Positions 1 to 24,000 of a stretch of 24,000 nucleotides of DNA are shown one piece after another. Numbering within the stretch: the stretch's first letter is position 1; every line of letters begins with the position of its first letter. Under the pieces are notes generated by a model. The model did not search any database, was not told the DNA's origin, and was given only the letters and a program-made list of their open reading frames with translations. Source of the DNA: Peribacillus sp. FSL E2-0218 (GTDB lineage Bacteria > Bacillota > Bacilli > Bacillales > DSM-1321); contig NZ_CP150304.1 in assembly GCF_037992945.1 (NCBI RefSeq), forward strand, positions 500,816 through 524,815, in the 5' to 3' direction. A program made the position numbers and the translations under genes.

Positions 1-126
1 CGGGATTTCTTCCGTTTATCCTCAAAAGGTGAAGTGCTGGCATTCATTTACTTGGGCTTTCCTGACATGGAGCCGAAGCCTGCCAAGAAAACACCGATTG
101 ATCAATTGACCACCTGGATCGGGTGA
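1..126 (+). CDS. 3' end of a nitroreductase-family-like protein (partial, start outside window)
   Basis: Frame 1 is open from base 1 to the TGA at 124-126. It translates to RDFFRLSSKGEVLAFIYLGFPDMEPKPAKKTPIDQLTTWIG, and the (I/L)GFP C-terminal pattern resembles nitroreductase-fold enzymes. A strong terminator follows. Only 41 aa are visible. Confidence 0.4.
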   Translation, partial: RDFFRLSSKGEVLAFIYLGFPDMEPKPAKKTPIDQLTTWIG

Positions 127-134
127 AATGAATG

Positions 135-170
135 GCTGCAGCAGTGAAACATCCTGCTGCAGCTTTTTTT
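135..170 (+). terminator. Rho-independent terminator
   Basis: Perfect 10-bp stem gctgcagcag (135-144) / ctgctgcagc (154-163), 9-nt loop, then 7 T (164-170). Confidence 0.85.
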
Positions 171-279
171 ATTGGAGGGACTTCGGAAAGGACAGGCTTC
201 ATTTCAAGTGACGAGTGCGGATTTAGGTTGTACAATACATAGGAAGAATAAATTATGATGAATTAGGATGTGTCTATAG

Positions 280-786
280 ATGAGAACGATTGATCCATTT
301 GAGATTCTCGATGGAAAAGCGATTAAATTTCTGGATGTTTTTGGCGTCGAGGATGGGATTGCTTTAAAGAGCAAATATGAAGATAAAACGTATTGGATAT
401 ATGATTATTATTGCATGCATCAGTCATGTGACTGTCAGGAAGTGTACCTTGAATTCGTGGAGGCCCGCAAAAACAATAACCAGGCAGGGCAGCATTTTGG
501 GATTCGCGTATCTTTCAGCGATCATAAATTCACCCTAGAGGACTATAATATATCCAAGCAAAAGGCGATGGATATTGCGGAAGACACGTTAAAGTACAGC
601 AACGACATCATGGCGTTATTTAAGCAGCGGTATCAGCAAATGAAGGAAAAAGGAACGCAAATCATCATGGAAAGTGCAAAGGCAGCCAAAATGCCTCATG
701 TTCATACAGAACCAGTTATCGGAAGAAATGAACCATGTCCTTGCGGAAGCGGAAAAAAATACAAAAAATGCTGCGGAGCAGCTTGA
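280..786 (+). CDS. SEC-C motif domain protein (C-terminal zinc-binding [14 protein letters not shown])
   Basis: 168-aa ORF ending in ...[19 protein letters not shown], the canonical SecA-C-terminal-type metal-binding motif. AGGA lies about 10 nt upstream of the ATG. The N-terminal domain is not recognised. Confidence 0.75.
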
Positions 787-795
787 TCGATCTTG

Positions 796-829
796 GAGGG
801 TGACTCGAAATAGAGCGCCCTCTTTTTTT
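796..829 (+). terminator. Rho-independent terminator (imperfect stem)
   Basis: gagggtgactc (796-806) pairs with gagcgccctc (813-822) with one bulge and one G-U pair, followed by 7 T (823-829). Confidence 0.65.
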
Positions 830-1092
830 GTAAAAAATTGAAAAAATAGTAGCGAAATAAGAACGTTTGTTCTATAATTGATTATACCAGATATCAACAG
901 ATAAAGAAATAAAAAGTAGGATTTTAGACCGAATTTTCTAAAAACTTCTTTTTTATTTTCAAAAATCTGGTATATATAAGAGAGAAGGTTTTTTTGATCT
1001 CATCTCTTTCAACGGTAGACGGCAACCAGACGGGATGCGAATCCCTGCACTGATGGCAGTTTAACTTAATGAACGAAGGAAGGGGTAATCAA

Positions 1093-2091
1093 ATGACAAG
1101 AGAAAAAAGATTAATACCTTACAAAGTTCTTGAAGTAATGGAAACGGTGAAAGAAAAGATTCCCGAGGGCATCGAGCTTGTGAAAGCCCCTGCAGTTTGG
1201 GAAAAAAGCAATTATGGTGAGGGTGTTGTAGTCGCCGTCATCGATACAGGAATTGATAAGGAGCATCCAGACCTCAAAGAGAGAATCATTGGCGGGAAGG
1301 ATTTTACCAATACCGGAGATTTTCAAGATGATAACGGGCATGGAACACATGTATGCGGTACGATACTGGCTTCCATTAATAACGTTGGTGTAGTGGGAGT
1401 GGCTCCGAAAGCAAGCATTTTGGCCTTGAAGGCCTTGAATGGGCAGGGTCAAGGTGAAATAGATTGGATCAATGGAGCCTTGGAGTATGCGATCAATTGG
1501 CAGGGGCCGAATGAAGAAACGGTTTCGGTCATTTCACTTTCACTTGGGGGGCCGCCGGATGAGGCGGAACATAAGCTGATTCAAAGGGCCATCCAGAAGG
1601 ACATTCTTATTGTTTGTGCGGCTGGGAATAGCGGGGATGGGCGTCATGAAACCGATGAATTGGATTATCCAGGTGCGTATCCAGAGGTAGTGGAAGTCGG
1701 AGCTGTGGATTTAAGCAGAAATTTAGCGGATTTCTCAAATACGAATGATGAAATTGACTTGGTTGCGCCAGGAGTCGATATACTCTCTACGTATCCAGGT
1801 AATAAATATGCCAGACTCAGCGGAACATCAATGGCAACTCCGCATGTAAGCGGTGCAGCAGCTCTCTTGAAAGTGATAGCTGAACAGGACTTTGGCCGCA
1901 AGCTGACAGAGGCAGAATTGTATGCTCAGTTAGTGAAAAGTACGGAAGATTTGGGAATCAGTAAAAAAGCACAAGGCAATGGGCTGCTCAACTTAACCAT
2001 TGCGGACCAAAGGGTTGAAAAATCTATTAAGATTACCATAGAGTCAGAGAACCTTAAATTACCGAGTAAATCAGTGGTCATGGAATACTGA
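1093..2091 (+). CDS. ispA: Intracellular subtilisin-like serine protease (S8 family, ISP type)
   Basis: Catalytic triad contexts AVIDTGID (Asp), HGTHVCGT (His) and GTSMATPHVSG (Ser). There is no signal peptide. The N-terminal extension carries the LIPY motif (REKRLIPYKV) typical of intracellular subtilisins. I prefer the ATG at 1093 (GAAGGAAGGGG SD 7-8 nt upstream) over the ORF-track start at 1069. Confidence 0.88.
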   Translation: MTREKRLIPYKVLEVMETVKEKIPEGIELVKAPAVWEKSNYGEGVVVAVIDTGIDKEHPDLKERIIGGKDFTNTGDFQDDNGHGTHVCGTILASINNVGVVGVAPKASILALKALNGQGQGEIDWINGALEYAINWQGPNEETVSVISLSLGGPPDEAEHKLIQRAIQKDILIVCAAGNSGDGRHETDELDYPGAYPEVVEVGAVDLSRNLADFSNTNDEIDLVAPGVDILSTYPGNKYARLSGTSMATPHVSGAAALLKVIAEQDFGRKLTEAELYAQLVKSTEDLGISKKAQGNGLLNLTIADQRVEKSIKITIESENLKLPSKSVVMEY

Positions 2092-2092
2092 C

Positions 2093-2124
2093 AAAAAAGG
2101 TGTCCCAGGATTCTTGGGACACCT
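2093..2124 (-). terminator. Rho-independent terminator (serves ycnI; hairpin shared with the convergent protease gene)
   Basis: aggtgtccca (2098-2107) / tgggacacct (2115-2124) form a perfect 10-bp stem. The A-run at 2093-2098 gives a U-run on the minus strand. Confidence 0.75.
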
Positions 2125-2136
2125 TACTCAATAATT

Positions 2137-2805
2137 TTATCGTTTATTTTTTCTTAGCGCTGCAATAAGTGCTACAAGGGACAAGATCAGTGCTATGACA
2201 GATAGGGTGATGATCAGTGTTTCATTACCATTACTTTTATCATCTGCTGTTGCCGTGTCCTTTGAATTGTCGGTTGCTTTGGAATCATCGGTTGCAGCTT
2301 CATCTTCGTGCCCGTGATCAGGGGACTCTGCATCAGCCTTTGGGGCTACCGAAATTTGCGTTACTGAATGCGGTAGGGCGGAACCTTCATCACCGCTCCA
2401 TTCGACGATTTCACCATCTTTATAATATTGAAAGGCGTCCCAAGCGACCTTCGTTTCTTCTTTAGGGTTTTGGGCAATGAATGAGAATTGCTGGAATTGT
2501 CCAGCGGATATGCCTTCACCGGTTGCTTCCCAAGTTACCGTTTTAACACGCCCATCCTTATCTCCTTCAGTTGTCACTTTCCATCCTGGTACAGGCTCAT
2601 AGCTTTCAAAGGTAACCCCTTCAGGAACCTTTAAAGTCACTTTCGTTGTCGGCGTTTCTTTTTCGACTGGAACTTTTATCGAGTAGGTTTCCCATGCCTC
2701 AGGGGCAGATGAACTAGGTTTGACAGTAACGTGTGCATTCGCCGAACCAGCGAATATGAGTAATGCTGCAAATGTAGAGATGAGTAGTTTTGTAATGTTT
2801 TTCAT
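2137..2805 (-). CDS. ycnI: YcnI-family (DUF1775) copper-binding membrane-anchored protein
   Basis: The signal peptide ends in ANA followed by HVTVKP, so the mature N-terminus is a His, as in the B. subtilis YcnI Cu site. A beta-rich ectodomain is followed by an acidic linker and a C-terminal TM anchor (LIITLSVIALILSLVALIAAL). It lies 18 nt downstream of ycnJ with its own GGAGGG SD. Confidence 0.85.
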   Translation of the reverse strand: MKNITKLLISTFAALLIFAGSANAHVTVKPSSSAPEAWETYSIKVPVEKETPTTKVTLKVPEGVTFESYEPVPGWKVTTEGDKDGRVKTVTWEATGEGISAGQFQQFSFIAQNPKEETKVAWDAFQYYKDGEIVEWSGDEGSALPHSVTQISVAPKADAESPDHGHEDEAATDDSKATDNSKDTATADDKSNGNETLIITLSVIALILSLVALIAALRKNKR

Positions 2806-2823
2806 CAGTATAATTCCCTCCAG

Positions 2824-4458
2824 TTATGAATTCCCTATAAAAATTGTAAAATCAGCATTGATCGAATCGAGATTTTCCGTTAAACCGTGAACATGAATAT
2901 TCCACTTTCCTGGCAAGGTTAGTATAGACTTTGAGGTGAACTTACCTTTGGTTTTCCCCTGCAATTGCAGCTTTATTTCACCGCCCTGCCCATCTGCAGG
3001 CTGCATCGTGAGGGTTAGCTGCTCGATATCAGCAATTGGCTCACCGCCATTTGCCAGTTCAACTTGAATCCGGTTATCCCCGACTTCATTCGGGGTGACC
3101 ATTAATGTAACCTCATTGTTTTCTTCTGTCTTTATCGTTTTTTCAAATGGTCCGGGAGAAGACATCGCAGTTTGGACATTAGTCAATAGAGCTGCAACAA
3201 GGAGTACTGCCACACCAATTCCAAGCTCGATTCCTGCGCTATAGCCCAGTTTTTTCGTTTGCTTTTTCCCCTTGAGGAAATGCCAGGCACCTAAAACGAT
3301 CATGATTGTCATGAGAACGATTTTCGCAAGCAATAATTGACCATAGGTTGTGTTGAACAAGGAATGGATGGTCGGTACATGCTGCAGGCTGCTATATATG
3401 CCGCTAATGACCAGGATGATTACACATGCGAAAGCCCATCTGGAAAACCTTTGAATGATCGTCCAGTAAAAGATTTTTTTATCCTCCTGGACTGCCTGCC
3501 GGTCGGCTAGCCCAGGCAATATCACCAATAAGGCCATAAGTCCGCCCATCCATAATGCCATCGACAATATGTGGAGGAAATCCATCAAGACGGCGAGAAC
3601 GTGATTAGGAACGGCTGCCGTATGTCCAGTTAAAGCCTTACCAAGCATTAAGAAGGCCGTCAGGATAAAAGAAAGGAAGGGCAGAGCTTTATTCAAGGGA
3701 TTCTCAAGCATGAAATAAAGAGCTAAAAATAGAAGGATCAACATGAGTATTTGAATGATCCAGATGGTACCGAAGCTTGTGCCATTCAGTACTTCCTTGA
3801 TATATGTCCCATTAAAAGCATCCGTCCAGCCCACGCCAGCGTCAATCGTCACCTTTAAAGGCAGGCTGCAGAAGGTGGCAAGAGCTAAACCAATGTAGGA
3901 AATCCATAGATATAGACGTGCTCTTCCGCTAGCTTGAAAAAGGCGGGAGTCCTTCGTTAAAGATAGGCGGAAAAATAGAATACCAGCAACGGCCGCGAAG
4001 CTTATGTATTGAAGGCCTTGCAAGAACACATTTATGGAAGTCGGAAAACCTGCGTTCATTTTTGAATGATCTTGGTCTGATAAGGAGGCTGAGTCGCCGA
4101 ATTGAAAGGGGATTGTCCCTTCGATCGGATGGCCGTCACTCGAGACCACTCTCCATTTAATATAATAAACGCCTTCATCGACAGTGCCTTTCCACTTAGC
4201 TTCCAATATCTTCTCGCTTTGTTCCGATATGGCGCTTTTTTGAACGGGAACCTTCTGTCCATCTTGACTGAAGACTTCAAGCGAATGGAAAGCCGGCTGT
4301 ATATTCTCGCTGAATTGAATGCTGATCTTTTCAGGAAGAGTATCCATGGCTTCATTCGGGCTAGGATTGGAGCTAATTATTGTAGCATGCCCAAAAGCCA
4401 TTGCCGGGTATAGAAATAAGGTAAATAGGCTGATTACCAGCCATAAGTAATTCTTCAT
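2824..4458 (-). CDS. ycnJ: YcnJ-type copper import protein (CopC-CopD fusion with C-terminal YtkA-like domain)
   Basis: Signal peptide followed by HATIISSNPSPNE (CopC N-terminus), then about 8 TM helices (CopD-like) and a soluble beta-rich C-terminal domain. Operon partner of ycnI. Confidence 0.85.
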   Translation of the reverse strand: MKNYLWLVISLFTLFLYPAMAFGHATIISSNPSPNEAMDTLPEKISIQFSENIQPAFHSLEVFSQDGQKVPVQKSAISEQSEKILEAKWKGTVDEGVYYIKWRVVSSDGHPIEGTIPFQFGDSASLSDQDHSKMNAGFPTSINVFLQGLQYISFAAVAGILFFRLSLTKDSRLFQASGRARLYLWISYIGLALATFCSLPLKVTIDAGVGWTDAFNGTYIKEVLNGTSFGTIWIIQILMLILLFLALYFMLENPLNKALPFLSFILTAFLMLGKALTGHTAAVPNHVLAVLMDFLHILSMALWMGGLMALLVILPGLADRQAVQEDKKIFYWTIIQRFSRWAFACVIILVISGIYSSLQHVPTIHSLFNTTYGQLLLAKIVLMTIMIVLGAWHFLKGKKQTKKLGYSAGIELGIGVAVLLVAALLTNVQTAMSSPGPFEKTIKTEENNEVTLMVTPNEVGDNRIQVELANGGEPIADIEQLTLTMQPADGQGGEIKLQLQGKTKGKFTSKSILTLPGKWNIHVHGLTENLDSINADFTIFIGNS

Positions 4459-4767
4459 CTTGGTATGCCATCACCCTTTCATTAGGTTATGTAAGCTTAT
4501 TATAAAAGGAAAATGTGAAAAAACAGTGAAAATAAATGAAGCATCCAAAGGCAGTTTCAAGGCTCGATGGATTTAGCTAACGATAATGTCAAAGTGGACT
4601 GGCTCCAGTCATTATAGACATGTAAATGATAAGTTGACAATGGAAATGGTGCACCTCATTCACCCAGCTTTAGAAATAATTAAGGTTTCTTTAGTATTAT
4701 AACCTTATTATGCTTGCTGGAATCATAGGGGGATACAATGCTTAACCAAGGAGTAAAGGAAAAAAGC

Positions 4768-6024
4768 ATGAAGGTGCTTTTGGCTGGTTCTCTCATTGGC
4801 ATGGGGACATTCACGTACTTGCCTGATGCTAACGCTGCAAAAGCCGGCATCGCACAAGAGGTTAATACGATAAATGTTCTGTCAAAGTTAGAGATAGAAG
4901 GGGCTTCTCTCAATTAAGATTTTTCAGAAAGTGTACATGACTATCGAGCAACAGTCGAGAATGATATTGAAAAGATCGACTTGCATGCCGAAAGTCAAAG
5001 TGAGAATGCCGCCATTTTCGTGAACGGTACGAAGCTGATAAATGGTGTGGCCAGGAACCTGCCTCTTCAAACAGGCATGAATAGGTTTGAAATTACCGTC
5101 AGCGATGGAATTAGTGAGGCGGTTACCTATACCGTCGTAATCGAAAAGCTTGAAAGTGGCGATAATCGCTTAACTTCAATCGGGGTTATCTCAGGGCTCG
5201 CTGGCTTTTAATCCCAATGTATCATCGTATCATGCTTCGGTGGAGAATAAAGTCAAGAGCGTTACGATATCTCCATCCTTGAGTGACCGTGCGGCTCATG
5301 TAGTGGTTAATGGAAAAGATGTAACGAAAAGTGGTGTGGAGGTTCCGCTTCCGATTGGTGACACAGCAGTGAAGATTATCGTGACTGCAGAAAATGGGGA
5401 CGAAAGAACCTACTTGCTTACGATTACGAGGGCTGACGGCAAGAAAACGGAAAAGGAGGAGAAGGATACCTCTCAAGAGGATAAGGGGCAAAAGCAACCA
5501 GCAATCGAAACGCCCCCTTCGACTGGAGCGGTTAAAGCAGATACTCTTTCTGCTCGTACATTTAATGATCAAAAAGCGACAAATGTCAGTCACACAGGAA
5601 AGGCAGCACAGCCTGAAAATGTTTCAATCCAAAAATGAATGCCGGTATAGATAAGGGATCGGCAGCAGAGCGTGTAGAAAAAGAGGATGAAGCTCCTGCA
5701 TTGAACCATTTGACAGCATCAACAGGAGAATGGAATAAACCCTTTCTTTCGAATGAGTATACATACCATATTGAAGTGGATAATGATGTGAACTCTGTGG
5801 AATTGGACGCTGCAACAGGAGCAGATGTGACAGCCATCGAATATGACGGCGGAAATAAAAAAAAGGTGAAGGTAAAGAATAAAGCGAAAACAGCCATTTC
5901 CGTTACCGTTTCAAAAGATGCGAAGCGACGTACTTACGTGCTTGTTTTCGAAAAGGATATGAAAGTGGAATTGGATGAGGAAGAAACTGTGGATGATGCC
6001 AAACAAGAGGAAAAAGGGGATTAA
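4768..6024 (+). pseudogene. Disrupted gene for a secreted protein with three cadherin-like beta-sandwich repeats (1 nonsense + 2 frameshifts)
   Basis: ATG at 4768 with an SD-like AAAGGA and a signal peptide (MKVLLAGSLIGMGTFTYLPDANA). An in-frame TAA at 4915-4917 interrupts a repeat (LEIEGASLN*DFSESVHDYRATVEN). The frame shifts +1 between 5174 and 5208, near the gggg run at 5182-5185 (the repeat continues as GLSQGSLAFNPNVSSYHASVENKVKSVTISP). It shifts back between 5617 and 5635 at an A5 run (continuing as ...ALNHLTASTGEWNKPFLSNEYTYHIEVDNDVNSVELDA). Confidence 0.65.
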
Positions 6025-6072
6025 TTGGGGGGTGGGAGATAAAGTTCAACACGGGCTTTAGGCGATTTTTCC

Positions 6073-6104
6073 TAAAAAAAAGGACAAGTTCCAATACTTG
6101 TCCT
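6073..6104 (-). terminator. Rho-independent terminator of the kinase gene
   Basis: aggacaagt (6081-6089) / acttgtcct (6096-6104) form a 9-bp stem overlapping the stop codon. The A8 run at 6074-6081 gives a U-run on the minus strand. Confidence 0.7.
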
Positions 6105-7734
6105 ACGCTTTGTAAGGTAAAATGATTTCGACTTCGGTTCCGCGATTTAGCTCGCTGTAAAACCGGACCTTCCCCCCGTGTGCTTCAATGATCCTGCAGC
6201 TGACCGTCAAGCCTAGGCCGGTGCCTCTTTCCTTAGAAGAATAGAAAGGCTCTCCAAGATGCTTCAAGCGATTTTTTTCTATTCCACTTCCATTATCTTT
6301 AATGATGATCGAAAGGTTTTTGTCTGTATGCTCGAAGTCGATCCATATCTGGTCGGCGGCAGCCTCCATGGAATTCTTGAGCATGTTTATGAATACTTGC
6401 TTTAGTTGATTTCCCTCACATGAAAGCAGCGGTATGTCATTTTTAACTGATATTGATATTTGGGCGGAGAAGGAGTCCGCTTCTGGCTTCAACAAGGTCT
6501 TGACTTCATTGATCAGTTCCACGATTTGCTGCTTGCTGAAAGGAAGCTCCTGTGGTTTTGCCAGAACGAGTAACTCGCTTACGATCAGATTGATCCGGTC
6601 CAGTTCACTTAGCATAATTGAGTAGTATTGTTCATGGGGATGGTCATTCTTTTTAAGTAATTGTACGAAACCTTTTAATGAAGTCAGCGGGTTCCGTACT
6701 TCATGGGCAACGCTTGCAGCCAGCTCGCCGACTATCGACAGTTTCTCGCTTCTCCTTAACCGTGCTTCGGTTTCCCGGATCTGCGTGACTTCTTTGGCAT
6801 AAGTAATGATCCCGACCAATTCGTCACCAATCATCATGGGGACGAACGTACAAGAAAGCAGGATGGACTTCCCGTATTTCGTTATAAATTGTATATCTTT
6901 CCCTTTTTTGATTCCTTTACGATTTTCCACGACATAGTCGCAGGATGTATGAATCAGTTCTGCATCTTCCGGTGAAAAATCCAGGTTAACGAAGGAGGAG
7001 CCATGGACTTCTTCTTGATGAAAGCCGGTAACCGTTTCAAACCTCGGATTCACGGTGGTGATCAACCCGTTTAAATCAAGCATGAGCATCGGGTATGGAT
7101 TGTGTTCGAACAATGATTTATAACGTTGTTCACTATCGAATAATTGCTTCTCCGCAACAACTCTTTCAGATATATCCCTGCCGATGACGACTAGCCCTTT
7201 TCGGGAACCATCTTCAAAGAACAAGGGAACCTTGATCGTATCAAAGGTTTTGTGATTGCCATCTGGAAGGGGAATGATTTCCTCGCATCTTGTAATTACC
7301 CCTTTCATCCACGTTTCCTCATCGGAAACTTCACAGTAGATCAACGACTCTTTGTAAAATTCAGTGTATTCCGCCAGCTCGCTGTCTTTTTTGCCCTTAT
7401 AATCCACATGCTCCAATTGAAATAATTGAAGTCCAAAGGTATTCGATTCCAGCCATCGCCCATCGCCATCCTTGAAGTTAACGAAATCGACCATCGAATT
7501 AATAAGTGTACGCCGGCGTTGCTCCGCTTCCTTTAATTGCTTGAATTCTTCCCTTTTAGCCAAGTAAAGGTATAAGACCATGCCTATCGATAAAAGAAAG
7601 AAAATGCCTTCCACTCTCTGTAGTTGAATGAAGACCTCTTTGTTTTGAATATTTGTCGTTAAGAAATAGTCGAACACGACTAGTGTAAGAATCCCGGAAA
7701 GGATATATATACTTAAAATGGAACGCTTGGACAT
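6103..7734 (-). CDS. Membrane-bound PAS-domain sensor histidine kinase (Kin/sporulation-kinase-like H-box), no adjacent response regulator
   Basis: Two N-terminal TM segments, two PAS-like regions (…FEHNPYPMLMLDLNGLITTVNPRFETVTGF…), the H-box AASVAHEVRNPLTSLKGFVQLL, and HATPase N/G boxes (NMLKNSMEA, DNGSGI, GTGLGLTV). GGGAG SD 7 nt upstream of the ATG. Confidence 0.85.
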   Translation of the reverse strand: MSKRSILSIYILSGILTLVVFDYFLTTNIQNKEVFIQLQRVEGIFFLLSIGMVLYLYLAKREEFKQLKEAEQRRRTLINSMVDFVNFKDGDGRWLESNTFGLQLFQLEHVDYKGKKDSELAEYTEFYKESLIYCEVSDEETWMKGVITRCEEIIPLPDGNHKTFDTIKVPLFFEDGSRKGLVVIGRDISERVVAEKQLFDSEQRYKSLFEHNPYPMLMLDLNGLITTVNPRFETVTGFHQEEVHGSSFVNLDFSPEDAELIHTSCDYVVENRKGIKKGKDIQFITKYGKSILLSCTFVPMMIGDELVGIITYAKEVTQIRETEARLRRSEKLSIVGELAASVAHEVRNPLTSLKGFVQLLKKNDHPHEQYYSIMLSELDRINLIVSELLVLAKPQELPFSKQQIVELINEVKTLLKPEADSFSAQISISVKNDIPLLSCEGNQLKQVFINMLKNSMEAAADQIWIDFEHTDKNLSIIIKDNGSGIEKNRLKHLGEPFYSSKERGTGLGLTVSCRIIEAHGGKVRFYSELNRGTEVEIILPYKA

Positions 7735-7825
7735 GGAGATTCTCCCTGATTTTAAGACATTGCAATGGTAAAATTACATACACATTTTAACAAACTATCG
7801 AAGAAAAATATATGCACAATCATAA

Positions 7826-7858
7826 ATAAAAAAACAGGAACCTAGGCGGTTACCTGTT
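7826..7858 (-). terminator. Probable rho-independent terminator overlapping the stop of the TVP38-like gene
   Basis: On the minus strand AACAGGTAACC-GCCTA-GGTTCCTGTT (imperfect stem) is followed by TTTTTATTT. Confidence 0.5.
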
Positions 7859-8506
7859 TTTTCGGAAGATGCGTTGGCTCTTTTTCTTTTTCATCCGTTT
7901 GTAGATCATGAAAAATGATAAAAAGAGCAGTGCGAGTGCAGCTAACGTATATTGGTTCATCTCCATAGTTAGCAGGCCATATGGAATCAGCGATAGAAAG
8001 AAAAAGTAAATCAGGTTTCCCAGTGTCGTTGCCAATAAAAAATCCTTGAATGTAACCGAACTGACTCCTGCTGCCAGGTTGATCAGGCTTGTAGGGATAA
8101 GCGGGAAAACCCTTCCGGTAAAGACATACATAAAACCGTGCTCCACAACACTTTCTTGCCATTTTTTATCCAGCTTCTTCAAAAGAAGGTCTTGAAACCA
8201 GTTTCTTGCAGCATAGAAGATCAATCCTGATGCTACTACACTCGTCAACCAACTCCAAAGGTAACCATATAAGAAGCCAAATATCGTGACATTGATCGTC
8301 AGGAGCAAAATTAATGGGATGATCGTAAATGAATTTTGGACAAACATTAATACGAATGTGACCAAAAAGGTGAGCGTGAGGTTTTCCTTCAAGATGCCAA
8401 TAACTGACTCCAGGTCACTTTTCCATACTAAAGTGAATAATTCTGCATTTGTGTAAATGAATATTGCAATACCCAACAGAACAATCAAAGTCAGTAATTT
8501 TTTCAA
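7850..8506 (-). CDS. TVP38/TMEM64 (DedA-related, VTT-domain) family membrane protein
   Basis: 218 aa with 5-6 TM helices. Size, topology, the central region ...GRVFPLIPTSLINLAAGVSSVTFKDFLLATTLG and the basic C-terminal tail fit the SNARE-associated/VTT family. Assignment is by pattern only. Confidence 0.55.
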   Translation of the reverse strand: MKKLLTLIVLLGIAIFIYTNAELFTLVWKSDLESVIGILKENLTLTFLVTFVLMFVQNSFTIIPLILLLTINVTIFGFLYGYLWSWLTSVVASGLIFYAARNWFQDLLLKKLDKKWQESVVEHGFMYVFTGRVFPLIPTSLINLAAGVSSVTFKDFLLATTLGNLIYFFFLSLIPYGLLTMEMNQYTLAALALLFLSFFMIYKRMKKKKSQRIFRKNR

Positions 8507-8556
8507 AGGGTCACCACCATTCTTACTTATAGTTTACCAGCTTCAGGTTCATTGGT

Positions 8557-8594
8557 GAAAAAAGAGCTGTCGCAAAATGCAGACAGCTCTTTTA
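8557..8594 (-). terminator. Rho-independent terminator of queT
   Basis: agagctgtc (8563-8571) / gacagctct (8582-8590) form a 9-bp stem. The flanking A-run at 8557-8563 gives a U-run on the minus strand. Confidence 0.75.
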
Positions 8595-8626
8595 CAGTAT
8601 AGTAGGTTCAGGAAGCGATGATTCCT

Positions 8627-9112
8627 TTAAAGCCACTTTTCAAACTGAATTCTTTTGTTCATTGCATAAATGATTGGCGCACCAACCAAAAGGACAACGA
8701 ATTCACCAACTGCTGTGGTGCCCCAGCTTAACCAAAGCGGTAAGTCCAAGGCAAGGTTCAGTTCTATTGCAATCAAGAACATTGTGAACGTGAAAAAGAT
8801 AATCGTCGCGATCATCCGTCCTTGGATACTTTTAATGAAACGCGAAACAAAAATGACCAGCAGCAGGGCGAGTATGGATTGCCCGACCCCGAAAATCAAG
8901 TCAAACGGAACCATGGGTGAAAATAGCAGATTCGAAATGAATACACCGCCTACGATGCCATAGATGTATTTTTTATTGAATACTATCAGATGGTTCAGCA
9001 TTTCCGGAACCCGGAATTGGTATGCGCCAAAAGATATGGGTTGAAACACGAATGAGACCGCCACATATAAGGCAGCCAAGATCCCGCTTATCACGAGGGT
9101 ACGATTATTCAT
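8627..9112 (-). CDS. queT: QueT-family queuosine-precursor transporter (ECF S-component type)
   Basis: 161-aa protein with about 5 TM helices. It sits immediately downstream of a preQ1-I riboswitch whose 3' tail contains the gene's SD, which is the classic queT arrangement. Confidence 0.8.
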   Translation of the reverse strand: MNNRTLVISGILAALYVAVSFVFQPISFGAYQFRVPEMLNHLIVFNKKYIYGIVGGVFISNLLFSPMVPFDLIFGVGQSILALLLVIFVSRFIKSIQGRMIATIIFFTFTMFLIAIELNLALDLPLWLSWGTTAVGEFVVLLVGAPIIYAMNKRIQFEKWL

Positions 9113-9120
9113 TTTATTCT

Positions 9121-9160
9121 CTCCTAGTTTTTTATCGTGGGATGGTTACGAACCACGTAT
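9121..9160 (-). promoter_or_regulatory. preQ1-I riboswitch (translational, sequesters the queT SD)
   Basis: The minus strand reads ACGUGGUUCGUAACCAUCCCACGAUAAAAAACUAGGAG. P1 is CGUGG/CCACG, and the conserved GGUUC and the A-rich tail AUAAAAAACUA are present. It aligns almost position for position with the B. subtilis queC aptamer AGAGGUUCUAGCUACACCCUCUAUAAAAAACUAAGG. The AGGAG SD is part of the P2/tail, 8 nt from the ATG. Confidence 0.85.
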
Positions 9161-9325
9161 AGGTTTTTGCCTGAAGCTTAATAGTAGTCTAAATATGCCC
9201 CTTTCGTCAATTTGTAAAGAATGGTTATTGCACGACCTAGCTCCATGTAGGCCAAACGGAATTTTGATTTCTTGCATGGAAGGATGATATTATTTTTATA
9301 GAGAAGTAGAAGGAGTGAGAGTGAC

Positions 9326-9823
9326 GTGTCAATTGAAAGTGTCAAACATCATTTTAAAAAATGGAATCGAGAAGGCGAAGTGATGGAGTTCGAAACATCA
9401 AGCGCTACGGTTTATGAGGCAGCGGATACCATTGGTGTGATTCCTGCGCGGATCGCTAAGACCCTATCCTTCAGGGGGGAAGGTGACAAGGCGATTTTGG
9501 TTGTAGCGGCCGGGGATGCAAAAGTCGATAATAAGAAATTTCGCCAGTCATTCGGTTTCAAGGCAAGGATGCTGGCTCCTGATGAAGTGCTCCAACAGAC
9601 TGGGCATGCTATCGGCGGCGTTTGCCCATTTGGACTGGCCAACGAGCTGGACGTTTTTCTCGATGTATCAATGAAGCGGTTTGAGTCGATATTTCCCGCT
9701 TGCGGCAGTACGAATTCTGCCATAAAGCTTACACTTGCTGAATTATTGGAATATTCAGGCGCTGAGGGGTGGGTTGATGTGTGTAAGGATTGGGAAGAAG
9801 TGATAATCGAGGAAAAAGGTTAG
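9326..9823 (+). CDS. YbaK/EbsC-type aminoacyl-tRNA deacylase (prolyl-tRNA editing domain family)
   Basis: 165 aa. The pattern …ARIAKTLSFRGEGDKAILVVAAGDAKVDNKKF…GHAIGGVCPFGL… is typical of the YbaK/ProX editing fold. GTG start with AGGAG 10 nt upstream. Confidence 0.7.
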   Translation: MSIESVKHHFKKWNREGEVMEFETSSATVYEAADTIGVIPARIAKTLSFRGEGDKAILVVAAGDAKVDNKKFRQSFGFKARMLAPDEVLQQTGHAIGGVCPFGLANELDVFLDVSMKRFESIFPACGSTNSAIKLTLAELLEYSGAEGWVDVCKDWEEVIIEEKG

Positions 9824-9953
9824 GAACGGCTGTTATTTTATGAAACGGAAAGATTCGCATCAGTTGGAAATCGCTCGATTACAGAAAAATAACCTGTGAA
9901 ATCGCCCCAGCTGAAGATGCTCGTGAAGAAATCCCCTAAATGGAGCGTGAAGG

Positions 9954-10766
9954 ATGTTAACCGGAAGCCATCGAAAAAACAATAGCAGCTACCTTAGTCT
10001 AAAAACTCTTTATGAAGAAAACATCACGGTCAAGAGTATAGCCCAAGAGCTTGAAGCCTGTCACAAAAATGATGAAGCGCTGGATATACGTAATGCGCTG
10101 GAAAAAAAGAATTTCGATATCATGGCTGTGCAAGATCAAGGGGACATCATCGGATATATCGAAAGGCACGAGCTTGGTGAAGGAAGGATTTCGAGGTATT
10201 TGAGACACTTTTCACCAAGGGAGCTTGTTTCGGACTCAACCCCCTTGATTCAGCTTCTTCATATTTTCAAGAAAAAAACAAGGGTGTTCGTGCTGGAGAA
10301 CAACTCAATCAAAAAGTTGATTACCCATGCTGACCTTCAAAAGCCGCCTATCAGGATGCTGATATTCGGCTATATCACCCTATTGGAAATGAGGCTGAGC
10401 GATATCATTTTGCATCGATTCGGCGATGGCGGCTGGCACTCCATGATAAGCGAGGACCGTCTGGAAAAGGCAACCGAATTATATCGGCGCCGAATCGATA
10501 AAAATGAAGACATCAATATAATAGAGTGTCTGCAAATCAGTGATAAGTTCGATATTATCCATAAAGATCAGGAAATGAGGCGCTTTTTTCAAATCCCTTC
10601 AAAAAGTAAGGGGAGGAAGGATGCGAATGCGATCCGGAAATTGCGGGATAAGATTTCGCATGCCAATGAATTGGGGCTGGACATGTCCTGGATGGAAATC
10701 ATTGAAGTGGTCGAATGCTGCGGTCAGCTGCTCGAAATATCCGAATCCTATCAGTACGAGAAGTAA
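9954..10766 (+). CDS. CBS-pair protein with C-terminal helical domain carrying an Rx4H (HEPN-like) motif
   Basis: There are two CBS-like units (…FDIMAVQDQGDIIGYIERHEL… and …TRVFVLENNSIKKLITHADLQK…). They are followed by about 140 aa of helical sequence ending in AIRKLRDKISHANELG (R-DKIS-H = Rx4H). Monocistronic, with its own terminator. Confidence 0.55.
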   Translation: MLTGSHRKNNSSYLSLKTLYEENITVKSIAQELEACHKNDEALDIRNALEKKNFDIMAVQDQGDIIGYIERHELGEGRISRYLRHFSPRELVSDSTPLIQLLHIFKKKTRVFVLENNSIKKLITHADLQKPPIRMLIFGYITLLEMRLSDIILHRFGDGGWHSMISEDRLEKATELYRRRIDKNEDINIIECLQISDKFDIIHKDQEMRRFFQIPSKSKGRKDANAIRKLRDKISHANELGLDMSWMEIIEVVECCGQLLEISESYQYEK

Positions 10767-10797
10767 GAACCAGGCATCCATACTGGTTCTTTTTTTG
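10766..10797 (+). terminator. Rho-independent terminator
   Basis: agaaccag (10766-10773) / ctggttct (10783-10790) form an 8-bp stem, followed by a T-run extending to 10796. Confidence 0.8.
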
Positions 10798-10814
10798 TTT
10801 TTGGTACTTCAATC

Positions 10815-10846
10815 AAGAGAGAAAGCTGCCTATATTTAGGCAGCTT
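10815..10846 (-). terminator. Possible terminator of the DUF3892-like gene
   Basis: aagctgcc (10823-10830) / ggcagctt (10839-10846) form an 8-bp stem. The minus-strand trailer is only moderately U-rich (UUCUCUCU). Confidence 0.45.
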
Positions 10847-10856
10847 CCCCAAGGTA

Positions 10857-11153
10857 TTAAAACTCTGGCAGTTGGTCGAGATTATTTTCCTTGATGCCAT
10901 CAGGCTCACTCCGCAATATGTCACGTCCATATTTATGAAAGACATCAACATTGGCAAGCTGACCTGCCTTCGCCTCGGAAAGGGCAGTAGGGTAGTCAAG
11001 TTCGCGGCCGGAATTCGTCTTGATGGCAATGATATTGTCATCATCATTTTTCCTGACAGCAATGATTTCTTCCTTTCCAGTTGAATCAGGCTGATTTGCT
11101 TGCGGTGTACCCTGCTGTTTATAGGATTCATAGGCTTTTTCAAATTGGACCAT
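10857..11153 (-). CDS. DUF3892-like small protein
   Basis: 98 aa. The core IIAVRKNDDDNIIAIKTNSGRELDYPTALSEAKAG and the C-terminal …LRSEPDGIKENNLDQLPEF resemble the DUF3892 pattern (…DG…NNL..LP.F). I chose it over the overlapping alternative-frame ORF 10751-11164. Confidence 0.5.
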   Translation of the reverse strand: MVQFEKAYESYKQQGTPQANQPDSTGKEEIIAVRKNDDDNIIAIKTNSGRELDYPTALSEAKAGQLANVDVFHKYGRDILRSEPDGIKENNLDQLPEF

Positions 11154-11401
11154 GTTTTTGACACCTCCTATGTATAGGGTGAACTAATTGTTCTGCAATA
11201 TACAAACCTCATCCAGCTACGCTGTCGACGTATGTAAATACTGAATGTGGTACTTTTTGCATGATTCGATAATCCTGTAAATTTCTTTATTCTGGTAAAA
11301 AGCTACTTTCGTCATGGCTGAATAGGGATGAACCTACCTATTTAGATATCTTTTGCTATTGTAAAATTATGGAGTGGAACTATGAAACTGGGAGGCAATC
11401 T

Positions 11402-12799
11402 ATGAAAAAACAATTTCTATCATTTACACTAATCGCTGGAATGGTCCTTCATCCATCAGGGACAGTCCCTGCGTTGGCAGCAACACATCCTGCTCCGGCG
11501 CATCATGCTGCATCCGCAGATAAGCAGGTCGTTAAAAGGATCGATGTCGAAAAAATCTACAGAAATATTGATTACCTCTCCAAAACACCTCGAGTGGCCG
11601 GTACTGAATCAGAGTACAAGGCCGTCCAGTTCATCAAAAAGCAATTCAAATCATACGGCTATAAAGCCAATATCGAAAAGTTCAATTTTTTATCCTATAC
11701 GGATCCAAATCGGGTTGAGCTATCCATTGGCGGCTTTGATGGGGAAATCAAGCCAAACCATTTAACTTATTCAGTGAATGGAAATCCATCCGGTGAACTG
11801 GTATATGCCGGCCTAGGAACGAAGGAAGAGCTTGAAAAAGCAAGTGTCACAGGGAAAATTGCCCTTATCCAAAGAGGCAGTCTCACTTTTGCAGAGAAGG
11901 TACTGAACGCGGCAGAAAAAGGCGCGGCGGGTGTCATCCTGTACAATAATGCAGATGGCGAATTGAATGGAACCCTCGGAGGGGACAATGATCAGTATAT
12001 TCCTTCTGTCACGATCACGAAAAAAGATGGAGAGGCCCTGCTGGAAAAAATGAAGGCAGGAGGCAATTTGACCGCTTCATTAAAAATCGAAGGGGCTCAT
12101 ACTGGAGAAAAAACCTCTTATAACGTGGTGGCCATGAAAAAGGCTACCAAGAACATGAAAGCTAAAAAAAGCGATATCATTTATATCACAGGTCATCATG
12201 ATTCCGTCGCTGGAGCACCGGGAGCGAATGATGACGCATCGGGAACGTCTGTCACACTTGAACTTGCCCGGGTATTGAAGAATCTTCCCGCTGATACGGA
12301 AATCCGCTTCGTTACCTTCGGCGCCGAGGAGAATGGTCTGCTAGGTTCGCAGCATTATGTCGGGAACCTCCCTGAGGAGGAGATCAAGCGGACGATCGCC
12401 AACTTCAACCTCGATATGGTTGGAAGCAGGGACGCTGGAGATTTGGTGATTTTAAGTAATGATGGCGAAATGAATCTTGTGACCAATCTGGCTCAGGCAT
12501 CAAGTGCCAGGCTGAATGGGACGCCTACTCCTTATGGGCAAGGCGGCCGAAGTGACCATGTATCCTTCGCCGAGGCTGGGATTCCCGCGGCCTTATTCAT
12601 CCACAGTCCTTCAGAACCTTGGTATCATACTCCTGATGATACCATTGATAAGATCTCTAAGGAAAAGCTTCAAGATGTTGCTGAAATCGTCGGCACTGCT
12701 GTCTATGACCAAGCAAAAATTGAAAAGAAAAAAACATTTCCACCTCAAGGGAAAAAGGTGAAAGCACCGGATTTAGCTGAAGAGAAAGAATTCAAGTAA
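11402..12799 (+). CDS. Secreted M28-family aminopeptidase with PA (protease-associated) domain
   Basis: Signal peptide MKKQFLSFTLIAGMVLHPSGTVPALA. The PA insert reads …GKIALIQRGSLTFAEKVLNAAEKGAAGVILYNN…. Zn-ligand contexts are HHDSVAGAPGANDDASG, GAEENGLLGS, NLDMVGS and SDHVSF. I prefer the ATG at 11402 (GGGAGG SD) over the track start at 11369. Confidence 0.85.
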   Translation: MKKQFLSFTLIAGMVLHPSGTVPALAATHPAPAHHAASADKQVVKRIDVEKIYRNIDYLSKTPRVAGTESEYKAVQFIKKQFKSYGYKANIEKFNFLSYTDPNRVELSIGGFDGEIKPNHLTYSVNGNPSGELVYAGLGTKEELEKASVTGKIALIQRGSLTFAEKVLNAAEKGAAGVILYNNADGELNGTLGGDNDQYIPSVTITKKDGEALLEKMKAGGNLTASLKIEGAHTGEKTSYNVVAMKKATKNMKAKKSDIIYITGHHDSVAGAPGANDDASGTSVTLELARVLKNLPADTEIRFVTFGAEENGLLGSQHYVGNLPEEEIKRTIANFNLDMVGSRDAGDLVILSNDGEMNLVTNLAQASSARLNGTPTPYGQGGRSDHVSFAEAGIPAALFIHSPSEPWYHTPDDTIDKISKEKLQDVAEIVGTAVYDQAKIEKKKTFPPQGKKVKAPDLAEEKEFK

Positions 12800-12828
12800 G
12801 GAAGATGTACGAAGGGTAAGTTTTTTAG

Positions 12829-12853
12829 GGTGCATCCTGCACCCCTTTTTTTA
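12829..12853 (+). terminator. Rho-independent terminator
   Basis: gggtgca (12829-12835) / tgcaccc (12839-12845), followed by a T7 run. Confidence 0.8.
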
Positions 12854-13040
12854 TGTTTAAAAATGGAAAATTAGGGGTAATAAGCCTAGGTTGGAACTGC
12901 TTTTATATGGGTGTAATTTCCTAATGTTCGAGCTTAAATAGCTTATTTATCCCTATTTAACTGTAAGACTATAATCCTTATAATAAAAAATATGAAAAAT
13001 ATGACAGTGATGAAGAATGATTTTTTGAGGTGATTACGAA

Positions 13041-13466
13041 TTGCATGCAAATTCTTTAAGGGAGATTCACTCGGCCATCTCGGGCAGAATGTCGGATGTG
13101 AGTGAAAAAATCAATCGCTTGGAGCAGGCTAAACGACAAATCAATGAAGAACAAGATATATGCTTGGGAGAAATCAGGAAAATAATACATCCGGAATTGG
13201 CAGGAAGCTGGACGGGAAATCGAGCCGATGATTTCCAAGATGCCCGCAGCGATGCGTACAAGGCCATGTCTACGATCATTCATGCTGATTATGACGACTA
13301 TCAAGAGAAAATCGAAGGAAAAATCACAATGCTGAATATAGAGAAAACAGCTTTGAGTGCAGCAGGCACCATAGCCCATGAAGCGGATGCCCTTTTGGAA
13401 AAAGGAGAAGCCGTCATTGATCAATTGGAAAGTAAACTATCATATTTAAAAGGGTGGTTGTTTTAA
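13041..13466 (+). CDS. YwqH-like (DUF5082-type) helical LXG-toxin helper protein
   Basis: 141 aa, all-helical heptad-like sequence with the …WTGNRADDFQDAR… motif seen in B. subtilis YwqH. TTG start with GAGGTG SD 7 nt upstream. Its stop overlaps the next start (TAATG). First gene of the LXG operon. Confidence 0.7.
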   Translation: MHANSLREIHSAISGRMSDVSEKINRLEQAKRQINEEQDICLGEIRKIIHPELAGSWTGNRADDFQDARSDAYKAMSTIIHADYDDYQEKIEGKITMLNIEKTALSAAGTIAHEADALLEKGEAVIDQLESKLSYLKGWLF

Positions 13467-13753
13467 TGACGACAATCAAGCTGAATCATCCTGCCGTAAC
13501 GAAGCAGGTCGATCAGGTAAAGACGGCCCTTGGTGGCGTCAGTCTTGGACATGTACCAGCAGGAGAGCTTGGCAGCAATAAATTGGAATTTACCTCGAAG
13601 TGGATGGATCGGGAAACGAACCTTGAGAAGGTTTTCGAACAATATATTAAAATCGTCCAAAAAAATGTCGAAGATACCCGGGCCAATATCGATTTATTAA
13701 AAGAGCAGGATGAAGCCATCGCCCATACTTCACATGGGTATCCTGCGAGATGA
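13466..13753 (+). CDS. YwqI-like / TIGR04197 (SACOL2603)-type small T7SS helper protein
   Basis: 95 aa from the ATG at 13466 (the track start at 13454 lies inside the upstream gene). The …GSNKLEF… and …LLKEQDEAIA pattern matches the YwqI family. Its stop overlaps the LXG start (ATGA). Confidence 0.65.
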   Translation: MTTIKLNHPAVTKQVDQVKTALGGVSLGHVPAGELGSNKLEFTSKWMDRETNLEKVFEQYIKIVQKNVEDTRANIDLLKEQDEAIAHTSHGYPAR

Positions 13754-15720
13754 AAATATACGAAGCCGAGAGCTTGCAGGACGCAACCAAGTCACGCGCC
13801 AAGCAATATGAAGAGTTAAAGAAGCAAATCAATGCCCTGAAGAAGGAATTTCAGGGGATCGTCGCCCTAGATCACGAGTTTCAAGGAGCCGGTGCTGCCG
13901 CCATCAAAAGCTTCTATGAAGCGCAGATCGACGTGGCGGACGCCTGGATTGAGCTATTCACGACGCAAATCAGTTTTTTGGAGGGCATTCCTGCCACTCT
14001 CGAAGATGCGGACCTCTCCGGTAATACGGTGGTGGAGGTTCCTTTTTTAGATGGGGAGGTTTCGAATGGCATCAAGCAAGCGAAGTCGCTTGTCGATGAA
14101 CAAGCAAGCGATCTTAGCAGAATCCTGAACAGTATTGATGATATCCTACCTCTGGATATGTTCGACCAAAAGGATTTTAATGAAAAAATCACGCTGGCCG
14201 GGCATAGACTGGATGACACCGTGACAAAGGTAGAGAATGTCGACCGGCAATTGGTCGAGGAGTATGAAGTGTCTGTCGGGCAGGAAAACGTGGCGGTTGG
14301 CCTTTTCCGTGCCTTGCTTGATGCGACCAAACAGGACGGCACCATTTCGCCGATGACGTTCAACCAAACAGCCTTCAAGAATAGTGAAGTCTATCAAGTG
14401 AAGGATGAAGTCGCCGGTCAGATGAAGGAGTACCAGACCTTCAAAAAGGAACAAGCCGAAGCCAAGGAAATCGAACAAGAAATGGAAGAACTCGAAAACC
14501 GCCCATGGTACGAAAAAGCCTGGGATACGACAAAAACCTTTACAGGGGAATTTACGGGATATTATGATTCAATCAGGGCAACGACCGGGGTCGATCCAGT
14601 CACGGGCCGCAAGCTGTCCGATGCCGAACGAATCGCCGCAGGCGCCATGGCGGCCGCTGGGTTCATCCCCGTCGTCGGCTGGGCCGGACGGGCCATCAAG
14701 GGCGGCAGTGCCATCTACAAAACGGCCAAAGGACTGAACGCCGCGAATCACGCACTCGACGCTTACAAATCGACAAAGGGCTTTAGCCTTCTCCAGAAAT
14801 CCGAATACGGGATATACGGACTCCTCGCCGCCAACGGCCTTGGCGAAGCCGCCACAGGCAAAGACATGTTCGGCAACCAGCTAACCGAGGAACAGCGCCA
14901 GAACGGCCTCTTGATGGCACTGGGAATCGGCAGTGTGGCTGGTGCAGCCAAAGTCGCCGATAAAGTAGCAAGTGGTACAAAGTTCATCCCTTACAGCAAG
15001 GAATTTGCGCAGAAGCAGGTTCAGAAGGTTCAAGCTTTCGGCAGGGAAATCGGCAAGGTGGAAGTTCCTCTCCGGATTAGGGTCGAAGAATTAGCGACGG
15101 CGTATGGATACAACTATAAATATGTCACTTTTGATAATACTACGGTTAAGGATATCGTGCAGAAGTTTACGGTTAAGAGTGATGGTGGTAAGGGTACAGG
15201 CAAAGTAGTGCTTGCAAAGGAATCCATTGAAATTACAAAAGTGGAGTATGGAAAGCATTATACAAGAGAGCGGATGAAGAAAGTTTTAAAACCGAATATT
15301 GAATATACATCCCCTGGTGGTCACGTATATAAAACAGACGAAAAGGGTCGTATAACAAGTGTAGAAGGTTCTCTCGACTTAGGTAGTGGTAAACGAAACA
15401 ATTATGCTCAGCGAATTGCTGGAAGGGAAGACCGCTTGCCGGATGATCAAGGGGGCCACTTAATCGCCAGCATATTTAAAGGGTCTGGTCATCTAGACAA
15501 CCTTGTTCCTATGAATGCAAACCTGAATATGGGAGAATGGAAAAAACTCGAAATATCTTGGGCAAAAGCTTTAGACAGTAATCCTCCTAAAACAGTAGAA
15601 GTGAAAATTTATCCTGTGTATGAGGGAAATTCAACTCGACCTACAAGTTTCGACATAGAGTATAAAATTGACGATGGCCGTTGGGATTTAAGAACATTTG
15701 AAAATAGAGCAGGGGGATAA
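13750..15720 (+). CDS. T7SS LXG-domain polymorphic toxin with PT-TG-like pre-toxin region and C-terminal beta-beta-alpha-Me (Endonuclease_NS_2 / EsaD-YeeF-type) nuclease
   Basis: N-terminal LXG domain (MKIYEAESL…LDHEFQGAGAAAIKSFYEAQ…). A Gly/Ala-rich region contains VDPVTGRKLSDAERIAAGAMAAAGFIPVVG (PT-TG-like). The C-terminus reads …RLPDDQGGHLIASIFKGSGHLDNLVPMNANLNMGEWKKLE… with a candidate catalytic His at 15457-15459. Confidence 0.9.
   Translation: MKIYEAESLQDATKSRAKQYEELKKQINALKKEFQGIVALDHEFQGAGAAAIKSFYEAQIDVADAWIELFTTQISFLEGIPATLEDADLSGNTVVEVPFLDGEVSNGIKQAKSLVDEQASDLSRILNSIDDILPLDMFDQKDFNEKITLAGHRLDDTVTKVENVDRQLVEEYEVSVGQENVAVGLFRALLDATKQDGTISPMTFNQTAFKNSEVYQVKDEVAGQMKEYQTFKKEQAEAKEIEQEMEELENRPWYEKAWDTTKTFTGEFTGYYDSIRATTGVDPVTGRKLSDAERIAAGAMAAAGFIPVVGWAGRAIKGGSAIYKTAKGLNAANHALDAYKSTKGFSLLQKSEYGIYGLLAANGLGEAATGKDMFGNQLTEEQRQNGLLMALGIGSVAGAAKVADKVASGTKFIPYSKEFAQKQVQKVQAFGREIGKVEVPLRIRVEELATAYGYNYKYVTFDNTTVKDIVQKFTVKSDGGKGTGKVVLAKESIEITKVEYGKHYTRERMKKVLKPNIEYTSPGGHVYKTDEKGRITSVEGSLDLGSGKRNNYAQRIAGREDRLPDDQGGHLIASIFKGSGHLDNLVPMNANLNMGEWKKLEISWAKALDSNPPKTVEVKIYPVYEGNSTRPTSFDIEYKIDDGRWDLRTFENRAGG
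14969..15033. repeat. 65-nt homology segment, copy 1 (inside the LXG gene, encodes SGTKFIPYSKEFAQKQVQKVQ)
   Basis: 63/65 identical to 16378-16442 (mismatches at 15004 and 15012), aligned by hand. Both copies are in the coding frame. Confidence 0.9.
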
Positions 15721-15723
15721 AAA

Positions 15724-16191
15724 ATGAATGAATCAAAACTAAATGAATATTATCAGAAAATAGCTCAAACAGTAAATGAGATGATTCCAGAAGAATGGAG
15801 TAAAGTTATTTTGTATGGAGAAGTTAATGAGGGGACAGGGACTGCGTTCTTTTTCTATCAGTCTAATATTAATGATAAACTCATATATAGTCACGATATC
15901 CCTGAATTACATAGTATTAGTAGAATAGAGTATAGAGATACTTGGCGGAGGTTAATAAAGGTTTTAAAAGAATTATCAGATGAATTTAAAGATAATAATC
16001 AAGAACAATGGACCAATTTAACTTTTACTTTAGAAAGTACTGGGGAATTTAAAGTTGACTATGATTATGAAGATTTATCAAATGCAGATGATCACGAAAG
16101 AAGGGTTATTTGGGAATATACTCGTTTGGGTCTTTTACCTGAAACTGAATATGATAAGAGTATTTTAGAAGAATACCTCAAGAAAGAATAA
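15724..16191 (+). CDS. YezG/EsaG-family (DUF600) immunity protein
   Basis: 155 aa starting 3 nt after the toxin stop. Motifs …IPEEWSKVILYGEV…FFFYQ…, …WTNLTFTLESTGEFKVDYDYEDL… and …YTRLGLLPETEYDK… match the DUF600 pattern of YezG/EsaG, the known partners of EsaD/YeeF-type nucleases. Confidence 0.8.
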   Translation: MNESKLNEYYQKIAQTVNEMIPEEWSKVILYGEVNEGTGTAFFFYQSNINDKLIYSHDIPELHSISRIEYRDTWRRLIKVLKELSDEFKDNNQEQWTNLTFTLESTGEFKVDYDYEDLSNADDHERRVIWEYTRLGLLPETEYDKSILEEYLKKE

Positions 16192-16222
16192 TGGAGGATA
16201 AAAAAAGCTTGTTTTTTTGTAT

Positions 16223-16251
16223 GACCTTAACGGTAAAGTTAAGGTCTTTTC
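16223..16251 (+). terminator. Rho-independent terminator closing the expressed toxin-immunity operon
   Basis: gaccttaac (16223-16231) / gttaaggtc (16238-16246) form a perfect 9-bp stem with loop ggtaaa, followed by TTTT. Confidence 0.7.
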
Positions 16252-16377
16252 ATTGTAGAAATAGCATATGTATTGTTTTAAGTTATATCGGGCTTCTCAT
16301 ATAAAAGGCCGTTAGTTCTAAAAAAGATATATAGATAAGAATATGGATTTACTGACCTCAGACATCGTGATTAAATA

Positions 16378-16442
16378 CAAGTGGTACAAAGTTCATCCCT
16401 TACAGCAAGGAAATTGCGCAAAAGCAGGTTCAGAAGGTTCAA
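16378..16442. repeat. 65-nt homology segment, copy 2 (5' edge of the orphan toxin cassette)
   Basis: 63/65 identical to 14969-15033. It begins 7 nt after the stop codon (16368-16370) that opens the orphan reading frame. Confidence 0.9.
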
Positions 16443-16535
16443 ACTACAATAACAGACATTGCGAGATCTGGAAAAGCCACGTTAAAAAATATAGGTGAAG
16501 AACTAGGTAAAAAAGAAATCCCTAAACGGATAAGT

Positions 16536-17165
16536 ATGGAACAAGTATCCCTCGCAGGAGGACCAACCCTTCGCCAAGTTATGATGGAAAAGCAGACAAT
16601 TAAGGAAGCCTATCAGAAATTCACGGTTAAGGATAGCAAAGTAGAGGGTGTTTCTGGGGAGAGTATTACTAAAGGTAAAGTGTATCCAACTAGACAAATA
16701 GATTCAGTAGCAGAAACACATATAATTGATAGAGTAAAAGAGCTAAGAGGAAATTTAACAAGTAGGTATAAGAAATCTGGTAATTTTGCTGTTGCAGAAG
16801 TGGATGTCAGTGGGATAAGTAAATCTGAATTTTATGCTCAAAGTAGCATAAATGAACTCAAAGGAAGTCTTGAGGATATGGTGCCTGATATTTCTTTACA
16901 ACCTGAAAATCCAATGTTTAAAGCTACAGAAGCTATTGGTAAAGAGGGAGAGAGTTACTTAAGGAATACAGATACGGAGTATAAAATACTAAATGACATT
17001 GCTTCTGGGCTTGGGGAGAATACACAAGCTAATGGGAAAATTAAGTTATTTACAGAATTGGATACTTGTTACAGTTGTAGTAAAGTCATAGCAGAGTTTG
17101 CTGCTAAATATAAAAATATCGAATTAGAAGTCATACACAACAATGGTAATAGAATTATTCCTTAA
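16536..17165 (+). CDS. Orphan LXG-toxin C-terminal cassette (frame open from 16371; no credible start/SD), deaminase-fold-like tip
   Basis: The frame is open over 16371-17165 and starts with SGTKFIPYSKEIAQKQVQKVQ, homologous to LXG residues encoded at about 14972. It also shares QKFTVK (16614-16631 vs 15160-15177). The first ATG at 16536 has no SD. The tip has a D-T-E (16971-16979) followed 30 residues later by C-Y-S-C (17067-17078) within a strand-helix-strand pattern. Confidence 0.6.
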   Translation: MEQVSLAGGPTLRQVMMEKQTIKEAYQKFTVKDSKVEGVSGESITKGKVYPTRQIDSVAETHIIDRVKELRGNLTSRYKKSGNFAVAEVDVSGISKSEFYAQSSINELKGSLEDMVPDISLQPENPMFKATEAIGKEGESYLRNTDTEYKILNDIASGLGENTQANGKIKLFTELDTCYSCSKVIAEFAAKYKNIELEVIHNNGNRIIP

Positions 17166-17193
17166 ACTTAATTTTGAATGGAGGAGAAAATTA

Positions 17194-17550
17194 ATGAAAG
17201 ATTGGGGATATAATGAATTATTTGATGCGATTCAGGAGACATATGAAGAGTTGTTAGAAGAAGATAGGGGATATAGGTATGCTATAGCAAAACTAGCTGA
17301 TGAATTTGATAGATTAGGCAAGATAGAAGATTTTATTGTTGATACTGCTATTGGAGAGATAGCAATCGGCCATGAAAAAGTATATGTTGGGCGCATTGAA
17401 GGTATAACAAAAAGGTTAAGCATGTTTATCCCACAAGAAGCAGAATCTGACTTAACATTAGAAGAAATACAAGACTTATCGAAACGAATAAAAAAAGTAA
17501 TACAAGGACTAAGAAATGCAGAGGTTGATTATAATTCATCAGCAGAATAG
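17194..17550 (+). CDS. Putative cognate immunity protein of the orphan toxin
   Basis: 118 aa, acidic and helical. The ATG at 17194 has a strong GGAGGAG SD (17181-17187); the track start at 17143 overlaps the toxin and lacks an SD. It lies directly downstream of the toxin tip. Family not recognised. Confidence 0.55.
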   Translation: MKDWGYNELFDAIQETYEELLEEDRGYRYAIAKLADEFDRLGKIEDFIVDTAIGEIAIGHEKVYVGRIEGITKRLSMFIPQEAESDLTLEEIQDLSKRIKKVIQGLRNAEVDYNSSAE

Positions 17551-17586
17551 CAGGTGAAAGAAAAATATTTAATCATGAAGTGTTAA

Positions 17587-17618
17587 CCTTGAGTGGACAA
17601 AGCCATTCGAGGTTTTTT
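17587..17618 (+). terminator. Rho-independent terminator after the orphan cassette
   Basis: ccttgagtgg (17587-17596) pairs with ccattcgagg (17603-17612): 10 bp including 2 G-U pairs, followed by T6 (17613-17618). Confidence 0.65.
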
Positions 17619-18060
17619 AATGAATTAGACAGTTTTAAATCTTAGTATGTTATCTATGATGGCTAAGTGTTATTTTTATAATTTTTGAAATTACAGGAAA
17701 CTAAACAAATGAACCAACTAGAAGCAAAAGAAATAATCGAGCAATTTCATAGTTTTTGCGCAGATAAAGCAATCAATGAAGAGAATGGGGATTGATATCA
17801 ATCACCGATATAAATATAAAAAAGCATTATAGGGGCTTTTATGTCCAGATCCCAGTTTATCCTATGTTAAACAGGAACCGCGACGGTTTGTACCTCATGT
17901 ACTGGAAAAAGGTTTGAATATCCACCCAATTCTTTAATTAAGCAAGCAAGCGATTAGTTTTACAAAAAGTGGGTATAAAGTATGGAGCGACCTTTCATTT
18001 AATAGCTAACACTAAGTTTTCTTTATGTTGAATAAGGAGAATTTGGTGGGAGGTGATTAA

Positions 18061-18251
18061 ATGAGGAAAGTCTATGGTATTAAAAGTTTAATAAGTACCT
18101 TGAGTCGGTAAATCAGCCAATTACCGAAGAGGAGATCAATGATCTGATATTAAATAAAAAGATACCCCATCTCAGACCCATCAATAATTTACTGGTTTTT
18201 AATTTAGATCATATTGATGGCTGGCTTCATGACCAGCCATCCAAACCTTAA
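18061..18251 (+). pseudogene. Possible frameshifted small excisionase/MerR-like HTH gene remnant
   Basis: A strong SD (GGAGGTG) precedes the ATG at 18061, but that ORF stops after 16 codons. The frame offset by two bases continues as KYLESVNQPITEEEINDLILNKKIPHLRPINNLLVFNLDHIDGWLHDQPSKP*, which resembles the …IP..K.G….F….I..WL pattern of excisionase-type HTH proteins. Weak call. Confidence 0.3.
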
Positions 18252-18290
18252 CTAATGGAAGCCCTGCTTACAAGTGAATTTAAAGGGAAA

Positions 18291-18340
18291 AGCCGGCCAA
18301 GGTGTTTCATGAAAACCTTGGCCGGCTCCTTTTCTTTTTT
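18291..18340. terminator. Strong hairpin terminator between convergent units
   Basis: agccggccaagg (18291-18302) / ccttggccggct (18316-18327) form a perfect 12-bp stem. A T-rich tract follows on the plus strand, and a weaker U-tract on the minus strand (for the DUF445 gene). Confidence 0.8.
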
Positions 18341-18374
18341 ATTAGTGGAAAGGGATCACCAGCTGGCGCATGAC

Positions 18375-19631
18375 TCATAATAGCGTAAGCAGGGCTTGGA
18401 TGCCGGTCAGGATGATCCCGATTATAAAACCGCATACGGCTCCGTTCACCCGGATCCATTGCAAGTCTTTTCCTACCCCATTTTCCATCATGTCGATCAG
18501 CGTTTCGTTATCTAGCTTATCGAGATTTTCCTGGACAAGATTGCCGATTTGCGTATGATTATTTTCAATGAGAGCAGTAATTTGCTTCTGGATCCATTGA
18601 TCGATGCTGGTGCTATTTTCTTTCATATTATCCAGGACTCGCTGAATGATGGGGGTCAAGTAAGCGTCCATGAAATGCTCACCTTCGACGAATTCCAGTG
18701 CTTCTTGTTGAATTTGTTGTAGACCTCCCGTTATGGTTGCCTCGGGCTCCCATTTCGTTAGAAGTTGTTCCTTCCATTTTTCAACTCCTTGTAACAGTTC
18801 CCTGTTATCGTTAATGCCTTGAATTTCTTTCCTGATATATAAGATTAAAGCTTCTCTATTTGGTTCCTTCTCATTTTTTAAATTATTTACGACACTTAAC
18901 AGAAGGTTTTGGATGATATTGCCCAGTTTCTCCTCGTTAAGCAAGCTTTGAATCGATTTAACGGCAAACTGAAGCATGCCCTCCAGTTCAATCTTGCTGA
19001 GTACATCCATGGAAACAGTGCCTAGCCTGTGTCCGGTTTCTTTTTGCCTTAACCAATCTTCAGCTTTTTTCAAAACATGGTCCAAAGCCTTTTTATCAAA
19101 CTCTTCGTTTACTAACTGTGAACTTACAGCATGTAGAAGCTTGCTCATGTCTATGTTAGAAAGTGATCCTTTTATTTTTTTTGCAACAAAAGGCGTAATC
19201 TTTTCTATATCTATATAACATATCATTTGCTTAATAAGTTTAATCAGGACTTTTCTGAACGTGTCACTTTGTGTCTCTTTTACTATGACTGGGATCAATT
19301 TTTCTGTAAAAGGAATGTTTTTGACTTTATCCTGAATGCTCTCCTTAGACAGCCAATCGTTTTTCAGCATTGAAACCAGTGCATGGGTCATTCTTTTCCG
19401 GTTGTTGGGCAAGAGAGCTGTATGGGGGATCGGAATTCCAAGCGGATGGCGGAATAGTGCAGTGACGGCAAACCAATCTGCCAATCCACCGACAAGTCCT
19501 GCCTCGAATCCTCCGTGTAATAAATCCAGCGGCAAGGAACCTAGAAAGGGAGTGGTTGCAATATATCCCGCTCCCATGATCAATAATGAATACCGAGCTA
19601 TTTTTCTTGACGATTTTATTTTTGGCGACAT
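18375..19631 (-). CDS. DUF445-family membrane protein
   Basis: 418 aa. The N-terminal region …GGLADWFAVTALFRHPLGIPIPHTALLPNNRKR… is the hallmark DUF445 motif. A long helical middle is followed by a C-terminal TM helix. Confidence 0.7.
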   Translation of the reverse strand: MSPKIKSSRKIARYSLLIMGAGYIATTPFLGSLPLDLLHGGFEAGLVGGLADWFAVTALFRHPLGIPIPHTALLPNNRKRMTHALVSMLKNDWLSKESIQDKVKNIPFTEKLIPVIVKETQSDTFRKVLIKLIKQMICYIDIEKITPFVAKKIKGSLSNIDMSKLLHAVSSQLVNEEFDKKALDHVLKKAEDWLRQKETGHRLGTVSMDVLSKIELEGMLQFAVKSIQSLLNEEKLGNIIQNLLLSVVNNLKNEKEPNREALILYIRKEIQGINDNRELLQGVEKWKEQLLTKWEPEATITGGLQQIQQEALEFVEGEHFMDAYLTPIIQRVLDNMKENSTSIDQWIQKQITALIENNHTQIGNLVQENLDKLDNETLIDMMENGVGKDLQWIRVNGAVCGFIIGIILTGIQALLTLL

Positions 19632-19809
19632 TTTATTCCCTCATCCTTAACATGATATTCCATTATTAGTATCGAATCATCAACGTATTTTATGTTTTGC
19701 TTTTATTTAGTAGTATAGCAGGTAGTTCAAAAAAATACCCACAACTAAGGCGGTAAGTTCATATTTCGGGAATGGGGAAACTGCTTATTAAGAAGAAAAT
19801 ACTTGCAAT

Positions 19810-19837
19810 CAAAAAAAGCCGATCATTTCGATCGGCT
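19810..19837 (-). terminator. Rho-independent terminator of the BASS transporter gene
   Basis: agccgatc (19817-19824) / gatcggct (19830-19837). The A7 run upstream on the plus strand gives a U7 run on the minus strand. Confidence 0.8.
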
Positions 19838-19866
19838 AAAAACGGAAAAACGTTCAAAGTTCATCA

Positions 19867-20841
19867 TTATATGCTTTTTTTAATCGAATCATTTTTAACT
19901 TCCACACTCTTTTTTCTCTCTTGCATGCGGCTGAAAATATAGGCTAATATGGATCCGGATATATTATGCCAAACACTGAAGATGGCACTGGGTACAGCAG
20001 CTAAAGGCGAGAAATGGGCGGTTGCTATCGCTACACCCAAACCGGAATTCTGCATCCCGACCTCCATGGCAACGGCCTTCTGTTTTGCCAAATCCATCCC
20101 GCATAACCGGGCAAAGAAAAAGCCAAGAATAAAACCAAGAACATTATGAAGCACGACGACCGCGAAAATCATTAACCCGGTTTTAGCCAGCTGATCTTGA
20201 CTGCCTGCGACGACGGCAGAAACGATCAGGACGATGGCAATGACTGATACGAGGGGCAAAGCCTTTGCACCGGCCTCTGCCTGTTTACCGAAAAACTTCT
20301 TGACGATGAATCCAAGCAGGAGCGGGATGATCACGACTTGAATGATGGAAATGAATAACGATCCAATGCTGATATTGACCCATTTACTTGCCAACAGCAG
20401 GATGAGAAGCGGGGTGATGATGGGCGCTAAAATGGTGGATACGGAAGCGATGGCAACCGCAAGTGCAACATTTCCTCGTGCAAGGAACACCATGACATTT
20501 GAAGCTGTCCCACTAGGGCAGCAACCGACCAAAATGACGCCGACCGCCACTTCTTTCGGCAGGTCGAACAGGATTGCCAAAGCAAATGCCAATAACGGCA
20601 TAATGATGAAGTGTCCTGCCACCCCGAGGGCTACATCTTTCGGTCGCCGGAAAACTTCTTTGAAATCAGCGGCGGACAGTGTAAGACCCATGCCAAACAT
20701 GACTATACCCAATAAAGGAACGATGTACGCTCCAATCCATATAAAGTGATTAGGCATGAAATATGCTAGGACTGCAAATATCATCACCCATAAGGTAAAT
20801 GTTTTTCCAGCAAATGCGCTGACTTTCTCTACTAAACCCAT
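19867..20841 (-). CDS. Bile acid:sodium symporter (BASS/SBF) family transporter
   Basis: 324 aa with about 9-10 TM helices. The pattern …MFGMGLTLSAADFKEVFRRPKDVALGVAGHFIIMPLLAFALA… and …CCPSGTASNVM… is typical of the BASS family (B. subtilis YocS-like). Confidence 0.85.
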   Translation of the reverse strand: MGLVEKVSAFAGKTFTLWVMIFAVLAYFMPNHFIWIGAYIVPLLGIVMFGMGLTLSAADFKEVFRRPKDVALGVAGHFIIMPLLAFALAILFDLPKEVAVGVILVGCCPSGTASNVMVFLARGNVALAVAIASVSTILAPIITPLLILLLASKWVNISIGSLFISIIQVVIIPLLLGFIVKKFFGKQAEAGAKALPLVSVIAIVLIVSAVVAGSQDQLAKTGLMIFAVVVLHNVLGFILGFFFARLCGMDLAKQKAVAMEVGMQNSGLGVAIATAHFSPLAAVPSAIFSVWHNISGSILAYIFSRMQERKKSVEVKNDSIKKSI

Positions 20842-21129
20842 AATGACCTCCTAGATGTTTTAAAATAAATCAATTATAGTGTATATTCAGAATATTTAAA
20901 ACCCCATTTCGGTAATAAAAAATATCCATGCATGTTAACCCGCTAATTGGGCTGAATTTAAATGCAGGCAAAGAAAGTTAGGATCATGCCGTTTTTGTGA
21001 GATGAGAACATAAAAGCGGCCAGCCAATAAGGAACGGGAAGCTACAATCAGTATGGGTTGTTTTAAAAGCCCAATTATTGCTATTGTAAGAATAATGACG
21101 GTAATACATGAAGTGGAGATGTGGGTGCT

Positions 21130-21807
21130 TTGATACATATATTAATTGCGGATGATGATCGGCATATTCGGGAATTGCTTAAATTCCACCTGGAGAAGGA
21201 AGGGTACATCGTTTTCGAAGCGGAGGATGGCAATGAGGCCTCGCTGCTACTTGAGAACGAGCGAATCCATCTCGCCGTTGTCGATATTATGATGCCTTAT
21301 AAAAACGGCCTGGACCTTTGTAAGGAAATACGTGATCAATATGACTTGCCGGTGATCTTATTGACTGCTAAAGATCAACTTATCGATAAAGAAAAGGGTT
21401 ATTTTGCCGGTACCGATGATTATCTTGTCAAGCCATTTGAGCCAAGGGAACTAATATTTCGAATAAAGGCTCTATTGCGAAGGTACCGAATGGTTAATTC
21501 CGAATCAATTGCATTGAACGAAACGATTATTGACCGTAAAAGCTATGAGGTGCGAATTGAGGGGAAGACATTGCTCCTGCCGCTTAAGGAATTTGAGCTG
21601 CTGGCACAGTTAGGGAGTTTCCCTGAGCAGGTTTTTACGCGTGAGCAGCTGATTGAACTCGTATGGGGCGCTGATTTTGAAGGAGATGACCGAACGATCG
21701 ATGTCCACATAAAACGATTAAGGGAGCGCTTCTCCGGACGGACCGATGATTTCGCCATCACCACCGTTCGTGGCCTCGGTTATAAGCTGGAGGTCAATAA
21801 AAAGTGA
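21130..21807 (+). CDS. hssR: OmpR-family response regulator, HssR-like
   Basis: Receiver domain (ILIADDD…, VDIMMP, LLTAK) plus a winged-helix output domain (…TREQLIELVWG…DRTIDVHIKRLRE…RGLGYKL). I prefer the TTG at 21130 (GGAG at 21115-21118) over the in-frame GTG at 21121, but the start is uncertain. The HssR name follows from the partner kinase and the downstream box. Confidence 0.75.
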   Translation: MIHILIADDDRHIRELLKFHLEKEGYIVFEAEDGNEASLLLENERIHLAVVDIMMPYKNGLDLCKEIRDQYDLPVILLTAKDQLIDKEKGYFAGTDDYLVKPFEPRELIFRIKALLRRYRMVNSESIALNETIIDRKSYEVRIEGKTLLLPLKEFELLAQLGSFPEQVFTREQLIELVWGADFEGDDRTIDVHIKRLRERFSGRTDDFAITTVRGLGYKLEVNKK

Positions 21808-23183
21808 AAACACTCTATTTCAGGATAGTTATTCAAACCATACTGATCATGGTGCTCGCCAGTGTCATCGCCTTTTTAATTTCCAATGTCTACTACCATA
21901 AGGTTCAAAAACCCTATAATGGTGAGAAAATTAGCAAAGTCGCTAGTGATATCGTTTCCTTATATGAGGAAAATCCAAGTCAGGATATCGATGCCTATTT
22001 AAACCATATAGCAGGATTGCACTATCAGATGTATTTGTTTAATGAGCGGGGTGAAGGAACTTTATATGGGGAGCCGTTTCGGGAAACCGCTTTGGATTCA
22101 GGCACGATTTCTGGAGTTTTGAATGGCAAGACCTACCAAGGAATCGCCAGCTATAATAATGGGTTATTCATTACCGGATTTTTTGATGATGTATTAATCA
22201 ATAGCATCGGTGTCCCGATTAATGTGGATGGCGAGAAACATGCCCTGTTTGTTCGGCCGAATATAGAATTGCAGTTTGGCGAAATACGCTTTTTCCTTGC
22301 CGTTTTGCTAATACTCACACTACTGCTCAGTTTTTTATTCGTGATCATCAATACACGTTTCATCGTCAAGCCAATTACGAAATTGACTGAAGCTACGAAG
22401 AGAATCGCTGATGGAGATTATGGCAGTGAATTGAATGTATCCCGACGTGATGAAATCGGGGATCTGGCACAGCATTTTTCGAAAATGACCCAAAGTATCC
22501 AGCGGCTGGATGAAATGAGACAGGAGTTCGTATCGAACGTTTCTCATGAAATTCAATCGCCGCTTGCATCCATCCAAGGATTTTCGCAAACCCTGCAATC
22601 AGAGGAATTAACAAGGGAACAAAGAAATCAGTACTTGTCCATAATCGAAAAAGAGAGCAGGCGTATGTCTTTACTAAGTAAACAACTGCTTCAGCTAGCT
22701 TCGTTGGATAAAGAGGAAGATCCGCTGCAGCGGTCCAGTTTTGATTTGGCGCAGCAAATTCGGCAAGTGATGTTCATGCTGGAATGGAATTGGCGGGAGA
22801 AAGAAATGGTGATCGAAATGGATGTGCCTTCAATCGTCGTTTTTGCAGATGAGAAACTTATGAGCCAAGTATGGACGAACTTGATAACCAACAGCATTAA
22901 ATATTCCGAAATGGGCAGCACAATTTACATTCGCCTCAAAAAACTGGATCATTTTGTTGAAGTGATGATTTCAGATACGGGCCTGGGAATTTCGGAAGAA
23001 GACCTCCCGTATATCCTGGATCGGTTTTATAAAGTAGACAAAGTGAGGAATCGCAGTGAAACCGGCAGCGGCTTAGGGCTTTCAATTACGAAGAAGACGA
23101 TAGACCTGCATGGCGGAACGATTGAAGTTCAAAGCGAACTTGGCAAGGGAACCACTTTTTATATCCGTTTGCCCCTTATGTAA
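21804..23183 (+). CDS. hssS: Sensor histidine kinase, HssS-like (heme sensor)
   Basis: The GTG start overlaps the regulator stop (GTGA). Layout is TM1, periplasmic domain, TM2, HAMP, HisKA (VSNVSHEIQSPLASI), HATPase (DTGLGI, GSGLGLSI). From my memory of S. aureus HssS, the N-terminus and sensor domain share several blocks with it (KTLY.RI, NVYYH, YGEPFRE, TGFFD, FLAVLL). Confidence 0.75.
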   Translation: MKTLYFRIVIQTILIMVLASVIAFLISNVYYHKVQKPYNGEKISKVASDIVSLYEENPSQDIDAYLNHIAGLHYQMYLFNERGEGTLYGEPFRETALDSGTISGVLNGKTYQGIASYNNGLFITGFFDDVLINSIGVPINVDGEKHALFVRPNIELQFGEIRFFLAVLLILTLLLSFLFVIINTRFIVKPITKLTEATKRIADGDYGSELNVSRRDEIGDLAQHFSKMTQSIQRLDEMRQEFVSNVSHEIQSPLASIQGFSQTLQSEELTREQRNQYLSIIEKESRRMSLLSKQLLQLASLDKEEDPLQRSSFDLAQQIRQVMFMLEWNWREKEMVIEMDVPSIVVFADEKLMSQVWTNLITNSIKYSEMGSTIYIRLKKLDHFVEVMISDTGLGISEEDLPYILDRFYKVDKVRNRSETGSGLGLSITKKTIDLHGGTIEVQSELGKGTTFYIRLPLM

Positions 23184-23189
23184 TCATTC

Positions 23190-23209
23190 GTTCATCTTCC
23201 ATTCATATT
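23190..23209 (+). promoter_or_regulatory. HssR-type direct repeat (candidate heme-responsive operator of the downstream permease gene)
   Basis: The sequence reads GTTCATCTT-CC-ATTCATATT. The published S. aureus hrtAB operator is GTTCATATT-N2-GTTCATATT, giving 16 of 18 repeat positions matched with the same 2-nt spacer. A third partial copy ATTCATACC lies at 23225-23233. A -10-like TACAAT sits at 23217-23222. Confidence 0.6.
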
Positions 23210-23281
23210 GGTTGATTACAATCCATTCATACCGATCGAAGGCTTATGGATCGGTTAACAAAAGGAATGGGAGATGAGATC

Positions 23282-24000
23282 ATGTTTTTAGCCATACGTG
23301 AACTGAAGCATTCAAAGCTACGTTATTCGCTGATTGGATTGATCATGGTATTGGTCGCTTTGCTTGTCTTTATCATTTCAGGATTAGCCAATGGTCTTTC
23401 TTCAGATAACGCTTCATCCATACAAAACATGAAGGCTGACTATTTCGTCATGGAGCATGACTCGAAAAACAAATTGAATCGGTCGATCATATCCATGGAC
23501 ACGCTGGATGAACTCCGGGCTTCACCGGATGTGCAAGCAGCAGAAGGTCTGGGGCAAATGATGAGCACCTTAAATCAAATCGGTTCAAATGAAAAAACGG
23601 ATGTCACGATTTTTGCGACCAATGGCAAAGGTATTTTGGCACCGGAAGTCATGGAGGGAAAGATCTATGATGATAAGAGACAAGGCGAGGCTGTTGCTGA
23701 TCGTTCCTTAAAAGAGGTTGGCTATAAGTTAGGCGATTCATTTCGAGATGATTGGTCAGGAAAGGTTTTCACCATTGTTGGTTTTACGGAAAAGCAATCT
23801 TACAGCCATTCGCCGGTTGTCTACTTGAATGTTAACGGATGGAGGGAGATCAATCCGGCACTGAAAAATCAAGCTAAGAATTCGATCAGTGCGATAGCTG
23901 TGCAGATGGATGCGAAGGCAGAAGAAACTATACGTAAGTCATTATCTGAAGGCTTAACACTTCTATCAAAAGATGAATCGCTTCAGAGTATCCCAGGCTT
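23282..24000 (+). CDS. hrtB: FtsX-type ABC transporter permease, HrtB-like (partial, runs off the window)
   Basis: The frame is open from the ATG at 23282 (GGGAG SD) to the window end; the ORF track omits it because there is no stop. The N-terminus MFLAIRELKHSKLRYSLIGLIMVLVALLVFIISGLANGL resembles HrtB-type permeases, with a large extracytoplasmic loop after TM1. Confidence 0.7.
   Translation, partial: MFLAIRELKHSKLRYSLIGLIMVLVALLVFIISGLANGLSSDNASSIQNMKADYFVMEHDSKNKLNRSIISMDTLDELRASPDVQAAEGLGQMMSTLNQIGSNEKTDVTIFATNGKGILAPEVMEGKIYDDKRQGEAVADRSLKEVGYKLGDSFRDDWSGKVFTIVGFTEKQSYSHSPVVYLNVNGWREINPALKNQAKNSISAIAVQMDAKAEETIRKSLSEGLTLLSKDESLQSIPG

Follow-up and report, generated by a model that had tools for sequence, protein, structure and literature searches.

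Behind a complete LXG toxin operon of Peribacillus sp. FSL E2-0218 lies a second toxin frame, which opens without a start codon, shares a short repeat with the first toxin gene and is followed by an immunity gene of its own. How did this module come to stand there, and does it still have a role? Within the window, by which we mean the whole stretch of 24,000 nt that was analysed, we read the locus, with a probability of about three in four, as a polymorphic LXG (type VIIb secretion) toxin locus in which one expressed pair, an EssD-like nuclease and a YezG-like protein, would be followed by one orphan pair, a BURPS668_1122-type deaminase and Imm3, in a layout produced by homologous recombination. 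Related loci and protein clusters are designated below by L and P numbers, respectively.

The LXG operon and the module behind it

The operon and its 3' flank comprise the following features.

12957 to 12984, + strand: promoter-like site (TTAACT-16-TATAAT) 5' of the LXG operon; 10/12 in a consensus scan, a consensus match only
13041 to 13466, + strand: YwqH-like small helical partner gene; Pfam PF16888, E 4e-9; SD -13.8 kcal/mol
13466 to 13753, + strand: DUF5344 small partner gene, from ATG 13466; Pfam PF17279, E 1e-20; SD -10.2 kcal/mol
13750 to 15720, + strand: full-length LXG toxin, 656 aa; Pfam LXG, PT-TG and Endonuclea_NS_2
14969 to 15036, + strand: trunk copy of the handle, 68 nt, the final conserved trunk segment of the family; 65/68 match to the orphan copy
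15037 to 15203, + strand: linker class B, closed just 3' by the KGTGK joint (~15190-15204); from sequence comparison
15724 to 16191, + strand: YezG-like immunity gene for the nuclease tip; Pfam PF04634, E 5e-50; SD -13.0 kcal/mol
16192 to 16377, + strand: inter-cassette spacer with a terminator-like hairpin (16223-16246); accompanies YezG cassettes in other genomes

The main gene (13750-15720) fits an LXG effector of the T7SSb, with an N-terminal LXG domain, a C-terminal toxin domain, an adjoining immunity gene and small helical partner genes (YwqH-like, DUF5344) directly 5'. Its product is composed, in order, of LXG (aa 2-200; PF04740, E 2e-39), PT-TG (255-322), the handle (408-429), linker B and an EssD/EsaD-like nuclease tip (515-641; PF13930, E 5e-41), which matches the S. 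aureus EssD structures 8GUO and 8GUN (E 4e-39). Relatives of the main gene carry the NCBI name "ribonuclease YeeF family protein". By analogy with two published reports (PMC9600955, PMC10327511), the YwqH-like and DUF5344 genes may serve as targeting factors. The alternative GTG start of the DUF5344 gene (13454) is without an SD, and the related loci are annotated at 95-96 aa. In the near-identical relative L001, the genes called in the flanks of the locus have ordinary housekeeping Pfam domains.

The hairpin 3' of the YezG-like gene lies in a region (16185-16270) that folds at -22 kcal/mol (z -4.4). Its T-run is short (TTTTC), and read-through past 16223-16246 is plausible because of this weak T-run. 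An Rfam scan of 12800-18500 returned no RNA element in the spacer; two sub-threshold chance matches belonged to eukaryotic families.

The orphan module (16371-17550) lies on the same strand, 3' of the full-length toxin/immunity pair (13750-15720 and 15724-16191), and is made up as follows.

16371 to 17165, + strand: start-less orphan toxin frame, 264 codons; Pfam Toxin-deaminase PF14424, E 7e-49
16378 to 16445, + strand: orphan copy of the handle; 65/68 match, with decayed homology leftward to 16368
16446 to 16680, + strand: linker class A; 91-95% nt identity to the linker of other cassettes and full-length genes (L002-L006)
17194 to 17550, + strand: Imm3 immunity gene, preceded by a strong SD of its own (GGAGGAG); Pfam PF14425, E 2e-44; SD -12.5 kcal/mol
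17585 to 17614, + strand: terminator-like hairpin ending the orphan cassette; 12-pair stem, then TTTTTAATGAA

The deaminase domain covers aa 122-258 of the orphan frame (nt ~16734-17144) and belongs to the BURPS668_1122 family (PF14424) with 166 bits against a cut-off of 29.6. The tip keeps D201-T-E203 and C233-x-x-C236 and, with them, all columns that are at least 95% conserved in 84 homologues; a PDB sequence search with it gave no match. Pfam detected neither LXG nor PT-TG in the 264-aa frame, and a scan of the + strand from 16192 to 16993 gave no promoter-like site. The first-pass annotation had described the frame as lacking a start codon before 16536 and an SD at that ATG, and the gene behind it as having an excellent SD. 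Both descriptions hold: there is no in-frame ATG, GTG or TTG between 16371 and 16536, SD:anti-SD pairing before ATG 16536 is, at -3.3 kcal/mol, weaker than the mean of -4.4 in the window background, and GGAGGAG at ATG 17194 pairs at -12.5 kcal/mol. Since it has no secretion domain, start codon or ribosome-binding site, the orphan toxin is most likely not made. We infer this silence, and the expression of Imm3, from the signals just listed; Imm3 would probably be translated from read-through or internal transcripts by means of its own ribosome-binding site. Imm3 stands directly 3' of the PF14424 tip in 7/7 annotated arrangements compared (the window and L001-L006) and is the putative cognate immunity for the deaminase tip. 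In sum, the module has the marks of an orphan in the sense coined for CDI/Rhs and extended to LXG in PMC7790226: no delivery domain or start signals, 5' homology to the full-length gene, an adjoining predicted immunity gene, and a tip that occurs on a full-length toxin elsewhere.

It might instead be supposed that the 209-aa ORF from ATG 16536 is made alone as a functional protein, for instance an intracellular deaminase checked by Imm3 or a toxin exported in some other way. This ORF contains the whole deaminase domain, it is annotated by NCBI in Bacillus sp. mrc49 (P0004), and the orphans of some other strains have an ATG just 5' of the handle (P0073 MAEKKVASGTKF, P0083 MHRKKLASGTKF). However, SD pairing at its ATG falls below background strength, the region 16192-16993 offers no promoter-like site on the + strand, and neither LXG nor any other export domain is present in the ORF. 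Moreover, the 55 open, conserved codons 5' of ATG 16536 are a trunk/linker remnant, which fits a gene fragment, and sister junctions have a stop at the corresponding codon upstream. We regard such stand-alone production as very improbable.

The repeat at the end of the LXG trunk

The first-pass annotation had reported an in-frame repeat of 63/65 nt between 14969-15033 and 16378-16442, which we could reproduce and extend by three bases to 65/68. The two copies start 1409 nt apart, and 100 shuffles of the window gave zero matches with up to 3 mismatches. Both copies are in the coding frame, as S408-Q429 of the 656-aa LXG protein and as codons 4-25 of the 16371 frame. To the left, weak homology that includes a 1-nt deletion continues for about 10 nt more to 16368 (GATTAAATA-C versus GATAAAGTAGC); the TGA at 16368-16370 therefore falls within a decayed trunk remnant. 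To the right, QKFTVK had been taken for an isolated island of similarity, which it is not: the segments after the repeat are divergent homologous linkers, aligned by BLASTP at 36% identity over 183 columns (E 2e-18), of which the first ~85 are the real similarity and the remainder enters the unrelated tips.

A search of 185,579 species genomes located the handle in 19 stretches; 18 of these come from genomes named Peribacillus, and the remaining one is from Bacillus sp. ISL-34. The peptide SGTKF[IV]PYSKEFAQKQVQ is conserved, and nucleotide conservation is about 90-98% in every member of the Peribacillus LXG family. As judged by these comparisons, the handle is the segment with which the conserved trunk of one Peribacillus LXG family ends, and no special element. 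Linker A is common to the proteins P0072-P0085, which bear six or more different tips. Counted with this linker, which is absent from the resident gene, the native homology block of the handle measures ~300 nt; where the main gene itself has linker A, as in the L002 or L003 type, homology amounts to 300-550 nt. Because the resident gene has linker B, along which the blastn alignment of L002 with the window runs through 15203, and not linker A, homology between resident and orphan is limited to 68 nt (65/68). In B. subtilis, ~70 bp is reported as the least that homologous recombination needs (Khasanov 1992, cited in PMC5658365), and the homology here lies at that limit.

Fused and orphan states, and the footprints of recombination

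When the DNA between the handle copies is deleted in silico, a 2007-nt open frame of 668 aa results. Six protein clusters (P0119-P0124; 670 aa, LXG + PT-TG + PF14424) show 86-92% identity to this fusion over 100% of its length. At the orthologous locus, whose order is Peptidase_M28 / YwqH-like / DUF5344 / LXG ... DUF445, the fusion followed by Imm3 is present in P. simplex GCA_042793895 (L004) and P. frigoritolerans CP085514 (L006). The first-pass annotation had staked its proposal on relatives in which the tip is fused to the LXG trunk, and such strains exist in both species, at the same locus. A query with the orphan frame alone returned only proteins of at most 460 aa and might have suggested that the tip is never fused; a query with the in-silico fusion found the 670-aa proteins. 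The searches gave no fused derivative whose trunk is of the window type; the closest fused proteins reach 92% identity.

By blastn, window 11273-15036 corresponds to L004 7521-11287 and window 16380-17665 to L004 11222-12513, the two segments overlapping by exactly the handle; what the window has beyond L004 is an insertion of 1409 nt with the repeat on either side. This comparison supports the layout expected from recombination at the handle, in which a deletion of ~1.4 kb would fuse trunk and tip. The same deaminase/Imm3 cassette is orphaned elsewhere with longer trunk remnants (P0001, 298 aa; P0003, 372 aa; loci L002 and L003), and one and the same locus has the identical cassette fused in some strains and orphaned in others. 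Between strains, and on this evolutionary scale only, the comparisons point to the deletion, or switch; no such event was seen within the lineage of the window. Only three genomes of the window layout are known; Bacillus sp. mrc49 (98.7%) and Peribacillus sp. SI8-4 come nearest to the window. Junction sequence homologous to that of the window lies 5' of short-handle orphans in L002, L006, L012, L016, L018 and L022.

Synonymous divergence between the window and L004 is 0.099 for the orphan tip, 0.059 for Imm3, 0.40 for the trunk and 0.61-0.79 for flanking genes, that is, by this measure the deaminase/Imm3 cassette is ~6-13x closer to a foreign fused copy than are the flanking genes. By these distances, the cassette has been exchanged horizontally. 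Against a background divergence of ~5% from Peribacillus sp. SI8-4, the stretch 15022-17600 differs by at most 1%; this two-cassette block has its left edge at 15021/15022, within the trunk handle, and its right edge near the hairpin 17585-17614. In the orphan handle, nine window-unique changes are located in 16397-16440, eight of which make the orphan copy identical to the window's own trunk copy. Window and L001 show 118 differences over 9 kb, and 9 of them sit in these 44 nt, against ~0.6 expected. Simple intragenomic conversion from the window's own trunk does not fully account for this patch, because 16421 and 16443 still have the orphan-type base and the base at 16413 is unique. An external handle allele such as L002 13752-13817 is an equally good candidate, and by sequence comparison the donor is uncertain. 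L012, from another species with the same nuclease/YezG cassette, is collinear with the window over 14300-16433, beyond which a different orphan follows. The right end of the handle is the exact point from which three or more linker classes diverge. Together, the alignments place recombination breakpoints within both handle copies.

These footprints bear on the reading in which the 68 nt agree passively, as a protein motif conserved in the family, and have no part in recombination. The segment does encode a conserved peptide and is ~90-98% conserved at the nucleotide level in every family member, but passive conservation accounts neither for linker classes that diverge exactly at its right end, nor for block and patch boundaries within it, nor for the excess of window-L001 differences in 44 nt. 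Moreover, protein-level selection cannot hold the orphan copy if, as its signals suggest, that copy is untranslated. We give this reading next to no credence. Ordinary conservation in unrelated LXG genes, an objection foreseen in the first-pass annotation, does not apply either, since in the genomes covered the handle belongs to one Peribacillus LXG family and breakpoints lie within it.

A weightier alternative is that the orphan toxin is a passenger left by the arrival of the nuclease cassette, that only Imm3 has been kept, as protection against neighbours, that the handle has no continuing role and that the toxin frame will decay. Orphan decay does occur in other genomes, to judge from their frames, because orphans behind the same YezG-spacer-handle junction are truncated in L018 (50 codons), L021 and L022; L023 has the nuclease/YezG cassette and no orphan behind it. 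Further points in favour are a 6-nt deletion at the orphan joint of the window and L001 (KG--KVYP; relatives KGTGKVYP), the lineage-specific changes R213G and D234Y in the window and L207P in the conserved EYKILNDIA motif of L001, and resident-gene homology of only 68 nt. On the other hand, the 264-codon frame is intact with every strongly conserved residue kept, and its dN/dS against close relatives (0.25-0.37) is the same as among fused copies. For the tip, fused and orphan copies alike give dN/dS values of 0.16-0.49; the window-L001 pair, with 7 synonymous and 10 non-synonymous changes, offers too little material for a decision on relaxed selection. A decaying pseudogene finds no support in these like values, and with such dN/dS values and all strongly conserved residues present, the tip is, by sequence criteria, not decaying. 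Furthermore, breakpoints and a converted patch in the handle mark it as still recombining, and the cassette that is orphaned in one strain is fused in another at the same locus. We consider this reading improbable.

Proposed origin and known systems

In our preferred reading, which rests on homologous recombination, DNA consisting of trunk 3' end, nuclease tip, YezG, spacer and handle most likely replaced the matching part of an ancestral LXG-deaminase gene and would have pushed the old deaminase tip downstream, leaving an orphan toxin with the last 22 trunk codons (the handle) and its own linker. Imm3 would shield the cell when neighbours deliver this deaminase as the tip of a full-length LXG protein. 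If the handle copies underwent a RecA-type crossover, 1409 nt would be lost and the 668-aa LXG-deaminase restored, a form that occurs naturally in related strains. The layout is fitted equally well, as far as sequence can tell, by the deletion, or switch, and by the opposite direction, an incoming cassette displacing the old tip; we infer the direction of the founding event, and a homology of no more than 68 nt may or may not let deletion occur often enough to be useful.

Speculatively, and in our estimation with odds well against it, the handle, the conserved YezG-spacer junction and the mutually divergent linker classes A, B and C may work together as a rule-based system by which Peribacillus LXG loci exchange cassettes. 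If so, any cassette could be imported or excised by crossovers in handle copies, and the resident linker class would set the shared homology, ~300 nt when matched and 68 nt when mismatched. A mismatched linker, as in the window strain, would then "lock" the current toxin and slow switching, and the switching rate would be a heritable, tunable property of the locus.

Among known systems, CDI (cdiA-CT/cdiI) and Rhs arrays, as summarised in PMC7790226 from Poole et al. 2011 and Koskiniemi et al. 2014, likewise have start-less C-terminal toxin fragments with cognate immunity 3' of the main gene, short homology through which recombination can fuse an orphan tip to the delivery trunk, and a displacement model of origin. 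In Peribacillus, by contrast, delivery is by a Gram-positive T7SSb LXG trunk and not by CdiA or Rhs, and the joint consists of the trunk-end peptide plus one of at least three linker classes ending in KGTG(K) instead of VENN or PxxxxDPxGL. Activation is reported from experiment for Rhs in Salmonella, whereas the Peribacillus locus is known from sequence.

Closer still is E. faecalis OG1RF, where the orphans OG1RF_11111, 11113 and 11123 lie 3' of OG1RF_11109 and 11121 and recombination through shared homology was proposed (Chatterjee et al. 2021, PMC7790226). There, too, toxin fragments without an LXG domain lie 3' of a full-length LXG gene, their 5' ends have >75% nt homology to it, and their homologues are full-length LXG proteins in other strains and species. 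The Peribacillus locus differs in that tip and immunity belong to recognised families (PF14424 with Imm3), that the orthologous chromosomal locus also occurs in the fused state, with breakpoints mappable within the homology, and that a difference in linker class leaves an unusually short resident homology of 68 nt. As orphan LXG modules with 5' homology have already been published (PMC7790226), the locus is a clear but expected case, and the current picture of LXG/T7SSb toxin evolution is unchanged. Polymorphic toxin loci are thought to diversify by tip swaps through short homologies, and most examples have been inferred from a single genome; here one cassette is both fused and orphaned at one chromosomal locus, with crossover points within the homology. 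This documents the process cleanly in a genus where it was previously undescribed, and offers a well-defined natural system in soil Peribacillus for measuring switch frequency, homology need, and any expression and protective effect of orphan immunity genes. A literature search on LXG toxins in Peribacillus found nothing specific.

Compared with the description of B. subtilis 168, from which an orphan deaminase/Imm3 cassette and handle are absent, it should be considered that Kobayashi 2021 (PMC8321402) deliberately left out truncated LXG proteins, which places orphan tips outside that analysis. The resident operon itself resembles the YeeF-YezG and YwqJ operons of that report, with LXG, PT-TG and nuclease in one protein, immunity of the YezG family and small genes of the YwqH-like/DUF5344 type upstream.

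Anatomy of the orphan cassette and its handle

According to Pfam, the locus contains the following genes and domains:

13041-13466, YwqH-like gene
13466-13753, DUF5344 gene
13750-15720, main toxin gene with LXG (aa 2-200), PT-TG (255-322) and Endonuclea_NS_2 (515-641)
15724-16191, YezG-like immunity gene
16371-17165, orphan frame, Toxin-deaminase PF14424, BURPS668_1122 family (E 7e-49)
17194-17550, Imm3 gene (E 2e-44)

The nuclease tip (C-terminal toxin domain) of the main gene resembles the solved S. aureus EssD nuclease domain (8GUO/8GUN, E 4e-39), while no solved relative of the deaminase tip was found by sequence search. The main gene and the orphan share a direct repeat, here called the handle, which the first-pass annotation had described as 63/65 identical (16378-16442 versus 14969-15033) and in frame in both copies. 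It is in fact 68 nt long with 65 identities (14969-15036 and 16378-16445, 1409 nt from start to start), and shuffled copies of the window yielded no match to it with three or fewer mismatches. Both copies do lie in the coding frame: the trunk copy encodes S408-Q429 of the 656-aa main protein, and the orphan copy forms codons 4 to 25 of a frame opening at 16371, immediately after a TGA. When relatives are aligned, weak homology interrupted by a 1-nt deletion reaches leftward for roughly another 10 nt, to 16368, which puts the TGA within a decayed trunk remnant. Judged from these alignments, the orphan handle is a trunk relic.

The orphan had been thought to lack a 5' start codon, with its first ATG (16536) devoid of a Shine-Dalgarno sequence and an excellent one before the gene behind it, and all three points hold. 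No ATG, GTG or TTG occurs in the frame from 16371 up to 16536, where the 16S rRNA 3' end pairs at -3.3 kcal/mol, less strongly than the average of -4.4 across the window; pairing reaches -12.5 kcal/mol before the Imm3 gene (17194) and -13.0 kcal/mol before the YezG-like gene. Of the terminator proposed to close the toxin-immunity operon, a terminator-like hairpin is present at 16223-16246, downstream of the first immunity gene, but its T-run is short. The orphan toxin fragment is thus probably not translated. Imm3 probably is translated, given the strong ribosome-binding site in front of it, most plausibly via read-through of the weak terminator or an internal promoter; it would guard against related strains deploying the same deaminase.

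The orphan frame is intact and keeps all the residues strongly conserved among 84 homologues, including D201-T-E203 and C233-x-x-C236, with dN/dS values of 0.16-0.49 that are no different in orphans than in fused copies. Hints of drift come from R213G and D234Y in the window, from L207P in Bacillus sp. mrc49 and from a 6-nt loss in the KGTGK joint of both (KG--KVYP), and truncated orphans behind the same junction are present in other genomes.

The deaminase tip is fused to the LXG trunk in related strains

A query joining trunk residues 1-407 to the orphan frame from SGTKF in silico retrieved six protein clusters (P0119-P0124), each of 670 aa with LXG, PT-TG and PF14424, at 86-92% identity across 100% of the query. 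The fused arrangement anticipated by the first-pass annotation thus exists, and in P. simplex GCA_042793895 (locus L004) and P. frigoritolerans CP085514 (L006) it is encoded at the orthologous locus with Imm3 directly behind it. In nucleotide alignments, L004 7521-11287 pairs with window 11273-15036, and L004 11222-12513 with window 16380-17665. Their overlap is precisely the handle, so the window corresponds to L004 with 1409 nt inserted and a copy of the repeat on either side. When the DNA between the repeats is removed in silico, a 2007-nt frame stays open and encodes 668 aa, two fewer than the natural 670 because of the 6-nt deletion in the joint. In some other strains the deaminase/Imm3 cassette is an orphan too, but there more of the trunk is retained (P0001, 298 aa, L003; P0003, 372 aa, L002). 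Unrelated trunks of Neobacillus and the B. cereus group also bear this tip, with the joint KGTGKVYPTRQ.

Similarity had been said to collapse after the handle apart from a QKFTVK island. The nucleotide match does end at 68 nt, but the segments that follow are homologous linkers that have diverged (BLASTP 36% identity over 183 columns, with real similarity in the first ~85), which accounts for the island. Among 119 full-length family members, linker classes split right after the handle (A ~68, B ~38, C 3), and KGTG(K) ends both A and B ahead of the toxin domain (window 15190-15204 and 16672-16683); it joins many different tips and is also seen in proteins P0016, P0028 and P0045. Most cassettes, the window's orphan included, carry the handle plus linker A as a block of ~300 nt, 91-95% identical across strains. 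The resident LXG gene has linker B, which is why its homology to the orphan ends after 68 nt, a length at the ~70-bp minimum reported for B. subtilis homologous recombination (Khasanov 1992, as cited in PMC5658365). As far as these sequences indicate, the native homology block takes in linker A, beyond the handle. Conservation common to unrelated LXG genes would be another explanation of the repeat, yet the handle is the last conserved trunk segment of a single LXG family: a degenerate pattern searched in 185,579 species, one genome per species, matched 19 stretches, 18 from Peribacillus-named genomes and one from Bacillus sp. ISL-34.

Recombination footprints and a proposed displacement model

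The window belongs to the simplex/frigoritolerans group of Peribacillus, and its layout recurs in Bacillus sp. mrc49 (L001, 98.7% identity over 9 kb) and Peribacillus sp. SI8-4 (L020 and L009, adjoining blocks of one contig). Against a genomic background ~5% different from SI8-4, both cassettes (15022-17600) differ by at most 1%, and 15022-16396 by 0.15%; the left edge of this block, 15021/15022, falls within the trunk handle. Of 118 differences from L001 over 9 kb, nine lie in 16397-16440, in the orphan handle, where ~0.6 would be expected. All nine are window-unique once SI8-4 joins the comparison, and eight make the orphan handle identical to the window's own trunk copy, although the donor of the patch is uncertain because 16421 and 16443 remained unconverted.

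Window 14300-16433, from the trunk end through linker B, the nuclease, YezG and the spacer to the handle, has a collinear counterpart in Peribacillus sp. BBB004 (L012), where the orphan that comes next is another one (linker B with a YwqJ-like deaminase). L018 runs on through linker A and is then truncated, and L023 has the nuclease/YezG cassette without an orphan. The junction upstream of the handle (GATTTACT..CAGGCAAGGTGGCTTAGAAAAAAGTAGC) is homologous in many short-handle orphans of other genomes and is the right end of YezG-type cassettes. Synonymous divergence from L004 is 0.099 in the orphan tip and 0.059 in Imm3, versus 0.40 in the trunk and 0.61-0.79 in flanking genes; the cassette therefore moved between lineages long after their split.

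The founding event was most likely a recombination between an LXG-deaminase gene and incoming DNA (trunk end, nuclease tip, YezG, spacer, handle), with a crossover each in trunk and handle, that pushed the old tip and Imm3 downstream. The two handle copies could then recombine, deleting 1409 nt and restoring LXG-deaminase. With these refinements, the initial interpretation of a putatively silent, potentially switchable cassette is supported. The anatomy, the fused form and the traces of recombination are observed directly; we infer how the genes are expressed, which way the founding event ran and how fast switching would be, and regard displacement as likely as reactivation.

CDI and Rhs loci are established cases of orphan toxin/immunity modules whose 5' ends are homologous to the main gene (as cited in PMC7790226). 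Like the window, E. faecalis OG1RF has LXG orphan modules with such homology, suggested to mediate recombination, and these orphans are full-length LXG toxins elsewhere (PMC7790226); orphan immunity genes are present in Listeria T7SS loci (PMC10327511). Our literature search found no description of LXG loci of Peribacillus. What is added here is a fused/orphan pair at the same locus with mapped breakpoints.

Arrays and surroundings of the locus

The site between the Peptidase_M28 and DUF445 genes, which bound the locus, holds an LXG operon in all related genomes examined. In P. frigoritolerans, long arrays follow the main gene (L002 10001-20100, L006 12900-17450), with several handle-bearing orphans of different tips (TNT, nuclease, others) and many small immunity-type genes (Imm59, UCP033725, YeeD, ADP_ribosyl_GH); the window, with one orphan, has a short form of such an array. 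ADP_ribosyl_GH, YeeD and UCP033725 genes follow Imm3 in related strains and are absent from the window, where a short open stretch at ~17690-17790 (+), 'KQMNQLEAKEIIEQFHSFCADKAINEENGD*', resembles the C-terminus of a gene fragment (L002 15183-15368) from an array with ADP_ribosyl_GH genes and looks to be what remains of a downstream part since lost by deletion. L002 also carries an Endonuclease_5 gene (endonuclease V, PF04493; 8975-9676) in an LXG-YwqJ-deaminase cassette, after the putative immunity gene. Endonuclease V repairs deaminated bases, and beside a deaminase toxin it might give accessory protection through repair.

Upstream of the YwqH-like gene, 12801-13000 (intergenic/promoter) is 24% divergent from SI8-4 versus ~5% in neighbouring genes, and the operon's regulatory region may have been replaced. 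A near-perfect inverted repeat at 18291-18327 (16-nt arms, 94% complementary, 5-nt loop), shortly past the end (18375) of the DUF445 gene on the minus strand, is probably the terminator of that gene; Rfam gave only sub-threshold chance matches there. Finally, a conserved 63-aa ORF (MRKxYGIKSL...NLDHIDGWL), intact at L001 11148-11339, L006 17251-17442 and L002 19906-20097, is split by a frameshift at window ~18059-18250 (+), with its N-terminus in one frame and 'YLESVNQPITEEEINDLILNKKIPHLRP...' in another.

Follow-up and report, generated by a model that had tools for sequence, protein, structure and literature searches.

The toxin deaminases closest to the domain described here belong to the BURPS668_1122 clade, which is defined by the RxxDxExK motif and in which a DxE motif replaces CxE/HxE (Iyer, Zhang, Rogozin & Aravind 2011, PMC3239186). 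In this clade the C-terminal elements of the deaminase fold are truncated, the immunity proteins are Imm2, Imm3, and SUKH, and the delivery routes include the T7SS (PMC3239186). Imm3 is an all-alpha protein, the partner of BURPS668_1122 deaminases in Firmicutes, and displaced cassettes in polymorphic toxin loci are typically homologous, in frame, to the full-length gene at their 5' end (Zhang et al. 2012, PMC3482391). A CdiA protein of Pseudomonas has been reported to carry a tip of the corresponding Pfam family, PF14424 (PMC4725963). In a structure-clustering screen with a Cas9-nickase base-editor reporter, PF14424 members "possessed ssDNA cytidine deamination activity" (bioRxiv 10.1101/2023.05.21.541555); in the literature we found no dedicated biochemical study of a PF14424 member. 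The LXG toxin YwqJ, from a sister clade, deaminates cytidine in ssDNA and is delivered by the T7SSb (PMC13648612).

Here we describe a stretch of 24,000 nucleotides of the Peribacillus sp. FSL E2-0218 chromosome (hereafter, the window). An earlier note on this DNA had read one of its open reading frames as an orphan toxin tip with a deaminase-fold-like signature and a non-canonical first zinc ligand. Our analysis indicates that positions 16371-17550 are, with high probability, a displaced ("orphan") cassette that pairs a PF14424 deaminase tip with Imm3 as toxin and immunity protein and belongs to a type VIIb-secretion LXG locus (Table 1). The locus cleanly illustrates an LXG polymorphic toxin system accompanied by a spare deaminase tip and immunity gene, and its importance is mostly limited to correct annotation.

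Table 1. Features of the LXG locus and its displaced cassette; positions are those of the window.
Feature	Position	Strand	Basis
Small helical partner gene in the LXG operon, YwqH-like	13041..13466	+	Pfam PF16888 YwqH-like, E 3.8e-9
99-aa ORF between the YwqH-like and LXG genes	13454..13753	+	ORF list; 99-aa ORF at the same position in syntenic locus L018
Full-length LXG toxin, 656 aa: LXG, PT-TG, C-terminal Endonuclea_NS_2 nuclease tip	13750..15720	+	Pfam
68-nt direct repeat, copy 1, in the LXG gene directly before the variable tip	14969..15036	+	repeat family D1
YezG-like immunity gene for the nuclease tip	15724..16191	+	Pfam PF04634 E 4.7e-50; TIGR01741 E 4.5e-41
Terminator-like hairpin between the toxin/immunity pair and the orphan cassette	16223..16246	+	9-pair stem then T-run; consensus match only
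Orphan toxin open frame: linker stub and deaminase tip, without LXG domain	16371..17165	+	stop-to-stop ORF, 264 codons
68-nt direct repeat, copy 2, in frame at the orphan 5' end	16378..16445	+	repeat family D1
Tip ORF, 209 aa	16536-17165	+	ORF list
Toxin-deaminase domain of the BURPS668_1122 clade (residues 67-203 of the tip ORF)	16734..17144	+	Pfam PF14424; same place in whole-genome search
D146-T147-E148 within R-N-T-D-T-E-Y-K, start of helix 2	16971..16979	+	sequence, gat-acg-gag
C178-Y-S-C181, start of helix 3	17067..17078	+	sequence, tgt-tac-agt-tgt
Imm3 immunity gene	17194..17550	+	Pfam PF14425 Imm3 E 1.7e-44, full length
Terminator-like hairpin closing the cassette	17585..17614	+	12-pair stem then T-run; pattern scan

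The family of the tip was assigned by profile search. With hmmscan against Pfam, the tip matched PF14424 at E 2.4e-49 (167.6 bits, cut-off 29.6) over all positions of the profile (1-146/146), and the sub-threshold Pfam matches were all to AID/APOBEC-like families (NAD1, E 2e-4; SNAD4; APOBEC2; APOBEC4-like; APOBEC_N); a profile search of NCBIfam found no model for the tip. A word-indexed search returned 114 relatives, the closest of which are 98-92% identical and carry the name "deaminase domain-containing protein" in NCBI records of Bacillus sp. and Peribacillus, and phmmer, run exhaustively against 1.84 billion representatives, returned 707 relatives at E <= 1e-3. The domains found N-terminal to the PF14424 tip elsewhere are LXG, Nuc_N, and VgrG-like (Phage_GPD/Phage_base_V). 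This match and the modelled fold described below support the reading that the tip is a predicted deaminase-fold polymorphic-toxin domain with Asp in the usual place of His/Cys. The other option of the earlier note, an unrecognised toxin fold, is ruled out by the full-length Pfam match, with which both family and fold are recognised. Membership of the YwqJ or DddA-like families, to which the note had likened the tip, was rejected: neither PF14431 (YwqJ) nor PF14428 (SCP1.201/DddA-like) matched at E <= 1 in Pfam, and the Gx[CH]xE motif of YwqJ is absent, the tip having TDTE at that place.

The RxxDxExK motif is intact in the tip (R143-N-T-D146-T-E148-Y-K150), and C178 follows E148 at a spacing of 30 residues; the positions and the gap that the earlier note gave for DxE and CxxC were all correct. 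We aligned 222 domain hits to the query, 215 of them covering the DxE position and 204 the CxxC position. Asp146 is shared by 207 of the 215 relatives (seven have C and one has Y), Glu148 by 214, and the flanking Arg143 and Lys150 by 213 and 209, respectively. Cys178 is conserved in 202/204 and Cys181 in 204/204, and the residue that precedes the first Cys is most commonly Thr (T 95, P 70, A 26). Since Asp and Thr are both the majority states of their PF14424 columns, neither is unusual here: the earlier note named the residues correctly, but they are no departure from the norm of the family, where D is found in 207/215 and T outnumbers P (95 vs. 70). Asp in place of His/Cys is a family hallmark rather than an oddity and was described for the clade in 2011. 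The novelty that the note implied is thereby lost, as DxE is the published motif of the clade and near-identical proteins are annotated as deaminases; the tip is a routine, already catalogued and annotated, and thus already known, member of PF14424.

Seven of the 215 relatives are CxE variants inside the DxE clade (P0144, P0148, P0163, P0180, P0202, P0212, and P0228), and these natural variants offer a possible comparison by which to judge the role of Asp. From the first Cys onward, the tip reads C-Y-S-C-S-K, in which the trailing "xS" of the published CxxC(xS) is, taken literally, absent. The CxxC context of most sampled relatives, Cx-S-C-[S/N], is the same as in the tip and likewise has no trailing "xS", and the difference from the published CxxCxS is probably one of register in the published table. 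The protein ends no more than 10 residues past the domain in 208 of the 222 relatives.

An AlphaFold2 model of positions 16668-17162, built from a 44-sequence alignment, was obtained with high confidence (pLDDT 93.9, pTM 0.90), and its elements follow the order a1-b1-b2-insert-a2-b3-a3-b4. In ORF numbering, the modelled helix 1 spans residues 61-72, strand 1 residues 84-91, and strand 2 residues 98-102; helix 2 (147-159) starts at DxE and is followed by strand 3 (167-173), and helix 3 (179-191) starts at CxxC and is followed by strand 4 (195-201). The four strands read FAVAEVDV, EFYAQ, GKIKLFT, and IELEVIH, the helix at DxE TEYKILNDIASGL, and the helix at CxxC YSCSKVIAEFAAK. Between the strand at model residues 54-58 and the helix at 103-115 lies a 44-residue insert (model residues 59-102), which contains a short helix and a small hairpin. 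The modelled chain stops 8 residues past strand 4, and helix 4 and strand 5 are missing. The element order, DxE at helix 2, and CxxC at helix 3 place the model in the deaminase superfamily (CDA-like, Pfam clan CL0109), whose fold is a three-layer alpha/beta arrangement, and the predicted structure is a deaminase core that lacks helix 4 and strand 5, in agreement with what has been published on the BURPS668_1122 clade. The alternation of strands and helices that had been predicted from the sequence agrees with this model.

The structural comparison suggested in the earlier note pointed the same way: in a Foldseek search against the PDB, AID/APOBEC deaminases occupied all of places 1-41, with weak scores (best E 2.8e-3, probability up to 0.99, TM 0.36-0.42), and no DddA or SsdA structure was among the 50 matches listed. 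Neither the protein itself nor a 25-sequence profile retrieved a solved relative from the PDB by sequence; the matches were limited to sub-significant ones to APOBEC3 near the CxxC helix and one to MalE1, which we discarded as due to chance. The phmmer alignment pairs FTELDTCYSCSKVIAEF of the tip with FTSWSPCFSCAQEMAKF of an APOBEC3G helix (PCxxC). The nearest solved folds, APOBEC3/AID, fall within the helix-4 division, whereas the 2011 classification puts the clade beside SCP1.201/DddA in the C-terminal-hairpin division, and the division is not readable from the model because strand 5 is absent.

The immunity gene adjoining the tip, Imm3, is one of the three immunity types of the BURPS668_1122 clade (Imm2/Imm3/SUKH). 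Its start lies 29 nt past the toxin stop, a GGAGG ribosome-binding site is found 8 nt 5' of its ATG, and its product is 85% identical to that of the gene that follows a full-length deaminase toxin in a congener (G002). A promoter scan, in which sigma-70-like sites were fewer than in shuffled sequences, was uninformative on Imm3 expression.

The cassette lies downstream of a full-length LXG toxin/immunity pair. Pfam assigned to that toxin the LXG (E 1.9e-39), PT-TG (1.1e-21), and Endonuclea_NS_2 (4.8e-41) domains, and the 99-aa ORF in front of it probably encodes a second small partner protein. The earlier note had taken the orphan tip to be the ORF starting at position 16536; this ORF exists, but the true open frame begins earlier, at 16371, with a stub homologous to the LXG linker. 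It extends 55 codons 5' of ATG 16536, is closed by the stop that precedes 16371, begins with ...SGTKFIPYSKEIAQKQVQKVQ, and runs over 264 codons with no internal stop and with every family-conserved residue retained in the tip. Residues 4-93 of the orphan frame are 46% identical to the linker of the upstream LXG protein, the two copies of the 68-nt repeat are 96% identical and in frame, and no Pfam domain was found in 16371-16712. The repeat is presumed to be a recombination handle. The frame thus shows structural features of an orphan cassette: it has no N-terminal trafficking domain, it stands downstream of a complete toxin/immunity pair, and its 5' homology falls at the trunk/tip junction.

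The same 5' region bears on a different explanation, according to which the 209-aa ORF is expressed from ATG 16536 as a stand-alone small deaminase that forms an intracellular, toxin-antitoxin-like pair with Imm3. NCBI pipelines do call the 209-aa product (P0001), many short (170-350 aa) "deaminase domain-containing proteins" are found in Bacillaceae, and the proximity of the toxin stop to the Imm3 start is operon-like. However, no Shine-Dalgarno sequence precedes ATG 16536 (aaacggataagtATG), a pattern scan found no promoter-like site above shuffle expectation, and the frame extends further 5', where it is homologous in frame to the LXG gene, a feature that one would not expect of an independent gene but that is typical of displaced cassettes (PMC3482391). 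In addition, full-length LXG toxins of congeners end in the same tip. We therefore regard a stand-alone deaminase as improbable and retain the displaced cassette as the preferred reading. Judged from these sequence features, the orphan tip is probably silent in this genome, since it has neither an LXG domain nor a ribosome-binding site of its own.

The GC content of the locus differs between the PT-TG/Gly-Ala-rich trunk (55-61%, positions 14500-15100) and both tips and both immunity genes (30-38%). The low-GC zone of this mosaic, 15100-18100, includes an ORF-free stretch up to ~18100; the AT-rich interval 17551-18370 has no ORF >= 100 aa, and no cassette remnants came up in it when the additional immunity and stub genes of a congener's locus were used as tblastn queries. 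The genome as a whole contains one PF14424 domain, one Imm3, two LXG genes, and one YukD, a marker of T7SSb. The second LXG toxin gene, a 605-aa frame, lies at 4.01 Mb (G000:C1:4011728-4012312, L004), and YukD lies ~100 kb upstream of the locus (G000:C1:410942-411169, L019), both LXG loci being remote from the secretion genes.

Within the genus, 9 of 47 species, counting the genome of the window itself, have a PF14424 match. The same layout as in the window recurs in one congener (G031, L018), in which a 656-aa LXG toxin and a 155-aa YezG-like protein are followed by a 209-aa orphan and then Imm3. Two others (G002 and G003) encode the PF14424 domain within open frames that are 675 and 652 aa long, and P0117 likewise combines LXG with PF14424. 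The 674-aa protein of G002 matches the toxin of the window along its LXG trunk (residues 1-486, 55% identity), with a deaminase tip replacing the nuclease, and the whole orphan frame aligns at 69% with residues 404-674 of this full-length LXG toxin. Its locus (L016; G002:C12:391500-399500, positions 1670-5013, minus strand) encodes the LXG-deaminase toxin followed by two Imm3 paralogues, the second of which is 54% identical to Imm3 of the window; past them lie one more immunity-like gene and an additional stub of LXG linker, making up a poly-immunity/orphan array.

Comparison of these copies also bears on the possibility that the tip is a relic in decay, of no use in future, with selection acting on Imm3 alone as protection against the deaminase toxins of neighbours. 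PF14424 fragments with internal stops or truncations, which look like decayed cassettes, are all that is present in several other species of the genus (G018, G024, G034, and G045; L008, L009, L011, L012, and L014), and over 162 codons 6 non-synonymous and 2 synonymous changes separate the two intact orphans, those of the window and of G031. One of these changes is D to Y inside CxxC (CDSC to CYSC). These counts fit relaxed constraint on silent cassettes but are too small to test it. Against decay stand the intact 264-codon frame with all of its family-conserved residues, the 96% identity of the handle to the live LXG gene, and the ~93% identity of the orphan tip to the tip of the G002 full-length toxin, with a dN/dS of 0.20 (Nei-Gojobori, 162 codons). 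A mere relic consequently appears unlikely to us, and we continue to favour a spare cassette. Two of the PF14424 fragments in G024 are separated by ~2 kb and lie near 500 kb, which is similar to the coordinate of the locus in the window.

On this favoured reading of a displaced cassette, recombination between the 68-nt handles would delete 1409 bp and put the deaminase tip in place of the nuclease tip; the fused LXG-deaminase form exists in G002, and the recombinant was not observed in this genome. Joined to the LXG trunk, the tip would then be exported by the T7SSb into a neighbouring cell. In the predicted active site, Cys178 and Cys181 and, judging from its position, Asp146 would hold zinc, with Glu148 shuttling the proton. 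By analogy with its family, the exported tip would most likely deaminate cytosines in ssDNA, a substrate extrapolated from unnamed PF14424 members in the reporter assay (bioRxiv 10.1101/2023.05.21.541555), and the outcome would be uracil lesions, mutagenesis, and growth arrest. Imm3 would presumably neutralise the toxin by binding and blocking the deaminase domain and, having its own GGAGG, may protect the cell against neighbours that already use the deaminase tip.

The substrate is the part of this scheme for which another possibility deserves weighing, namely that the tip is a deaminase-fold enzyme acting on a target other than ssDNA cytosine, such as RNA/tRNA, dsDNA, adenine, or free nucleotides. 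All of these substrates are covered by the deaminase superfamily, the Asp ligand, the 44-residue insert before helix 2, and the lack of strand 5 could alter substrate binding, and the sole report of activity for PF14424 is a reporter screen. That screen, however, gave ssDNA cytosine deamination for PF14424 members (bioRxiv 10.1101/2023.05.21.541555), the sister-clade LXG toxin YwqJ is an ssDNA cytosine deaminase (PMC13648612), and the solved structures nearest to the model are those of APOBEC3 enzymes, which act on ssDNA; we thus consider a different target doubtful and keep ssDNA cytosine as the most likely substrate. There is a slight chance that the Asp metal site, the insert, and the missing strand 5 make the ~140-residue domain differ from HxE/CxE deaminases in substrate range or sequence context, for example through activity on dsDNA, on RNA, or on ssDNA whatever the sequence context. 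If so, compact LXG tips of Bacillaceae would be useful as a new base-editor scaffold.

Compared with the known systems, the tip and its immunity gene show no difference of substance from the BURPS668_1122/PF14424 toxins paired with Imm3 (Iyer 2011; Zhang 2012), except that the domain in the window is a displaced cassette and not the tip of a full-length toxin. YwqJ of B. subtilis (PF14431), an LXG ssDNA cytidine deaminase, resembles it in that the deaminase fold forms the tip of an LXG/T7SSb toxin and that an immunity gene adjoins, and both clades have an insert before helix 2 and belong to the same higher-order group (Iyer 2011, PMC3239186); YwqJ differs in its Gx[CH]xE motif in place of DxE, in its immunity proteins (SUKH3/Imm6/YwqK), and in forming a separate Pfam family. 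The AID/APOBEC enzymes provide the nearest solved structures and the nearest sub-threshold Pfam profiles, and their PCxxC helix aligns with that of the tip, but they use HxE rather than DxE, possess helix 4 and strand 5, and are only 9-16% identical to the tip, at TM 0.36-0.42. The closest clade according to Iyer 2011 (PMC3239186) is DddA/SCP1.201 (PF14428, BaDTF1), which shares with the clade of the window a polar residue two positions past the catalytic Glu ([HD]xEx[KQ]) and includes some DxE members; DddA, in contrast, acts on dsDNA and is paired with Imm1/Imm4/DddI. The PF14424 clade is a sister of the YwqJ and DddA/SCP1.201 clades and a member of neither.
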